From positions 352,001-416,000 of the forward strand of contig JBGAON010000003.1 in NCBI GenBank assembly GCA_044221725.1: a stretch of DNA of 64,000 nt, in the 5' to 3' direction. How positions within the stretch are numbered: the stretch's first letter is position 1; the number at the start of each line of letters is the position of its first letter. The notes under the pieces were generated by a model. That model had not been told where the DNA came from and did not search any database. It saw nothing but the letters and a program-made list of their open reading frames with translations. Shown here piece after piece: positions 1 to 64,000 of the stretch. The stretch comes from Elusimicrobiota bacterium. GTDB taxonomy: Bacteria > Elusimicrobiota > Elusimicrobia > F11. The translations under genes and the position numbers were made by a program.

Positions 1-772
1 TGCCGATGCGCAAGTCGAAGGCACCCGATGAATAATCAAGATACGCGTCTCGGAATTCCAGTTCGGATTCCAAATCGTCCTTCTCGAGCCCTTTCTTTTT
101 CCGTTCGTCGTTGTTGTTCGCAACGGCCGTGTCGTAAAACGCGTGCTCGGATAATCTCAGTTGCAGCGCCTCGTTCACTTCGAACGATTGGTTCAGAAGG
201 AGTCGCGTGCGATTTTTTGTGAATTGACGCGGTTCGCTGATGCGATACGCTACTTCCTGTCGAACGCTTCCTCCGAAATGAAAACGGTCCAAAAAGGGGG
301 AGGCTGTTTCATTAACGTAAGACGACGTTTGTTTTGGTGGTGGGGGTGGCAAAGCGGCAGGTTTTCTTTCGGCTTTTTTTGCCGGCGGCACCGCCATCGC
401 TGGAGGCAACGCCTTTTTCTGAGCTTCTTTGCGCGCCCGATCGCATTCGGCGTGCAACGCTTTTAGTTTTCGTGCGTATTTTTTGCGCGCTTCATTTATT
501 TTTTCATTTCGGCTGGATTCCGAATCGTTCATCGACTTCAGGCTTCTGCGGGATGCCTTTTTTTTATCGGCATTGAAATTGTCGAGCAGAATCTTTTCGT
601 TTTCGCGGCAATTTTCATTTACCTCGTCTAGCGCTGGGTTGTGGTGGGATGACTTTGCTTGCGCGTGGCTGCATTCGAAAAACGTCAGTAGGAATAACGC
701 GAGCAGTGGCACTGCGCACGATTTAAAAATGTGGGCAGGATTAAGCGGCGGGTCTTGCTTCGTTGGCGTCAT
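1..772 (-). CDS. Outer-membrane beta-barrel/porin-like protein (DUF1302-like), N-terminal part; truncated by the window start
   Basis: Manual translation of an open minus frame from ATG 772 (or GTG 712) to position 1: signal-like PLLALFLLTFFECSHAQA, a Lys-rich helix, a Pro-rich linker, then FHFGGSVRQEVAY...ELEFRDAYLDYSSGAFDLRIG, typical of porin strands. Absent from the ORF track because it has no stop in the window. Confidence 0.65.
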   Translation of the reverse strand, partial: MTPTKQDPPLNPAHIFKSCAVPLLALFLLTFFECSHAQAKSSHHNPALDEVNENCRENEKILLDNFNADKKKASRRSLKSMNDSESSRNEKINEARKKYARKLKALHAECDRARKEAQKKALPPAMAVPPAKKAERKPAALPPPPPKQTSSYVNETASPFLDRFHFGGSVRQEVAYRISEPRQFTKNRTRLLLNQSFEVNEALQLRLSEHAFYDTAVANNNDERKKKGLEKDDLESELEFRDAYLDYSSGAFDLRIG

Positions 773-1232
773 CGGCTTCCTTCGCTTTCTTTTTTGAGGC
801 GAGGCGGGTATCGATGACCTTTTGGATACGATCTTGAATGTTAGGGATTTTTCGGGAAATCGAACTCATCGATTCGTGGGACAAAATAAGCAGTTCAGCA
901 CCTTGGTCGCTCGTGGTTACTGTGGCGGTCGCCGACGTGGGGCGAAGCAGCGAAATTTCACCGAAATAGGCGCCCGCTTGCAGTTCGGCGAGGGTAATTT
1001 TCTGGCCCTTATTCTTTGTTGTGATCACGACGCCGCCTTTTCGAATGATGTAAAGGCGGTTCGCAATCTCGCCCTGAAAAATTATCGTTTTGTTCGGGCC
1101 GGTTGTCGCCTTCTGAAGCGACAGCAAGATGTTTTCAAGTTCCGTTTCGGGGACCGTCTCGAGGAAGTCAATTTTTTTCAGCAATGAAACGGTGCTTACG
1201 TATTCTTTTGGATCGAGGTCTATTAACTCCAT
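741..1232 (-). CDS. Stand-alone cyclic-nucleotide-binding (cNMP) domain protein
   Basis: IIFQGEIANRLYIIRKGGV...YFGEISLL...SATAT motif; ATG 1232 lies 6 nt after TATACT. Confidence 0.85.
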   Translation of the reverse strand: MELIDLDPKEYVSTVSLLKKIDFLETVPETELENILLSLQKATTGPNKTIIFQGEIANRLYIIRKGGVVITTKNKGQKITLAELQAGAYFGEISLLRPTSATATVTTSDQGAELLILSHESMSSISRKIPNIQDRIQKVIDTRLASKKKAKEADDANEARPAA

Positions 1233-1276
1233 AATGGAAGTATAAGGGGCAAAAACCAAAATGCTAACCTCTATTT

Positions 1277-1999
1277 ATGATTTTTGCTTTGTATCACAGC
1301 GCCGGCGAAACCGTTGGTTTGATCGGAGACGTTCTTAAAGAATTGCGCCTGCCGTTCAAAGCCGTCCATTTGTACGAGGGCGAAGGTTTGCCCCGCGATA
1401 CGAGCGATTTGGAAGGCTTGATTGTTATGGGCGGCCCAATGAACGTGGATGATGTTGATAATTATCCGTTCCTACTTCCCGAAGTTCAACTCATTGAAAA
1501 GATTTTGCATGAGAAGAAACCCGTTCTTGGAATTTGTCTCGGCGCGCAACTTATGGCCAAGGCCTTGGGAGAAAAAGTCTTCGCGAACGGAACGAAAGAA
1601 GTGGGCTGGCATCCGATAAAGCTCACGGAGCATGCAAAAGACGATCTGCTTTTCAAAAAATTCCCGAGCTCCGTCAACGTGGTTCATTGGCACGGCGACA
1701 CGTTTAATGTTCCGAGCGGTGCGGTCCATCTGGCGGAAACCGACACGTGTAAAAGCCAAGCGTTTCGTTGGGGCGAGAAAGCTTACGCTCTCCAATTTCA
1801 TTTCGAAGTGACTCCGCCGATGCTTCAAAGCTGGTGCGAGGCAGCGTCCGAGCAGAATTTCATTAAAGCGGCCGGCGAGGACGCCCAGCAGATTGTTGCC
1901 GTGACGCCCGATGAATTCGATGACTTGGAACCGTTGGCTCGCCAATTTTTCTCTTCCTACTTTAAATCCGCCTACAGTCACCTTCTTGCGACGGTATAG
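1277..1999 (+). CDS. Class I glutamine amidotransferase (GMP-synthase-like)
   Basis: LIVMGGP, PVLGICLGAQ (catalytic Cys), WHGD and QFHFE motifs. Confidence 0.9.
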   Translation: MIFALYHSAGETVGLIGDVLKELRLPFKAVHLYEGEGLPRDTSDLEGLIVMGGPMNVDDVDNYPFLLPEVQLIEKILHEKKPVLGICLGAQLMAKALGEKVFANGTKEVGWHPIKLTEHAKDDLLFKKFPSSVNVVHWHGDTFNVPSGAVHLAETDTCKSQAFRWGEKAYALQFHFEVTPPMLQSWCEAASEQNFIKAAGEDAQQIVAVTPDEFDDLEPLARQFFSSYFKSAYSHLLATV

Positions 2000-2014
2000 C
2001 CGTTCCTTCTCTAA

Positions 2015-2902
2015 ATGAGTTTTCGTAGCGGGTACGTCAGTGTCATCGGCTGGCCGAACGTTGGCAAATCGACACTGGTTAACACATTCCTCGGAGCGAA
2101 ACTTTCCATCGTGTCGCCGCGCCCGCAAACCACGCGCGAATCAATTCTCGGAATTTTGAACGAGCCCGACTTTCAAATGATTTTCGTCGATACGCCCGGG
2201 TGGCTTGAACCCAAAGATTCGTATCAATCGTTTATGAAACGCGCCATCGTTCGCTCAATGTATGACGATGCCGACGAGATCGTATGGTTGCTTGAACCCA
2301 AACCCTTCACCGCCGAAGACGCGGCCTTCGCCGATAAACTTCAAAAGACCACGAAACCCGTCATCGTCGCCGTGAACAAGATGGATTTGGCCGGCAGTCA
2401 GCCGCACTTCGAAAAAATTCGAGCGGAGCTGACCGACCGTTGGGGGAACGACGCAACTGTTTTGGGAATTTCGGCGAAGAACGGAGTTGGCCTTTTGGAA
2501 TTGAAAGGCGCGCTGTCGTCGCGTTTGCCAATCGCCCCGGCTTTCTTTCCGACCGATCAAATCACCGATCGCTGGGAGCGATTTTACGTGGCGGAACTTA
2601 TTCGCGAGCAGATATTCAAACACTATAAAGAGGAAGTGCCGCACGCGTGTTTGGTGACGGTGGAAGAATTCGTTGAGAAGCCGGGTCGTAAGGACGTTAT
2701 TCGCGCGAATATCATCGTTGAAACCGACGGACAGAAAAAGATTGTCATCGGAAGCCACGCAGCGGCGATCAAGTCCCTTGGACAAGCATCGCGCAAAGAA
2801 ATCGAAGCGCAGCTGGGGCGTCCGGTGTTTTTGGAGCTCAATGTGAAGGTGCACAAGAACTGGCGCAACGACGCTGGATTTCTAAAAAAGTTAGACGAAT
2901 GA
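2015..2902 (+). CDS. era: GTPase Era
   Basis: GWPNVGKST, PQTTR, DTPG and NKMD motifs; C-terminal KH domain. Confidence 0.97.
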   Translation: MSFRSGYVSVIGWPNVGKSTLVNTFLGAKLSIVSPRPQTTRESILGILNEPDFQMIFVDTPGWLEPKDSYQSFMKRAIVRSMYDDADEIVWLLEPKPFTAEDAAFADKLQKTTKPVIVAVNKMDLAGSQPHFEKIRAELTDRWGNDATVLGISAKNGVGLLELKGALSSRLPIAPAFFPTDQITDRWERFYVAELIREQIFKHYKEEVPHACLVTVEEFVEKPGRKDVIRANIIVETDGQKKIVIGSHAAAIKSLGQASRKEIEAQLGRPVFLELNVKVHKNWRNDAGFLKKLDE

Positions 2903-2940
2903 TTTGTCGCCCCGGCATTATTAGCACTCGGCCTTTCCGC

Positions 2941-2969
2941 TTGACAGAAATAAATCGCGCTTCTATAAT
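2941..2969 (+). promoter_or_regulatory. Consensus sigma70 promoter of groESL
   Basis: TTGACA (2941-2946), 17-bp spacer, TATAAT (2964-2969). Confidence 0.9.
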
Positions 2970-3062
2970 ACCGCCATCTTAAAAACGAACCGGGCGTTCT
3001 GCTCGGGTCACCATCCGACGGAAAATAGTCGTTCCAAAGGATGGTTTTTTTGGATTCTAAAA

Positions 3063-3089
3063 TTAGCAGTCCATTTATGGAGGTGCCAA
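3063..3089 (+). promoter_or_regulatory. CIRCE-like (HrcA) operator overlapping the groES Shine-Dalgarno
   Basis: TTAGCAGTC-N9-AGGTGCCAA versus consensus TTAGCACTC-N9-GAGTGCTAA (8/9 and 6/9); a perfect left arm TTAGCACTC also sits at 2921-2929. Confidence 0.6.
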
Positions 3090-3091
3090 TT

Positions 3092-3406
3092 ATGGCAGAC
3101 GCAGTATTGAGCGGCGTGAAAATCACGCCTCTTGGCGATCGAGTTCTCGTTCGCCCGGCAGACAAAGGTGAAACACGGAAAAGCGGCATTATTATTCCCG
3201 ACACGGCGAAAGAAAAGCCGCAGGAAGGAAAAGTGGTCGCGGTGGGCAAAGGCAAAGTGACCGACGAAGGAAAAGTGTTGCCAATGGACGTAAAAGTGGG
3301 CGACCAAATCCTTTACGGGAAATATTCGGGCACGGAAATCAAATTGGACGACCAGGATCACCTGATTCTTCATCAGGACGACATTCTTGGCATCGTGTCG
3401 AAATAA
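3092..3406 (+). CDS. groES: Co-chaperonin GroES
   Basis: [35 protein letters not shown] before ATG 3092. Confidence 0.98.
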
Positions 3407-3420
3407 TTAGGAGGAAATGA

Positions 3421-5079
<1,659 letters not shown>

Positions 5080-5105
5080 ACAAAAGTTCTAGAAAAAAGT
5101 AACTT

Positions 5106-5212
5106 ACGCGTCATTGTGAAGACGTCATCCTGGAATGTCTCTATCCAGGATCCAAGTTAAAATGGGCCCTGGATTAAAACATTCCAGGGCGACGACCTTC
5201 GCAATGACGCGT
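5106..5212. repeat. Nested CGTC-type palindromic (REP-like) element; probably also the groEL terminator
   Basis: Outer IR ACGCGTCATTGTGAAG / CTTCGCAATGACGCGT enclosing inner IR CGTCATCCTGGAATGT / ACATTCCAGGGCGACG; T-run follows; the inner element recurs at 11729-11810. Confidence 0.8.
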
Positions 5213-5225
5213 TTTTGTTTAACCT

Positions 5226-7982
5226 ATGACCGAACCTCTCTCATCAACCTACGATCCAAAAAACGTTGAAGCCCGCTGGTACGACGTTTGGGACAGCGCT
5301 GGCTATTTCCAGCCCGCCTCCGCTGAAGCTACGGCGGGCAATCCCGCGCCAAAACCTTATGTGGTTGTAATTCCTCCACCAAACGTGACGGGCTCCTTGC
5401 ACATGGGGCACGCGCTGAACAACACGGTGCAAGATATTCTTGTGCGGTATCACCGAATGAAAGGCGACGCCGTCGAGTGGGTGCCCGGAACCGATCACGG
5501 TGGAATTGCAACGCAGAACGTTGTGGAAAAAATTCTGCTCAAAGAAAAGATTTCGCGTCATGACTTGGGTCGCGAAAAATTCCTCGAGCGCATGTGGGCT
5601 TGGCGCAAAGAAGCGGGCGACAACATTCTCAATCAACTGAAACGGCTCGGCGCATCGCTCGATTGGACTCACTACCGATTTACAATGGACGAACAATGTT
5701 CGCGCGCCGTGCGCTACGCGTTCGTCGAACTTTATAACCGCAAACTGCTTTATCGTGGCAAGCGCCTCGTGAACTGGTGTCCGCGCTGTATGACGGCGCT
5801 CGCCGATATTGAAGTGGAACACAACGAGACAAACGGCCATCTGTGGCACATTCGCTATCCCATTGCTGAACGTCGCAAAGAAAAACGTATTCCCGCGAAA
5901 AAGTCCAAACAAAATCCTTTTTATGAACAGGGGTGTGTGATTGTTGCCACGACGCGTCCCGAAACTTTGCTTGGCGATACCGCCGTTGCCGTGAATCCGA
6001 AAGACAAGCGGTATAAAGATGTGATCGGCGCCACGATCAAATTGCCGCTCACCGATCGCATAATTCCTGTGGTGGCCGACGATGTCGTTGACAAAAATTT
6101 TGGTTCCGGCGTCGTGAAAGTGACACCGGCGCACGATCCGACCGACTTTGAAATTGCGGAGCGCGCGAAGCTGCCGCACGTCACCGTCATCGGATTTGAG
6201 GGAAAAATGACGGATGCGGCCGGTGCCAATTTCGCTGGCATGGACCGTTTCGATGCGCGCAAAAAAGTTGTGGAAGAGCTGGAAAAGGCGGGGCTGCTCG
6301 AGAAAATTGAGGATTACAAACTGTCCGTTTCGGTTTGCTACCGCTGCGATTCCATTATCGAGCCACTCGAATCCGAACAGTGGTTTCTTTCGATGGCGAA
6401 CATGTCCAAGAAAGCGCGCGAAGCCAACAAGAAAGGGAAGATGAAAATCGTCCCGGAAAGTTGGGAGAGCCCGTATCAACTTTGGTTGCGAAATCTGAAA
6501 GACTGGTGCGTGTCGCGTCAGATTTGGTGGGGACACCGAATTCCTGTTTGGTATTGCGCCGACAAGAAATGTCCGCCGGTGGTGTCGCTGGAGGATCCAA
6601 CGTCGTGCCCAACCTGCAAAGGGGAAAAGTTGGAGCAGGATCCCGACGTTCTCGATACCTGGTTTTCCTCGGCGCTCTGGCCATTTTCTGTGTTTGGATG
6701 GCCCGAACAAACGCCCGACTTGAAAAGATTTTTCCCAACGTCCACCCTCGTTACCGGCCACGAGATCCTCTATTTGTGGGTTGCGCGCATGGCGATGTTT
6801 GGCATCGAGTTCCTTGGTAAATCACCGTTTGAGCATGTGCTCATTCACGGCATTGTGCGTGACAAGAAAGGTCGCAAAATGTCGAAGTCGCTTGGGAACG
6901 TAATCGATCCGTTGGAGCTCATTGCCGAATTTGGTGCGGACGCGGTGCGATTTTCGCTCGCACAGTCGGCGGCGCCCGGTCGCGATATGCAGATTTCGAA
7001 GGAGAACTTCGTTTCGGCACGAAACTTTTCAAACAAGATCTGGAACGCCACGCGCTTCGTTTTGATGCGTCTCGGTGAGATGAATCAGATAACTCCGGTG
7101 ACGCCGCAAACACCGGGACTCGAGTTGGCCGATCGGTGGATTCTGAATCGGTTCAATGAAATCATTGCAGAGACAACGGAAGCGATCGACCGGTTTGACT
7201 TGGACACGGCAGCGCGCGGCCTTTACGATTTTTTCTGGTCAGACTTTTGTGACTGGTATTTGGAAATGGTGAAGCCACGCGTCGATCGTGAACATTACGC
7301 GGATCACGTCGTTGGTCCCGAATCCACCGAAACAGCGCGCAATGTGCTTGCCACGGTGCTCGAGGGCACCGTGAAGCTGCTTCATCCATTTATTCCGTTC
7401 ATCACCGAAGAGCTCTGGGAGAAAATCCCGAAGTCTGCGAACCCATCCACGCATGTGATGAAAGCGCCATGGCCGGTCCCCACCGCTATATATAAGGATG
7501 CTGCAGCGGCCCAGGCAATGACCGTTCTGCAAGAGATCGTAACGAAGTTGCGTACGATTCGCAGCGAAATGAATATTCCACCGAGTCAGCCGATCGAAGT
7601 TCTCGTGAAAACAGGTTCGGATTCGACGGCCGCTTTAATCGATCGTCAAACGACGATTCTTAAATGCCTGAACAGCCGGGTCGGAAAGATTCAAATGAGC
7701 AAGGAGTTGCAGCGCCCGAAAGCATCGGCCGCGGCCGTTGTCCCTGGGGCCAATCTGTACGTGCCGCTCGAGGGGCTTATCGATTTTCCAAAAGAACGTG
7801 CTCGGCTTGAAAAAGAACTTGCGAATCTACGGATGGACGCTGAGCGTTTGACCAAAAAAATGTCGAACCCGGATTTCATTACGCACGCGCCAAAAGAAGA
7901 AGTTGAGAAAGCCAAAGCGCGACTTGATGAATCGCACGAACGCATCCGTCACCTCGAAGGAAACATCGCCACGCTCTCGTAA
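5226..7982 (+). CDS. valS: Valine--tRNA ligase
   Basis: PPPNVTGSLHMGH, KMSKS, DVLDTWFSS; C-terminal coiled coil. Confidence 0.98.
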   Translation: MTEPLSSTYDPKNVEARWYDVWDSAGYFQPASAEATAGNPAPKPYVVVIPPPNVTGSLHMGHALNNTVQDILVRYHRMKGDAVEWVPGTDHGGIATQNVVEKILLKEKISRHDLGREKFLERMWAWRKEAGDNILNQLKRLGASLDWTHYRFTMDEQCSRAVRYAFVELYNRKLLYRGKRLVNWCPRCMTALADIEVEHNETNGHLWHIRYPIAERRKEKRIPAKKSKQNPFYEQGCVIVATTRPETLLGDTAVAVNPKDKRYKDVIGATIKLPLTDRIIPVVADDVVDKNFGSGVVKVTPAHDPTDFEIAERAKLPHVTVIGFEGKMTDAAGANFAGMDRFDARKKVVEELEKAGLLEKIEDYKLSVSVCYRCDSIIEPLESEQWFLSMANMSKKAREANKKGKMKIVPESWESPYQLWLRNLKDWCVSRQIWWGHRIPVWYCADKKCPPVVSLEDPTSCPTCKGEKLEQDPDVLDTWFSSALWPFSVFGWPEQTPDLKRFFPTSTLVTGHEILYLWVARMAMFGIEFLGKSPFEHVLIHGIVRDKKGRKMSKSLGNVIDPLELIAEFGADAVRFSLAQSAAPGRDMQISKENFVSARNFSNKIWNATRFVLMRLGEMNQITPVTPQTPGLELADRWILNRFNEIIAETTEAIDRFDLDTAARGLYDFFWSDFCDWYLEMVKPRVDREHYADHVVGPESTETARNVLATVLEGTVKLLHPFIPFITEELWEKIPKSANPSTHVMKAPWPVPTAIYKDAAAAQAMTVLQEIVTKLRTIRSEMNIPPSQPIEVLVKTGSDSTAALIDRQTTILKCLNSRVGKIQMSKELQRPKASAAAVVPGANLYVPLEGLIDFPKERARLEKELANLRMDAERLTKKMSNPDFITHAPKEEVEKAKARLDESHERIRHLEGNIATLS
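5313..5339 (-). repeat. Palindromic repeat copy in frame inside valS (encodes PASAEATAG)
   Basis: Reverse complement GCCCGCCGTAGCTTCAGCGGAGGCGGG matches 23146-23172 at 24/27 nt. Confidence 0.75.
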
Positions 7983-8069
7983 TTACTTCCGATTTTCACC
8001 TTGAAATCGGCAGTGCCCGCCTCTAAACTTCAAGTACGCAGTAAGAAGCTCAAGTGAAGAAGGGAAATC

Positions 8070-8708
8070 ATGACGAAAAAGGCGCGAGAAGACCTGCTGA
8101 AAATTAGCGAGATGGCCCAAAAGGCGGATGTCTTGGTTTCTACGATCCGCTATTACACCGATATCGGCTTGCTCAAAGCCGCGATGACCACCGAAGGCGG
8201 TCATCGACTCTACGAAGAAGCGCCCACCATGGATCGGCTGAACAAAATTAAAAAGATGGTTTCGAAAGGTATGACACTGCCGGAAATTCAATCTCAAATT
8301 GAACAAGAAGTCTCAACGAAAAAAATTCTTGTCGTGGACGATGAGCCGGAGATTGTGGATTTCATTAAAGATTTGTTGGCCGACACCGTGCCGCACCAAT
8401 TTGAAACAGCGTCCGAAGGTTTTTCAGCGGGACATTTGGTTCACACGTTTGCGCCGGACTTGGTCATTCTCGATTTGCTGCTTCCGGGCGTCGACGGATT
8501 TCAAGTGTGCCGCATGATTCGTGAAGACGCCGAGACGAAGAACACAAAAATTTTGGCGGTGACCGGATACGATTCCGCCGAGATCAGAAACAAAATTATT
8601 GAGTCCGGCGCCGACGATTATTTGGGGAAACCGCTCGACTACAATCAAACGATCGAAAAAATTTGCAAGTTGCTCGGCGTCAAAGCCAACAAGCCCGCCA
8701 AAAAATAA
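8070..8708 (+). CDS. MerR-type HTH fused to a C-terminal response-regulator receiver domain
   Basis: ISEMAQKADV.VSTIRYYTDIGLL...GGHRLY; then ILVVDDE, LVILDLLLPGVDG, ILAVTG, YLGKP. Confidence 0.88.
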   Translation: MTKKAREDLLKISEMAQKADVLVSTIRYYTDIGLLKAAMTTEGGHRLYEEAPTMDRLNKIKKMVSKGMTLPEIQSQIEQEVSTKKILVVDDEPEIVDFIKDLLADTVPHQFETASEGFSAGHLVHTFAPDLVILDLLLPGVDGFQVCRMIREDAETKNTKILAVTGYDSAEIRNKIIESGADDYLGKPLDYNQTIEKICKLLGVKANKPAKK

Positions 8709-8803
8709 TCCTTTCTTTTAATCTTCGTCGATAATAAGTTATAGTTCGCTGCCAGTTTATGGCGGGAGTGTTACGCCGGACTGCAAAATCTCTAGGAGGA
8801 AAC

Positions 8804-9061
8804 ATGGCACGAAAAGTGAACAAAGCATTCATGAAACCACTCCAGCCGTCCGACGCGTTGGCCGAAGTGGTGGGAAGCAAAGCGCTTCCACGCACCGAAG
8901 TAACGAAGAAACTTTGGGCATATATTAAGAAGCACAAACTTCAGGATCCGAAGAACAAAAGAAATATCAATGCCGACGAAACGCTTAAAGAAATTTTCGG
9001 CGGAAAGAAAACCGTCAATATGTTCGAAATGACGAAGCTCGTTGGAAAGCATCTTAAATAA
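8804..9061 (+). CDS. Stand-alone SWIB/MDM2-domain protein
   Basis: FMKPLQPSDALAEVVG...RTEVTKKLWAYIKKHKLQD...VNMFEMTK; AGGAGG RBS. Confidence 0.93.
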   Translation: MARKVNKAFMKPLQPSDALAEVVGSKALPRTEVTKKLWAYIKKHKLQDPKNKRNINADETLKEIFGGKKTVNMFEMTKLVGKHLK

Positions 9062-9086
9062 CCTCGAGTAAAACCGTTTCTCAAAT

Positions 9087-9130
9087 CAAAGCGCGTCCCC
9101 CGAAGCTTAAGCATAGGGGGACGCGCTTTG
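9087..9130 (+). terminator. Hairpin/terminator containing a variant of the GTAGC/GAAGG repeat
   Basis: CAAAGCGCGTCCCCC / GGGGGACGCGCTTTG 15-bp stem around GAAGCTTAAGCATA. Confidence 0.7.
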
Positions 9131-9142
9131 TACTTTACACCC

Positions 9143-9916
9143 ATGAAATTTGAAAACAAAGTGGTCGTGATCACCGGCGCTTCGAGCGGCATTGGCGAGG
9201 AACTCGCTTTTCAGCTCGCAAAAAAGAAGGCGAAGGTTGTTTTAGCGGCGCGTCGCGGCGAATTAATTGAGCAGCACGTGGCGAAAATTCGCGCGGAGGG
9301 TGGCACAGCCATTGCGGTTCCCACCGACGTGTCCCGCCGGTTTCAAGTCGAAATGCTGATGCAGCGCGCTGTGGCGGAATTTGGATCGCTCGACGTGTTG
9401 ATTAACAATGCCGGCGTGTCCCCAGCGAAAGGCACAATTCTTGAAAACAGTGAAGAAGACGTGCGACGCGTCATGGAAACGAATTTCATGGGCAGTTTGT
9501 ACGGCGTTTGGGCAGCAGCGCCGCACATCGAGAAGGCCGGCGGCGGGCAAATCGTTTTCGTTTCATCTATTATTGGCAAGCGCGGAATTCCATTCAACGC
9601 GGCCTATTGTTCATCAAAATTTGCGATTCAAGGTTTAACCGAATCAATTCGGCAGGAGCTGGCACGAAAGAAAATCCGGGTGATCAACATTTGTCCGGCA
9701 GGTGTGGATACCGATTTCTATAAAAACAACGACAAAGGCACGCGGCGCCAATATATTCTTCACAGCGTTGAAAAAATTTCGCGCCGTATCATCCGCGCCT
9801 GTGAAAAAGAAAAGCGCGAAGCGTTGCTGACCTGGGACGCGGTGTTGCTCAAGTGGTTGCACTTTTTTATTCCCGGCATCATGGACCGGGCGATTGCGAA
9901 GGCGAAGGGAGTTTGA
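9143..9916 (+). CDS. Short-chain dehydrogenase/reductase (SDR)
   Basis: TGASSGIG, NNAG, YCSSK (YxxxK). Confidence 0.93.
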   Translation: MKFENKVVVITGASSGIGEELAFQLAKKKAKVVLAARRGELIEQHVAKIRAEGGTAIAVPTDVSRRFQVEMLMQRAVAEFGSLDVLINNAGVSPAKGTILENSEEDVRRVMETNFMGSLYGVWAAAPHIEKAGGGQIVFVSSIIGKRGIPFNAAYCSSKFAIQGLTESIRQELARKKIRVINICPAGVDTDFYKNNDKGTRRQYILHSVEKISRRIIRACEKEKREALLTWDAVLLKWLHFFIPGIMDRAIAKAKGV

Positions 9917-9918
9917 GA

Positions 9919-10521
9919 ATGATCGAGTTCTTGAAGTCATTTTGGTCGAAGCTGAGCAGCAGCAGATCGCGCAATCCGAACGCGCCTTCGGTTTTACGCA
10001 AAGCCGGCGTTGCGAACGATGGTCCACCCGACACGTCGCTGCGCGATCCGGTCACCGGTTTGTACAACCGCAAACACTTGGTCCATCGGCTCGATGCCAA
10101 TATGGCGCGTTTGAGCCGCAGCAAAAAAGAAAAGATGGCCGTCATACTTTGGGACATCGACGGGTTCGTTGATTTCAATAACCGCTTCGGCCAAGAAGAA
10201 GGCGACAAATTTTTGAGAAAGGTAGCCGAAATTATTCATCGGTCCATTCGGTCGTACGATGAAGGGTTCCGCTCGGGCGGCGATGAGTTCTGTGCGTTGC
10301 TCATTCCATCGGACGAAAAAGTCGCGAAAGAAGTGACCGAGCGTGTGCGCCAAGCCGTTTCAAAAGATTTGTTTCAAGAAAACGCCGAGTACGCGGGGCG
10401 GCAATTCTCAATTTCATCGGGCCTGGTTTTCCACCCGGGCGCGTCGCAGGTGCCGGAGGCGTTGTTGCACGAGGCAAGGCAAGAATTATATAGGAACCGA
10501 ATGAAGCCGGTTCAGGGTTAA
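9919..10521 (+). CDS. Diguanylate cyclase (GGDEF domain)
   Basis: DPVTGLYNR, DIDGFVDFNNRFGQEEGD, RSGGDEF. Confidence 0.9.
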   Translation: MIEFLKSFWSKLSSSRSRNPNAPSVLRKAGVANDGPPDTSLRDPVTGLYNRKHLVHRLDANMARLSRSKKEKMAVILWDIDGFVDFNNRFGQEEGDKFLRKVAEIIHRSIRSYDEGFRSGGDEFCALLIPSDEKVAKEVTERVRQAVSKDLFQENAEYAGRQFSISSGLVFHPGASQVPEALLHEARQELYRNRMKPVQG

Positions 10522-10538
10522 TAATAGGACGAACATAT

Positions 10539-11045
10539 ATGAAAGATTCTCATTACATTATTCTCTTCACAGCGGTTGGTCTCGCGTTGGCCTTTGTGGT
10601 ATCCAAGCCGCTTCGCCAGCCCGCCAACACGATGCCGCGCGTGGGTACGCCGATGTCCTCCATGGAAGAAAAGCCCGCTGTTGCTGAGAAAGAGGCGCGC
10701 GTCTATGCCGAAGGAACGATTGCTTTGGGAGGCGGCATCAGTGAGCAAAAAGCCGCGAACGAAGTGTTGTTTATTTTTGTTCGTCCGGCCGTGGATGGGA
10801 AGGTGACTGCGGGCGGGCCGCCGATTGCTGTGAAACGAATTCCGTCTCCGATTTTCCCATTGAACTTTTCGCTCACGAACGCGAACAACATGATCGGCAC
10901 CGATTTCTACGACGGTGATATTGCTGTGGTCGTGCGTCTGGATGCCGACGGAATGGCGGGCCCCAAGCGTGCCGATGATACCGAGGTATCGTCTCTCGTC
11001 AGCGCGAAAGGTCCGCGCGATATTCAAATAACGCTGTCCCGCTAA
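10539..11045 (+). CDS. Membrane-anchored protein with a CcmI/CycH C-terminal-like Ig domain
   Basis: N-terminal TM; VLFIFVR...PPIAVKR...FPLNFSL...VVVRLDADG pattern. Confidence 0.6.
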   Translation: MKDSHYIILFTAVGLALAFVVSKPLRQPANTMPRVGTPMSSMEEKPAVAEKEARVYAEGTIALGGGISEQKAANEVLFIFVRPAVDGKVTAGGPPIAVKRIPSPIFPLNFSLTNANNMIGTDFYDGDIAVVVRLDADGMAGPKRADDTEVSSLVSAKGPRDIQITLSR

Positions 11046-11098
11046 GCGCTCTCTCCTGTAGTTTCTCCTATGAAAATTGCACGCCGTTGCTGTCCAGC

Positions 11099-11127
11099 TT
11101 GACAACCCTACAAATGTAGGGTATATA
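11099..11127 (+). promoter_or_regulatory. lexA promoter with a palindromic operator (candidate SOS box)
   Basis: TTGACA 11099-11104 followed by ACCCTACA-AA-TGTAGGGT (11105-11122), which fills the spacer. Confidence 0.7.
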
Positions 11128-11134
11128 GCTTTCC

Positions 11135-11719
11135 ATGGAACCGATTCTTACACACAAACAAAAAGCTGTGTATCGCTTCATTCAGGAATACATAGAAGAA
11201 AATCACCGACCGCCATCGTTGCGGGAAATTGGCACGCACTTGGACTTGTCGGTGGGAACCGTGCAAGACCAGGTGGAAGCGATTCGTCGCAAAGGGTTTT
11301 TGGAAAAGGATCAAACGAAGGCGCGCGGTTTGCGGTTGCCAATGTCGGCGCACCAAGTACCGGTGTTGGGGCGCGTTCACGCCGGTCCTTTGCACGCGGC
11401 GATTGAAAACGTGGAAGGGTATTTGCCGGTCGGCTCCGGGTTCTCGCCCTCCAAACATTTTGCGCTCAAAGTGCGCGGCGACTCCATGATTGAGGCCGGA
11501 ATTTTGGAGGGGGACATGGTGATCGTGCGTGTGCAAGCGACGGCCGATGATGGCGACGTGGTGGTGGCGCGCATTGATGATGAAGCGACGGTTAAGAAAC
11601 TTCGCCGCCGCGGAACCAAAACCATTCTCGAGCCCGCCAACGCCGCTTATTCCACTATCGAAGGCCCGTTCGCGCTGTTGGGCGTCGTTGTGGAAGTGCG
11701 CCGGCAATTTAAGAAATGA
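11135..11719 (+). CDS. lexA: SOS repressor LexA
   Basis: PPSLREIG HTH, GRVHAG cleavage site, GDSM catalytic Ser, ATVKK catalytic Lys. Confidence 0.95.
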   Translation: MEPILTHKQKAVYRFIQEYIEENHRPPSLREIGTHLDLSVGTVQDQVEAIRRKGFLEKDQTKARGLRLPMSAHQVPVLGRVHAGPLHAAIENVEGYLPVGSGFSPSKHFALKVRGDSMIEAGILEGDMVIVRVQATADDGDVVVARIDDEATVKKLRRRGTKTILEPANAAYSTIEGPFALLGVVVEVRRQFKK

Positions 11720-11728
11720 CGGCTAAGC

Positions 11729-11810
11729 CGTCATCCTGGCACGTCGTTAGCCAGGATCCAAGTTAACAAAAGTAAAAATGGACCCTGGATAAAAACATTC
11801 CAGGGTGACG
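11729..11810. repeat. CGTC-type palindromic (REP-like) element, second copy
   Basis: CGTCATCCTGG...CCAGGATCCAAGTTAA...AATGGACCCTGGATAAAAACATTCCAGGGTGACG, similar to 5123-5194. Confidence 0.8.
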
Positions 11811-11820
11811 AGGAGTCAAT

Positions 11821-12570
11821 ATGTGGAGCGCGTTACCATCGGTTGCATTAGAAAATTTAATTGTGCCAGGGCCCGTCGAGCGCGGATTTTATGTGGCCCC
11901 AGGCGGTGGGGAATTGGTGCCAGCGGTTACAAAAAAGCTTGTTGACTTGTTGGATGTCGAAAGCGCTTCGGTAACGGAGCCGGCGGTGCCGCTCTACAAG
12001 CTGCGTTATTCGCAAACACGCTATTGGCGACGCAATTCGCGTATCGGTCAATTGCTGTGGATTGATTCTGGAAATATTTTTGATGGCTACGGGCTTTCCA
12101 TGGAAGCGCGGAAAAGGCGGCTTGATCCCAATCGAATTCTGCGCGCGGTAAAAGTGACGCGTCCGTTCAGTCTTTTGCAATTTCAACAAATGTTGGAAAG
12201 GGTTCCCAATCCAGCCTTATGGGCACCCAATAATAGTGGCTTTCCACCACTGCCTGAGAGGGTTCGAGGCGAGGGACTCAAAAACTCTCAGGCAGTGTGG
12301 TGGACGCCGCTCGTGATCATATCCGATTTGATGGGAATGTTTTACGACCCCAACGTGTCCGAGGAATCCGTCATTCGTGCGTTTCGCAGTTTTATGATTC
12401 GGCTGTCGTTTCTGCGCCAACGCGCCATCGTTTTGGCGTTCCTGCGAAACGAACCGGCGCCGTTAACGCGTCAACACTTGTTGCCCGATGTGCTCAAACT
12501 GGCGCGACGTGTGTATTCGCAGCCGGATGCACAGGTTCCGCCGGCGCCTTTGCTGGCAAGGGTTGGATAA
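11821..12570 (+). CDS. Degenerate RecA/Rad51-fold protein (ImuA/ImuY-like)
   Basis: LLWIDSGNIFDGY...LDPNRILRAVKVTRPFSLLQ and LVIISD resemble the RadA/Rad51 core; no intact Walker A; directly after lexA with an AGGAG RBS. Confidence 0.55.
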   Translation: MWSALPSVALENLIVPGPVERGFYVAPGGGELVPAVTKKLVDLLDVESASVTEPAVPLYKLRYSQTRYWRRNSRIGQLLWIDSGNIFDGYGLSMEARKRRLDPNRILRAVKVTRPFSLLQFQQMLERVPNPALWAPNNSGFPPLPERVRGEGLKNSQAVWWTPLVIISDLMGMFYDPNVSEESVIRAFRSFMIRLSFLRQRAIVLAFLRNEPAPLTRQHLLPDVLKLARRVYSQPDAQVPPAPLLARVG

Positions 12571-12577
12571 TTAATAG

Positions 12578-13357
12578 CTAGATGTTCGGAAGAAAATTCT
12601 GAAGACCAATTACCTTGTCCGTGCTTTCGCCGGGTTTTTTCCAATAAAGCTGAACCATCGCAAGTCCAACGCCCTGGAAATATTCAATTTTGATTTTGTG
12701 CGGGCCTTTGCTCAAAGGAATTACATACGAATCGCGGGTCGGGTTCCGCGTCGCCCAATCTTCGATAATTTTCACGTCATCGATATACACGCGGCAGCCG
12801 TCGTCGCTAAGGATTGAAATTTCGTAGTCCCCATTCACAGGGACGTCCAGGTATCCGGTCCATCGCACCGAAAAGTCCGCTGCTCGGCGAAATGTAAAGG
12901 GGCCGCCGGAATTGTCATGCCAACGGAAATCAATCTTGAGATCCTTCCGAGTAAAAACAAGGTTGTCGAAATCGCGACCTGAGTAATACTCCCCAATCAA
13001 ACCGTGTTTGGACAAATAAAACTGATCGAGCGCCATCCAACCAATTACCGAGAAAACCAAAATTAGAAAAAGGGCGCGGACAGATCTGCGCCGGGCCGTT
13101 CGCTTCAATGCTTCAGGATCGGTGACAAATCTAATGACTTTGAAGATGAGGCCCATCACCAAATTCAGCAACGGATCGGGCGCGGTCGTGGAGTCAGAGT
13201 ATTTTTCGCTGATTCTTTGTGCACGTTGGTCTTCTTTGGTCAAAGCATCAATTTCTGCTTTGATGAGTTTTAATGTTGCGTTCGCCATTTCCGGATCGCT
13301 CCCGCGCAGCGATTCGTAAACAGAAATACGTTTTTTTATCCGATCAATTTCGTCCAT
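12578..13357 (-). CDS. Membrane-anchored PA14-domain protein
   Basis: GLIGEYY, FSVRWTGYL, SDDGCRVYID, GPHKIKIEYFQ. Confidence 0.85.
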   Translation of the reverse strand: MDEIDRIKKRISVYESLRGSDPEMANATLKLIKAEIDALTKEDQRAQRISEKYSDSTTAPDPLLNLVMGLIFKVIRFVTDPEALKRTARRRSVRALFLILVFSVIGWMALDQFYLSKHGLIGEYYSGRDFDNLVFTRKDLKIDFRWHDNSGGPFTFRRAADFSVRWTGYLDVPVNGDYEISILSDDGCRVYIDDVKIIEDWATRNPTRDSYVIPLSKGPHKIKIEYFQGVGLAMVQLYWKKPGESTDKVIGLQNFLPNI

Positions 13358-13358
13358 A

Positions 13359-14525
13359 TTATGCCCCTAGCAAAGTAGCCGTCGTCCGACTGGTTTGGGA
13401 GAAGGTGGCCCGCGCAGCGAGAATTGCAAAAAACGGATACCACCAAACAAAATAGTTCGCCGCGACAGCTGTGGTTAATAAAAGATAATTCAAAAAAGCG
13501 ACCGTCGCGGCGCACAGCACGACTTGATTTTGCGGATTTCTATATCTCTGAACGCATGACCACACGAGCAGCGCAGAAAATGAAATTTTCAAAAGCATCG
13601 GAACCATTGGCGATAAATGCGAGTACCAACTGTGGATTGAACCGTACGAGCGCAGAATCAGAAACAGAAAAATATTTTCCGTAAAAGCGGAGGGCTGACT
13701 GAGAAAGAAAGGAAGGGCTGGGCTTATCCCGAGCAGGAAACCGAGAAACAAATTCCTCTTTGGATAATTCGATCCCCAAATTACCAGGAGCAGCGCCCCC
13801 GGAATCAACTTCGAGCATGTTGAAAGGCCCAGCAAAATACCTGAGAGGAATAACCGCGAGTCAAGCATCAAGAACGAAGCGAGTGCAAAAGCAATAGGTA
13901 TAACGTCGTTGGAGCCCTGACGATAAATTTTGTGGCCGACGAAATTTAACCAAAGATAGAGTACCGATGAGAAAATCGCAACCGTTCGACTGGCTAGCGT
14001 TGGACGCTGACTTAAAAGCAAGAAGGCAATCGCCATATCGAAAAAGAAATTTGTAACGAGAATTCCTTGAAGTCCGTAAATCGACGACAGCGGCGTGTAA
14101 ACCAGCAGCGTGATCGGCAGATATTTATATCCTTGGAACATGTGCGGCGGCCTGGCAAAATCCGCGTGATAGTCAATGACGGCGCTGTAGGGATTTTGGC
14201 CGTGAAGCAACGTGGTAATGGCTCGCATCGACGTAAACGAAATGTCGGTCAAATTGGGACTGTTTAGGCATTGGACAAAGAAAATGAACCGACGAGAAAG
14301 CAGGTACGTCCAAAATATCAGCAAGACCAAATCAATTTTTGGTGAAACGTTTTCGAGCGGTTGGAACGCCACCGAAGAGACAAAATAATTAATAACGAGG
14401 ACAAGGAAAATTAACTTCGCGAGTTCAAATCCATTGAAATCGTACTGGAAAAACTTTCTTGAGAAAAAATCGAGTGTCCATAGCGCGATGGCAAATTTCA
14501 CCGCTATGAACGAATGCTTATTCAT
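13359..14525 (-). CDS. GT-C-type membrane glycosyltransferase (GT87/DUF2029-like)
   Basis: Multi-TM; LLHGQNPY, YKYLP, QGSND, GLSTCSK, NYFVWW motifs. Confidence 0.7.
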   Translation of the reverse strand: MNKHSFIAVKFAIALWTLDFFSRKFFQYDFNGFELAKLIFLVLVINYFVSSVAFQPLENVSPKIDLVLLIFWTYLLSRRFIFFVQCLNSPNLTDISFTSMRAITTLLHGQNPYSAVIDYHADFARPPHMFQGYKYLPITLLVYTPLSSIYGLQGILVTNFFFDMAIAFLLLSQRPTLASRTVAIFSSVLYLWLNFVGHKIYRQGSNDVIPIAFALASFLMLDSRLFLSGILLGLSTCSKLIPGALLLVIWGSNYPKRNLFLGFLLGISPALPFFLSQPSAFTENIFLFLILRSYGSIHSWYSHLSPMVPMLLKISFSALLVWSCVQRYRNPQNQVVLCAATVAFLNYLLLTTAVAANYFVWWYPFFAILAARATFSQTSRTTATLLGA

Positions 14526-14585
14526 AGGATAAATATACTTGCTCTCAATTTATGAAGCAATTACTGTTTTAATAATCTCCACGTG

Positions 14586-16277
14586 ATGAACCTCGAAAAA
14601 CAAACATATCGCCTTCGGCCGAAGACTGTTTTTTGGGTCTTTGCCTCTCTATGGATTCTCTATTTCATCGTCATCTGGTGGCGTGCGGTGCACTTCGATT
14701 CCGTCGGAAATATGATTACCGGACACGTTGGAATATGGGGGGATGGGGCGCTGCATTTCACCATGGGCTCCGCGCTGGCGTTCCGCGATTTGTTTCTCAC
14801 GCAGAGTCCGCTGTTGGTAAACGCACCGTTCCGATATCCGTTAGCGGTTAACTTTATCTCCGCGGTTCTCATTCGCTTTGGAGTTCCGTTTTTTTCGGCC
14901 TTTACGGTCCCCAGTTTCTTTTATTGTGTTTTTTTTATCGTGGCTCTCTTCATATTTTATCGGGAGTATTTTAATTCGGAAGTCGTCGCATTCGTAAGTG
15001 GATTTGTCTATCTTTTGAACGGCGGCTTTGGATTTTTTTATTTTTTCGGTGACGTCGCGAATTCTCTGGCGCCGTGGCACACTCTATTTTATCCGCCGAC
15101 GCAGTACACTTATAACACCGCCAGCGATCTTCAGTGGCATTCGATCATCGATAGCATGATAATTCGCCAACGGTCGTTTCAATTGGGATTCCCAATCGCG
15201 CTGGTCGTGCTTCTGTTGGTTATGAATTCGTTCAAGCGGAATAAGTCCGCTCCAGCACTTTCAACGATTTTTTTAGCCGCAATTCTGTGGGGACTTCTTT
15301 CCATTGTGCATACGCATTCTTTTCTTGCCGTTGGAATAATTTTGGGTTGCTGGGCGTTCGGAAGCCTGGCGCTTGATCGCGACGCAAATTGGACGCGTCG
15401 CCTCGCGATGTGGGCATTGCTGCCAAGCGTTGCGTTGATCGTGGCGGCGCCTTTTTTGTTGCGGTACTCGCTAATTTCGGGTGGCAGTGCGATGCTATGG
15501 AAACCGGGTTGGTACGCGAATACATTCCGAACATGGATCTCTTTTTGGCTGATGAATTGGGGGCTCACGCCGATTGTGGCCCTGATCGGTGTCGCACTTT
15601 GGATTCGCGAACAACCGTCAAAAAAAGAAAGACTCAGAATGCTGTTTTGGTTCCTTCCATTCGCTAGTTTGTTTGCAATTGTGAATCTTGTCCAGCTACA
15701 TCGATGGATTTGGGACAACACCAAATTGCTCGTGTGGGCTTCTGTCGGAATTTCGGGTCTGGCGGGATTTGTAATCGTTCGACTGTACGAACGGCGTCAC
15801 CGAACCGTAAGCATTCTGCTCTTCATCGTTTTGATCCTTTCCGGTTTCCTTGATACTTATCGCACGTTGATTCCGTCACTGAATTCCAATCAAATGTATT
15901 CAGCCGAAGAGTTGGCGCTTGGACGGTGGGCGCGCGAGAATACACCGGTTAATTCCATTTGGTTGTCGGCACCGTATCACTACAACTGGGCATTTAATCT
16001 CACCGGAAGGCAGCCCGTGATGACTTACGACGGATGGTTATGGTCGCACGGTTACAACTATCTGCAAATTCAAAATGACGTAAAGGAATTGTTTGCTCAC
16101 CCGGAAAAATCTGATTTATTCAAAGAGTATGGCATCTCCTACATTGTGATGGGGCCGCGCGAAAAACAGATGATGGGAGCAAACAACGATGCGTTCGCTA
16201 AAATTTTTACGATCGCGATAAAGAGCGAGAACTACACTGTTTACTTTCTACCGTTGCCCGCCCCAGTTCCAAAATAA
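14586..16277 (+). CDS. Large multi-TM GT-C-like glycosyltransferase
   Basis: WGDGALH loop, many TM segments, C-terminal W.RENTP...TGR...WLWSHG...YGISYIVMG domain. Confidence 0.65.
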   Translation: MNLEKQTYRLRPKTVFWVFASLWILYFIVIWWRAVHFDSVGNMITGHVGIWGDGALHFTMGSALAFRDLFLTQSPLLVNAPFRYPLAVNFISAVLIRFGVPFFSAFTVPSFFYCVFFIVALFIFYREYFNSEVVAFVSGFVYLLNGGFGFFYFFGDVANSLAPWHTLFYPPTQYTYNTASDLQWHSIIDSMIIRQRSFQLGFPIALVVLLLVMNSFKRNKSAPALSTIFLAAILWGLLSIVHTHSFLAVGIILGCWAFGSLALDRDANWTRRLAMWALLPSVALIVAAPFLLRYSLISGGSAMLWKPGWYANTFRTWISFWLMNWGLTPIVALIGVALWIREQPSKKERLRMLFWFLPFASLFAIVNLVQLHRWIWDNTKLLVWASVGISGLAGFVIVRLYERRHRTVSILLFIVLILSGFLDTYRTLIPSLNSNQMYSAEELALGRWARENTPVNSIWLSAPYHYNWAFNLTGRQPVMTYDGWLWSHGYNYLQIQNDVKELFAHPEKSDLFKEYGISYIVMGPREKQMMGANNDAFAKIFTIAIKSENYTVYFLPLPAPVPK

Positions 16278-16731
16278 ACGAAAACTCTTCCGGCGTTACC
16301 GGTTGCACCGATAGCCGACTGCCGCGGCGAACGACGACCATGTCTTTGAGCGGCGGTGACGAGCGTAATGTTTCAAGCGGCACGTAAGTCGGAAATTTTT
16401 CCACAAATTGCACGTCAACCATGAACCACAGCGGCTTCTCCGGCGTTGATCGCGGATCGTAGTAATCGCTCTTCGGGTCCCACGACGAGTTGTCCGGATA
16501 CGCTTCTTTGCACACGCGCGCAACGCCGGCCACGCCCGGTGGTTCGGTGCTCGAGTGATAAAACAAAATCAGGTCGCCCACTTTCATCGCCTTCATATTG
16601 TTGCGTGCTTGATAATTGCGCACGCCGTCCCACGGCGCAGGGCTTTTCTTTTGCAAATCATCAATCGAAAAAACATGGGGTTCTGTTTTCATGAGCCAAT
16701 ATCTTTGGCCCGATGGTGATGGGGAAGAAAT
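16207..16731 (-). CDS. EVE-domain protein
   Basis: RYWLMKTEP, WDGVRNYQARN, GDLILFYHS, RLSVQPV; start uncertain (ATT 16731 after AAGGAG, or ATG 16692). Confidence 0.9.
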   Translation of the reverse strand: MSSPSPSGQRYWLMKTEPHVFSIDDLQKKSPAPWDGVRNYQARNNMKAMKVGDLILFYHSSTEPPGVAGVARVCKEAYPDNSSWDPKSDYYDPRSTPEKPLWFMVDVQFVEKFPTYVPLETLRSSPPLKDMVVVRRGSRLSVQPVTPEEFSFILELGRATVESKQCSSRSLSRS

Positions 16732-16748
16732 GTTAATCTCCTTTTGCC

Positions 16749-17789
16749 ATGTGGATTCAAGGAATCGGGACTGCGGTTCCGCCTCAGCCAACCTCGCAGC
16801 AAGACACGTTGCAGTTTGTGCTTTCGCGCTTCGACGTTCACGACCGAACAAAACAACTCTACAAAAAGACGCTATCGAACGCGTCGATCGAAAAGCGTCA
16901 CTTTTCTCTCTCCACTCTCGATCAAGTTCTTGATCAAAACCACGACCGAAAAAACGCACGCTTTGAGCGCTCCGCGGTTCAACTTTCCACTCGCGCGCTA
17001 AACGTTGCTCTTTCAAACGCAAACGTTTCGTCGTCCGATCTTGATTACGTGATTGTCACCACGTGTACCGGCTATTTGTGCCCGGGGCTGAGCGCCCACT
17101 TGGTCGAATCGTGCAACTTGCGTGGCGATGTTCGTACGGCCGATCTTGTTGGCATGGGGTGCGGCGCCGCGATGCCGGCGCTCGAGCAAGCGTGCAATTT
17201 CTTGCACGCCAATCCGGGTCGCACCGCCGCGGTGGTGTGCACCGAAATTTGTTCGGCGGCGATGGTGTCCAATGATGAGGTGGACATCGTGATATCGAAC
17301 ACAATTTTTTCGGATGGCTCCGCTGCGCTCATTTTGTCGAACAAGCCAAGTCATGTTCGAATTCACGAATTCCAAACGTTGATTGTTCCGGAGTGGCGTG
17401 AAACGTTACGATTTCGCACCGAGAACGGTCACCTAAAAAACGTTCTCGGAAAAAAAGTACCTGAGCAATCGGCCATCGCTATGCGGACGATTGCGGGACG
17501 TTTGCTGAGCGCCCGCAATCTCACGCCGTCGGATATCGAACACTGGGTCTTGCACGCCGGCGGTGAAAAAATTTTGGACCGACTTCAAAAAGAATTTTCG
17601 TTGAGCGAAAAGGCGTTGCGTTCGTCGCGAACGGTTCTGCGTAATTACGGAAACATGTCGTCGCCCACCGTGTTGTTCTGCCTTGACGAGGAAATTCGCA
17701 CGCGCGCCGCGCGTGACGGAAAATGGGGAATCCTTGGTTCGTTTGGCGCTGGTTTCTCGGCGTTCGGCGCAATTCTCGAATGGATGTGA
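16749..17789 (+). CDS. Type III polyketide synthase (chalcone/alkylresorcinol-synthase family)
   Basis: Catalytic triad motifs GMGC, LHAGG, YGNMSS; FGAGF. Confidence 0.95.
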   Translation: MWIQGIGTAVPPQPTSQQDTLQFVLSRFDVHDRTKQLYKKTLSNASIEKRHFSLSTLDQVLDQNHDRKNARFERSAVQLSTRALNVALSNANVSSSDLDYVIVTTCTGYLCPGLSAHLVESCNLRGDVRTADLVGMGCGAAMPALEQACNFLHANPGRTAAVVCTEICSAAMVSNDEVDIVISNTIFSDGSAALILSNKPSHVRIHEFQTLIVPEWRETLRFRTENGHLKNVLGKKVPEQSAIAMRTIAGRLLSARNLTPSDIEHWVLHAGGEKILDRLQKEFSLSEKALRSSRTVLRNYGNMSSPTVLFCLDEEIRTRAARDGKWGILGSFGAGFSAFGAILEWM

Positions 17790-17790
17790 G

Positions 17791-18486
17791 ATGAATTTTA
17801 CCGAGCGCATTGATAGGCCCGAGTTGATGGACAGCGAAGTTTTTCCGGTTGATGAGATGCGCAGCGCACTGCGGTTTTTGGGAATAACGAACCGGTTCTT
17901 TGATGGAAGTGCGGTCATCGTTCGCCATTTCGAAAGTTGGTCCCGCGCGTGGAATCCGCAACAACCGATCCGTGTGCTCGACGTCGGCACGGGCGGCGCG
18001 GAAATTCCAATAGCGGTTGTGCGCTGGGCGCGTGAACGAAATCTTCGTATGCATGTGACCGCCATTGATTTGGTCAGCGAGGTGGCAAGCATTGCTCGCG
18101 AAAATACGCGCGACTATCCCGAAATTACCGTGCTTCAGAAAAATGTTTTTGATCTCGAGGAAACGACGTTCGATTACGTGACCGCGTCGTTATTGTTTCA
18201 TCATGTGCGTCCGTCCGAATCCGTGCGTTTGCTGCAATTGTTTGATCGTCTTGCTACGCGGGGAATTGTTATTTCCGATTTGTTGCGATCCCGTTCGAGC
18301 TATGTTGCGGTTAGTGCGCTCAGCTATTTGATCGGTAACCGAATTGTCCGACACGATGGTCCACTCTCGGTGCGACGCGCGTTTCATTCACAGGAACTGC
18401 AATTGCTCGCACAGCAAGCAGGCCTCAACTATCTCCGCGCACAAAATGAGCCGTGGTTTCGCTTGAGTCTTGCCGGACAAAAATGA
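17791..18486 (+). CDS. SAM-dependent methyltransferase (type III PKS-associated)
   Basis: ELMD, VLDVGTGGA, SLLFHH, RHDGPLSVRRAF. Confidence 0.9.
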   Translation: MNFTERIDRPELMDSEVFPVDEMRSALRFLGITNRFFDGSAVIVRHFESWSRAWNPQQPIRVLDVGTGGAEIPIAVVRWARERNLRMHVTAIDLVSEVASIARENTRDYPEITVLQKNVFDLEETTFDYVTASLLFHHVRPSESVRLLQLFDRLATRGIVISDLLRSRSSYVAVSALSYLIGNRIVRHDGPLSVRRAFHSQELQLLAQQAGLNYLRAQNEPWFRLSLAGQK

Positions 18487-19592
18487 AGACCGCATGCGTG
18501 ATCGGAGCAGGCCCCGCGGGACTTAGCGCTGCCATCGGACTTTCTCGAAGCGATTATCAAGTCACGGTATGGGAACAGCGCCCCCTATGGCAAGGTCGCG
18601 TGTGCGGCGGCTTTATCAATTCGGAAGCCGTCCGGCATTTGAAATGGCTCGGTGTGTGGAATCAAATTTCAATCGAGGCGGTACCCATTTCGGAAACGAA
18701 AGTGACGTTTGGAAACAATCGCGACGAACTTGCAATCGCGCATTACGATGAGGTGGGCATCCCAAGAAAAAATCTGGAAGAAACATTGATTCGCCAAGCA
18801 CAATCGGAAGGCGTCGAAATAAAATTCGGCCAACGCTTCAAACCCGAAGGAAACCCCACCGCCGACCTCATTGTAATTTCCTCCGGCCGCGGCTTAATTC
18901 CACTCTCTGCGGCCCGCAGCGAATCGGGGCCTGCCCCCCGTAGCCCGCAGGGCGAAGGGGGGTGGTACGGTTGGAACGCCCAGTTCAAAAACGCAAACCA
19001 ACGCGCCGGTCAAATGTCGATCCAATTCTATTCGCGCGGCTACGTCGGTACGCTCACACACGCGGACGGCACCACAAACGTGTGCGGGCTTGTTCAACGG
19101 AAGCCGAACGAACGGCCACAGTGGGACTCTGTTTTCGAGGAAGCAAAGGAAAAGAGTCACGGCTTTCTGTTGCGGCTCGGCCAAGCCGATCGCATCAGCG
19201 AATGGCGCGCCGTTGGCCCGCTCCCTTACGCGCGTGGTCGCCGTCATAGTTTTGCGGAAACATATTTTGTCGGAGACGCCGCCGCTGTAGGAGATCCTTA
19301 TATGGGAGAGGGAATTGGGCGTGCTCTTAGCGCGGGTCCCATGATTTACGATGCGCTCTCCGAACAGACATCGATTGAGCATTTCAATCGTTCATGGTTG
19401 AACGCCTACGACGGTCGATTCCGAGTTGGGCGAACACTGCGTTGGTTGCTCGAGCACCCGTTTTGGTTGTTCATATTTGGTAAAAGTCTCGGAGCTCGAA
19501 GCACAGCGAAACTCTGGAGACACCTCAATGACTACGGATACAAATCAAAAAACCTATCACGTCCGAAATTCCGAGAAATGCTTTCGGTTTAA
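18483..19592 (+). CDS. FAD-dependent oxidoreductase/monooxygenase
   Basis: VIGAGPAG, RVCGG, VGDAAAVGDPYMGEGIGRA. Confidence 0.88.
   Translation: MKTACVIGAGPAGLSAAIGLSRSDYQVTVWEQRPLWQGRVCGGFINSEAVRHLKWLGVWNQISIEAVPISETKVTFGNNRDELAIAHYDEVGIPRKNLEETLIRQAQSEGVEIKFGQRFKPEGNPTADLIVISSGRGLIPLSAARSESGPAPRSPQGEGGWYGWNAQFKNANQRAGQMSIQFYSRGYVGTLTHADGTTNVCGLVQRKPNERPQWDSVFEEAKEKSHGFLLRLGQADRISEWRAVGPLPYARGRRHSFAETYFVGDAAAVGDPYMGEGIGRALSAGPMIYDALSEQTSIEHFNRSWLNAYDGRFRVGRTLRWLLEHPFWLFIFGKSLGARSTAKLWRHLNDYGYKSKNLSRPKFREMLSV
18933..18962 (+). repeat. GTAGC/GAAGG palindromic repeat copy in frame in the oxidoreductase (APRSPQGEGG)
   Basis: GCCCCCCGTAGC-CCGCAGG-GCGAAGGGGGG has the same arms as 23146-23172 with a different loop. 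Confidence 0.7.
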
Positions 19593-19944
19593 GCCCGACG
19601 CATTTTGCTCGCACGCACCCACGAACCGCGGTATTTACGAACTTGTGACGTTCGATGAAAATCAAAACCCCAAAGTTTTGTTTGTCGGAGCCGCGTTTGA
19701 AAAAGGAATTTTGGAATCGCTCGAAGCGCACGCGGCGGGCACGATCGAACCCAAAGCAAATGACTTGCTCGCGAAATTTCCCAATTTGTATTTCGATTAT
19801 CTCACCGAGATGGACGCAAAAACCAAAGAAGATGCGCAGGATATCTACTGGTGGTTGATTCAAAAGCACAAACCGCCGTTTAACGATCTTTCCACGCCGC
19901 ACTCCGCGCGCTACGAAAAAATCGACGTCGTTGAGGCCAATTAA
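19528..19944 (+). CDS. Hypothetical protein with a degenerate GIY-YIG-like fold
   Basis: APTNRGIYEL...VLFVGAA...LEAH...LIQKHKPPFN; the usual catalytic Arg and Glu are not evident. Confidence 0.5.
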   Translation: MTTDTNQKTYHVRNSEKCFRFKPDAFCSHAPTNRGIYELVTFDENQNPKVLFVGAAFEKGILESLEAHAAGTIEPKANDLLAKFPNLYFDYLTEMDAKTKEDAQDIYWWLIQKHKPPFNDLSTPHSARYEKIDVVEAN

Positions 19945-19959
19945 TTTTCTGAACTGAAG

Positions 19960-21111
19960 ATGGCGTCCGAAAACAGTCTTCTCTTCCTTTATATGGCTGC
20001 GGGCACGGGCCATCAGAAAGCGGCCGAAGCTATTATGGAGGCCGCATCGCGCATGGATCCGCGCATGCAGTACACCAATATCAACGTAGGCATGCACACG
20101 TTCCCCATCATCGGCACGATGGTTAACCGCATGTATTTGCAGATGCTGAAAAGCGCGCCGTTCATCTGGGAGTATCTTTATGACAATCCCGAAGTTGAAG
20201 AAGCCACGCGCGACGCGCGCGAGCTGTTGCGGCTCGCGGGTTCGCTCAAAATAAAACGCATGCTGAAAAAGTATCGGCCATCGGCGGTGGTGTGCACGCA
20301 AGCGATGCCCGCGATCTCGATGTCTGCCGAAAAGCGCGCCGGGCGTTTAAAAGTCCCGCTCATCTGCGTCGTTACAGATTTCGGAGTTCACACTTATTGG
20401 TTGCACGAAGAAGTGGATCTTTATTTGGTGGGGCACGACGACGTGAAACGCGAAATGGTGCAGCGTGGAATTTCGGCTGATCGCATTCGCGTCACTGGAA
20501 TTCCGATCATGCCGAAGTTTGGAGAATCGGCGAACCAAGCGGAGGTTCGCCAGAAATTACGTCTTCATCCAAACAAAAAAACGTTGCTGCTCATGGGTGG
20601 CGGGCACGGCCTCGGCCCTATTGATGAGATTGTTGAAGCGGTTTCAAATATTCCGGTGAACATTCAAACGATCGTCGTTTGCGGTCGCAACCGCCGCACC
20701 TACAAGAAAATAATCAAGGCGACCCGTAACGACCCGGATTTCCATGTCTTCGGTTATGTGAAAGACACCTCTCAACTAATGAGCGCCGCCGACATTTTAA
20801 TCACGAAGCCCGGCGGCTTGACCTGTTCCGAAGCGCTTGCCAAGCAATTGCCGATGATTTTGACGAGCCCGATTCCGGGTCAAGAAGAACGCAATGTTCG
20901 GTTCTTAACGCGTTACAAAGTCGCCAAGCTGGCGCACTCGCCAGAAGATTTGCAAATTCTGCTTCTCGATTTGTTTCGTCATCCAAAAAAAATTGAATCG
21001 ATGCGTCAGCGCGCGAAGTTGGTTGCGAAGCCGCACGCTGCGTGGGAAGCATCGCGCTTGATGTTCGATTTGATTCATCGCCGCGGTTCGTTCGCCCATC
21101 CGATTTCCTAA
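19960..21111 (+). CDS. Diacylglycerol glycosyltransferase (MGDG synthase/UgtP-like, GT28)
   Basis: GTGHQKAA, VVTDFGVHTYW, ITKPGGLT.SEA, PIPGQEERN. Confidence 0.92.
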   Translation: MASENSLLFLYMAAGTGHQKAAEAIMEAASRMDPRMQYTNINVGMHTFPIIGTMVNRMYLQMLKSAPFIWEYLYDNPEVEEATRDARELLRLAGSLKIKRMLKKYRPSAVVCTQAMPAISMSAEKRAGRLKVPLICVVTDFGVHTYWLHEEVDLYLVGHDDVKREMVQRGISADRIRVTGIPIMPKFGESANQAEVRQKLRLHPNKKTLLLMGGGHGLGPIDEIVEAVSNIPVNIQTIVVCGRNRRTYKKIIKATRNDPDFHVFGYVKDTSQLMSAADILITKPGGLTCSEALAKQLPMILTSPIPGQEERNVRFLTRYKVAKLAHSPEDLQILLLDLFRHPKKIESMRQRAKLVAKPHAAWEASRLMFDLIHRRGSFAHPIS

Positions 21112-21114
21112 TCA

Positions 21115-21981
21115 ATGCGCTTTTTTTTCTGGGATACATTTCAGACGCTCGCTGCCAATATTTTTGAAATGCTGGCTTGGTTTTGTGGGCGTCTTCCAAA
21201 GCGATTGAAATATTTTTTCGTTGGGTGGCTCGGTTTTGCCTTCGGCGTGTTAGCGCGCAACATGCGGAAATCTCTCCAAGAAAATTTGCACGTGATCTTT
21301 GAAATGGAAAAAGGGGAATTGGGCTCGCTTTCAAACACAATCTTTCGAAATTTCGCGTGGACCATGTGTGATTTCTTTTTGCCCGACGGCATTGAAGTTG
21401 AAGTGGACCCGTCCGACCGTGCAAAGGTGGAGCTCTTGCGAAAAACATATCCGGGTGTACTGGTGCTTACGTTCCATCTTGGGCATTGGGAGCTGGGCGC
21501 GCGCACGATGCAAAGCTGGGGTTGGCCCGTGACCGCCGTGTATCAACCGTACAGCAACAAAAAATTTAAAGAGGTCATCGAAGCCCGACGTGCGCCCGGT
21601 GTGAATTTTCTCCCGGTGGGAGGAACCGCGGCCACCGGCGTGCGCGACGCCTTACGGCGCGGCGACGTAGTCGCGATGCTCGGCGATCACATGTTTGGTG
21701 AAGATGGTGCGGAAGTGCAATTGCTGGGCCAAAAGGTTATGTGGCCAAAAGGTCCGGTGGTGCTCGCCGTGCGCGAACAATGCCCGATTGTTATTGCTGT
21801 TGTGGTGCGAACCGAGCTCGGCAAATACAAAGCCTTCGTCGAAGATCCGATGATTCCTCAGTCGAAAAGTCGCGCTGAGGTGCAAAGATTGGTGCAAGAA
21901 GTGGCCGACAAATTTGGTAAGTTCCTCCCGCATTATCCTTCCCAGTGGTACCGATTCCGAAGATTTGATTTCGTGAAATAA
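21115..21981 (+). CDS. Lipid A lauroyltransferase/PatA-like acyltransferase
   Basis: HLGHWE, VAMLGD, YPSQWY. Confidence 0.88.
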   Translation: MRFFFWDTFQTLAANIFEMLAWFCGRLPKRLKYFFVGWLGFAFGVLARNMRKSLQENLHVIFEMEKGELGSLSNTIFRNFAWTMCDFFLPDGIEVEVDPSDRAKVELLRKTYPGVLVLTFHLGHWELGARTMQSWGWPVTAVYQPYSNKKFKEVIEARRAPGVNFLPVGGTAATGVRDALRRGDVVAMLGDHMFGEDGAEVQLLGQKVMWPKGPVVLAVREQCPIVIAVVVRTELGKYKAFVEDPMIPQSKSRAEVQRLVQEVADKFGKFLPHYPSQWYRFRRFDFVK

Positions 21982-22049
21982 TTGCGGCACGCGAGAACCC
22001 CAGATCCCAAAAACCGCTGACTTTTAAAGTCGTTTTTTGACTTTCTTAT

Positions 22050-22093
22050 TGTCCAGGCAATTGTCTTGACAATTGTCTGGACATACTTATAAT
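22050..22093 (+). promoter_or_regulatory. TA promoter with a 34-bp palindromic operator
   Basis: TGTCCAGGCAATTGTCTTGACAATTGTCTGGACA (22050-22083) contains TTGACA 22066-22071; TATAAT at 22088-22093. Confidence 0.8.
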
Positions 22094-22099
22094 TATCCT

Positions 22100-22483
22100 A
22101 TGAAACAAGGAAATTTGGCCTTCACATTAAACGAACCTCTCTCGGAACAAAATGCCGCCCAACATATGGGGGCGATCATTCGTGATTCCCATATTCCCGC
22201 CTATATGATTGCTCAGGGGCTTGGAATACCCGAGAAAAATCTCAGCCGCATCACAGGCCAACATCATAAACCTCGACGCGATACGTTGAAACAATTGGAA
22301 CGTGTCGAGAAAGTATTTCAAGAGGCGCTTCGAGTTCTTACTCCAAAGGGAGCATTTGAGTGGTTGCGGAAAGCGAATCCTTATTTAAACGATGTCGCTC
22401 CGATTCAGTGTTTGCGCTCGGAGAAAGAACTGGAAAAAGTATTGGGGCTTCTCGGCTCAATTAAATTCGGTTTTCCAGCTTGA
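22100..22483 (+). CDS. Antitoxin, Xre/MbcA/ParS (DUF2384) type
   Basis: HTH IAQGLGIPEKNLSR; C-terminal AFEWLRKANPYLNDVAPI. Confidence 0.85.
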   Translation: MKQGNLAFTLNEPLSEQNAAQHMGAIIRDSHIPAYMIAQGLGIPEKNLSRITGQHHKPRRDTLKQLERVEKVFQEALRVLTPKGAFEWLRKANPYLNDVAPIQCLRSEKELEKVLGLLGSIKFGFPA

Positions 22484-22992
22484 ACTTAGCGGCACTCGCC
22501 GACTTATATCCCGGTATCAAAAAACAGGGAACCGCTTTCCGAATGGTGAATGCGGAATTCGAATCCTCGATCGATGAAATTAGCCACTCAATGGTTTTCG
22601 GAGCTCGGTTCAACCCAAAAGGGGAATTCGGAGTGCTCTACTTATCGTTAAGTGTGGACTGCTGCTTCAAAGAGAAGATTAAACAGGTCGGAACAAAAAA
22701 TTATTTGAAAGCGCAGACAGTTGGCACGTTTGAATTCCGTTTTGAACGTTGCCTTGACTTAACAGAGAAAGCCAACCTCGTGAAACTAGAAATTGAAACC
22801 TCGAAGCTAGTTGTTCCAGACGATTTCAATGAACCTCAGATTCTCGCTCGTGAAACTCGAAGAGTGGGATTTGAAGCCATTGTGGCTCCATCGGCGGTGG
22901 GAGAAGAGTGCCGAAATATTGTTGTTTTCAAAGATAAGCTGGGTCGCAAATCGTTTTGCGAATTGAAGAATACAAAGCCCTATAAGTTTTAG
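22480..22992 (+). CDS. RES-domain toxin (NAD+ phosphorylase family)
   Basis: GARFNPKGEFGVLYLS..E, AIVAPSA, NIVVF; TTGA overlap with the antitoxin stop. Confidence 0.88.
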   Translation: MNLAALADLYPGIKKQGTAFRMVNAEFESSIDEISHSMVFGARFNPKGEFGVLYLSLSVDCCFKEKIKQVGTKNYLKAQTVGTFEFRFERCLDLTEKANLVKLEIETSKLVVPDDFNEPQILARETRRVGFEAIVAPSAVGEECRNIVVFKDKLGRKSFCELKNTKPYKF

Positions 22993-23041
22993 CGTGGAAC
23001 ATAATTTGATAAGTTTCGGGTCCTTCCTAGCCGTATTTCTC

Positions 23042-23115
23042 CGGGGTGTAGCTCAGTTGGCTAGAGCGCTTGGTTCGGGACCAAGAGGTCGCAGGTTCAA
23101 GTCCTGTCACCCCGA
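23042..23115 (+). tRNA. tRNA-Pro(CGG)
   Basis: Cloverleaf CGGGGTG/CACCCCG, anticodon arm CTTGG-TTCGGGA-CCAAG, T arm GCAGG-TTCAAGT-CCTGT; no encoded CCA. Confidence 0.97.
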
Positions 23116-23117
23116 TT

Positions 23118-23172
23118 CTCCTTCGTTAAAACTACGGAGGATTTTGCCCCCCGTAGCTTCAGCGAAGGAGGG
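23118..23172. repeat. Inverted doublet of the GTAGC/GAAGG repeat between direct repeats of the tRNA 3' end
   Basis: CTCCTTCGTTAAAACTACGGAGG...CCCCCCGTAGCTTCAGCGAAGGAG; CTGTCACCCCGATTCT at 23104-23119 and 23173-23188. Confidence 0.8.
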
Positions 23173-23226
23173 CTGTCACCCCGATTCTTTTGAGTTTTTT
23201 AAATTCTTTGTTACACTCCGCCAACG

Positions 23227-24057
23227 ATGAAAGATAGTTTGGATCCCGTCACACTTTACTTTCAGGGCATAAAGAACCTCCCACCTATTTCCAAAGAGGA
23301 CTTTGAAGATCTTTGGAAGCGCGCCGGAAAAAACGACAAGGTCGCGAAGAAACGCCTCATCGAAGGCAACCTGCGTCTCGTTATTCCGATTGCAAAAAAA
23401 TATTACCGCCCTGGCATCGACTTCCTCGATTTGATTGAAGAAGGGAACTTGGGCCTCATGCACGCGGTCGACAAATTTGATTACACGCGCGGTTTTCGTT
23501 TCTCTACGTACGCCGCGTACTGGATCGAACAATCGGTCCGCCGCGCGATCGATGAACAATCAAAAACAATTCGTATTCCTCCGCACGCTTGGGAAGCGCT
23601 ACGAAAATGGCTCAAGCAGTGGGACCAATTGCACGGAGCGTTTGGACGTGATCCCACGTTGGGCGAGATGGCGAAAAAACTTCATTTGTCGGCGCGTCAG
23701 ATTCGCGGTGTGTTGGATGCTGCGGAAGCCGCGCGCGGTCTCGAAAGTTTGGACACGCCGCTCGATGACGACGAAGATTTATTTGTTAAAGATGTGGTCG
23801 CCGAATCGAGCGAACATTCGCCGGACAACATTTTGTCCGAGTTGCGCATGAAAGACGAAATGGACAAAGCGCTCGGCAAAGTGGGCGAACGCGAACGACA
23901 AATTTTGGAAATGCGGTTTGGTCTGAACGGATCGGAGCGCATGACGTTGGAAACCGTTGGCCGCAAGCTTCGGCTTTCCCGTGAACGCGTGCGACAACTC
24001 GAAGAACGAGGCCTTCAGCGTTTGCGCCGCGCGGCGCAGCGTATGGGCCTCATATGA
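23227..24057 (+). CDS. RNA polymerase sigma70 factor lacking region 1.1 (RpoS/group-2-like)
   Basis: DPVTLYF, NLRLVIPIAKKY, DLIEEGNLGL, FSTYAAYWI, SRERVRQLE. Confidence 0.9.
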   Translation: MKDSLDPVTLYFQGIKNLPPISKEDFEDLWKRAGKNDKVAKKRLIEGNLRLVIPIAKKYYRPGIDFLDLIEEGNLGLMHAVDKFDYTRGFRFSTYAAYWIEQSVRRAIDEQSKTIRIPPHAWEALRKWLKQWDQLHGAFGRDPTLGEMAKKLHLSARQIRGVLDAAEAARGLESLDTPLDDDEDLFVKDVVAESSEHSPDNILSELRMKDEMDKALGKVGERERQILEMRFGLNGSERMTLETVGRKLRLSRERVRQLEERGLQRLRRAAQRMGLI

Positions 24058-24587
24058 CGCCGCAAGCCATCTCCGAAAACCTCAAACAATACATTCGCAC
24101 GATTCCTGATTTTCCGAAAAAAGGAATTCTATTCCGAGATATCACCACACTTCTCTCCGACGCCAACGCATTTCGTATCGCTATCGATCAGTTGGTCGAG
24201 CCGTATAAAGACAAAGGAATTGAAAAAGTCGTTGGTATCGAGTCGCGCGGATTTTTAGCAGCGGCACCGCTTGCGTATCATCTGAAAGCTGGTTTCGTTC
24301 CAGTTCGCAAGCGCGGAAAACTTCCTCACAAAACCCAGTCGGTAACCTACGAATTGGAATATGGCGTTGATACGCTAGAGATTCACGACGATGCCGTGAA
24401 GAAAGGGGAAAAAGTTCTTATCGCCGACGACTTGCTCGCCACCGGCGGAACCGCGAAAGCCACCTGCGACCTCATCGAAAAAAGCGGCGGAATTGTTTCC
24501 GGCGTTGCCTTCCTCATCGAATTGGCTGCGCTTAATGGGCGCGAGAAGCTAAAAGCCCACAGCGTGTTCTCGCTGATCCAATATTAA
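24054..24587 (+). CDS. apt: Adenine phosphoribosyltransferase
   Basis: PDFPKKGILFRDITT, GIESRGF, DDLLATGGT. Confidence 0.97.
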   Translation: MTPQAISENLKQYIRTIPDFPKKGILFRDITTLLSDANAFRIAIDQLVEPYKDKGIEKVVGIESRGFLAAAPLAYHLKAGFVPVRKRGKLPHKTQSVTYELEYGVDTLEIHDDAVKKGEKVLIADDLLATGGTAKATCDLIEKSGGIVSGVAFLIELAALNGREKLKAHSVFSLIQY

Positions 24588-24620
24588 GTCGTCTACTATT
24601 GTTCGGTATTCGCTGGTTTT

Positions 24621-25079
24621 TTAGCGACGGACAAAGTTGTTCGCGAAAGTGGCGAGGCTCCAGGTAAGAAAAACAAAACGTTCCGCTTTCACGCTCGTAC
24701 GCAACAAGCGAAAATAACTATTGCCCGCGAACAGGCCGATCAGCGAACCTACAAAAATTCCGACGGCCAATTGTCCGATTGGCATGACGACGTGGCCATC
24801 GGGGCTGACGGCCGGCCAAACGCGCATAACAATCGCGAGCGTGAGCGCGTAACTCGCAATCGTTATCGCAATCCATACAATTGCTTTCACAAAAAAATCC
24901 AACGGCGCCTGTTTTGTTGCAAAGAGGCTAAACACGAGGGCAATCACCGGCAAAGCGGCAAGAATCACCTGCGCATCTTGTTTGAGTTGGCGCGCAACAA
25001 ACAAATGAATCAAAACCATTACCGACAAGAAACACACTTGTGAGAATTGACCTTTTGGCGATACGCTGACGTCCTTCAT
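24621..25079 (-). CDS. Hypothetical membrane protein
   Basis: Several hydrophobic segments; GGAGG RBS upstream. Confidence 0.6.
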   Translation of the reverse strand: MKDVSVSPKGQFSQVCFLSVMVLIHLFVARQLKQDAQVILAALPVIALVFSLFATKQAPLDFFVKAIVWIAITIASYALTLAIVMRVWPAVSPDGHVVMPIGQLAVGIFVGSLIGLFAGNSYFRLLRTSVKAERFVFLTWSLATFANNFVRR

Positions 25080-25132
25080 AAATTTCCTCCGGATTGAGTT
25101 CCTTTTTTAGATCCTGACAAACATCATTTTGA

Positions 25133-25160
25133 TTGCCAAGCCATACTTCTTCAATGTACT
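25133..25160 (+). repeat. Promoter-like direct repeat, copy 1
   Basis: TTGCCAAGCCATACTTCTTCAATGTACT; 26/28 identical to 26472-26499. Confidence 0.8.
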
Positions 25161-25170
25161 TTAGAGACCA

Positions 25171-26463
25171 ATGAGAACAAACAGTTCACCGCGCGTTAAA
25201 TGCGTGGGCGTTTTTTTGGTGATGGCGGTGGCTCGAGGAATCGCATTTTCTTCCTGCGATTTGGGGCCCAACTTAATCGTTCCGGAAAGGTTCATCGTGA
25301 AATTGGAACCGCGGTCCGTTTCCGGTAATAAAAAAGAATCTCTCTCCTATTCGTGGGTGCAAATTTTTGGCCCTGAAGTGACCATCGATAAACCGCATTC
25401 GCTTGTGGCCAGTGTTACAGCGCCCAAGCTCTCTTCGAACGAACCGTTGTTGCTCGGTTTCTCGTTTCATGCGGACGCAGGCCATCGCGATGTGTGCGGC
25501 GAGCGCACCTGGGTAATGGTGGAGCACGTGAACTCGGCGCCTGTTCCTTCGGCGGGGAAATCCATTGCGGCGGACGAATTCAACGTCGTGTCATTGGATG
25601 CCGGCCAATCGAAAGACGCGGACCACGATCCACTTCAATTTGTTTGGTGCCAAACCAAAGGCGACCGGGTTCAATTGAGCAACCCTCTGAACAGCTCGGC
25701 GCTTTTCACGATGCCTCAGATGAGTATCGATCGTCGAGGCGTTGTCGCTACGTTTCAAGTATGGGTGAGTGATGGGTATTCCGACTGGACGCCCGCCGAC
25801 GTAAATGTTTCGTACACCGCGTTCCATCAATTTTCAAAATCAAAATCGGATGAGCCCCCGCAATCGCTCGCGGATCAACAAAACGATCGCGCCTATAGCG
25901 ATAATATTGAAAAGGGTGTGAGCAAAGCTGTCGATCAAGAAATGCTGAGTCTTCGAGAAGCGGTGGCCGGAAAAAATTTGGCGCTGGCTCGAGCGAAGCT
26001 TGAGAAGATTCTCGTGATGAACCCCAAATACGTGAATGCGGTGCAAATGTTTATCGCCGCGGACAGAGAAGCGTTCAAAAAAGTTTTATCGATTTTGCAG
26101 GGTGGAAAGGATCTGTTCCAACGCCGCGACTATTTGAACAGTGTTCGAGAATTTCATCGGGTACGAGAGTCGGGTTCGCTTGCCGTCGTGGCCCAAGTGT
26201 ATATCAATGCGTGCTTGGAAGCGCTTGAGATGGAAGCGCGGGAAACGGGCGATTCGAACACCGACGCCAAGACGGTCGTCGTGCAATTAACACGCAACGA
26301 AGAGATCAGTCGCGATCTGTATCGCGAAGGGCTGCTCTATTATTCGAAAGGAGAACTGAACTTGGCGACCGCCAAGTGGCGGGAAGCGTTACACTTGAAC
26401 CGAAACAATTCTCTGGCGTTGTCAGCGTACAATCACGTGCTTGCAGAAACGGGCGCGAAGTGA
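25171..26463 (+). CDS. Secreted protein with PKD/REJ-like Ig domains and C-terminal TPRs
   Basis: Signal peptide; LSYSWVQIFGP, NSAPVPSAG, LDAGQSKDADHDPLQFVW; TPR-like YREGLLYYSKGELNLATAKWREAL. Confidence 0.7.
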   Translation: MRTNSSPRVKCVGVFLVMAVARGIAFSSCDLGPNLIVPERFIVKLEPRSVSGNKKESLSYSWVQIFGPEVTIDKPHSLVASVTAPKLSSNEPLLLGFSFHADAGHRDVCGERTWVMVEHVNSAPVPSAGKSIAADEFNVVSLDAGQSKDADHDPLQFVWCQTKGDRVQLSNPLNSSALFTMPQMSIDRRGVVATFQVWVSDGYSDWTPADVNVSYTAFHQFSKSKSDEPPQSLADQQNDRAYSDNIEKGVSKAVDQEMLSLREAVAGKNLALARAKLEKILVMNPKYVNAVQMFIAADREAFKKVLSILQGGKDLFQRRDYLNSVREFHRVRESGSLAVVAQVYINACLEALEMEARETGDSNTDAKTVVVQLTRNEEISRDLYREGLLYYSKGELNLATAKWREALHLNRNNSLALSAYNHVLAETGAK

Positions 26464-26471
26464 CATTTGGG

Positions 26472-26499
26472 TTGCCAAGCCGCACTTCTTCAATGTACT
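26472..26499 (+). repeat. Promoter-like direct repeat, copy 2 (likely tRNA-Arg promoter)
   Basis: TTGCCAAGCCGCACTTCTTCAATGTACT. Confidence 0.8.
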
Positions 26500-26561
26500 C
26501 TCATTATTATATGGCGACATCAACCCGGAAAATTTTTGCTCGTATCGAGCGAAGTCGAAGT

Positions 26562-26634
26562 GCCCCCGTAGCTCAATTGGAAGAGCGGCTCCGTCCTAAG
26601 GAGATGGTTGGTGGTTCGATTCCGCCCGGGGGTG
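26562..26634 (+). tRNA. tRNA-Arg(CCT)
   Basis: GCCCCCG/CGGGGGT acceptor, D arm GCTC/GAGC, anticodon loop GTCCTAA, T arm GGTGG-TTCGATT-CCGCC. Confidence 0.92.
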
Positions 26635-26638
26635 ATCA

Positions 26639-27295
26639 ATGAGCACGCGTTCCGATCTCAAAGAAAATATTCTCGCCACAAAAGTGGAAGGTGTGCTCGC
26701 ATGGGTGCTCACGAACCGCGTTCCTGTTATTGCAACGGCGGCCGTCGCAGCGCTTGTTCTTCTTTTTGGAAGCGTGGTCGTTTTGCGGAACCGAGAAAGG
26801 CGCGAAATCAACATTACGCGCATGGCGCTCGCACAATCTTTTCTTATGCAGCATCAATACGACCGCGCCTATCAGGCTTTCGAAGAATTAAAACCAACCG
26901 TTAGCGATAACAACTTGTTGGCGCAGGCGTTGTACTACCAGGGCGCGTCGGCGCTCGGTCTTAAGAAATTCGACGACGCCGAAAAACTTTTTTCCGAAGC
27001 GGTTGATCGCAGCGCTAAGTCGCCGCTGAAGCCGTTGGCGTTATCCAATATGGGATTTGCCCAAGAATCAAAAAAGAATTATGAGGCCGCCGCCCAAACA
27101 TACGAACGTTTCATGTCGGAGTTTGGCGAGCATTTTCTTGCGGCGCGCGTGCAGCTGAATCTCGGTCGCGCGTTGGCCGCCGCCAACAAAATTGACGACG
27201 CCAAAAAAGCGCTCGGCCACCTTATCGATCTCTATCCAACCTCGCACTGGGCTGAAAACGCGCGGTCAATTATGGACAAATTAAAAACTCGGTGA
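26639..27295 (+). CDS. Membrane-anchored TPR protein (YfgM-like)
   Basis: Single N-terminal TM followed by TPR repeats. Confidence 0.8.
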   Translation: MSTRSDLKENILATKVEGVLAWVLTNRVPVIATAAVAALVLLFGSVVVLRNRERREINITRMALAQSFLMQHQYDRAYQAFEELKPTVSDNNLLAQALYYQGASALGLKKFDDAEKLFSEAVDRSAKSPLKPLALSNMGFAQESKKNYEAAAQTYERFMSEFGEHFLAARVQLNLGRALAAANKIDDAKKALGHLIDLYPTSHWAENARSIMDKLKTR

Positions 27296-27388
27296 TACAA
27301 TCCGCGCACTTTGCCTTTCACATTTTTTCTGATTCACGGTATTTTGAATAGCAGCACAAATCAAAACTCCTAAGGGGGAATCACAAAG

Positions 27389-28849
27389 ATGAGAAAACAA
27401 TTGGCCATGTTTGCCATTGTTTCAGTAGTAGCGACCACTTCGACGTGGCCGCTCTTCGCGGTGGGGAACCTGCAGTTCGACGGGTCCCTGGAAGTAAGCG
27501 GTAACTCAGCAAATAACGAAAAAGATCTCGGTGGTGTGAAAACATCGAACACCGGATCGAACGATCACCGTGGCGTCACCACGACGCGGGTGCGGGTCGG
27601 AATGAATGCCGAGGTAACCGAAGGTGTGACGGGTCGCCTCGAACTCGTTCGCAACAACGGTTCGGCTGGTTCGCAGTCTCTCTATGGTGGCGCAGGAAAG
27701 CCATCGTCGGTGAGCAATGAAGAAAGCAACTTCCTATTCCATAATGCCTACGTGACTCTGCAAGATTTGTGGGGCATGGAAGCGCGCCTCGGTCGTCAAT
27801 ACACCGGTGAAGTTGGAGATGCCATCTGGCACATCGGTCCGAAAAGCGATGATGCGCTCGCCGTCAATTCCATCGATGGTCTTCAACTCCAATGCGCGAA
27901 GAAAGAACCTCGCGGTAATTTCTGGGACAAACTTCATGTCGTTTTGTTCACGGGTAAAGCAGCGGAAACCGCCACGTCCGTAGCACAGACCGATGCAACT
28001 TCCTCCGGTGATGTGAACCTCACCAACGTCGAAGCTATCTTGAGCGTGATCCCCGGTGGTCGCGTTCGGACAGCTGTGTTGATGGGTGATAAGTCCAACA
28101 CGAGTGGGGCGGGCGATAACGATCACCTGAAAATCTTCCGTTTGGGCGCCAATGGTGGTATTCATGAAAACATGTTCACCTACCGTGCGGAATACTTGAA
28201 AAACTTCGGTCAGCGCAACAACGGTGGCGCGACAAGCGACCTCAAATATAAAGGTAGCGCCATTGACTTGGGCGCCGGCTTCAACAGCGGTGACCTCAGC
28301 ATCGGTTCGATCGGCGTTGCTCTTAACTTCTTCCAGGCGTCGGGCGATGACAAAACAGCGAACGACAACGACGACAAATCCTTCCATGACTTCTCGCTTC
28401 TCGGCGTGAATACATCGGATCGTTACTTCGGCGAAATCTTCGGAAAAAGCAATGCGTTGGGTGGTGGTACACCTCTCGGACAGGGCGTGGACGGCGTGAA
28501 CAGCACGGCGCAATCGCAAGGTCTCCAGGTGTTCAACGTTGGTCTCGTCTACAAGCCGCATTTCTCGACGAAATCGCGTTTCGACCTTCAGTTCTACACG
28601 TTTTCCAGAGCGAAAGGCTCGGTTGATGGAACGGACCATGGCAAGAAATTCGGAAACGAATTTGACTTGACCTACGGTTACGACCACACGGAAAACGTTG
28701 GGCTCGAGCTCGGTTGGGCGATGTTGAATCCGGACGAAGCGCTGGATTACAACGTTGCACCGACGACAGGTTTGAATGCAACGCAGCAAGATGCCATCAA
28801 CAAAATTTTCGCCCGCGCGAAAATCAAGTTCGGTGGAGAGAAGAGCTAA
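27389..28849 (+). CDS. Outer-membrane beta-barrel protein (alginate-export-like porin)
   Basis: Signal peptide; NAYVTL, RLGRQ, ASGDD, GNEFDLTY. Confidence 0.7.
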   Translation: MRKQLAMFAIVSVVATTSTWPLFAVGNLQFDGSLEVSGNSANNEKDLGGVKTSNTGSNDHRGVTTTRVRVGMNAEVTEGVTGRLELVRNNGSAGSQSLYGGAGKPSSVSNEESNFLFHNAYVTLQDLWGMEARLGRQYTGEVGDAIWHIGPKSDDALAVNSIDGLQLQCAKKEPRGNFWDKLHVVLFTGKAAETATSVAQTDATSSGDVNLTNVEAILSVIPGGRVRTAVLMGDKSNTSGAGDNDHLKIFRLGANGGIHENMFTYRAEYLKNFGQRNNGGATSDLKYKGSAIDLGAGFNSGDLSIGSIGVALNFFQASGDDKTANDNDDKSFHDFSLLGVNTSDRYFGEIFGKSNALGGGTPLGQGVDGVNSTAQSQGLQVFNVGLVYKPHFSTKSRFDLQFYTFSRAKGSVDGTDHGKKFGNEFDLTYGYDHTENVGLELGWAMLNPDEALDYNVAPTTGLNATQQDAINKIFARAKIKFGGEKS

Positions 28850-28869
28850 TCGAAAAAAAGTTTAAAACG

Positions 28870-28909
28870 GAAACCCCTCTCGCCTTCGGGTGAGAGGGGT
28901 TTCTTTTTT
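28870..28909 (+). terminator. Rho-independent terminator
   Basis: GAAACCCCTCTCGCC-TTCG-GGTGAGAGGGGTTTC followed by T6. Confidence 0.9.
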
Positions 28910-28958
28910 CTTGCTGGACCACTGAGTCTCTGTTACAATCGATTTCTCGAAAAACGAC

Positions 28959-30311
28959 ATGAAAATAAAAAAAATCATTTTCCTTCTCGGTTTTTCCTGT
29001 TCAATTCCTTATCTTCACGCCACCAATCTTTCCATCGGCGCCGATTATCTGTTGCGCGGTGTTTCAACCCACGAGCGCGATAAAAATTTTAAGAACAGTG
29101 CCTACTACGATCAACGCCTGCAAGGTTATCTCACGACCGATTTAAGCCGCGACGTCGAAGCATCGATTCGGATTCAATCGATCACGCCATGGGGCCTCGA
29201 AGGCTCGTCCACGCCGCTCGTGACGCGTTATCCGAGCGCGAACGGAAATTTGTTTGTGCAAAACGCGTTTGCCCGCTTGCCACATCTATGGAAAGACAGA
29301 ATCATTCTCACGATCGGGCGCCAACCCATCCAGTGGGGCGACGGAAAAATTCTCTCGGATGATGAATTGGGATTCAATGCGATCCGGGCCCAATTAAAAT
29401 CGCCGTTTCGGCGTCTGCCGTTCGATTTGGAGGGCTTTACAGCGAAAATCAGTGAAAGCCTTAACCAACCCGGTGGCGATAAAGATTTGTACGGTTCGAT
29501 GCTGTCGTTTGACAGCAAAGCCTTTCGCTGGGATTTCATGGGGTTGTGGGAAAAATCGGATGGTTCGCAATCGTATCAAGTGGGCAGCTCCAGCACTCCA
29601 TTCGCCGCAACAAAAGTGGACCGAACCATTTATGGTGTGCGCGCGATCACGCGCCTCAAGGACGCCTATTTAAAAGGTGAATATTACATGCAGAGCGGTG
29701 AAGTGAAGCAGGGGGCAAATTCCCCGACCGTGAAACTGGGTGGCTCCGGATATGTGGTGGGGTTGGGGGGGAAACAAAACACCGAAAAATTTGGGCGTTT
29801 CGGAGCCGTTGCAGAAATCTGTTCCGGTTCCGGAGACAATGCGAACACGTCCGACAAGGACGAAGCATTCCGGCCAACGTTTGCGAGCCGTTGGTCCGGT
29901 TTGGAACGAAGCGGCTATGGCAATTATTTCGCGGCGACGTTTTCCGATGCTTATTCACCGACACAGCCCTTTGCGAATCCAGGAACCAACAACACGGGCC
30001 TTCCCGACGGAGCTTCCGGTATTCAAACCATTCATTTCGGAATTGATGCGACGCCGTGGTCGCAGTGGACATTTCTTTTTGATTACTACCAATACAAAGC
30101 CGACAAGAGCACAGCCGGGGACAAAGAGCTCGGTGTGGAGTTTGACTACGGATTCCTCTATCGATTCTCTGGTCTCGTCAGCGTGAAAGGAATGATGGCG
30201 TCATTTAAACCGGGCAAAGCTTTTGATGTAATCGATCCCACCACCAACAGCACCATCAGCACCAGTCAGAACGCAAGTCGCTCCAGTATCGAACTTCAGC
30301 TAAAGTTCTAG
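28959..30311 (+). CDS. Outer-membrane beta-barrel protein (alginate-export-like), paralog of 27389
   Basis: Signal peptide; NAFARL, IGRQPIQWGDG, SGSGD, LGVEFDY; terminal Phe. Confidence 0.72.
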   Translation: MKIKKIIFLLGFSCSIPYLHATNLSIGADYLLRGVSTHERDKNFKNSAYYDQRLQGYLTTDLSRDVEASIRIQSITPWGLEGSSTPLVTRYPSANGNLFVQNAFARLPHLWKDRIILTIGRQPIQWGDGKILSDDELGFNAIRAQLKSPFRRLPFDLEGFTAKISESLNQPGGDKDLYGSMLSFDSKAFRWDFMGLWEKSDGSQSYQVGSSSTPFAATKVDRTIYGVRAITRLKDAYLKGEYYMQSGEVKQGANSPTVKLGGSGYVVGLGGKQNTEKFGRFGAVAEICSGSGDNANTSDKDEAFRPTFASRWSGLERSGYGNYFAATFSDAYSPTQPFANPGTNNTGLPDGASGIQTIHFGIDATPWSQWTFLFDYYQYKADKSTAGDKELGVEFDYGFLYRFSGLVSVKGMMASFKPGKAFDVIDPTTNSTISTSQNASRSSIELQLKF

Positions 30312-30313
30312 TC

Positions 30314-31225
30314 TCAGGCCCGCGGATGGGCCTTCTCGTAGGTCTTCTTCATTCTCTCGGTCGTCACATGCGTATAGATCTGTGTTGTTGAGAGATTTTT
30401 ATGGCCCAGCATCTCCTGCACGGTGCGCAAATCGCAGCCAGCGTCCACCATGTGCGTCGCGAACGTGTGTCGGACAACGTGCGGGCTAATCTTTCGACGA
30501 ATACCAGCCTTTAAGGCGGCCTGCTCAATTATTGTGTGCATCGCGCGCGTGCTGAGGCGTGATTTCGAGCGCAAGCTCGTGAAAACGGGGTTTTTCTGAG
30601 AAGTGGGGGATAAAACATCTTGTCCGCGCAGTTTTAGATAGTCGCGAAGAGCCTTCATTCCGATTGAACCAAGCGGCACGATACGTTGTTTGTTGCCTTT
30701 GCCAATAACAGAAACCGTTTTATTCCAAAAATCGATGTCTCCTATGCTTAATCCCGACGCTTCCGAAACCCGGATTCCACAGGAATAGACCAATTCAATC
30801 CAGGCTCGGTTCCGCAGCGCTGCTTCCTGATTCTTTACTTGGCAAATCGCGACAATCAGATGGGTCAGCTCATCTGTTGTCAGAAAATTGGGGATTTTCT
30901 GCTCTCTTCGTGGTGTGTGGAGGGTAGCAGCGGGGTTTTTAGCGATTTTCTCGGTCCTCATCAGGTATTTGAAGAACGACCGAATTGTTGCCAACTTTCG
31001 GATGAAGGAATTGGTCTTTAGGTTCTGTTCCTTGATCCTACCGAAATAAGCGCGAATGTCGGATTTGTCCAGTTCGATAACGCTCTTCATGGTCTTTCGG
31101 TCCAGGTATTTCGCGAAATCGGACAAGTCGGCTCGATACGCGCGAACGGTGGCCGGCGACATTCGCCTTTCTTGCAAGCTTTTCAAGAATTCTTCGATAA
31201 GTGCCACGTTTTGTTTCATTTTCAT
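30314..31225 (-). CDS. xerC: Tyrosine recombinase XerC/XerD
   Basis: Catalytic R-K-HxxR-H-Y (CGIRVSE, GKGNK, HVVRH, LGH, TQIY); terminal HPRA; XerC versus XerD not resolved. Confidence 0.88.
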   Translation of the reverse strand: MKMKQNVALIEEFLKSLQERRMSPATVRAYRADLSDFAKYLDRKTMKSVIELDKSDIRAYFGRIKEQNLKTNSFIRKLATIRSFFKYLMRTEKIAKNPAATLHTPRREQKIPNFLTTDELTHLIVAICQVKNQEAALRNRAWIELVYSCGIRVSEASGLSIGDIDFWNKTVSVIGKGNKQRIVPLGSIGMKALRDYLKLRGQDVLSPTSQKNPVFTSLRSKSRLSTRAMHTIIEQAALKAGIRRKISPHVVRHTFATHMVDAGCDLRTVQEMLGHKNLSTTQIYTHVTTERMKKTYEKAHPRA

Positions 31226-31282
31226 TTTTTGGGATTCGACGTTAACATTTGCACCAATTTCTACCAAATTTGGCCGAAGACA

Positions 31283-31310
31283 ACTTCTGATAATATATAT
31301 TATGTTCTAT
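31283..31310 (+). other. dif-like chromosome dimer-resolution site
   Basis: ACTTCTGATAA-TATATA-TTATGTTCTAT (11-6-11), resembling B. subtilis ACTTCCTAGAA-TATATA-TTATGTAAACT and the E. coli right arm TTATGTTAAAT; lies at the gene-strand switch. Confidence 0.8.
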
Positions 31311-31463
31311 ATATTGTGTGCGCGGCAAGGTTAAAATTCTGCATATAGATTGGTAGATTTTCTTTGAAAATAATTGCTGATCAGTATTAATTTGTTGTGC
31401 GCGAGGACTTGTATTGATTTTTTAATCTTGCGAATCGCGGCCAAAAAAATCCGTTGGCGCGAT

Positions 31464-31724
31464 TTAAGAACGATCTTTAACGAGAAGAGCTACACCGATT
31501 GTGGTGTAGCCGCCCAAGATTAGAAACGGGCTTAGATGGCTGGCCCAGTTGCTGCCCATCGGGTCTGCCAACGACAGAACAACGTACCCAATAATAAGGA
31601 TGCCGATCCCAAGTCCCACCAGTTTCCATCCCTTTTTGGATACCAAGAGAGGCGTTTTTACGATTTGATTTGGCGTGTTTTGGGGTATCCCGGGTACCCG
31701 GTTTTGCTTATTTTTCTTTGGCAT
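31464..31724 (-). CDS. Small two-TM membrane protein (DUF3098-like)
   Basis: GIGILIIGYVVLS...LSPFLILGGY. Confidence 0.6.
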   Translation of the reverse strand: MPKKNKQNRVPGIPQNTPNQIVKTPLLVSKKGWKLVGLGIGILIIGYVVLSLADPMGSNWASHLSPFLILGGYTTIGVALLVKDRS

Positions 31725-32223
31725 TTTGCGGTTTCTGGCAGTTGCGACATCGACCGAAGATTTCGTGTCGGTGAAAAATTGGAGTAAAGCCGAGTTCGCG
31801 ACAAGTCTTTTCCTGGATCCGTTCCACTTGTGGCCATTGAATTTCTTGGATTGCGCCACATTCCACGCAGATCAAATGATCGTGATGCGGCCGTTCGTAG
31901 TTAACCTCGTAGCGCGGTTTGCCGTTCGGTGCGTGCACGCGGTCGATAATTTTGCATTCCTCAAGCATTTTCAACGCTCGGAACACGGTTACCTTGCCGA
32001 TCCCATAACTCTTAAGCGCTTGATAAATTTCGTCTTCACCCACATGATGATGCGCTGATAGCAGATAATCGAGAATGCGGCTGCGCTGCTGTGTCATGCG
32101 CATTCCTCTTTCATGGTGGTATTTCTCAAAGAGCTCGCGAATGCGGTCGGCGTAGCCGTTCCGGCCGGCAACCCAGGACGGGAAATAAACCAGTTCTTCT
32201 TTGTTCGTAATCGGGGCTGACAT
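31708..32223 (-). CDS. fur: Fur-family metal-responsive regulator
   Basis: MTQQRSRIL, TVFRAL, HHDHLICVECG, CRNC. Confidence 0.92.
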   Translation of the reverse strand: MSAPITNKEELVYFPSWVAGRNGYADRIRELFEKYHHERGMRMTQQRSRILDYLLSAHHHVGEDEIYQALKSYGIGKVTVFRALKMLEECKIIDRVHAPNGKPRYEVNYERPHHDHLICVECGAIQEIQWPQVERIQEKTCRELGFTPIFHRHEIFGRCRNCQKPQNAKEK

Positions 32224-32254
32224 GGATCTTATTATACGCTAATGATGCAATTGC

Positions 32255-33349
32255 TTAATGAGACAGATTGTAAATTGATCGGCAAAGGTACCCCCCCGCA
32301 ACTCCTAGATAGGTGCCCAAAACGGCTCCAAAAACGGCCATGAGCACGCCGATATGCGCGGTGCGTAGTCGGTAGGTCTCAGAAACAATTGGCGCAGAAA
32401 CCGCTCCGCCAATGTTCGCTTGGCTGGCCGTGGCGAGCAGAAAAAAGGGTGTTTGAAAATATTTCCCCAACAGGACCGATAAGACGCCATGTATTCCGAG
32501 CGTCAGAACGCCGTACAAAAGATAAATGGGGGCGCCCAGCGTCGCCGTCAGCGTTGTCTTTGCGCCGATGGTGATGAGAACCAAATAAAGCAGAAGCGTT
32601 CCAATGTTTTGTGTTCCCCACCTTTTTATTTTTTTTAGCGGAGTGAGAGCCAAGAGAAGGGCCAACGTCGATGCGCAAAGCAATGTCCAACCGTTCGTCG
32701 GAAAGAATTTTGCGAGGCTGCCGATCTGTTTGCCGAGCATCACGCACAATTCTCCAATCGCAAAACCGATAGCAATCACAAGAATTGTTGGCGCGGAAAA
32801 CCAACGGAATTTATTCTCTTCGCGTGTTTGATGAAATTGGGACTCATTTTCTGTGGACGTCCACGACGGCTCGTCAAAGTTCTTTTGAAACTTGGCTCCC
32901 GATAATAAAAACGCCATCCACGCGTACGAAAGCAGTGTGTCCACGATAACCAGAATACTGAGCCCACCGTCGGAAAGTCCGAGGATTTCTTTTACGGCCA
33001 CCATGTTCGCGCTGCCACCGATCCACGTACCCATCAGCGCGCCCACCGCTTTCCACGCTTCGCCTGGAAGGAAATTCATGAAGAGCACGTAGACAAATAT
33101 TTGCGCGAAGAAAATTGTTCCGGTGCCGATCGCCATCGCAACCATGGCCTTGGGGCCAATTTTCACCAGATCGGAAAGTGGCGCCCCCACGAGCATGAGA
33201 ACAATTGCGACGGGCAAAACGTGGCGCGTGGTCCAATCGTACGCAAAGGATTCGTGCGGCAAAATGCCAACGGTTCCGGCGACAATGGAAAGAAAATAAA
33301 CCCAAAACGGAATCGGCAGAATGTCGAGAATTTTCTCGACAACTTTCAA
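32255..33349 (-). CDS. DUF819-family membrane protein
   Basis: GTWIGGSANMVAV and ASQANIGGAVSAP; TTG 33349 overlaps the upstream TGA. Confidence 0.85.
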   Translation of the reverse strand: MKVVEKILDILPIPFWVYFLSIVAGTVGILPHESFAYDWTTRHVLPVAIVLMLVGAPLSDLVKIGPKAMVAMAIGTGTIFFAQIFVYVLFMNFLPGEAWKAVGALMGTWIGGSANMVAVKEILGLSDGGLSILVIVDTLLSYAWMAFLLSGAKFQKNFDEPSWTSTENESQFHQTREENKFRWFSAPTILVIAIGFAIGELCVMLGKQIGSLAKFFPTNGWTLLCASTLALLLALTPLKKIKRWGTQNIGTLLLYLVLITIGAKTTLTATLGAPIYLLYGVLTLGIHGVLSVLLGKYFQTPFFLLATASQANIGGAVSAPIVSETYRLRTAHIGVLMAVFGAVLGTYLGVAGGYLCRSIYNLSH

Positions 33350-34659
33350 ACGGCGTGTTTCCTTTTCCACGCGTAATACGCGGGAATGCCCAAGACAAAT
33401 ACAAGAATTCCGATGGGACCGTAAATGCCACGTTCGAGGATTTTTGCGTACAACATCAGGCACGAGATAACAACGAACACGGCCGGTGTTAGCGGATAAC
33501 CCCAGCATTTGTAGGGCCGCGGCAAATTCGGTTGCTTCTTTCGGAAAACAAAAATCGAAAGCACCGTCATCAAAGAGATTATGACGAGCGGCACCGACAA
33601 AACTTTCAAAATAATTTCGAAATTGCCGATGAGAATTAGTCCGCAGGCCCATACACCTTCAAACCAAATGGCGCCGTTTGGTGTGTTGTATGTCGGATGA
33701 ACAAACGATCCGAAATCAAAAAAGTAACCATCGCGACTCAGCGCAAACAACGTGCGTGGGTTTGATAACAATGTCGCCGACAGGCAACCGAGCACCGATG
33801 TTGCGACGAGAATTGTAATGAGATTGGAAGCAAACGGACCGAAGAGATTTGTGGCCGCCGTGTGCGCAACTTTTACTTCTCCGACGAGTGTCGGCAGTGG
33901 AATCGCGTACAAGTAAACGGCGTTCATTGCGAGATAAATGATTGTCGTGGCGAGCGTGCCAATCACGAGCGACATCGGAATAAGCCGTCCCGGATTTTTT
34001 ACTTCTTCGGCGACAAAGACGGCGGAATTCCAACCGGAATACGTGAATGCCATTGGTACAAGCGCCGCAGCGATCGCCATCGCAGCGTGGGATGTCGATC
34101 CAGAGAAAAGCGGTTGGAAATGGGCGATGTTTCCATGTCCGATGAACCATCCCAGCACGGCCAGCGCAAACATCGCCACAACTTTTAATGATGTGATGCC
34201 ATCCATCACCGAAGCGCCAAGTTTAAGACCGCGCGTGTTTAAAAATGTGAACAACAAGACAATTGCCACGCAGAAAATTTTCGTCGAGAAAAGCGCCGTG
34301 TTCATGCCGGCGTATTCCGCGAATCCAATCGCCAGCAAAGCGATGGTTCCCGGCGTGGTCACAAGCGAATAAGCCCAGCCGTACAAAAATCCCCAAAGCG
34401 GTCCGTACGCTTCGCGCAAAAAAACGTAGTTCCCCCCCGCTTTCGGCATCATTGCGCCGAGTTCCCCATACGTCAGGGCTCCAACAAGCGCCATGAGTCC
34501 GCCGATCGTCCACGCGAGCAACACCCAACCCGCGGACGGTAGGTCGCGCGCGATTTCTCCGGGCGTTGTAAAAATGCCGACGCCGATGATGTTACCGATC
34601 ACCAGCAACACGCACGTAAAAAGCCCGAGCTCTCTTTTTAATTCGGGTGGATTGTTCAT
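33346..34659 (-). CDS. APC-family amino acid permease
   Basis: IIGVGIF, ELGAMMPKAGG, YSGW, EEVKNP, RPYKCWGYP. Confidence 0.93.
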   Translation of the reverse strand: MNNPPELKRELGLFTCVLLVIGNIIGVGIFTTPGEIARDLPSAGWVLLAWTIGGLMALVGALTYGELGAMMPKAGGNYVFLREAYGPLWGFLYGWAYSLVTTPGTIALLAIGFAEYAGMNTALFSTKIFCVAIVLLFTFLNTRGLKLGASVMDGITSLKVVAMFALAVLGWFIGHGNIAHFQPLFSGSTSHAAMAIAAALVPMAFTYSGWNSAVFVAEEVKNPGRLIPMSLVIGTLATTIIYLAMNAVYLYAIPLPTLVGEVKVAHTAATNLFGPFASNLITILVATSVLGCLSATLLSNPRTLFALSRDGYFFDFGSFVHPTYNTPNGAIWFEGVWACGLILIGNFEIILKVLSVPLVIISLMTVLSIFVFRKKQPNLPRPYKCWGYPLTPAVFVVISCLMLYAKILERGIYGPIGILVFVLGIPAYYAWKRKHAV

Positions 34660-35483
34660 TGTTCCTCCGGAAAGAAAGTGCCAAACGTTACAACGCGATC
34701 ACCGACGACAGTGCCATTCGATAGTTCAGAAAGCGATTTCCCAAATCTGTCCATGAACGAAATTTCGCGAACCTTTTCGCCGGTCTGTGGCGCTTCAATT
34801 AGTGTCTCGTTCCCTCCGTAAAGCGCGACGTGTACAATTTTTTCGGGGTTGTCCGCTTTCGCGAGAAAAATGAGATCGGCGGATTTAAGATTCTTTGGTT
34901 CCAACTTTCGCGCCTTCATCGACTGTTCGTGCGCGTCGCGTGGCACAAGCCATCCCACTTGTCGGTACGACCAATTTACGAGCCCCGAACAGTCGACGCC
35001 GGTCAGAACCTTTTTATTTTTTGGATTGTACAGCGAGCGTCCGCCCCAAAAATACGGAGCTCCCAAATGCCGCTTTGCTTCGTTGAGAATTTGCCAACGC
35101 AAATCCTTATCGAGTTCTTTCGGCTCCGTTATCGGCTTTTCGAGCGACGCGTTTTCCGACAAATATTTCCTCTCAATCCAACCGGGATAACCTTGCCACT
35201 CGTTTTTGTGAGTGAATTCCATTTGCTGCGGACATTCCACGCGCATCCAGTTGCCGTCGCGTTCGTAAACGAGCACCGGTTCTCCGTGCTCGACCTGCGT
35301 TTCTTGGAGTGCGTCGTACTTGTAAATATTTTTCGACGGTTTCATTTCACTTCTCACATCGGCGACATCGGCTTTCACAAAATATTTTTTTGGTGGATTA
35401 AACGTTTTTGGAGCGGCGACGGCTGCCGCGGCGATCATCATTCCGGTGGAAACACCAATCACGATTTTCAAATTATTTTTCAT
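34656..35483 (-). CDS. SH3 + NlpC/P60 peptidase (YkfC-like gamma-D-glutamyl peptidase)
   Basis: YPGW, APYFWGG, GVDCSG, PRDA, HVALY. Confidence 0.88.
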   Translation of the reverse strand: MKNNLKIVIGVSTGMMIAAAAVAAPKTFNPPKKYFVKADVADVRSEMKPSKNIYKYDALQETQVEHGEPVLVYERDGNWMRVECPQQMEFTHKNEWQGYPGWIERKYLSENASLEKPITEPKELDKDLRWQILNEAKRHLGAPYFWGGRSLYNPKNKKVLTGVDCSGLVNWSYRQVGWLVPRDAHEQSMKARKLEPKNLKSADLIFLAKADNPEKIVHVALYGGNETLIEAPQTGEKVREISFMDRFGKSLSELSNGTVVGDRVVTFGTFFPEEQ

Positions 35484-37246
35484 TTGGGATGCATCTCCAT
35501 GAACTGCAAGATCCCGGTGATAAGGCTATCGGCAACGAGGTGCTGATGCCGCGGCGTCATCATCAGTTCTTCGTATTCGGGCAATATTAAAAACGCCTGC
35601 TCCAAAAGTATCGCTGGCATTTGCGTCATGCGACAGACGGCCAGGTTTGATCGCCAAAGTCCTTCGTCACGAATTCCGGTTTTTTGTCCGTACACTTCAT
35701 GAATGGATTCGGCGAACGCGTGACTTTGCGGATGATAGTAATGCACGCTGTATCCTTGGACTTCGCGCGGATCTTGACCGTCACCGCATGCGTCGGCATG
35801 GATCGAAACATAGAGATGGGCTTTCTCACGCCACGCAATATTCGTGCGTTCTTGCAGCGAAATTTCCTTTGTGCCGTCTTGAATCATCACGACGTCGGCT
35901 CCGCGCTTTTCCATTTCTTGCTTGACGACCTTCGCTACCGAAAGCGTGATCGACGCTTCGGTGTTTCCCCACGGCCCGATCGTGCCAAAACTTTGCGCCG
36001 AATGTCCGGCGTCAATGGCGACCTTTAAGCCCTTCATTGAATAACCTTTGCCGGCGTAAGGCGGGCGGTGCCGAATTTCCACAAACATTGTTGTTCCGTC
36101 GTATCGAACATCGTATCCCCACGGTTGATCCTGATGCGTGCGAATGTCGAACACGCACGTGGTGGGTTCGCTTTGGTACCACGTGATCTCTTCAATGACC
36201 GAATCTTTTGTTTTGTACCGGATCCGATCGGAGTCGGCGACAACTCCGAAGAGCGTCAGCTGAAGGCGGTGAGGATTCGTAAATTGTTCGATTCGGTGCG
36301 GATGTCGGAACTGCAGCGGAATTTCAATGATCGTGCTTGTTTCGTTTGCGGTGACGCGCAAGTTTCGTGTGACACTACGAGCGGGCAGTGTGCCCTTTGG
36401 TAATTCGACGGCCGCATTCTTTTTAACCCAGCCTTGATTTGTTTCACCGAGGCCAACGCGTAAAAAATCTCCCTGTTCCCCGGTGACTTCGAGTCGCGTT
36501 CCCTGAAGACTGAACAAATTGTACCCGTAGTCCGCCTCGGGACCCGTCAGTAAAACGCTATCTTCTTTTAGCTCAATCATGCGTGGCGTCTTTCGCCGTT
36601 GCACCGTGATATCCGCCTCGCCTTTGACGGTGATTTTTTTTCCATCGCGTCGCTTCAGTGTAAACGCAACATTTTCATTTTCGAATTTGTCTTCGGGGCG
36701 CACCGTGTAAATGGCTTTGTAGATTCCGGGAACCGCGCCTTGATTGTCTTCGAGCGCGAAAGTTTCGGTTTGATTTTTGAAATGGAAAGACGCTTTGCCG
36801 CCGGGCGCCGCCTGAATAGTGAAATTAATTGCATCGCCGGGCCGCACCACATATCGTCCTTTTGGAGAAAGAACATCAATCTTCCCGTACGTCGAAGGAT
36901 ACGTGGCCAACCCGCCAGCAACATTCACGGTGCGGACCACTGTCGCGGTGGACACGCCATCGAACGCGACCGCCTCGATCTTAAATTTCCCTTCTTGAAA
37001 CGGAATCATCACAAGAAACCCACCGTTCGCGTACGGTTTCACGGGCATGCCGTTGATCGTGAGCGTTGCGGACGCCGGAAGAACCGAACCAAACACAAAC
37101 GACTGTTTCACGTTTGCAATATTGGAGTTTTCGTAGGGTTGAATGATGCGAAGGAACGTTTCGGCTTGAGACGAGATCGGTGCGAGAAAAGACACGACGA
37201 TAAAAGCAAAAGCGCGTGATATTTTCATAGGGGATTTCCGGATCAT
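35480..37246 (-). CDS. N-acetylmuramoyl-L-alanine amidase (Amidase_3) with a long N-terminal region
   Basis: IDAGH, TEA, SIHADA, ILLE Zn/catalytic residues; start at 37246 or 37228. Confidence 0.88.
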   Translation of the reverse strand: MIRKSPMKISRAFAFIVVSFLAPISSQAETFLRIIQPYENSNIANVKQSFVFGSVLPASATLTINGMPVKPYANGGFLVMIPFQEGKFKIEAVAFDGVSTATVVRTVNVAGGLATYPSTYGKIDVLSPKGRYVVRPGDAINFTIQAAPGGKASFHFKNQTETFALEDNQGAVPGIYKAIYTVRPEDKFENENVAFTLKRRDGKKITVKGEADITVQRRKTPRMIELKEDSVLLTGPEADYGYNLFSLQGTRLEVTGEQGDFLRVGLGETNQGWVKKNAAVELPKGTLPARSVTRNLRVTANETSTIIEIPLQFRHPHRIEQFTNPHRLQLTLFGVVADSDRIRYKTKDSVIEEITWYQSEPTTCVFDIRTHQDQPWGYDVRYDGTTMFVEIRHRPPYAGKGYSMKGLKVAIDAGHSAQSFGTIGPWGNTEASITLSVAKVVKQEMEKRGADVVMIQDGTKEISLQERTNIAWREKAHLYVSIHADACGDGQDPREVQGYSVHYYHPQSHAFAESIHEVYGQKTGIRDEGLWRSNLAVCRMTQMPAILLEQAFLILPEYEELMMTPRHQHLVADSLITGILQFMEMHPK

Positions 37247-37248
37247 AA

Positions 37249-40095
37249 CTAAAACGAAGGCGCGACGCTGATGTACCACACATCGCCCCCGGTGTCGGTT
37301 CGGTGCGCCCACTGCACCGTGAGATTGAGTTGAAACGATTGCAAAATGAACGTGGGCCACGAAACGCCAAGGCCGGCGGAATTATCAAGCTTCGTTGCAT
37401 CGAACGCGTTTCTTTCTTCGGTGCTGTCCCAACCATAACCAGCATCTTCGAAAACGATGAGATACGCCGCCTTAAAGAAAAAATCCGGAAAAAGAAAAGA
37501 TGTTCGCGTGTTCAAATATTTGATTCGCAATCGCAGCTCCGCACTGCCGAGAGCGACATTGGATTTTTTATTGGCGTCGGATCCGGACGACACGCCGCGA
37601 ATTTTGTCGATGCCGCCCAGCCGAAACACTTGTTTTTCTTCGCCGATGCTGCGTCCATAAAAAAGCCTCGTGGCGAGCGTGCTTTCGCCCGGAATTGGAA
37701 AATATTGCACGCCCTCGATAAGCCCGGTCTTGTACGACTGATCGCCGCCGAGTTTGCTGGCCCCCTGCTGATACGTGACGCCGAGCCGCTGTCCTTTCGT
37801 GGGAATGAGATACCGACCTGTCACGGTATCGTACTGATAACCGGCGAGCCCAAAACGATCGTGAAAGTTTGTATCGGGTTCGGAACCATCAAAGAAAACA
37901 TCTTCACGATCCGTGACACCGACTCCTGCAATAACGGACGATACGCGGTCCAACGGATAGGTAACGAGTCCAAACCCCGAAACCTCTCGCCGCTGCGAAT
38001 CTTGAGTAAAGTCGCGATAGTACCGAAGACTATGCACCCCGATAGAAAAGCTTGGTCGGAAGCGCGCGTACGTGTAGAGCACACTCAGGTCCATTGTGTT
38101 TCCACCCGACGCGTATTGCGCTTGCTGTTGAAACACATGATTGCCGAGCAGGTCTGAGTATTGCCAAACGTCCATCACCACAAAACCATCGACCGACGAA
38201 TAAAAGAAAAACGGAATGAACAAATCGGTGGATCCTTTAAAACGGTACGGTCGACCCACGGTGGAAAACAAGGGTTCATCTTTCCCCGGAGGCCAAGCGA
38301 GTATCGGTCGACTCTTTTGTTTTCGAGCTTCTCCCTCTCCCAATAAACCAGCGTCGATAATTTTTTCGTTTTGAGATGGTTTTTCGAGATCCCATGTTCC
38401 TTTGTAAATGTGTTTCTCTCCGGCATCGAAGCCGACATAATAAAGCGCGTGATTGGCAGCGGAATAGCGCGGCGAGAACCCACCGCCAATGAAATTCGTG
38501 AGACGCGTCTCATGGCCCGCCGTGTCGCGGTGGTACAAATTAAATCCGAACGTCTCTTTATCGTCGCGATCTCTCACGTAAACGATCGATCCATCGGGAA
38601 GAACCTCGGGCTCCAATTCGGATCCGACATGATCGGTGATCTGCCGCAACTGCTTCGTCTGGATGTCGAGCAGAAACAGATTGCGGTACCGTGGTTCGGA
38701 CAAATCCTCGGACATTACCTCGCCGGAAAAGACGATCGATTTCCCGTCCGGTGTGAACGTGGGATTCCGTTCGTCTTGCGGTGTGTTGGTCAAGCGTTCG
38801 ATGAGCCGCGCTTTGCGGTCGATGAGGTAGAGATCGTTAACGCCGCGCGTCATGCCGGTGCACACGAGCCGATCGTTGTCCACCGGAGAAAAAACCGGAA
38901 AGCGAATTTCGTCGAAGGGAATTGCGTAACGCTTCGCTTTATGTTTTTTAAGATCGTAGATGTAAAGATAATCGCGTTGCTCTTTTTCCGCAGAAAATGC
39001 GAGCCAGCGTCCGTCCGGTGAAATCGAAAGACCGCGGCCGCCCGAATGCAAATATTCGTACAGGTTGTATTTGAGTGGCAGGATCGGTTTTGTCTTCGAT
39101 GTGTCGAGATTCAACTCCATCAATTGCTCGGGCCCGCCGCGGTCGCTAAAGAAATAAATTTTCTTCCCGTCCGGGGAGACGACGGGATTCTGATTGAATT
39201 GCGGAATGAGATCGGACGGCGTGAGTTTTTGTCCGTACGCTGACGGTGACGCCGCGTCTTTGTAAAGCGCGGCGTATTTTTCCCCCACCCATTCGCGAAA
39301 CCGGAAATCAAACCAATTGAGGTCGCAACCGATCACGGCCTGAAGGGCGCTTGAAACATCGAAAAAATCTTTCATTGCGAACATAAACTCATGCAGTTTC
39401 TCTTCGCCGTATTCTTCTTTGAGAAAGGTGATTGCTGCGTCTCCCGTTTTGTATCCGAGCGTGACTTGATTCGGCTTTAAGTGCGCGAAGCCCTGCAGTT
39501 CGGCGAGCGGTGGCAATTGGTTGTGCGCGTACGCGTCGCGCACGACCATGTCGCCCGTCGCATCATCAATATCTCCCGATCCAAATTCAGCGGAGCCTTC
39601 CATCATCCAGAGCGGATAAAAAGGAGATTTTAAAAGCCGAATGGATTTCCACCAGCCACCGTAAAGAATGTTGAATTGCATCACGTGAGTGAATTCGTGG
39701 TAAATCACGTGGCGCAGCCACTCTTCGGATCCGTCGTTGAAAATTACGAGACGATTTTTAAAAGCTTCGGTGACACCGCCCGTTCCTTCGCCAATTGGAA
39801 CAATATTCGTTTGCTCGAACTGATTGTGATTGGAATAAAAGAAAAACGGAGTCCGATCGGGAACGTAGTAGTTGTACGCTTTTCCCACGTCGGCCCACGC
39901 CGCTTCGAGATAATGCGCCATGCGCGGCACAATCGCCTCGGTGTCTTTATCGTAATAGATGTCGAAGTGCGGCGTGCGGATCGTCATCCATTTGAAATGG
40001 TCCCGTCGGACGTTGTTTTCAACCGCGAAGGTGGGAAGTGTACAGAGGAAGGTTAAAACGAAAAACGGGACGTGTTTACGACGTAAAAACGACAT
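37249..40095 (-). CDS. Metallopeptidase-like + PD40/TolB-like propeller + Omp85/BamA-type barrel protein
   Basis: HEFTH...WMMEG, SPDG repeats, FRLGG...RG, terminal Phe. Confidence 0.8.
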   Translation of the reverse strand: MSFLRRKHVPFFVLTFLCTLPTFAVENNVRRDHFKWMTIRTPHFDIYYDKDTEAIVPRMAHYLEAAWADVGKAYNYYVPDRTPFFFYSNHNQFEQTNIVPIGEGTGGVTEAFKNRLVIFNDGSEEWLRHVIYHEFTHVMQFNILYGGWWKSIRLLKSPFYPLWMMEGSAEFGSGDIDDATGDMVVRDAYAHNQLPPLAELQGFAHLKPNQVTLGYKTGDAAITFLKEEYGEEKLHEFMFAMKDFFDVSSALQAVIGCDLNWFDFRFREWVGEKYAALYKDAASPSAYGQKLTPSDLIPQFNQNPVVSPDGKKIYFFSDRGGPEQLMELNLDTSKTKPILPLKYNLYEYLHSGGRGLSISPDGRWLAFSAEKEQRDYLYIYDLKKHKAKRYAIPFDEIRFPVFSPVDNDRLVCTGMTRGVNDLYLIDRKARLIERLTNTPQDERNPTFTPDGKSIVFSGEVMSEDLSEPRYRNLFLLDIQTKQLRQITDHVGSELEPEVLPDGSIVYVRDRDDKETFGFNLYHRDTAGHETRLTNFIGGGFSPRYSAANHALYYVGFDAGEKHIYKGTWDLEKPSQNEKIIDAGLLGEGEARKQKSRPILAWPPGKDEPLFSTVGRPYRFKGSTDLFIPFFFYSSVDGFVVMDVWQYSDLLGNHVFQQQAQYASGGNTMDLSVLYTYARFRPSFSIGVHSLRYYRDFTQDSQRREVSGFGLVTYPLDRVSSVIAGVGVTDREDVFFDGSEPDTNFHDRFGLAGYQYDTVTGRYLIPTKGQRLGVTYQQGASKLGGDQSYKTGLIEGVQYFPIPGESTLATRLFYGRSIGEEKQVFRLGGIDKIRGVSSGSDANKKSNVALGSAELRLRIKYLNTRTSFLFPDFFFKAAYLIVFEDAGYGWDSTEERNAFDATKLDNSAGLGVSWPTFILQSFQLNLTVQWAHRTDTGGDVWYISVAPSF

Positions 40096-40140
40096 GCCCC
40101 AAGTCTAACAGGGGTTCCCGTTTCGAAAAAGGGTTTTGAA

Positions 40141-41820
40141 TTATTTGTCGTCGGTCCAGCCGGTCGTTTCGCCGAGCGAAAACGTTTCGTTTTTGCCGCT
40201 GTATTTCTTCAGAAGTTCTTTCTCTTGTGTCTTTTCGTATTTGCGAATGGAAAGTTCGATCTTGCGTTCTTTCTTCTGAATTTTGATGACGCTGGCCGTA
40301 ACTTTGTCGCCTTCTTTGTACGCCGGAATTTGCGCTGCAGACTTGTCGCGCGACGACCGGTCGTCGAACATCGAGCGTTCGTTCTGCATTTCCGAATGAC
40401 GAACAATGCCCTCGACGCCGGACTCGAGCTTCACAATCATTCCGAACTCGCCCACTTTTGAAACCGTGCCGTCCACATCTTGGCCAACTTTGAGATTCTT
40501 CATCGGGTCCGGCGTTAGCTGCTTGAGGCCCAATGACATTTTTTCTTCTTGTGGGTTAACTTCCAAAACAATCGCCGTGACTTTGTCGCCCACTTTTAAA
40601 ACTTGCGAAGGATTCTGATACCGTTCGGTCCAGGAAATATCCTGCGTTTTCAGCAACGCTTCGACGCCGGCCGGAATTTTAATGAACGCGCCAAAATTCG
40701 CGAGGTGGCTCACGACGCCTTCGATTTTCGATCCGATCGGATGATCGGCGAGCGTTTTTTCCCACGGGCTTTGACCAAGACGTTTCAAGCTCAACGAAAT
40801 TTTTTCTTTCTCGCGATCGATCGCAATAAGCTTCGCTTCAATCTGTTGTCCGACTTTAAGAACCGCGCTGGGCTTCTTGACTTTTTCGGTCCACGAAAAT
40901 TCGGAAACGTGAATCATTCCTTCGACGCCCGGCTCAATTTCCACGAACGCTCCGAAATCCGCGAGTCCCGTCACCTTTCCAGAAACCGTCGATCCCACCG
41001 GATGTCGCGACTCGATGCCATCCCACGGATGTTGAAGAAGCTGTTTTCGTCCGAGCGAAATGCGGTTCGATGTCGTGTCGTATTTCAAAACTTTAACATC
41101 GAGCTCGTCGCCCACCTTCAAGACTTTGGCTGGATTATCAACGCGGTTCCAGGCGATGTCCGAAACATGAAGCAACCCTTCGATGCCGCCAATATCGACA
41201 AACGCTCCGAACTGTGTGAGTCCGGTGACGCGGCCTTTAAAAACTTGTCCCACCTGCAAGGTTTGAAGCGTTTCTGCGCGCTTCACGGCTTTTTCTTGCG
41301 CGATCACGCGGCGGCGCGACACGAGAACATTTCCCTTTGCTTTGTCCATCTCAAGAATCAAAACTTGTACGGATTTTCCGACCCACTGTTCCGGATTTGC
41401 GATTTGCTTGTCATCGAGCTGCGAGGCTGGCATGAAGGCATCGAGACCAATATCAACGATGAAGCCACCTTTTATTTTTTGCGTAATCTTTCCGTCGACC
41501 GGTTGTTGGCTCTTCTGAATTTCGGCGAGTTTGTCCCAGTTCTGACGTTCCCGCGCTTGGCGCCACGAAACAAGCGGGCGACCTTCGGGACCATTTTCAC
41601 GGATAAGCAGAAGTTGAAGTTGCGTGCCAACGGCGGGCGGAGTGCCACCAAATTCTTTGTTCAAAAGAGCCGCTTCTTGTTTAAGACCGACGTTAATTAG
41701 CACGTGTGTGTCGGTATGTCCGACCACCGTTCCTTCGACAATGGCTCCGGGCGTCGCGCCAGCGGTTTGTGCGAGGATTTCGTCCATGCTGAATTCTTCG
41801 GTCATAACAGTGCTCTCCAT
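40141..41820 (-). CDS. rpsA: 30S ribosomal protein S1
   Basis: Six S1 repeats (FGAFV...EGL.H.S...ISLG.KQ). Confidence 0.96.
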   Translation of the reverse strand: MESTVMTEEFSMDEILAQTAGATPGAIVEGTVVGHTDTHVLINVGLKQEAALLNKEFGGTPPAVGTQLQLLLIRENGPEGRPLVSWRQARERQNWDKLAEIQKSQQPVDGKITQKIKGGFIVDIGLDAFMPASQLDDKQIANPEQWVGKSVQVLILEMDKAKGNVLVSRRRVIAQEKAVKRAETLQTLQVGQVFKGRVTGLTQFGAFVDIGGIEGLLHVSDIAWNRVDNPAKVLKVGDELDVKVLKYDTTSNRISLGRKQLLQHPWDGIESRHPVGSTVSGKVTGLADFGAFVEIEPGVEGMIHVSEFSWTEKVKKPSAVLKVGQQIEAKLIAIDREKEKISLSLKRLGQSPWEKTLADHPIGSKIEGVVSHLANFGAFIKIPAGVEALLKTQDISWTERYQNPSQVLKVGDKVTAIVLEVNPQEEKMSLGLKQLTPDPMKNLKVGQDVDGTVSKVGEFGMIVKLESGVEGIVRHSEMQNERSMFDDRSSRDKSAAQIPAYKEGDKVTASVIKIQKKERKIELSIRKYEKTQEKELLKKYSGKNETFSLGETTGWTDDK

Positions 41821-41918
41821 GATAATTTTCCTTTTCTAGATTTCGAACCAACACAATCAACTTGTTTTGACCGGCAGGTAGGCAATCGGAATGATTTACT
41901 GAGGGTGCGTGTAGAGTA

Positions 41919-42536
41919 TCATATTTTCCCGTCAACAATCCTTGTTTTGATCTTGGCCATTTCTACCATGACTTGATCGGCAAGTTCTTGGTAGGAGCCG
42001 TAATCTTTCGGCGACAACGGTGTGCCGAAGGCCACCGTTACCGGCCGGAAATATTTGAGATATCCCGAGTTATGAATGTACGTTGGGATAACGGGGCAAT
42101 TGGCAAGCGTCGCCAGCATGCCCACGCCCGCTTTGGCGGGAGCGAAAGCGTCTTCATCAATGCGGCGGCCTTCTGGAAAAAGAATAAGGATGTTTCCATT
42201 ATCCAAGATCTCTTTGGCCGCTTTAAAGCCGGCGATGTCTTGCCTTCCTCTCTTAATGGGATGCGCGTTTAAATTCTTTATGAGCCACCCAAAAGGCCTA
42301 AATTCAAACAACTCCGATTTTGCAAGAAAATGCACCATCCGAGGAGACGAAGAACCCATGAGCGGTGGATCGGTGTACGATCGGTGATTCGCTGCGATAA
42401 TCGCTGTTCCCTGTCGAGGAATATTTTCTTGCCCGATCACCCGCAACCGCCAAATTAGTTTAAAAAGAACAAGGCAGGTGTTTCTAGCGAACCAATACAA
42501 CAACGGCTGATAAAACGGATTTTTTACTTTTGACAC
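41919..42536 (-). CDS. plsC: 1-acyl-sn-glycerol-3-phosphate acyltransferase
   Basis: ANHRSYTD, FLAK, FPEGRR; GTG start inferred. Confidence 0.88.
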   Translation of the reverse strand: MSKVKNPFYQPLLYWFARNTCLVLFKLIWRLRVIGQENIPRQGTAIIAANHRSYTDPPLMGSSSPRMVHFLAKSELFEFRPFGWLIKNLNAHPIKRGRQDIAGFKAAKEILDNGNILILFPEGRRIDEDAFAPAKAGVGMLATLANCPVIPTYIHNSGYLKYFRPVTVAFGTPLSPKDYGSYQELADQVMVEMAKIKTRIVDGKI

Positions 42537-43813
42537 AGATGGTTTAACAGGTCCCAGAATGTTGGAAACGATATTGCGACGCACTCGCTATTCTGGATCG
42601 TCGTGTCTCCTTCGGCGATGAGTCCCGCAATCGCAAACGTCATCGCAACGCGGTGATCATGAAAGGAGTCGACTTTGGCGCCGCGCAATTTGGTCGGGCC
42701 GGTAATTTTTAATCCGTCGGATATTTCTTCTATGCGCGCGCCCATCGCACGGAAATTCTTGGTGAGCGCCTTGAGTCGATCCGTTTCTTTGACGCGCAAT
42801 TCTTCAAGCCCCGAAAAGTTGGATGTGCCGTGCGCTTGCGTCGCTGCGAGTGCCAAGATCGGGATTTCATCAATGAGTCGGGGCGAAATCTTTTTGTCGA
42901 TGTCGAACGCTTTTAATTCCTTCTGCGAATTCACAACGATGTCGGCAATTTGTTCCCCTCCAATCGTACGTTCGTGTTCCAGTTGAACGGCGCCTCCGGC
43001 CGATTTCAAAATGTCCAAGAGACCCGTCCGTGTCGGGTTTGTATTAACGGCGAGCAATCGAACATTCGCGTTTGGAAAAAGACTCGCCGCGATCACGAAA
43101 AAGGCCGCGCTCGAAATATCCGAGGGCACAACCCAATTCTGCGGCGTTGGAGTTTGTGGTCCCTCGATTCGAATCGTTGTCCCCTCGCGTTGGAATCGAA
43201 TTCCGGCGCCGGTGAACATGCGTTCCGTGTGATCGCGCGACACGGTCGGCTCGTCGTAAACGGTTTCCCCTTTTGTGTGCAGCGCCGCGAGCAAAACGGA
43301 AGACTTCACTTGCGCGCTCGCCACGTTGTTCTTCCATTGGAGCGGCTTTAAGTTTTTTGTTCCGGTAATAGTGATGGGGGCGTATTTATCGTCTGTAAGC
43401 GAGAAGGTGGCGCCCATTTTCGAAAGCGGCTGCGAAATGCGTGTCATGGGACGTTTGGACAGCGACGCATCCCCCACGAGGCGACACGAAAAATTCTGAG
43501 CCGATAATACGCCCGAAAGCAATCTCATTGTTGTTCCCGAATTGCCGCAATCAAGATCGTTGCGCGGCGCTACAAAACTCCAGAGGCCTTTTCCATGGAT
43601 AGTCCATTTGTCTTTTGAGCGTTCAATTTTTACGCCAAGCTCTTCCATGCAACGAGCGGTCGATAAGCAATCGTCGGCCAACAAAGGGTTTTCGATGGTG
43701 GACGTTCCATTCGCGAGACTCGATAGAAGAATGGCGCGGTGCGTGATGGATTTATCCGCCGGTACGCTGATGGTTCCGCGCAAAGCAGACGGTTTCCGAA
43801 TTACTTTTTCCAT
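42524..43813 (-). CDS. aroA: EPSP synthase
   Basis: DKSITHR, GNSGTT, SAQVKS, ELRVKETDR, DHR. Confidence 0.97.
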   Translation of the reverse strand: MEKVIRKPSALRGTISVPADKSITHRAILLSSLANGTSTIENPLLADDCLSTARCMEELGVKIERSKDKWTIHGKGLWSFVAPRNDLDCGNSGTTMRLLSGVLSAQNFSCRLVGDASLSKRPMTRISQPLSKMGATFSLTDDKYAPITITGTKNLKPLQWKNNVASAQVKSSVLLAALHTKGETVYDEPTVSRDHTERMFTGAGIRFQREGTTIRIEGPQTPTPQNWVVPSDISSAAFFVIAASLFPNANVRLLAVNTNPTRTGLLDILKSAGGAVQLEHERTIGGEQIADIVVNSQKELKAFDIDKKISPRLIDEIPILALAATQAHGTSNFSGLEELRVKETDRLKALTKNFRAMGARIEEISDGLKITGPTKLRGAKVDSFHDHRVAMTFAIAGLIAEGDTTIQNSECVAISFPTFWDLLNHLCQK

Positions 43814-43814
43814 T

Positions 43815-44663
43815 TCAAAAAGAGGCTTTGGCGCGAGCGAGTGTCTTTAGATGTTGTCGGAGGTTGCTGGCCGGAAAAGACGAATAGTGTCGCAGCTGTT
43901 TCACGAACCGAGCGCTCACCTTTTGAATTTCTTTTCGATTGCTGCTGACAATTCCGGTCCAAAGTTCAGGATCGGCGCCCGCAATTCGGGTCATGTCTCG
44001 GAAGGATCCTCCGACCAGCGATTTAACGATTGGTGATTTTTTCGAGACCATTTCCACTTCGGAAAAGAGCGCAAAAGCGAGCAAGTGTGGCAGATGGCTT
44101 GTTAATGCAAGGAAATGATCGTGGTCGCTTGCGTTCATAAGGAAGCAGCGCGCGCCGACGTCTTTCCACATCGATCGAACAACATCGAGCGCTTTGAAAG
44201 ACGCGGCATCGCGGGTTAGAACGCAAGCTGCCCGTTTGAAAAGATCCGGTTTCGCAAATTCCACTCCGGTCCGCTCCGAACCGGCAATCGGGTGTCCGCC
44301 TACAAAAGACACGTCCGTTCGCTTTTTTGCGGCGATCCGCATTGCATCCGCGACAATACCCTTCACGCTTCCGACATCCGTCACAATCGATCCGGATTTG
44401 AAAAATGTGAGATTCTTGTGCAGGAAATTGGGAATTTGGTGAACCGGAATACAAACGACGACAACGTCCGCATTTTCAAGCGCTTGTGAAGTGCTCGTCG
44501 AGAACTGATCAACAGCACCAAGCCGCTTGGCCCGCGTGAGGGATTTTCTGTCGCGGCCGAGTCCAATAACCGCGTAACGTCGTCGGCCCGATTTGCGGAC
44601 ACGCCGAAGCGCCTGCCCCAGCGATCCACCAATTAGTCCGACGCCAATGATGCAGACGCGCAT
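43815..44663 (-). CDS. tyrA: Prephenate dehydrogenase
   Basis: GVGLIGGS, TDVGSVK, GGHPIAG, SHLPH, FRDMTRIA. Confidence 0.93.
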   Translation of the reverse strand: MRVCIIGVGLIGGSLGQALRRVRKSGRRRYAVIGLGRDRKSLTRAKRLGAVDQFSTSTSQALENADVVVVCIPVHQIPNFLHKNLTFFKSGSIVTDVGSVKGIVADAMRIAAKKRTDVSFVGGHPIAGSERTGVEFAKPDLFKRAACVLTRDAASFKALDVVRSMWKDVGARCFLMNASDHDHFLALTSHLPHLLAFALFSEVEMVSKKSPIVKSLVGGSFRDMTRIAGADPELWTGIVSSNRKEIQKVSARFVKQLRHYSSFPASNLRQHLKTLARAKASF

Positions 44664-44668
44664 GGGGG

Positions 44669-45685
44669 TTACAGCGTTCGTCCCACCGCTTCGGCCACCG
44701 CCCGCATTTCTTTTACAAGATGCGCGAATTGCGCAGGCAAAAGCGCTTGATGGCCGTCGGATAGCGCTTCGGCCGGCTTGGGATGCGTTTCGAGCATGAT
44801 TCCGTCGGCGCCGGCTGCAATCGCGGCCTTGGCCATCGGGCCGATGAAATCTCGAACACCAACGCCGTGGGATGGATCGATAAAGATAGGTAAGTGCGTC
44901 AGATGCTTTATGACGGGCACCGCACTAATGTCGAGCGTGTTTCGCGTAGCGGTTTCGAACGTCCGGATGCCGCGTTCACAGAGAATCACGTTGTGATTTC
45001 CCTTTGCAATAATGTACTCGGCGCACATGAGCCACTCTTCGATTGTAAGGGCCATCCCTCGTTTAAGCACAACGGGTTTTTTCGCAAGCCCCACTTCCTT
45101 CAGTAGATCAAAATTCTGCGCGTTCCTCGCTCCGATTTGAAAAACGTCGGCGTATCGAGCGACGACGTCCACTTGGCGTGGATCCATCACTTCGGTGACC
45201 ACCGGAAGTCCCGTGATTTTTCGTGCTTCGGCAAGAAGTTCAAGCCCTTTTTCTCCAAGACCTTGAAACGCGTATGGCGATGACCGCGGCTTAAACGCAC
45301 CACCGCGCAGGAGCGTGGCGCCCGCTTTTTTCATCTCGCGTGCATTGATGGATAAATTTTCCCAGGTGTCGACCGAACACGGGCCCCCCACAACAACCAC
45401 TTGCTTGCCACCCACTTTGACGGTTTTGCCAATGGAGACAATCGTGTTTTCTTTTTTGAATTCACGGGAGACCAGTTTGTATGGTTTTGAAATGGGCGTA
45501 ATAAAGTCGACCGCTTCAAAAACACTGAACGTGTCTTTATGAACGATCGCTTTCTCACCGATGACGCCGATGACGACACGTTCGGCGCCGCGTGAAATTG
45601 AAGGCTGGAATCCCAGCTCCTTAATTTTCGCGATGATTTTATCGATGTCCTTTTTTGGAGCACCGGTTTTTAACGTCAAGATCAT
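44669..45685 (-). CDS. aroF: DAHP synthase type I-beta
   Basis: [25 protein letters not shown]. Confidence 0.95.
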
Positions 45686-46797
45686 GATTTTTGTGTGACC
45701 TCCCTTAAAGCTTCAAGAAATTTTTTGTTTTCGGAGCGCGTTCCAATCGTCACGCGCAGATAGTCGGGCAAACCGTATTCGTCGACCGACCGCACGATCA
45801 TGCCGTGTTGCAGCAACGCATCGAACAATGCATGCCCTTTGCGCGGGCTCACTTTGAATAGCAGAAAGTTTGCGATGGAGGGTACGACTTCGAATCCCAT
45901 TTTCGTCAGTTCCTCGCCCACAAATTTCTTTTCGACGTCGTTCAACGCCACCGACTTGCGGATATGTTTGTTATCTTCAAGCGCCGCCAGTGCCGCGGCT
46001 TGCGCTGGCTTGGACACATTGAACGGTGGACGGATCTTGTCCATCTCGCGCACGCACTCTTCTGGCGCCACGCCGTAACCGACGCGCAGGCCGGCCAAAC
46101 CATAGATCTTTGAGAAGGTGCGGAGCACAATAATCGGACGCTTGTGAAAATAGTCTTCAATCATAGACGGATAATCTTCGTGGCCGGCCGCGTATTCAAA
46201 GTACGCCTCGTCGAACACTGGTAACACGCGCGGCGGAAGCGCATTTAAGAATCGGTCCACTTCGAGGCGTGTGTTGTACGTTCCTGTCGGATTGTTCGGG
46301 TTCGCGATGAAAACAAGTTTCGTGTGCGTCGTTGCCGCATTCGCCATCGCGACGAGATCGTGTTTCAAATCTCTCATCGGAACGGTCGTTACGCCAGCGC
46401 CCATCAATTGCGCCGCCAAACGGTACTGCATGAATGCCGACGCTGACACGACGATGTCGTTTTGTGGGGTCAAGTAGGTTTTCGCGAGCAGCTCAATAAT
46501 TTCGTCGGAGCCAGCACCAATAATCACTTGGCCGATGTCCAGCTTGTGACGGAGCGCGAGCGTGCTTCGCAAGTCTGTGCTGCGCGTTTCTGGATAGCGC
46601 GCGAGAGTCTCCGCTATGCTCTTGTACGCTTTCAGCGCGCGCGGCGAGGGACCGAGCGAATTTTCGTTTGACGCCAGTTTGATCACCGCGCGCAAACCGT
46701 ATTGACGGCGTATTTGATCCGACGACAAACCGGGTTTGTACGGTTGAAACCGTTCCAATTCGGGACGGGGCGATATAGGTGACGATATTTCCTTCAT
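45682..46797 (-). CDS. hisC: Histidinol-phosphate aminotransferase
   Basis: [33 protein letters not shown]. Confidence 0.94.
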
Positions 46798-46821
46798 GTG
46801 TGGTTTCTCAAAAAAGGCGGG

Positions 46822-47895
46822 TTAAGCGCCGTAGGGATACGAACCGAGAATTTTTAGCGTCTTGCACTGTGCTTCCAAACCTTTCAGTGCTTGTTGCACA
46901 TTTTTTTCGGATTGGTGTCCGATGAAATCAACGAAGAAGATATATTCCCACGCTTTTTTCTTTGTCGGACGAGATTCGATCTTCGTTAGATTTACGCCAG
47001 CGAGACGAAACGGTTGCAAGATATCATAAAGCGCACCCACCCGGTCTTTTACCGAGAACAAGATGGACGTTTTGTCTTTGCCAGTGGGCTTTTCCGAGTG
47101 ATCACCGATAACGAGAAAGCGTGTTGCGTTCTCAGGCGAATCTTCGATGTTCATTGCCACCGGTTTCAAGTGATAAATCTGTGCGGCCAACAACGATGCG
47201 ATTGCCGCGGATGAGCCGTCCAACGTCGCGTGCACAGCCGCATCGGCCGTCGATGCCGCCGAATGAATCGCGACGCCCGGCAGATGGGAATCGAGCCACT
47301 TGCGGCATTGCGCCAGAGCTTGCGGGTGCGAATAAACCGTTTTGATGCTTTTGAGTTTTCCCGAAATGGACATAAGCGTTTGCGAAATCGCTTCTTCGCG
47401 CTCGGCCACGATGGACAAATCCGACTCCATGAACATGTCGAGCGTATGATTGACGACGCCCTCCGTGGAATTCTCGATCGGCACAACGCCGAAATCCACT
47501 CTCTTGCGTTCCACTTCAAAGAACACGTCGGAGATGGACGGAACCGGTACGAAATCGCAGTCCCGTCCGAAATGTTTGATGGCCACTTGGTGCGTGAACG
47601 TCGCTTCGGGACCAAAGTAGGCCACCGTGAGCCGTTTCTGCAAAGCGCGGCACGTAGCGAAAATTGATTGGAAAATATCCCCCACCGCTTCGTTCGACAA
47701 CGGGCCCTTGTTTCGGGAAGAGAGCCGGTTCAAAATGTCGCTTTCGCGAGATGCCGCCAGCACGGAATCTCCACTTTTCGCTTTTGCGCGACCGATGTCT
47801 TTCGCAACGCGACCGCGTTCGTTCAGTAGTTTTAATAGTTGGTCGTCCAGCGCATCAATACGCCGACGATAACGAGCCAACGGGTTGTTTTCCAT
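46822..47895 (-). CDS. pheA: Chorismate mutase/prephenate dehydratase
   Basis: RRRIDALD, PIENSTEG, SHPQALAQC, TRF, ESRP. Confidence 0.96.
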   Translation of the reverse strand: MENNPLARYRRRIDALDDQLLKLLNERGRVAKDIGRAKAKSGDSVLAASRESDILNRLSSRNKGPLSNEAVGDIFQSIFATCRALQKRLTVAYFGPEATFTHQVAIKHFGRDCDFVPVPSISDVFFEVERKRVDFGVVPIENSTEGVVNHTLDMFMESDLSIVAEREEAISQTLMSISGKLKSIKTVYSHPQALAQCRKWLDSHLPGVAIHSAASTADAAVHATLDGSSAAIASLLAAQIYHLKPVAMNIEDSPENATRFLVIGDHSEKPTGKDKTSILFSVKDRVGALYDILQPFRLAGVNLTKIESRPTKKKAWEYIFFVDFIGHQSEKNVQQALKGLEAQCKTLKILGSYPYGA

Positions 47896-47974
47896 AGGGG
47901 CCGGATTCTAACCTATTTATCGGAAAATCGCCGAAGGGCGTGTGATTTTGAGGCGTTTGCGGAAGGTTGGACGG

Positions 47975-49234
47975 TTAAGCGGCGTCGGTGCCGGAGGTAA
48001 TGCCGCGCACGGCCATCATGAGCTCTTCGGGGTTCGAAGCGGCTTCGAGCGCATCTTCAAGCTTAATCAGGCCGTCGCGATAAAGTTTGAGCAGCGATTG
48101 GTGAAAGGACTCCATTCCGTAGTAAGTACCCTGGCGTATGGCTTCCTGAACGTCGTGCATTTGGTTTTCGGCGATCGCTTTACGGACAAGAGCCGTAACC
48201 ACAAGGACCTCCACGGCCGGAACGCGGCCGCTCCCGGCCGCACGCGGAATGAGCCGCTGACAAATGACGCCTTTTAATACGTCGGCCAATTGATAACGCA
48301 CTTGCATTTGTTGGTGCGGCGGATAGAGATCGATGATGCGGTTTATGGTTTGCACCGCATCCGTTGTGTGCAGTGTCGAAAGAACGAGATGGCCGGTTTG
48401 TGCGGCCGTGATCGCCGTTGATGTCGTTTCCAAATCCCGCATTTCGCCGAGCAAAATTACATCGGGATCTTGCCGCAGAACGTGTTTCAGTGCTTCACCA
48501 AAATTGGGTGTGTCGGAACCGAGCTCGCGTTGGCTAAGGATCGATTTTTTATCCTTGTAGAGAAATTCGATTGGATCTTCCACCGTCACAATGTGTTCGG
48601 CCCGCTCCGAATTTATGTTGTCGATCATCGCGGCCAGTGTCGTTGATTTGCCGCTTCCGGTCACGCCGCAAACGAGCACAAGACCGCGCGACAATTGGCA
48701 AAATTTCGGCATCACCTTTGGCAAGTAGAGATCCGTAAAATTTGGAATATGCGTTGGGATTTGACGAAGCACAATCGCTACCGAGCCCCGTTGGCGAAAC
48801 GCGTTCCCGCGAAAGCGGCCATACGCTGGAAGCGCGTACGAAAAATCGATGTCGTTGCGAGCTTCAAAAATTTTCAATTGGGTGGGCGTGAGCATTTGAC
48901 CCAGCGCTTGATGCGCCATTTCGGGCGTGATCACCAATTTCATGGCCGACGACAAATTCCCATCGATACGGTAGATCGGAACGGTCCCCGATCGTAGATG
49001 CATGTCGGATGCTTTTCGTTCCACCATTCCTTTCAAAAGTTCGTGGAGCAACTCTGATGCGTTTGTGGGTGTCGCAAACGCTGGTGTCGCTGCGGCTGGC
49101 GCGGATGTCGGTGCTGCGGTTACCGGTGGATTGTGACCGGAATACGAAGGTTGTGGTGTTGGTGCCGAAGGAATCTGAGGGGTGTCGCGCTCTTTTTCTT
49201 CGCTCAGTTTCTTTGGTTCGTAGGGGCTTTCCAT
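47975..49234 (-). CDS. pilT: PilT/PilU-family type IV pilus ATPase
   Basis: GVTGSGKST, EDPIE, RQDPD, GEMRD, TGHLVLSTLH; Pro/Ala-rich N-terminus. Confidence 0.88.
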   Translation of the reverse strand: MESPYEPKKLSEEKERDTPQIPSAPTPQPSYSGHNPPVTAAPTSAPAAATPAFATPTNASELLHELLKGMVERKASDMHLRSGTVPIYRIDGNLSSAMKLVITPEMAHQALGQMLTPTQLKIFEARNDIDFSYALPAYGRFRGNAFRQRGSVAIVLRQIPTHIPNFTDLYLPKVMPKFCQLSRGLVLVCGVTGSGKSTTLAAMIDNINSERAEHIVTVEDPIEFLYKDKKSILSQRELGSDTPNFGEALKHVLRQDPDVILLGEMRDLETTSTAITAAQTGHLVLSTLHTTDAVQTINRIIDLYPPHQQMQVRYQLADVLKGVICQRLIPRAAGSGRVPAVEVLVVTALVRKAIAENQMHDVQEAIRQGTYYGMESFHQSLLKLYRDGLIKLEDALEAASNPEELMMAVRGITSGTDAA

Positions 49235-49279
49235 GTCAATCGAAGCTTAAACTCCGATTGGTTTTCGTTCAACCCCTTT

Positions 49280-50404
49280 TTATTTCAGCTTGCGGTTACG
49301 AAGACGCAAATAGGCCGGACGACGCAAATCGTCTTCAGAAGCGCCGACGTGAACCGGGGCTGCCGGAATTCCGGCGCTCGCGATCGGTGGCGTTGCCGCG
49401 CGTTTTGGCGTCGCGGGTCGATCTTTATAGGAGCGCGCTGGGAAGCCTGTCGCGATCACGGTCACTTTTAATTTATCTTCGATGCCTTCATCGAAAACTT
49501 GGCCATAAAATACGTGCGAGGTTGTCGCCGTCGCGGAACTTACAAAGTCCATTACTTCACGCACTTCGAACATGCTGACGTTTTTATTTCCGGTAATGTT
49601 CACGAGGACACCTTTTGCGCCTTCGATTGAAATATTTTCAAGAAGCGGAGACTGCACCGCTTGCCGCGCGGCGGTCACGGCGCGATCGGGTCCTACCGAG
49701 GTTCCAATGCCCATCAACGCTTCGCCAGAACCGGACATAATCGTTTTCACGTCGGCAAAGTCAACGTTCACGAGACCGTGGGTGGTGATGACGTCGGCGA
49801 TGGCTTGCATCGCCTGACGCAGCACGTCATCGGCGACCCGAAACGCTTCGAGGCTTGGCGTTTTTTCATCGATAATCTCAAAAAGCTTGTCGTTCGGAAT
49901 GACGAGAAGCGTGTCGACGAACGGCCGCAGTTCTTCGATGCCGGCGCTGGCCTGGTTAGCGCGCACGAGGCCTTCAAATTGAAACGGGCGTGTGACGACC
50001 GCGATGACGAGCGGAGCCGGATTAAGAGACTTTGCAATGCGCGCCACCACAGGGGCGCAACCGGTTCCTGTTCCCCCACCCATACCGGCGGTGATGAACA
50101 ACATGTCGGCGCCTTGGATCACTTCTTTCAGACGATCTTCGGATTCGAGCGCGGCTTGTCCACCGAGTTGAGGATTCCCTCCGACGCCCAGTCCTTTGGT
50201 TAGGCGTTCTCCGACTTGAATTCGTACGGGCGCCAAATTGCGACGGAGCGCTTGCGCGTCGGTGTTGGCCGCAATGAATTCAACATGTTCGACTTCCGCT
50301 TGGATCATTCGATTCACGGCGTTTCCGCCGGCGCCCCCCAATCCAATAACGCGGATGATGGCCGGTTGTTCTTTAAAGTCTTCGGTGAATTTTATTCTCG
50401 TCAT
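49280..50404 (-). CDS. ftsZ: Cell division protein FtsZ
   Basis: [22 protein letters not shown]-terminal PAYLR. Confidence 0.99.
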
Positions 50405-50413
50405 GTCCGATCC

Positions 50414-51697
50414 TTAAAATAAGTCCGATATAAAGTTTTTTACGTTCCCGAGCAGGTTGCCGGCAGCGCGCCGCGAGCCTTTTCGTCCGCCGCGCGGCCA
50501 ATCGCTCATGGAATGAAATGTGAGCAGCCCCGCCGCTGTGGCGTAGCTTGGGTGGGAAATAATTTCTGGAAGGCCCGTGATGTTTTGCGGTAACCCTTGG
50601 CGCGCTGGCAGTTCGAGAATTTTTTCAGCAGCGTTCACCATTCCGGTCATCATCGAACCACCACCGGTGACAATCACGCCGCCGGCAACCACTTGTTCGG
50701 ACAGTCCGGAGTTTTCAATTTCCGCGCGCACCAGCGAGTAAATTTCTTCGACGCGCGGAGCGATGAATTCGAATAACGTGTTGCGTTGAATTTGGCGTTC
50801 GGTGCGGCCGTCGACGGATGTGTAGGTCACTTCTTCGTCCATGTCGACGGGTTCGTCGTGCCCGTTGCCGCTCACGAGAACTTGTTTGCGCGCGTTCGAG
50901 CGCACGGCGGTTCCGTAACGCTCTTTGACCATTTTCGCTTGCGAGAAGGATGTTCGTAGTCCGTGCGCAAGATCGTTGGTGATGGCGTCGGTGCCGATGG
51001 CCAATTCCTTTGTGAAACGAACACCGCCGTCGGAATAAACCGCGAGGCCCGTTGTGGCGCCACCAAGATCAATCAACAAACATCCCAAATCTTTTTCTTC
51101 CTGCGTAACGACAACATCGCCGAGCGCCAATAATCCATACACCGGCTCACGAATTCCAAACCCGGCGTTGTTGATCGAACGCCAGATGTTGTTTAGGTGA
51201 GAGGATCCGGCGGTCACAATGTGAACTTCTACTTCGAGCAGAGATCCTTCCATCCCAACGGGGTTCGGGACGCCTTGCTGACGGTCAAGCACAAAGTCTT
51301 GAGGAATCACATGGATGATTTCGCGATCGGTGGAGATTGGAACGGCTTTTGTGGATTCAATGACTTGCGCAACGTCGTCGGTGGTAATTTCTTTGTCGGT
51401 GCGCGCAATGTTGATGGCCCCGTGATGGTTGAACGTTTGGATGTGCGCGCCGCGAATTCCGACGATCAGATCTCGAACGGATTCTTTGGCCATCTCTTCG
51501 GCGGCTTCAACAACGTGGGTGATGGAGAGGGCTGTTTCATCGATATTAATAACGACGCCGCCTTTCAGGCCCCGGCAGTTTTGACGCGTTGCAGCGATGA
51601 CTTCGACATGATCCTGATCGGGCATTCGGCGGCCGATTGTGCACACCAGCTGGCCGCTTCCGATATCAAGTCCCGCTAAAATTTCCGGTTTCGACAT
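50414..51697 (-). CDS. ftsA: Cell division protein FtsA
   Basis: GLDIGS, GLKGG, IDLGGATT, VTGGGS. Confidence 0.96.
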   Translation of the reverse strand: MSKPEILAGLDIGSGQLVCTIGRRMPDQDHVEVIAATRQNCRGLKGGVVINIDETALSITHVVEAAEEMAKESVRDLIVGIRGAHIQTFNHHGAINIARTDKEITTDDVAQVIESTKAVPISTDREIIHVIPQDFVLDRQQGVPNPVGMEGSLLEVEVHIVTAGSSHLNNIWRSINNAGFGIREPVYGLLALGDVVVTQEEKDLGCLLIDLGGATTGLAVYSDGGVRFTKELAIGTDAITNDLAHGLRTSFSQAKMVKERYGTAVRSNARKQVLVSGNGHDEPVDMDEEVTYTSVDGRTERQIQRNTLFEFIAPRVEEIYSLVRAEIENSGLSEQVVAGGVIVTGGGSMMTGMVNAAEKILELPARQGLPQNITGLPEIISHPSYATAAGLLTFHSMSDWPRGGRKGSRRAAGNLLGNVKNFISDLF

Positions 51698-51713
51698 GGC
51701 ACCTCCCCGAGTG

Positions 51714-52577
51714 TCAGTTTTTGCTTTTCCAATTCGCATCCATCACGATGCGGTCCGTTGTGACAAGTATTAGTTTCGCCGGCGTCTTCTGTGGCGTAAA
51801 CTTTTCGCGCAACGTGAGCACGCGTTGCGACTGTTGAACGATGTTCGCGTCTGAAATATTTCCCCATTCGATCGTTACGCCGTCGGTGAGCTCGACGTAC
51901 AGTTCGCGCATTCTATCAGTTTCTACTTTTTTGACGAGAGAATAAAAATTCGGCACGTCTTTTTGCCAACGGTCCAGAATTCCAAGGACTGTTGTGCGAT
52001 CCGACGGGTACGCGCATTCGATGACCGGCAGGTTCGCCGGCAAGTCGAGCAGTTCGCCAAGCGCAAAAACAATTCCGTCGTTGTCGATACCCAGTTCCTT
52101 GCCGGGCGATTCAAGCTTCGCGATCGGTCGACGGAATGTTCCATTCACGATCAGAGACCGGTCCAGCGTTCGACGTATCGAGATTCGTTTTAGTTCCGGA
52201 AATTTTTCGAGAGATTCTTTCTCGAGCAAAAGCGGATGGATTTTTAATAAGTGATCGTGCGCGCCGACTTTGAATGAACCTTTGAGGCTCGCCGGTAACT
52301 CGCCGCTGAACACCACTTGCTTCACGCGCAGTCGTTCGCTTTGTTTCCAATATTGCGCGCCTTTGACGGTGGTCCATCCAATGGCGAGCATTGCACCGGC
52401 ACCGAGCGTCAACAGCGCAAACGATTTTCCCATCTTTTTTACGACGGAGCCGGCGTAGCGCGGCCGAAATTTTACGCGCTGCTTTCGTTTGTAAAAAAGG
52501 GAAGGGCTTCGTTTTTTTGGTTCGCGAAATATCCGCGGACGTTTGGATCCGAATAGCGATTTTTTAGTGGATCTCAT
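51714..52577 (-). CDS. ftsQ: Cell division protein FtsQ/DivIB-like
   Basis: Basic N-terminus, one TM, POTRA-like region; position between ddl and ftsA. Confidence 0.72.
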   Translation of the reverse strand: MRSTKKSLFGSKRPRIFREPKKRSPSLFYKRKQRVKFRPRYAGSVVKKMGKSFALLTLGAGAMLAIGWTTVKGAQYWKQSERLRVKQVVFSGELPASLKGSFKVGAHDHLLKIHPLLLEKESLEKFPELKRISIRRTLDRSLIVNGTFRRPIAKLESPGKELGIDNDGIVFALGELLDLPANLPVIECAYPSDRTTVLGILDRWQKDVPNFYSLVKKVETDRMRELYVELTDGVTIEWGNISDANIVQQSQRVLTLREKFTPQKTPAKLILVTTDRIVMDANWKSKN

Positions 52578-53518
52578 TGTTTGCCTCGCGCTCGCAGAGA
52601 CAATTCGCAAATGCGTAGCACCAAATCATCGAACGACATCGTAATTGCGCGCGCTGCGTCAGGCAACAAAGACGTGTTTGTCATGCCGGGAATCGTGTTC
52701 ACCTCCAGCACGAACATCTCGCCCTTTTTGTCGAGCATGATGTCGACGCGCCCATAAACGGTGCAGCCGAGCGAATTGAATGCGCGGATCGCAACGCGCT
52801 GCATCCTCGTTGAAACTTTTCTCGGCAGTGGCGCTGGCACGAGATGACGAGACCCGCCCGGTGCGTATTTCGAGTGAAAATCATAGAAAGAATGTTCGGG
52901 AAGAATTTCAACGACCGGTAAAGCGCGCGACCCAAGAATTCCCACGGTTAGCTCACGACCGGAAATGAATTTTTCGACGAGCGCTGTTTTTGAAATGCGG
53001 AAGCATTGTTTTAACGCTTTCGGTAACTGACGTTTTGTGTCGACCCGGGAGGCACCGATGGCGGATCCTTGATCCACCGGCTTTACGAAGACAGCGCTCG
53101 CGCTCAACCATTTATCCAAGGATTTCTTTGATCCGTTCTTCGAAATTCGGATCCATGGTGCGGTTGGTACGCCGGCCTTTTTGAAGCGGCGTTTCGACAA
53201 ATGTTTGTCCATTGCCAAGCGGCTCGCGCTCGCGCTCGAGCCGGTGTAAGGAATTTTTAATTTCTCGAGAACGGACTGAATTCCACCGTCCTCGCCGAAG
53301 GTACCATGCAACGCGATGAACGCAAATTCGATTTTTTTTTCTTTGAGAATCTGCGCGATGTCTTTTTTTACATCAATCACCGCAACGGGCACGCGCAACC
53401 GTTTGAATGCTTCGACCACGGCTTTTCCGGTTTTTAAAGAGATGGCGCGTTCGCGGGACCATCCTCCCATCAACACGGCCACGCGACGCTGACGCAGCCA
53501 GTTAAGCGTGGATGGCAT
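52574..53518 (-). CDS. ddl: D-alanine--D-alanine ligase
   Basis: GGWSRER, ALHGTFGEDG, EVNTIPG. Confidence 0.96.
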   Translation of the reverse strand: MPSTLNWLRQRRVAVLMGGWSRERAISLKTGKAVVEAFKRLRVPVAVIDVKKDIAQILKEKKIEFAFIALHGTFGEDGGIQSVLEKLKIPYTGSSASASRLAMDKHLSKRRFKKAGVPTAPWIRISKNGSKKSLDKWLSASAVFVKPVDQGSAIGASRVDTKRQLPKALKQCFRISKTALVEKFISGRELTVGILGSRALPVVEILPEHSFYDFHSKYAPGGSRHLVPAPLPRKVSTRMQRVAIRAFNSLGCTVYGRVDIMLDKKGEMFVLEVNTIPGMTNTSLLPDAARAITMSFDDLVLRICELSLRARGKQ

Positions 53519-55775
53519 CGGGTTGTTGAACGACGATCACTTCGGGGTGCAGTTCAATCTGAAATTGTTCTTTGACTCGCGCTTGCGCCATGTGGATCAG
53601 TTCGAGCGCATTTTTCGCTGTGGCGCCGCCGAGGTTTTCGATGAAGTTTGCATGTTTCGGCGAGAAGCGCATGCGACCAAACGTTTTCCCTTTCAGGCCC
53701 GCGGCTTCGATGAGTCGCGCGGCAAAATCACCCTCGGGATTACGAAAAACCGATCCCACATTTTTTGTGCCGAGCGGCTGTGTTTTTTCGCGCGATAGCA
53801 ATTCCTGTTTCATTCGTTCTTTGGCGGCCCCGTTTTCGGATGGCTTGAGTTGCAGTGTCGCGCCAACGATCCATTTCCCAATGAGATTTGAGCGTCGGTA
53901 TCCGAGCTCGATTTTTTTTCGATCCAGCACCGACAAGGAGCCATCCATGTTAATAATCCGCACCTTTTCAATCACATCACCGATGACGCCGCGCGGGGTG
54001 CCCGCGTTTGTCATGAGCGCACCGCCGACCGTTCCGGGAACGCCCGCCAAGGCTTCCACGCCGGCCAGGCCGCGTTCCACACAGGCTTTCGCAAGTTTTG
54101 GTAAATGCACGCCGGCACCGACATCCACGGTGTTGCCACTGAATTCAATGGCCTCGAGTTCGCCTCGCAACCGCACGACAATGCCACGAAGTCCTTCGTC
54201 CGGTAACAACACGTTTGAACCCCAGCCAAGGAAGAAAATTGGAAATCGTTGTTGCACGGACCATCGAAGCAGCATCTGGAGTTCCGCGATCGTTTGAATC
54301 TCGATGTACACCTCGGCGGGACCGCCGATGCCCCAGGTGCAGTGACGGCTCAAGGGCTCTTCTGCTTTGATGCGGGGCGCTAAATTTGGAAACGCGCTTT
54401 TTATCTGCGGTGCGAGCGCATTTGTTCCTTTGAGAATTTGTTCGCCAACTTTCCAAACATCGCCAGCCCCCAGCGTGAGCAAAAGATCGCCGGGTTTAAG
54501 TTCGCTTCTCAGCTCATCGATAGAATTTTCCCAGCCCCAGAAATTCAGGTTCTTCTTCTTCAAAAATTTTGAAATGGATTTTGTCGATACCCCGGCAATC
54601 GGTTTTTCTCCGGCGGCATAGATCGGCATCAAAAACAATTTGTCGGCGTGCTCAAGCGCCTTTGCAAAATTTTTGGCCAGAATTTTCGTGCGCGTGTAAC
54701 GATGGGGTTGGAACAATACCACGAGTCGTCGATGGGGCCAGCGCGCTTTGACCGCCGTGAGCGTGGCGTTAATCTCGGTTGGATGGTGCCCATAATCATC
54801 CACGACGAGCACATCGTCGGCTTCTCCTTTAATTTCAATGCGCCGTCCCACACCCTCAAATTTGTTTAGCGCATCGGCAATAACCGCAAACGGAATATCG
54901 ATATGAAGGCCAACAGCGATGGCCGCGAGCGCGTTCAACACGTTGTGTTTGCCGGATAGTGGAAGAAGCACCGTCCCAAGTTTTTTCCCTTTCTGAAGCA
55001 CGTCAAAACGGGAACCGCTTTCGTTTAGTTCAATATTCGTGGCGCTCAGATCGTACTTGCGATCGAAACCGTACAGCACGCAGCGACGATTCAATTTTGA
55101 GAGCACGCGTTTTACGCCGGGATCTTCGCCGCAAAGATACGTGGCCCCATAAAACGGAATGTGATTCGCAAATTGTGCGAACGCGGACTCCAAATTTTCC
55201 ATCGACTTGTAGTAGTCCAGGTGATCATCATCGATGTTGGTGACGATTGCGATTGTGGGCGTGAGTTTTAAGAAGGATCCGTCGGATTCGTCGGCTTCGG
55301 CCACCAAGTAATCGCCGGCTCCCAGCACGCCCCCCGTCCCGACAGCTTTCAGTCGTCCACCAACGATCACGGTTGGATCCAATTTTGCATGCTTGAAAAT
55401 TTCACCGACCAGCGATGTGGTCGTGGTTTTTCCGTGGGTTCCGCCAACGGCCACTGTGTATTTTAGCCGCGCAATTTCGGCGAGCATTTCGATGCGAGGG
55501 ATTACGGGGATTCCGATGTTGTGTGCCGCTTTTACTTCGGGATTTGTTTGGGAAATCGCCGTCGAGGTTACAACGACATCGGCACCTTCAACATTTTTGG
55601 CGGCGTGGCCAACAAAGACGGTGGCTCCCAAATTTTCAAGCCGAGAAGTCACCGCGTTTTTTGCGGCGTCGCTCCCCGTGACGCGGTACCGGAGTTTCAA
55701 CAGCACCTCGGCAATTCCGCTCATTCCGCTGCCACCGATGCCAACGAAATGGATGTGTTTGAATTTTTTGAACAT
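53502..55775 (-). CDS. murC: Fused MurC-MurB (UDP-MurNAc-L-Ala ligase + UDP-GlcNAc-enolpyruvate reductase)
   Basis: N-terminal GIGGSGMS, GTHGKTTT, EADESD, DDYGHHP; C-terminal GIGGPA, GSN, PGTVGG, GSVFRNP, HANF in a single frame. Confidence 0.95.
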   Translation of the reverse strand: MFKKFKHIHFVGIGGSGMSGIAEVLLKLRYRVTGSDAAKNAVTSRLENLGATVFVGHAAKNVEGADVVVTSTAISQTNPEVKAAHNIGIPVIPRIEMLAEIARLKYTVAVGGTHGKTTTTSLVGEIFKHAKLDPTVIVGGRLKAVGTGGVLGAGDYLVAEADESDGSFLKLTPTIAIVTNIDDDHLDYYKSMENLESAFAQFANHIPFYGATYLCGEDPGVKRVLSKLNRRCVLYGFDRKYDLSATNIELNESGSRFDVLQKGKKLGTVLLPLSGKHNVLNALAAIAVGLHIDIPFAVIADALNKFEGVGRRIEIKGEADDVLVVDDYGHHPTEINATLTAVKARWPHRRLVVLFQPHRYTRTKILAKNFAKALEHADKLFLMPIYAAGEKPIAGVSTKSISKFLKKKNLNFWGWENSIDELRSELKPGDLLLTLGAGDVWKVGEQILKGTNALAPQIKSAFPNLAPRIKAEEPLSRHCTWGIGGPAEVYIEIQTIAELQMLLRWSVQQRFPIFFLGWGSNVLLPDEGLRGIVVRLRGELEAIEFSGNTVDVGAGVHLPKLAKACVERGLAGVEALAGVPGTVGGALMTNAGTPRGVIGDVIEKVRIINMDGSLSVLDRKKIELGYRRSNLIGKWIVGATLQLKPSENGAAKERMKQELLSREKTQPLGTKNVGSVFRNPEGDFAARLIEAAGLKGKTFGRMRFSPKHANFIENLGGATAKNALELIHMAQARVKEQFQIELHPEVIVVQQPDAIHA

Positions 55776-55872
55776 CGCGCGGACGCAACATATAAAAACA
55801 AGGCGGGACCGTCTAATTCGAGTTGACCGAAATCATGTTGCGCCTTCCCGCGGCCGGGACTAGGGTATTAAT

Positions 55873-56559
55873 ATGAAGGGGACGAACGGGCGGGACTGTT
55901 GCATTAAACCGGACATGGACAAAAATCGAAAAGTCCGGTTGTTCCTAAAAGGCACTGTTTGCGACCTGTTTATCATGATTTTGCAAATCAACGGGATTCC
56001 CCCGACCTACGCAGGCCCGTTCCGAACGCTGATTGATTCGGTTCAGAGAGCCCCCCAGAAACAGTACGAAAATTCAATAACAAACCAGGACATCTTAAAG
56101 GAATCGCAAATTTCATACCGCGCCGATGGCGGGTTTTCCACGGTGGAATCCTATGGCGTAATTCTCAGCTGCGTGAACGGCAAGGTTTCCGTTTTAAAAA
56201 GTATCAACGATCCGCGCTTGCCGGCCAGTAAATCGCACAGCCGTGAAGTCGAAGCCATGGATCCTGATAAGTATTTGGAGCTTTGGGACAATCTCGATCG
56301 TCAAGCAATGTTTCGAATGGAAAATGGGCCGCGGCCGAAGGAAGACATTCGCGATGAATTTACGGTTCATTTTTACGCTAAGGTCGGAGAAAAACTGCAT
56401 GAATTTAACGTGTACGGAATATCGCGGCCCGAAGCGGCCCGTTATTTTGCGGTTCGCAAGATAATAGACAATTCGGTCAACATGGCGGGATTTTGGAACA
56501 CCCACCACGATGTGGCCCAGCACATGACCTCCCCGCTTGCTTCCGAAAAAGCGAATTAA
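55873..56559 (+). CDS. Hypothetical protein
   Basis: 228-aa ORF filling the gap between murC and the Rrf2 gene; start uncertain (55873 or 55976). Confidence 0.55.
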   Translation: MKGTNGRDCCIKPDMDKNRKVRLFLKGTVCDLFIMILQINGIPPTYAGPFRTLIDSVQRAPQKQYENSITNQDILKESQISYRADGGFSTVESYGVILSCVNGKVSVLKSINDPRLPASKSHSREVEAMDPDKYLELWDNLDRQAMFRMENGPRPKEDIRDEFTVHFYAKVGEKLHEFNVYGISRPEAARYFAVRKIIDNSVNMAGFWNTHHDVAQHMTSPLASEKAN

Positions 56560-56617
56560 TACCTGCTTCAAAAACAGCATTTAATCAACCGTTTCCGTCG
56601 CAGAATCGGCTATTTCT

Positions 56618-56650
56618 ATTGTTGATAGAAATAGTCAACTATGTTAGGAT
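56618..56650 (+). promoter_or_regulatory. Rrf2/IscR type-1-like box overlapping the suf promoter
   Basis: ATTGTTGATAGAAATAGTCAACTAT (56618-56642) matches ATASYYGACTRWWWYAGTCRRSTAT at 22/25; TTGATA-17-TAGGAT promoter. Confidence 0.8.
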
Positions 56651-56657
56651 GCGGTAT

Positions 56658-57107
56658 ATGATGAAAGTGTCAACCAAATCGACGTACGCGATTCGCGCGC
56701 TGCTCCAGTTGGGGCGCGAGCCGCAGGATTCTCCGGTTCGCCTCGCGAGAATTGCGGAGCGGCAGAAGATTCCGCTGCCGTACCTCGAGCAAATATTTTC
56801 TAAACTTCGTCGCGCTGGTTTGGTCACGTCTATTCGTGGCCCACAGGGCGGATACAGACTTGCGAAGAAACCGGCCGATATTTCGATGCGCGATATTATC
56901 GCAGCGCTCGAAGGTCCGATGGTCCCGGTGCTCTGCAGCATGCCAGAAAATCATTCCTCCGACTGCCATGAAACCGAAGGTTGTTTGAGTCGATTCCTTT
57001 GCAATGAGTTGGACGGCGAGCTTTCACGAATTTTGTCACGCAACACACTGAGCAGTTTGCTCGGGAAAGCAACATCCCGAGAGAAAACGAGCGCCGTGGG
57101 CATTTAA
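56658..57107 (+). CDS. Rrf2-family (IscR-like) regulator
   Basis: YLEQIFSKLRRAGLVTSIRGPQGGYRL; three C-terminal Cys. Confidence 0.92.
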   Translation: MMKVSTKSTYAIRALLQLGREPQDSPVRLARIAERQKIPLPYLEQIFSKLRRAGLVTSIRGPQGGYRLAKKPADISMRDIIAALEGPMVPVLCSMPENHSSDCHETEGCLSRFLCNELDGELSRILSRNTLSSLLGKATSREKTSAVGI

Positions 57108-57128
57108 TAATAGGAGCTGTTAAGAATT

Positions 57129-57881
57129 ATGGACGAGAACAATCTCATCAAAATCGAAGACTTGCACGCGTCGGTGGAAAATAAGCCGATTTTAAAAGGA
57201 GTCAACCTTACCATCAAACGCGGCGAAGTCCACGCGATTATGGGCCCGAACGGATCCGGCAAATCGACACTTTCCAATGTGTTAATGGGGCACCCGAAAT
57301 ACAAGGTGACGCGAGGCAAAGTCGAGTTTAAAGGCGACGATCTATTGGCTCTTTCGGTTGATGAGCGTGCGCGCAAAGGTTTATTTTTGGGTTTTCAATA
57401 TCCGCTTTCGATTCCCGGCGTTCCGGTCTCCAAATTTTTACGCATGAGCATGCAAGCGGTACGCGGCAAAGAAATCCCGATTATTGAGTTTCGGAATGCG
57501 TTCAAGCAAAAAATGGAATTGTTAGGCATTAGCGACAGTTTTTCGGGTCGGTATATTAACGAAGGATTTTCCGGTGGTGAAAAGAAGCGCCATGAGATTC
57601 TTCAGCTCGCGTTGCTTGAACCCGATATGGCCATCCTTGATGAGACCGATTCCGGTCTCGATATCGATGCGCTGAAAGTCGTATCGAACGGCATTGAGAA
57701 AACGCGCAGCCCGCAACGAGGGATTCTTCTGATCACGCACTACCAAAGAATTCTCAATTACGTGCAACCCGATTTTATTCACGTGTTGGCCGAAGGTCGC
57801 ATTGTGAAATCCGGCGGAAAGGAGCTCGCGGCCGAGTTGGAGACGAAAGGGTACGACTGGCTGTTGTCAGCCGCGAAGTAA
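57129..57881 (+). CDS. sufC: Fe-S assembly ATPase SufC
   Basis: [28 protein letters not shown]. Confidence 0.97.
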
Positions 57882-57900
57882 GGTTCAAGGAGAAAAATTT

Positions 57901-59307
57901 ATGGCACAGAAAGCACATCTCGCACCGAAAGATTATAAGTACGGTTTCCGGGACAACGTCGATAATGTTTTTGATTCCGGTAAAGGCCTTACGAAGCAAA
58001 TCGTTGAGGAAATGTCGGCGATGAAAAACGAGCCGGATTGGATGCGAAAGTTTAGACTCAAAGCACTCGAGGTTTATAACAAGAAGCCGATGCCGACGTG
58101 GGGCAACGTGGAGCTCATGCGCGAACTCGATTTTCAAAACATTCACTACTACGTGAAGCCGAGCGAAAAAACCGAGCGCAATTGGGACGAAGTACCGGAG
58201 GGCGTGAAGAAGACATTCGATCGTCTGGGAATACCCGAAGCGGAGCGTAAGTTTTTGGCGGGCGTTACCGCCCAGTATGAATCCGAGGTCGTCTACCATT
58301 CAATTCGAGAAGATCTCGAAAAACAAGGCGTGATTTTCCTTGGAATGGATGATGCGGTGAAGAAGGTCCCGGATATCGTAAAAAAATATTTCAGTCGCGT
58401 GATTCCGACCGAAGATAACAAGTTCGCGGCGTTAAACTCCGCTGTGTGGTCGGGAGGAAGTTTTATCTACGTTCCCAAAAACACGCACGTCGAAATTCCC
58501 CTGCAGGCGTATTTCCGTATCAATTCCGAGAATATGGGACAGTTTGAGCGCACACTGATCATCACCGACGAAGGTTCGGACGTGCACTACATTGAAGGTT
58601 GCACGGCCCCCACCTACTCGAGCGACTCGCTGCACTCGGCTGTTGTCGAACTGGTGGCGTTGCCCGGCTCGAAGATTCGGTACACGACGATCCAAAACTG
58701 GTCGAACAATGTTTACAACCTGGTCACGAAACGCGCGGTCGCCTACGAAGACGCGGCCGTCGAGTGGATTGATGGAAACATTGGTTCGAAACTCACGATG
58801 AAATATCCGGCCGTTTACTTGATGGGCAAAGGCGCGCGCGGCGAAGTGTTGTCGATTGCGTACGCTGGCAAAGGCCAGCATCAAGATGCGGGTGCAAAAA
58901 TGGTGCACGTGGCGCCGCACACAACGTCAACGATTCTGTCAAAATCAATTTCGCGCGACGGTGGCCGCACCTCTTATCGGGGTTTGCTCAAAGTGGAGAA
59001 AGGCGCCGAAGGTTGCAAGGCGAACGTTCGTTGCGACGCTCTTTTGATGGACGAAGCGTCGCGCTCGGACACGTATCCCACGATGGAAATCAACGAAAAG
59101 AACGTTTCGGTTGGACACGAGGCCACGGTTTCGAAGATTGGCGACGAACAGATGTTTTATTTGAGAAGTCGCGGACTTAAAGAACAGGAAGCGCAGTCGA
59201 TGATAGTGAATGGATTTATTGAGCCGTTTGTGCGCGAACTTCCCATGGAATACGCGGTCGAACTAAATCGACTCATGCAACTTGAGATGGAAGGTTCGAT
59301 CGGTTAA
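57901..59307 (+). CDS. sufB: Fe-S assembly scaffold SufB
   Basis: [27 protein letters not shown]. Confidence 0.98.
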
Positions 59308-59328
59308 CGAATCTCACCGAAAAAAACC

Positions 59329-60573
59329 ATGAAAACTTCGCTTAAACCTTTGCCCCTTGCGGGCTTAACAGCGTCTCATATCGCGACTCTTTCGAACGAG
59401 TGGAACGAACCGTCGTGGGTGCTCGACCTGCGTCAGAAAGCGTTCGAGGCTTACAACGCGCTCCCCTGGCCCAACGAAAAAGATGAGAAATGGCGCCGCG
59501 CTCGACTCGAAATGTTGGAGTGGAACACATTGGAGGTTTCCCCTTCGTTTCTTTCGATCACGGGCGCAGAGATTCCAGAAGAGTGCCGCGAACGCGGTGT
59601 GCAATGGATTTCACTGGAAGAAGCGTTTCGATCCGAGCAGGCGCGTCTGCAGCCGGCGTGGGCCGATGCAATTAAGCGCGCCAGCAACAACAAATTCCTT
59701 TTGCTGACGCTCGCCCTCGCAAACGGTGGCGGTTGTTTGATGGTGCCCAAAGGTCAGGTTGTTAAAGCACCGATTTACGTGCCAACAAAATGGACCGAAA
59801 TCCCTGGCGCAAAGTTTCCGCTCTCTTTTGTTTTCGTGGACGAAGCGGCCGAGGTTCATGTGTGGGAAGATTTGCACAAAGAAAGTTCGAGCGCCGACTT
59901 CATTTCAAGCTACACACTGCTCGCGCTTAAAGAAAATGCAAAAGCATCGTGTTATTACCTTCAGCATTGGAACGACAAAACCTGGCATTTCCAGTTTCAG
60001 GAAATTTTGCAGGCACGGTTCAGCCGTTTGAACGCGATCGCCGTTTCGATGGGCGGGCACACGTTCCATAGCGAGACCGTCATGCATCTCCAAGGGCAGG
60101 GTGCCGAAAACAAATTGCTCGGCGTCGTGTTTGGAGACACGCATCAGAATTTTGAAAATTGGATTACCCAAAATCACACGGCGATTAAGACCACCAGCGA
60201 TATTCAGTACCGCGGAGCACTAAAAGGATCATCGCAGTCCTTTTTCTCGGGGCTCGTATCCATCACGAAAGACGCGCAGCAGTCGGATGCGTACCAATCG
60301 GCGAAGAGTTTGCTGTTGTCGCAAGACGCGCGTGCCGATGCGATTCCAAATCTGGAAATTCTGGCCGATGATGTGAAGTGTTCGCACGGCGCGGCGGTTG
60401 GCCCCGTGGATGAAGACCAAAAGTTTTATCTCGAAACACGCGGGATTCCCCCGGCCGAGGCCGAAGAAATTATTATTCAGGGATTCTTTGAGCCTGTGAT
60501 TGCGGAGGTTCCCTCGTCCTCGGTGCAGGACCAATTGCGAAACTTTGTTGAGGAAAAATTGCGGAAGTCATGA
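59329..60573 (+). CDS. sufD: Fe-S assembly protein SufD
   Basis: PNLEILADDVKCSHGA, FYLETRG. Confidence 0.93.
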   Translation: MKTSLKPLPLAGLTASHIATLSNEWNEPSWVLDLRQKAFEAYNALPWPNEKDEKWRRARLEMLEWNTLEVSPSFLSITGAEIPEECRERGVQWISLEEAFRSEQARLQPAWADAIKRASNNKFLLLTLALANGGGCLMVPKGQVVKAPIYVPTKWTEIPGAKFPLSFVFVDEAAEVHVWEDLHKESSSADFISSYTLLALKENAKASCYYLQHWNDKTWHFQFQEILQARFSRLNAIAVSMGGHTFHSETVMHLQGQGAENKLLGVVFGDTHQNFENWITQNHTAIKTTSDIQYRGALKGSSQSFFSGLVSITKDAQQSDAYQSAKSLLLSQDARADAIPNLEILADDVKCSHGAAVGPVDEDQKFYLETRGIPPAEAEEIIIQGFFEPVIAEVPSSSVQDQLRNFVEEKLRKS

Positions 60574-60884
60574 GCACATTGGAATCGGTTGGCAAAAAAG
60601 GTGATTTCAAAGACGGCACGCTTACGGGCGTTCAGGTGAATGGCGAGGCGCTTTGCGTCGCGCGCGCCGGCGAAACGTTTTACGCGTTTGACGACCGTTG
60701 CACGCACGCGCACGTGATGTTGTCGCGCGGCGATTTGGAAGAAAATGAAGTTGTGTGTCCGTTGCACGGGGCTCGCTTTTCGATCAAAACCGGTGAAGCG
60801 CTCACGCCGCCGGCGGTGCGTCCGGTGCGCACGTACGAGGTCGTCGTTCAAGGGGACGACGTCTTCGTTAAATTCGGCTCGTAA
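60570..60884 (+). CDS. Rieske-type ferredoxin
   Basis: CTH...CPLHG. Confidence 0.92.
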   Translation: MSTLESVGKKGDFKDGTLTGVQVNGEALCVARAGETFYAFDDRCTHAHVMLSRGDLEENEVVCPLHGARFSIKTGEALTPPAVRPVRTYEVVVQGDDVFVKFGS

Positions 60885-60894
60885 ACAGGTCGTT

Positions 60895-62142
60895 ATGAAA
60901 TTTGACCCTCAACTTATCCGAAAAGATTTCCCAATCCTTTCTCGAAAAATTGACGGCAAGCCGCTCGTCTATCTTGATAGTGCCGCGACCACTCAAAAAC
61001 CGACGTCCGTGATTGAAGCGCTCGCCGATTTTTATCGGCATACAAACGCGAACATTCACCGCGGCGTCTACACGCTCGCCGAAGAATCGACGGCACGATA
61101 CGAAGACGCGCGAGCACGCGTGGCCAACTTTGTTAACGCGCCCGACAAAGATACGATTATCTTTACGCGAAACACCACCGAGTCGATAAATTTGGTTGCG
61201 CATTCGTGGGCGCGCAAGCACATGAAGCCGGGCGATGAAATTTTGTTGACGGCGCTCGAACATCACGCGAATTTTGTTCCTTGGTACATGCTGGCCAAAG
61301 AAAGGCAGATGGGGCTTAAGATCGTTCCGCTTTTACCGGACACGACCCTCGATATGGCGGCTTTCAAGAAAATGCTCACGCCCAAAGTGAAACTCGTGGC
61401 TGTTACCGCGATGTCGAACGTGCTTGGAACGCTGACACCGGTTGAGGAAATCAGCGCGCTCGCACACGCGAACAATTCGGTGGTGCTTGTGGACGGCGCC
61501 CAATCGGTGCCGCACATGGCGACCGATGTTCAAAAGCTGGGCTGCGATTTCTTTGCTTTCTCCGCGCACAAAATGCTGGGGCCGACCGGCGTCGGCGTGC
61601 TGTGGGTTCGTAAAAATATTCTCGACGCAATGGATCCGTTCATGGGTGGCGGAGAAATGATTAGCGTCGTTTCGGCTGAGAAAACAACGTGGGCGGAAGT
61701 CCCTTTAAAATTTGAAGCGGGCACACCGAATTACGCGGACACGGCGGCGTTCACGGCGTCGCTCGATTACTTGGAAAAGATTGGCATGAACGCTATTCGC
61801 GAGCATGAGAAAGAGCTCGTGGCGTACGCGTTGGAAAAATTGTCCGCTTTGCCGGAGCTCACGATTTATGGGTCCAAAAATCCCGAGCAACAAGGCGGCG
61901 CGATCTCGTTCAATCACAACGTCGTGCACGCGCACGACGTTGGCACTATCCTTGGCGAGCAAGGCGTGGCGATTCGGGTTGGACACCATTGCGCGCAGCC
62001 ACTCATGAAAGTACTCGGTACTTCGTCAACCGCGCGCGCGAGCTTCTATATTTACTCAACAAAAGACGATGTGGATGCGTTGGTTCGCGCTCTTCAGCGC
62101 GTGGACGAAGTTTTCGGCTTGAAAGGATCGGCCCACAAATGA
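60895..62142 (+). CDS. sufS: Cysteine desulfurase SufS
   Basis: YLDSAATTQKP, SAHKMLGP, RVGHHCAQP. Confidence 0.96.
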   Translation: MKFDPQLIRKDFPILSRKIDGKPLVYLDSAATTQKPTSVIEALADFYRHTNANIHRGVYTLAEESTARYEDARARVANFVNAPDKDTIIFTRNTTESINLVAHSWARKHMKPGDEILLTALEHHANFVPWYMLAKERQMGLKIVPLLPDTTLDMAAFKKMLTPKVKLVAVTAMSNVLGTLTPVEEISALAHANNSVVLVDGAQSVPHMATDVQKLGCDFFAFSAHKMLGPTGVGVLWVRKNILDAMDPFMGGGEMISVVSAEKTTWAEVPLKFEAGTPNYADTAAFTASLDYLEKIGMNAIREHEKELVAYALEKLSALPELTIYGSKNPEQQGGAISFNHNVVHAHDVGTILGEQGVAIRVGHHCAQPLMKVLGTSSTARASFYIYSTKDDVDALVRALQRVDEVFGLKGSAHK

Positions 62143-62621
62143 GCCAAGAAAAGATGCAAGGCGGAGCCATGGGCGGTGTAGAAGAACTTTACCGCGAAGT
62201 TATTCTTGATCACTTTAAGTCACCGAAAAACCGCGGTGTGTTGGCGGATCCGAACGCGCATGCCGATGGAATGAATCCGCTTTGCGGAGATCAAATTTCG
62301 ATGACGGCGCGCGTGGAAAATGGTGTGATCAAGGAATTGAAATACGACGGGCACGGCTGCGCAATTTCCCAGTCGGCGGCATCGATGCTCACGGAACTGG
62401 TCAAAGGAAAATCCGTTGACGATGTGCAGGGTTTGACGCACGTTTATAAGCGGATGTTTGGTGTTGAGGAAAAAGATCAGAAAACGAGCTCGTTTGTGAC
62501 CGATGATCTCGGTGATCTGGTGTCTTTGGAAGGTGTGAAGAAATACCCGGTCCGGATTAAGTGTGCGCTGCTATCGGCGAACACATTGCTCGAAAGTTTG
62601 AAAAATTTTTTTACGAAGTGA
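62139..62621 (+). CDS. sufU: SufU (NifU-like) sulfur-transfer protein
   Basis: NPLCGD, GCAISQS, RIKCA. Confidence 0.93.
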   Translation: MSQEKMQGGAMGGVEELYREVILDHFKSPKNRGVLADPNAHADGMNPLCGDQISMTARVENGVIKELKYDGHGCAISQSAASMLTELVKGKSVDDVQGLTHVYKRMFGVEEKDQKTSSFVTDDLGDLVSLEGVKKYPVRIKCALLSANTLLESLKNFFTK

Positions 62622-62629
62622 GGAGTCCT

Positions 62630-63001
62630 ATGAGTGACACAGAGAAACAATTGGAAGAGGCAATCATCGCACGAAAAACAAATCCCGAAGGTTTACCGAC
62701 GCTGCAGGAAATTACCAACGTGTTAATGGCCGTCGAAGATCCCGAGCTTCATATCAATATTGTTGATTTGGGTTTGGTGTACAAAGTTGACCGCGACGAG
62801 AAAATTGGAAAAATCACCGTCGATATGACGCTGACGTCCCCCGCCTGTCCGTATGGTCCGCAATTGCTCGGTCAAACGCATGCAATTCTCGGCCGTTTGC
62901 CGAACGTGAAAGAAGTGAAAATTAATACGGTTTGGTCCCCGAAGTGGGATCCACGCCAACATGCGTCGGAAGTGGCGCAGATGCTATTGGGCTTGATCTA
63001 A
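62630..63001 (+). CDS. DUF59/SufT metal-sulfur cluster biosynthesis protein
   Basis: EDPELHINIVDLGLVY, TLTSPACP, VWSPKW. Confidence 0.9.
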   Translation: MSDTEKQLEEAIIARKTNPEGLPTLQEITNVLMAVEDPELHINIVDLGLVYKVDRDEKIGKITVDMTLTSPACPYGPQLLGQTHAILGRLPNVKEVKINTVWSPKWDPRQHASEVAQMLLGLI

Positions 63002-63013
63002 CCTTCCGTGGAC

Positions 63014-64000
63014 ATGATTTACCTCGATCATAACGCGACGACGCCGGTGCGCGCCGAAGCATTTGAGGCAATGCTGCCGTACCTAAGTGAATTTTATGGG
63101 AACGCGTCGAGCATTCATCAATTGGGGCAGAAAGCGCGCAAGGGCATTGAAGATGCACGCGCGCAGATCGCAAAGTTTATTCATGCCGACAGCCCCGATG
63201 AAATTATTTTTACATCCGGCGGTACCGAGTCAAACGCAACCGTGTTGCGCGGCGTGCTGGAGCAGTTCAAGAACAAAGGACGCCGGATCGTTTCAAGTTC
63301 GATTGAGCACTCCTCAATACGAACGCCACTGCGCGATATGGGCGATAGCGGCGAGATTGATTACGTGGTTGTTCCGGTGCAATCGAACGGGATCACGCGC
63401 GTGGCCGACGTCGTCGATGCGTTGTCTCCCGACACGATTCTCGTTTCCATCATGACGGCCAACAACGAGGTCGGCACATTTCAGCCCATCAAAGAGATTT
63501 CGGAGATTTGCAAGAAGAAAGGCGTGTTGTTGCACACCGACGCGGTGCAGTTGGCTGGCAAGCACGACGTGAACGTGAACGAGTTGGGCGTGGATATGCT
63601 GTCGTTGTCCGGACACAAGTTTGGTTCGCCAAAAGGAACGGGCGTGCTGTATGTTCGCAAGGGAACGCGAATGTCGGCTCTCATTCGAGGCGGCAAACAA
63701 GAGAAGAATCGTCGTGGTGGAACCGAAAACGTCCCGGGAATCGTGGCGATGGCAGCCGCCGCGCAAATGGCGATGGTGGATCTCGTTGCCGAGCAAGCGC
63801 GCATCAAAAAATTGCGCGATCTTTTTGAAGAGCTGGTTTTAGCGAGTCTTACGCATGTGACCGTGAACGGAGATCGTGAACGCCGCACCTGCAACACGTC
63901 GAACCTTTGTTTCGAATTTACCGATAGTTCGGAAATGCTCATGGCGCTGGATCTGAAAGGCGTCGCCTGCTCAACTGGAAGTGCATGCCAAGCAGGAAGT
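63014..64000 (+). CDS. iscS: IscS/NifS-type cysteine desulfurase, truncated at the window end
   Basis: Manual translation MIYLDHNATTP...GNASSIH...TSGGTES...HTDAVQ...SGHKFGSPKG...STGSAC. Confidence 0.93.
   Translation, partial: MIYLDHNATTPVRAEAFEAMLPYLSEFYGNASSIHQLGQKARKGIEDARAQIAKFIHADSPDEIIFTSGGTESNATVLRGVLEQFKNKGRRIVSSSIEHSSIRTPLRDMGDSGEIDYVVVPVQSNGITRVADVVDALSPDTILVSIMTANNEVGTFQPIKEISEICKKKGVLLHTDAVQLAGKHDVNVNELGVDMLSLSGHKFGSPKGTGVLYVRKGTRMSALIRGGKQEKNRRGGTENVPGIVAMAAAAQMAMVDLVAEQARIKKLRDLFEELVLASLTHVTVNGDRERRTCNTSNLCFEFTDSSEMLMALDLKGVACSTGSACQAGS

Follow-up and report, generated by a model that had tools for sequence, protein, structure and literature searches.

A predicted chromosomal dif site beside an apparently relocated xerC gene in Elusimicrobia

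The window considered here, i.e., the whole stretch of DNA analyzed, comprises 64,000 nucleotides (C5:352001-416000) of an Elusimicrobiota genome (G000; 2.82 Mb, five contigs, 94% complete). Within this window, xerC, encoding a tyrosine recombinase of 303 amino acids, occupies positions 30314..31225 on the minus strand, and a second in-frame ATG at 31219 (301 aa) aligns with the starts of orthologs from the same genus. Upstream of this gene, the 28-mer ACTTCTGATAA-TATATA-TTATGTTCTAT was located at 31283-31310 (plus strand), in agreement with the first-pass annotation, and the spacing between the first ATG and the 28-mer amounts to 57 nt, close to the 58 bp given before. The left flank of the site (26639..30311, plus strand) encodes a TPR protein (26639-27295) followed by two proteins that are probably exported and lack a family match (27389-28849 and 28959-30311), the last of these genes having its stop codon 2 nt from that of xerC. 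The two adjacent exported-type proteins (486 and 450 aa; 27389-30311) resemble each other, have no Pfam or NCBIfam match and are kept beside the site across the family. In the right flank (31464..34659, minus strand), genes for a small membrane protein (about 31464-31724), a Fur-family regulator (31708-32223), a DUF819 protein and an amino-acid-permease-like protein were observed; the labels of the membrane and the permease-like protein were read from the sequence and have no family-search match. Furthermore, the window harbors a gene pair at 22073-22992 encoding an Xre/MbcA/ParS-like antitoxin (just under the Pfam cut-off) and a RES-domain toxin.

The 28-mer shares its features with chromosomal dif sites, namely a length of 28 bp, an 11-6-11 layout, palindromic inner arms, low GC content and a non-coding position. 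It is composed of a predicted XerC arm (31283-31293) facing the xerC start codon, a center of 6 bp (31294-31299) and a predicted XerD arm (31300-31310), with arm names assigned by resemblance to the canonical order given in PMC2731167. No second copy within 8 mismatches occurs elsewhere in the 2.82-Mb genome. When scored with a matrix built from 22 candidate sites of the class, the 28-mer itself among them, it reached 44.6 bits, and the runner-up place in the genome reached 12.4 bits. The bare core ATAA-N6-TTATG was found in 9 genome copies versus about 16 expected; since the core is not enriched, the signal is carried by the full arms and their conservation. Regarding the latter, information content in the 22 class sites ranges from 0.8 to 1.4 bits per position in the outer left arm and from 0.2 to 0.9 in the outer right arm.

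Loss of the site in relatives had been named by the first-pass annotation as an argument against it. The motif ACTTCYKATAA-N6-TTATG, corresponding to the dif type predicted for Elusimicrobium minutum, is present at a syntenic locus in 12/12 family genomes. Exceptions concern the copy number, with a duplicated stretch in G006 and one extra 1-mismatch match in G007. In G006, the entire dif locus occurs twice on one contig, inverted and with identical flanks (G006:C49:36577 and 148201; L085, L086), which is probably an assembly artefact in a genome with 14% contamination. The genes of the right flank are located right of dif in 10/12 family genomes, these being the ones whose contig extends that far, and the left-flank block lies at least partly left of dif in 9/12, three of which carry no xerC there. 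G005, G006 and G008 possess the same dif locus without xerC. On the XerC-arm side, different genes were found among unlinked family members (G004, G007, G008, G010). For G008 (L087), an ORF of 141 aa was noticed 204-630 nt left of dif, in the place and orientation that xerC has in the linked clade; its product contains an RxxxR motif and looks PilZ-like by eye.

Linkage between dif and xerC was evaluated for 73 xerC loci of Elusimicrobiota (that of G000, 32 from 40 relatives, and 40 chosen from 126 phylum matches). A degenerate pattern applied phylum-wide had produced many chance matches in AT-rich genomes and was replaced by a direct scan upstream of xerC. A dif site upstream of xerC was detected in 6/73 loci, originating from G000-G003 (genus g1) and from G009 and G011 (genus g7), referred to as linked genomes in the following. 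All six loci show uniform orientation, with the xerC start 50-137 nt from the XerC arm of dif, so that the dif-xer unit is conserved upstream of orthologs in 6/6 genomes of one clade. The remaining 67 Elusimicrobiota loci contain no dif upstream of xerC; in 64 of them, xerC follows topA, and one locus among the three exceptions is cut short by its contig end at 59 nt. In a scan of named genome contigs, a single locus turned up; a close ortholog of the gene is present in uncultured Elusimicrobia. In G007, neither xerC nor topA was found with the queries used.

The recombinase encoded in the window matches the XerC profile TIGR02224 best (317 bits, below the cut-off of 335), followed by PRK00283 (294 bits, cut-off 279), and reaches 131 bits with the XerS profile (cut-off 267). 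Despite the sub-cut-off score, its identity as XerC is supported by the tree, in which it is nested in the clade of topA-linked XerC proteins, and by the topA synteny of its orthologs. The catalytic residues R152, K176, H249, R252, H275 and Y284 are present in XerC and fall into invariant columns. Counting of xer paralogs yielded nine tyrosine recombinases in the genome. XerD is encoded after recA on another contig (TIGR02225, 336 bits, cut-off 329.6), and xerD was found in 6/6 linked genomes. Moreover, an FtsK domain (PF01580, 200 bits) was identified on C4, its gene being located 4 kb upstream of xerD. From the divergent right arm of the site, the first-pass annotation had derived the possibility of a single-Xer system; this proposal is contradicted by the intact XerD and FtsK and by the class-wide variability of the right arm, whose divergence is common to relatives with xerC far from dif. 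XerD reads RSTFW at a motif that is RQTFW in E. coli, and Q at this position occurs in 0/18 aligned XerD proteins. As XerD Q221 has been predicted to contact dif position 24 (PMC2731167), the absence of this residue probably explains why the outer XerD arm is relaxed in the class.

Some further observations concern the recombinase genes of these genomes. Two extra XerD-like recombinases (C3:99554-100444 and C2:312029-313024), which share 41% identity and fall short of the XerD cut-off, cluster apart in the tree, and G002 has several similar genes. An integron integrase is encoded at C3:2150-3151 (L005; TIGR02249, 449 bits, cut-off 265). In 4/4 genomes of genus g1, xerD (C4:129916-130854, L001; L109, L110, L200) has no ATG, GTG or TTG at the orthologous start; instead, an ATA following a run of A overlaps the TAG that ends the recA frame. 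The codon in place of this ATA is ATG in G009 and G005 and TTG in G011 and G004. The arrangement suggests either that xerD is translated from an AUA start in coupling with recA or that a -1 frameshift yields a RecA-XerD fusion. G003 speaks against the fusion, as an in-frame TAA already interrupts its recA further upstream.

Strand polarity of short motifs was analyzed on contig C5, and the KOPS-like signal that the first-pass annotation had proposed to look for was found in the form of G-run motifs ([GT]GGGG[AG]) converging on the 28-mer. The maximum-likelihood change point of their strand preference (LRT 183) lies within positions 30889..32291 of the window, corresponding to an interval of 1.4 kb on C5 (382,888 to 384,290) that contains the site at 383,283. 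Across the site, G-run counts change from 179:32 to 14:45 in plus-strand genes, from 52:21 to 18:87 in minus-strand genes and from 29:7 to 11:20 in intergenic DNA. Gene orientation likewise turns, plus-strand genes accounting for 204/283 genes left of the site versus 53/163 right of it, as called with the authors' own ORF scorer. Furthermore, polarized 7- and 8-mers trained on the other contigs reach their maxima on C5 at 382,739 and 381,766. In 4/4 other genomes, each sampled by ten 20-kb stretches, G-run polarity and gene orientation both turn at the homologous site, and xerC is 173-483 kb away from that site in three of the four. The gene-strand control is weaker in these four genomes, e.g., with counts of 47:42 for minus-strand genes on the left side in G002 and of 38:39 for plus-strand genes on the right side in G032. 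KOPS motifs of the E. coli type (GGGNAGGG) and of the Bacillus type were too few and showed no clear flip at the site. In the whole genome, runs of 5-7 G (e.g., GGGGGA; L246-L285) are the most strand-polarized short motifs and converge on dif. They are considered a candidate for the FtsK-orienting sequence of Elusimicrobia. Since the 28-mer is unique, occupies one conserved family locus and coincides with the convergence of G runs and gene orientation, it very likely represents the chromosomal dif. Based on genome interpretation, it is highly probable that the site is a real and functional dif belonging to a conventional XerC/XerD-FtsK system of dimer resolution.

Proximity of dif to the GC-skew switch is typical, not required. 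A skew switch near the site, as expected by the first-pass annotation, was not observed: raw GC skew does not reverse at the 28-mer, and replication-associated skew flips at least 223 kb and probably about 400 kb away. Raw skew was replaced by gene-strand-corrected skew, gene orientation and motif polarity. Coding-strand-corrected skew amounts to +0.053 left of the site and to +0.057 (95% CI 0.042-0.073) over the 223 kb right of it. The skew minimum is located on C1 at 75 kb, beside dnaA-dnaN-recF-gyrB; besides this dnaA (C1:67652-69049), a second protein with a DnaA-type ATPase domain (552 aa) is encoded at G000:C1:301315-302973. On contig C4, skew reverses near 496 kb. If the right ends of C5 and C4 join, as deduced from matching motif and skew polarity, the skew arms measure 1.38 and 1.44 Mb; the link between C3 and C4 rests on a shared repeat, and the presumed contig order is C1-C2-C5-reverse C4-reverse C3. 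Given this join, dif would probably lie about 400 kb short of the point at which the forks meet, the minimum offset being 223 kb. The earlier annotation had regarded a distant skew switch together with a better dif elsewhere as decisive against the site; the first part was found, the second was not. Skew sign is also unchanged across the site in 3/4 other genomes, and dif and skew switch are apart in 4/5 genomes examined. For E. minutum, the predicted dif is 18.9 degrees off the skew switch (PMC3025954 supplement), and Kono et al. 2012 (PMC3317982) argued that dif is not the termination site.

The discordance between skew and motifs is probably genuine, because a misassembly would flip both together. 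It suggests that selection may hold the G runs against the mutational skew. In the region C5:383310-606516 plus C4:496000-673615 (about 400 kb if joined), G runs and most genes point towards dif and skew is opposite; forks would encounter most of these genes head-on. Skew and motifs were likewise seen to be uncoupled in G002, G015 and G032. The separation of dif and skew provides a test bed for models in which forks meet freely versus those in which they stop at dif, and it offers a candidate FtsK-orienting motif.

The linked XerC proteins, which are 56-65% identical to that of G000, form one clade (support 100/99) inside the family clade (99/96). The linked group is also monophyletic in the XerD tree (100/98; 4 rows), built before the true XerD proteins of G002 and G009 were found, and in the TopA tree (98; 5 rows). 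Behind topA, xerC is missing in 4/4 linked genomes with sequence there. The dif locus without xerC in relatives, the vacated place behind topA and the single clade together point to one move of a native gene. With high confidence, native xerC is therefore proposed to have moved once from topA to the existing dif locus, in a common ancestor of the sister genera g1 and g7, so that the six linked genomes represent one evolutionary event. No cargo genes were found at the linked loci (0/6), nor does any of the six have a conserved second att-like half-site at the xerC end distal to dif. A half-site match with 2 mismatches in G000 was rejected, as it lies within the coding end of the neighboring gene and is not conserved. 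Xer genes from metagenomes were all distant among the matches listed, mostly 32-44% identical, and 0/80 of these loci had a site scoring above 18 bits within 500 nt upstream (at least 200 nt of upstream sequence being available for 77), which represents a weak control given the lineage-trained matrix.

At the place where xerC stood behind topA, a non-coding element was noticed (C2:76480-76640, L092; L093, L095) that is about 150 nt long and conserved in 3/3 genomes of genus g1 with sequence there. It is located on the opposite strand and ends in a hairpin with a U run. The element was not seen in G009, has a weak partial copy at C5:595351 and is a candidate small RNA; an Rfam search on 10 loci, including this one, gave no match.

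According to the first-pass annotation, the site is embedded in the promoter of the xer gene. The hexamers described for this promoter candidate, TTGCCG (31328-31323) and CATAAT (31304-31299) with a spacing of 18 nt, do exist on the minus strand (TTGCCG-18-CATAAT, 31299..31328). Their interpretation as a conserved promoter was not supported, as CATAAT consists of dif letters, TTGCCG has no counterpart in the other genomes and the opposite strand scores equally. CATAAT, the reverse complement of dif letters, is present in 11/12 family genomes, including 5/6 of those that lack xerC at the locus. TTGCCG is found 18 nt upstream in G000 only; at this spacing, the other linked genomes have TGGCAA, TTACCT, CGTCAT, GGGTTC and TGGCGG. 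Promoter-like sites within 30200-31800 are not above chance (3 versus 1.9 +/- 1.2 in shuffles). Scored with E. coli sigma-70 base frequencies, which give rough values, the best promoters overlapping dif reached 5.3-11.5 bits in linked and 5.1-7.6 bits in unlinked genomes (p = 0.086, the genomes being related), and those on the opposite strand over dif reached 6.5-10.9 bits. No -35/-10 pair overlapping dif is conserved.

A second candidate, TTGGTA-17-(TG-T)TAACGT (31239..31267, minus strand), is proximal to the start, its -35 beginning 15 nt downstream of dif. A TAnnnT hexamer is located 6-9 nt before the xerC ATG in 5/6 linked genomes (TAGNTT in all five) and in 3/5 unlinked, topA-linked xerC genes of the family, compared with a background of about 13% of first-in-operon genes in G000 and with 15/73 xerC loci overall. 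G000 represents the exception, having TG-T-TAACGT 13 nt before the first ATG. The predicted start-proximal -10 is better conserved than CATAAT, and the simplest reading is that the promoter travelled together with xerC. A second promoter overlapping dif is possible in G000 and G002, where candidates score well (9.0 and 11.5 bits). The search for terminators ahead of dif gave weak matches in 3/12 genomes and no strong one between dif and the preceding gene, and a consensus terminator scan yielded one candidate inside the 3' end of that gene. In 4/4 RNA runs of one study, xerC pieces with at least 99% identity were detected, possibly including carry-over of DNA. Among eight public runs, available as assembled contigs, no contig covers 31284-31457 and no joints were found.

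Taken together, an ordinary dif of the XerCD-FtsK type, beside which xerC came to lie by one move from topA and is transcribed from a start-proximal promoter, is the probable explanation for this locus. FtsK would follow the G-run polarity motifs to dif and activate XerD, and XerC would complete strand exchange thereafter. Recombination between sister copies at dif would rebuild an identical junction, so that the adjoining xerC would remain unharmed. Transcription of xerC would proceed from the start-proximal, often leaderless promoter carried along in the move, with dif located upstream of the -35 at about -51 to -130 in the six linked genomes. Repression by bound Xer would then be incidental or strain-specific and not part of a conserved circuit. 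Against this explanation stand the skew that keeps its sign across the site, the XerC score below the family cut-off and the start-proximal -10 that is not at 6-9 nt in G000, as well as the background frequency of such hexamers, the well-scoring candidates over dif in G000 and G002 and the origin of the six linked genomes in one event.

Other explanations accept the same dif and XerCD system and attribute the linkage to selection. In a feedback arrangement, the promoter would overlap dif, or transcription would cross it, so that bound XerC/XerD represses xerC. Orientation and short distance (50-137 nt) were indeed kept in 6/6 genomes despite the XerC divergence given above, 4/6 have promoter candidates over dif, with scores of 9.0, 11.5, 8.9 and 8.2 bits, dif starts near -51 in 2/6 even if the proximal promoter is assumed, and read-through across dif appears possible given the lack of a strong upstream terminator. 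However, the overlapping candidates shift their position between genomes, the scores mentioned before do not clearly separate linked from unlinked genomes, the opposite strand scores equally high, and the distance between dif and xerC varies nearly threefold. Moreover, the neighboring genes are equally syntenic, so that retention needs no selection. Selected feedback is unlikely, although it deserves consideration before the remaining alternatives, and conserved autorepression of xerC is judged similarly doubtful. As a safeguard against mobile elements, which was proposed for difSL-xerS (PMC1914069), the arrangement would be maintained because integration at dif would part xerC from its upstream promoter. 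This is consistent with the variable XerC-arm side in unlinked members and with the lack of an insert between dif and xerC in 6/6 linked genomes. Such a safeguard presupposes a promoter located within dif or upstream of it, an absence of insertions cannot be demonstrated with six related genomes, and no integrating element was identified at the loci compared; it is considered quite improbable.

Two further readings would change the nature of the system. The gene adjoining its site, the non-canonical outer right arm and the missing ATG, GTG or TTG in xerD of genus g1 might point to an XerS/XerH-like module with one recombinase binding both arms. Since XerD is intact and above its cut-off, xerD occurs in 6/6 linked genomes, the protein in the window has 303 aa and a low XerS score, the center measures 6 bp and not 11 (PMC5357621), and the arms are equally variable where xerC is unlinked, this is very improbable. 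It is even harder to regard the gene as the integrase of a mobile element and the site as its attachment site, for which the insertion of xerC on the XerC-arm side, as targeted by the IS1202 family (bioRxiv 2022.12.17.520857), could be cited. The protein is the only XerC found and was inherited vertically, neither cargo nor a conserved second half-site occurs in 6/6 linked genomes, the site is older than the arrival of the gene, and tree and synteny contradict this reading. More speculatively, a XerCD system may have evolved a counterpart of the XerS/XerH modules independently, with xerC under the control of the dif-bound complex, xerD of genus g1 depending on an AUA start or frameshift, and an offset dif. 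This possibility is rated as rather unlikely; if true, both recombinases would be dosed through their gene positions, and a dif with G runs about 400 kb from the fork meeting point, against the skew, would mark the G runs as the FtsK-orienting signal.

A recombinase gene beside its site is often read as a mark of single-recombinase systems. The preferred explanation, namely the move of native xerC to an ordinary dif, implies that such a layout can also be created in a XerC/XerD system. As the layout arises in a standard XerCD system, a single-Xer system should not be called on the grounds of adjacency. Furthermore, the dif locus with and without xerC represents a natural before/after pair for the question, posed in 2007, of why xer genes adjoin dif. 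These considerations refer to one relocation event in six genome assemblies. No report of xerC adjoining dif in a XerCD system was found in the literature searched, which takes in few subscription journals; the layout was found reported for one-enzyme systems only, and its occurrence in a XerCD system appears to be new.

Compared with the E. coli-type dif/XerCD-FtsK system, the locus shares the site of 28 bp with its 11-6-11 layout and inner palindrome, the single non-coding locus, the two recombinases together with FtsK and the position at the convergence of polarity motifs. It differs in the distance of xerC to dif, which is 50-137 nt here and large there, in the polarity motifs, which are G runs and not GGGNAGGG, and in a skew switch that lies far from dif. 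Moreover, the outer XerC arm is the more conserved one here, whereas in proteobacterial dif it is the outer XerD arm (PMC2731167). A dif of the type described here was predicted for E. minutum by Kono et al. 2011, who also reported that xerC genes are mostly near dif on the genome scale (PMC3025954). Elements targeting dif, such as IMEX and the ISAba32 group of IS1202, resemble the present case in that DNA arrives on the XerC-arm side of dif, as shown for the ISAba32 group (bioRxiv 2022.12.17.520857), but here the arriving DNA is the host xerC, with neither cargo, inverted repeats nor a second att site. In the XerS/difSL system of Streptococcus and Lactococcus, the site is likewise located directly upstream of the recombinase gene, and Le Bourgeois et al. 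2007 contrasted this arrangement with classical systems, in which the genes are distant from dif, and already proposed autoregulation and an insertion guard (PMC1914069). In contrast to that system, with one recombinase of 356 aa and a 31-bp site with an 11-bp center (PMC5357621), two recombinases and a canonical site are present here, and the native gene was apparently relocated and not replaced. For XerH/difH of Campylobacter, Helicobacter and Wolinella, the gene is 16-215 nt from the site in several species, but a single recombinase of 354-363 aa acts on a difSL-like site (PMC2731167). Carnoy and Roten tabulated 234 chromosomes (Table S1; PMC2731167); among the 16 data rows listed there for recombinases and integrases, a Xer gene flanks the site in XerH rows only, and in XerCD rows the flanking genes are phage integrases.
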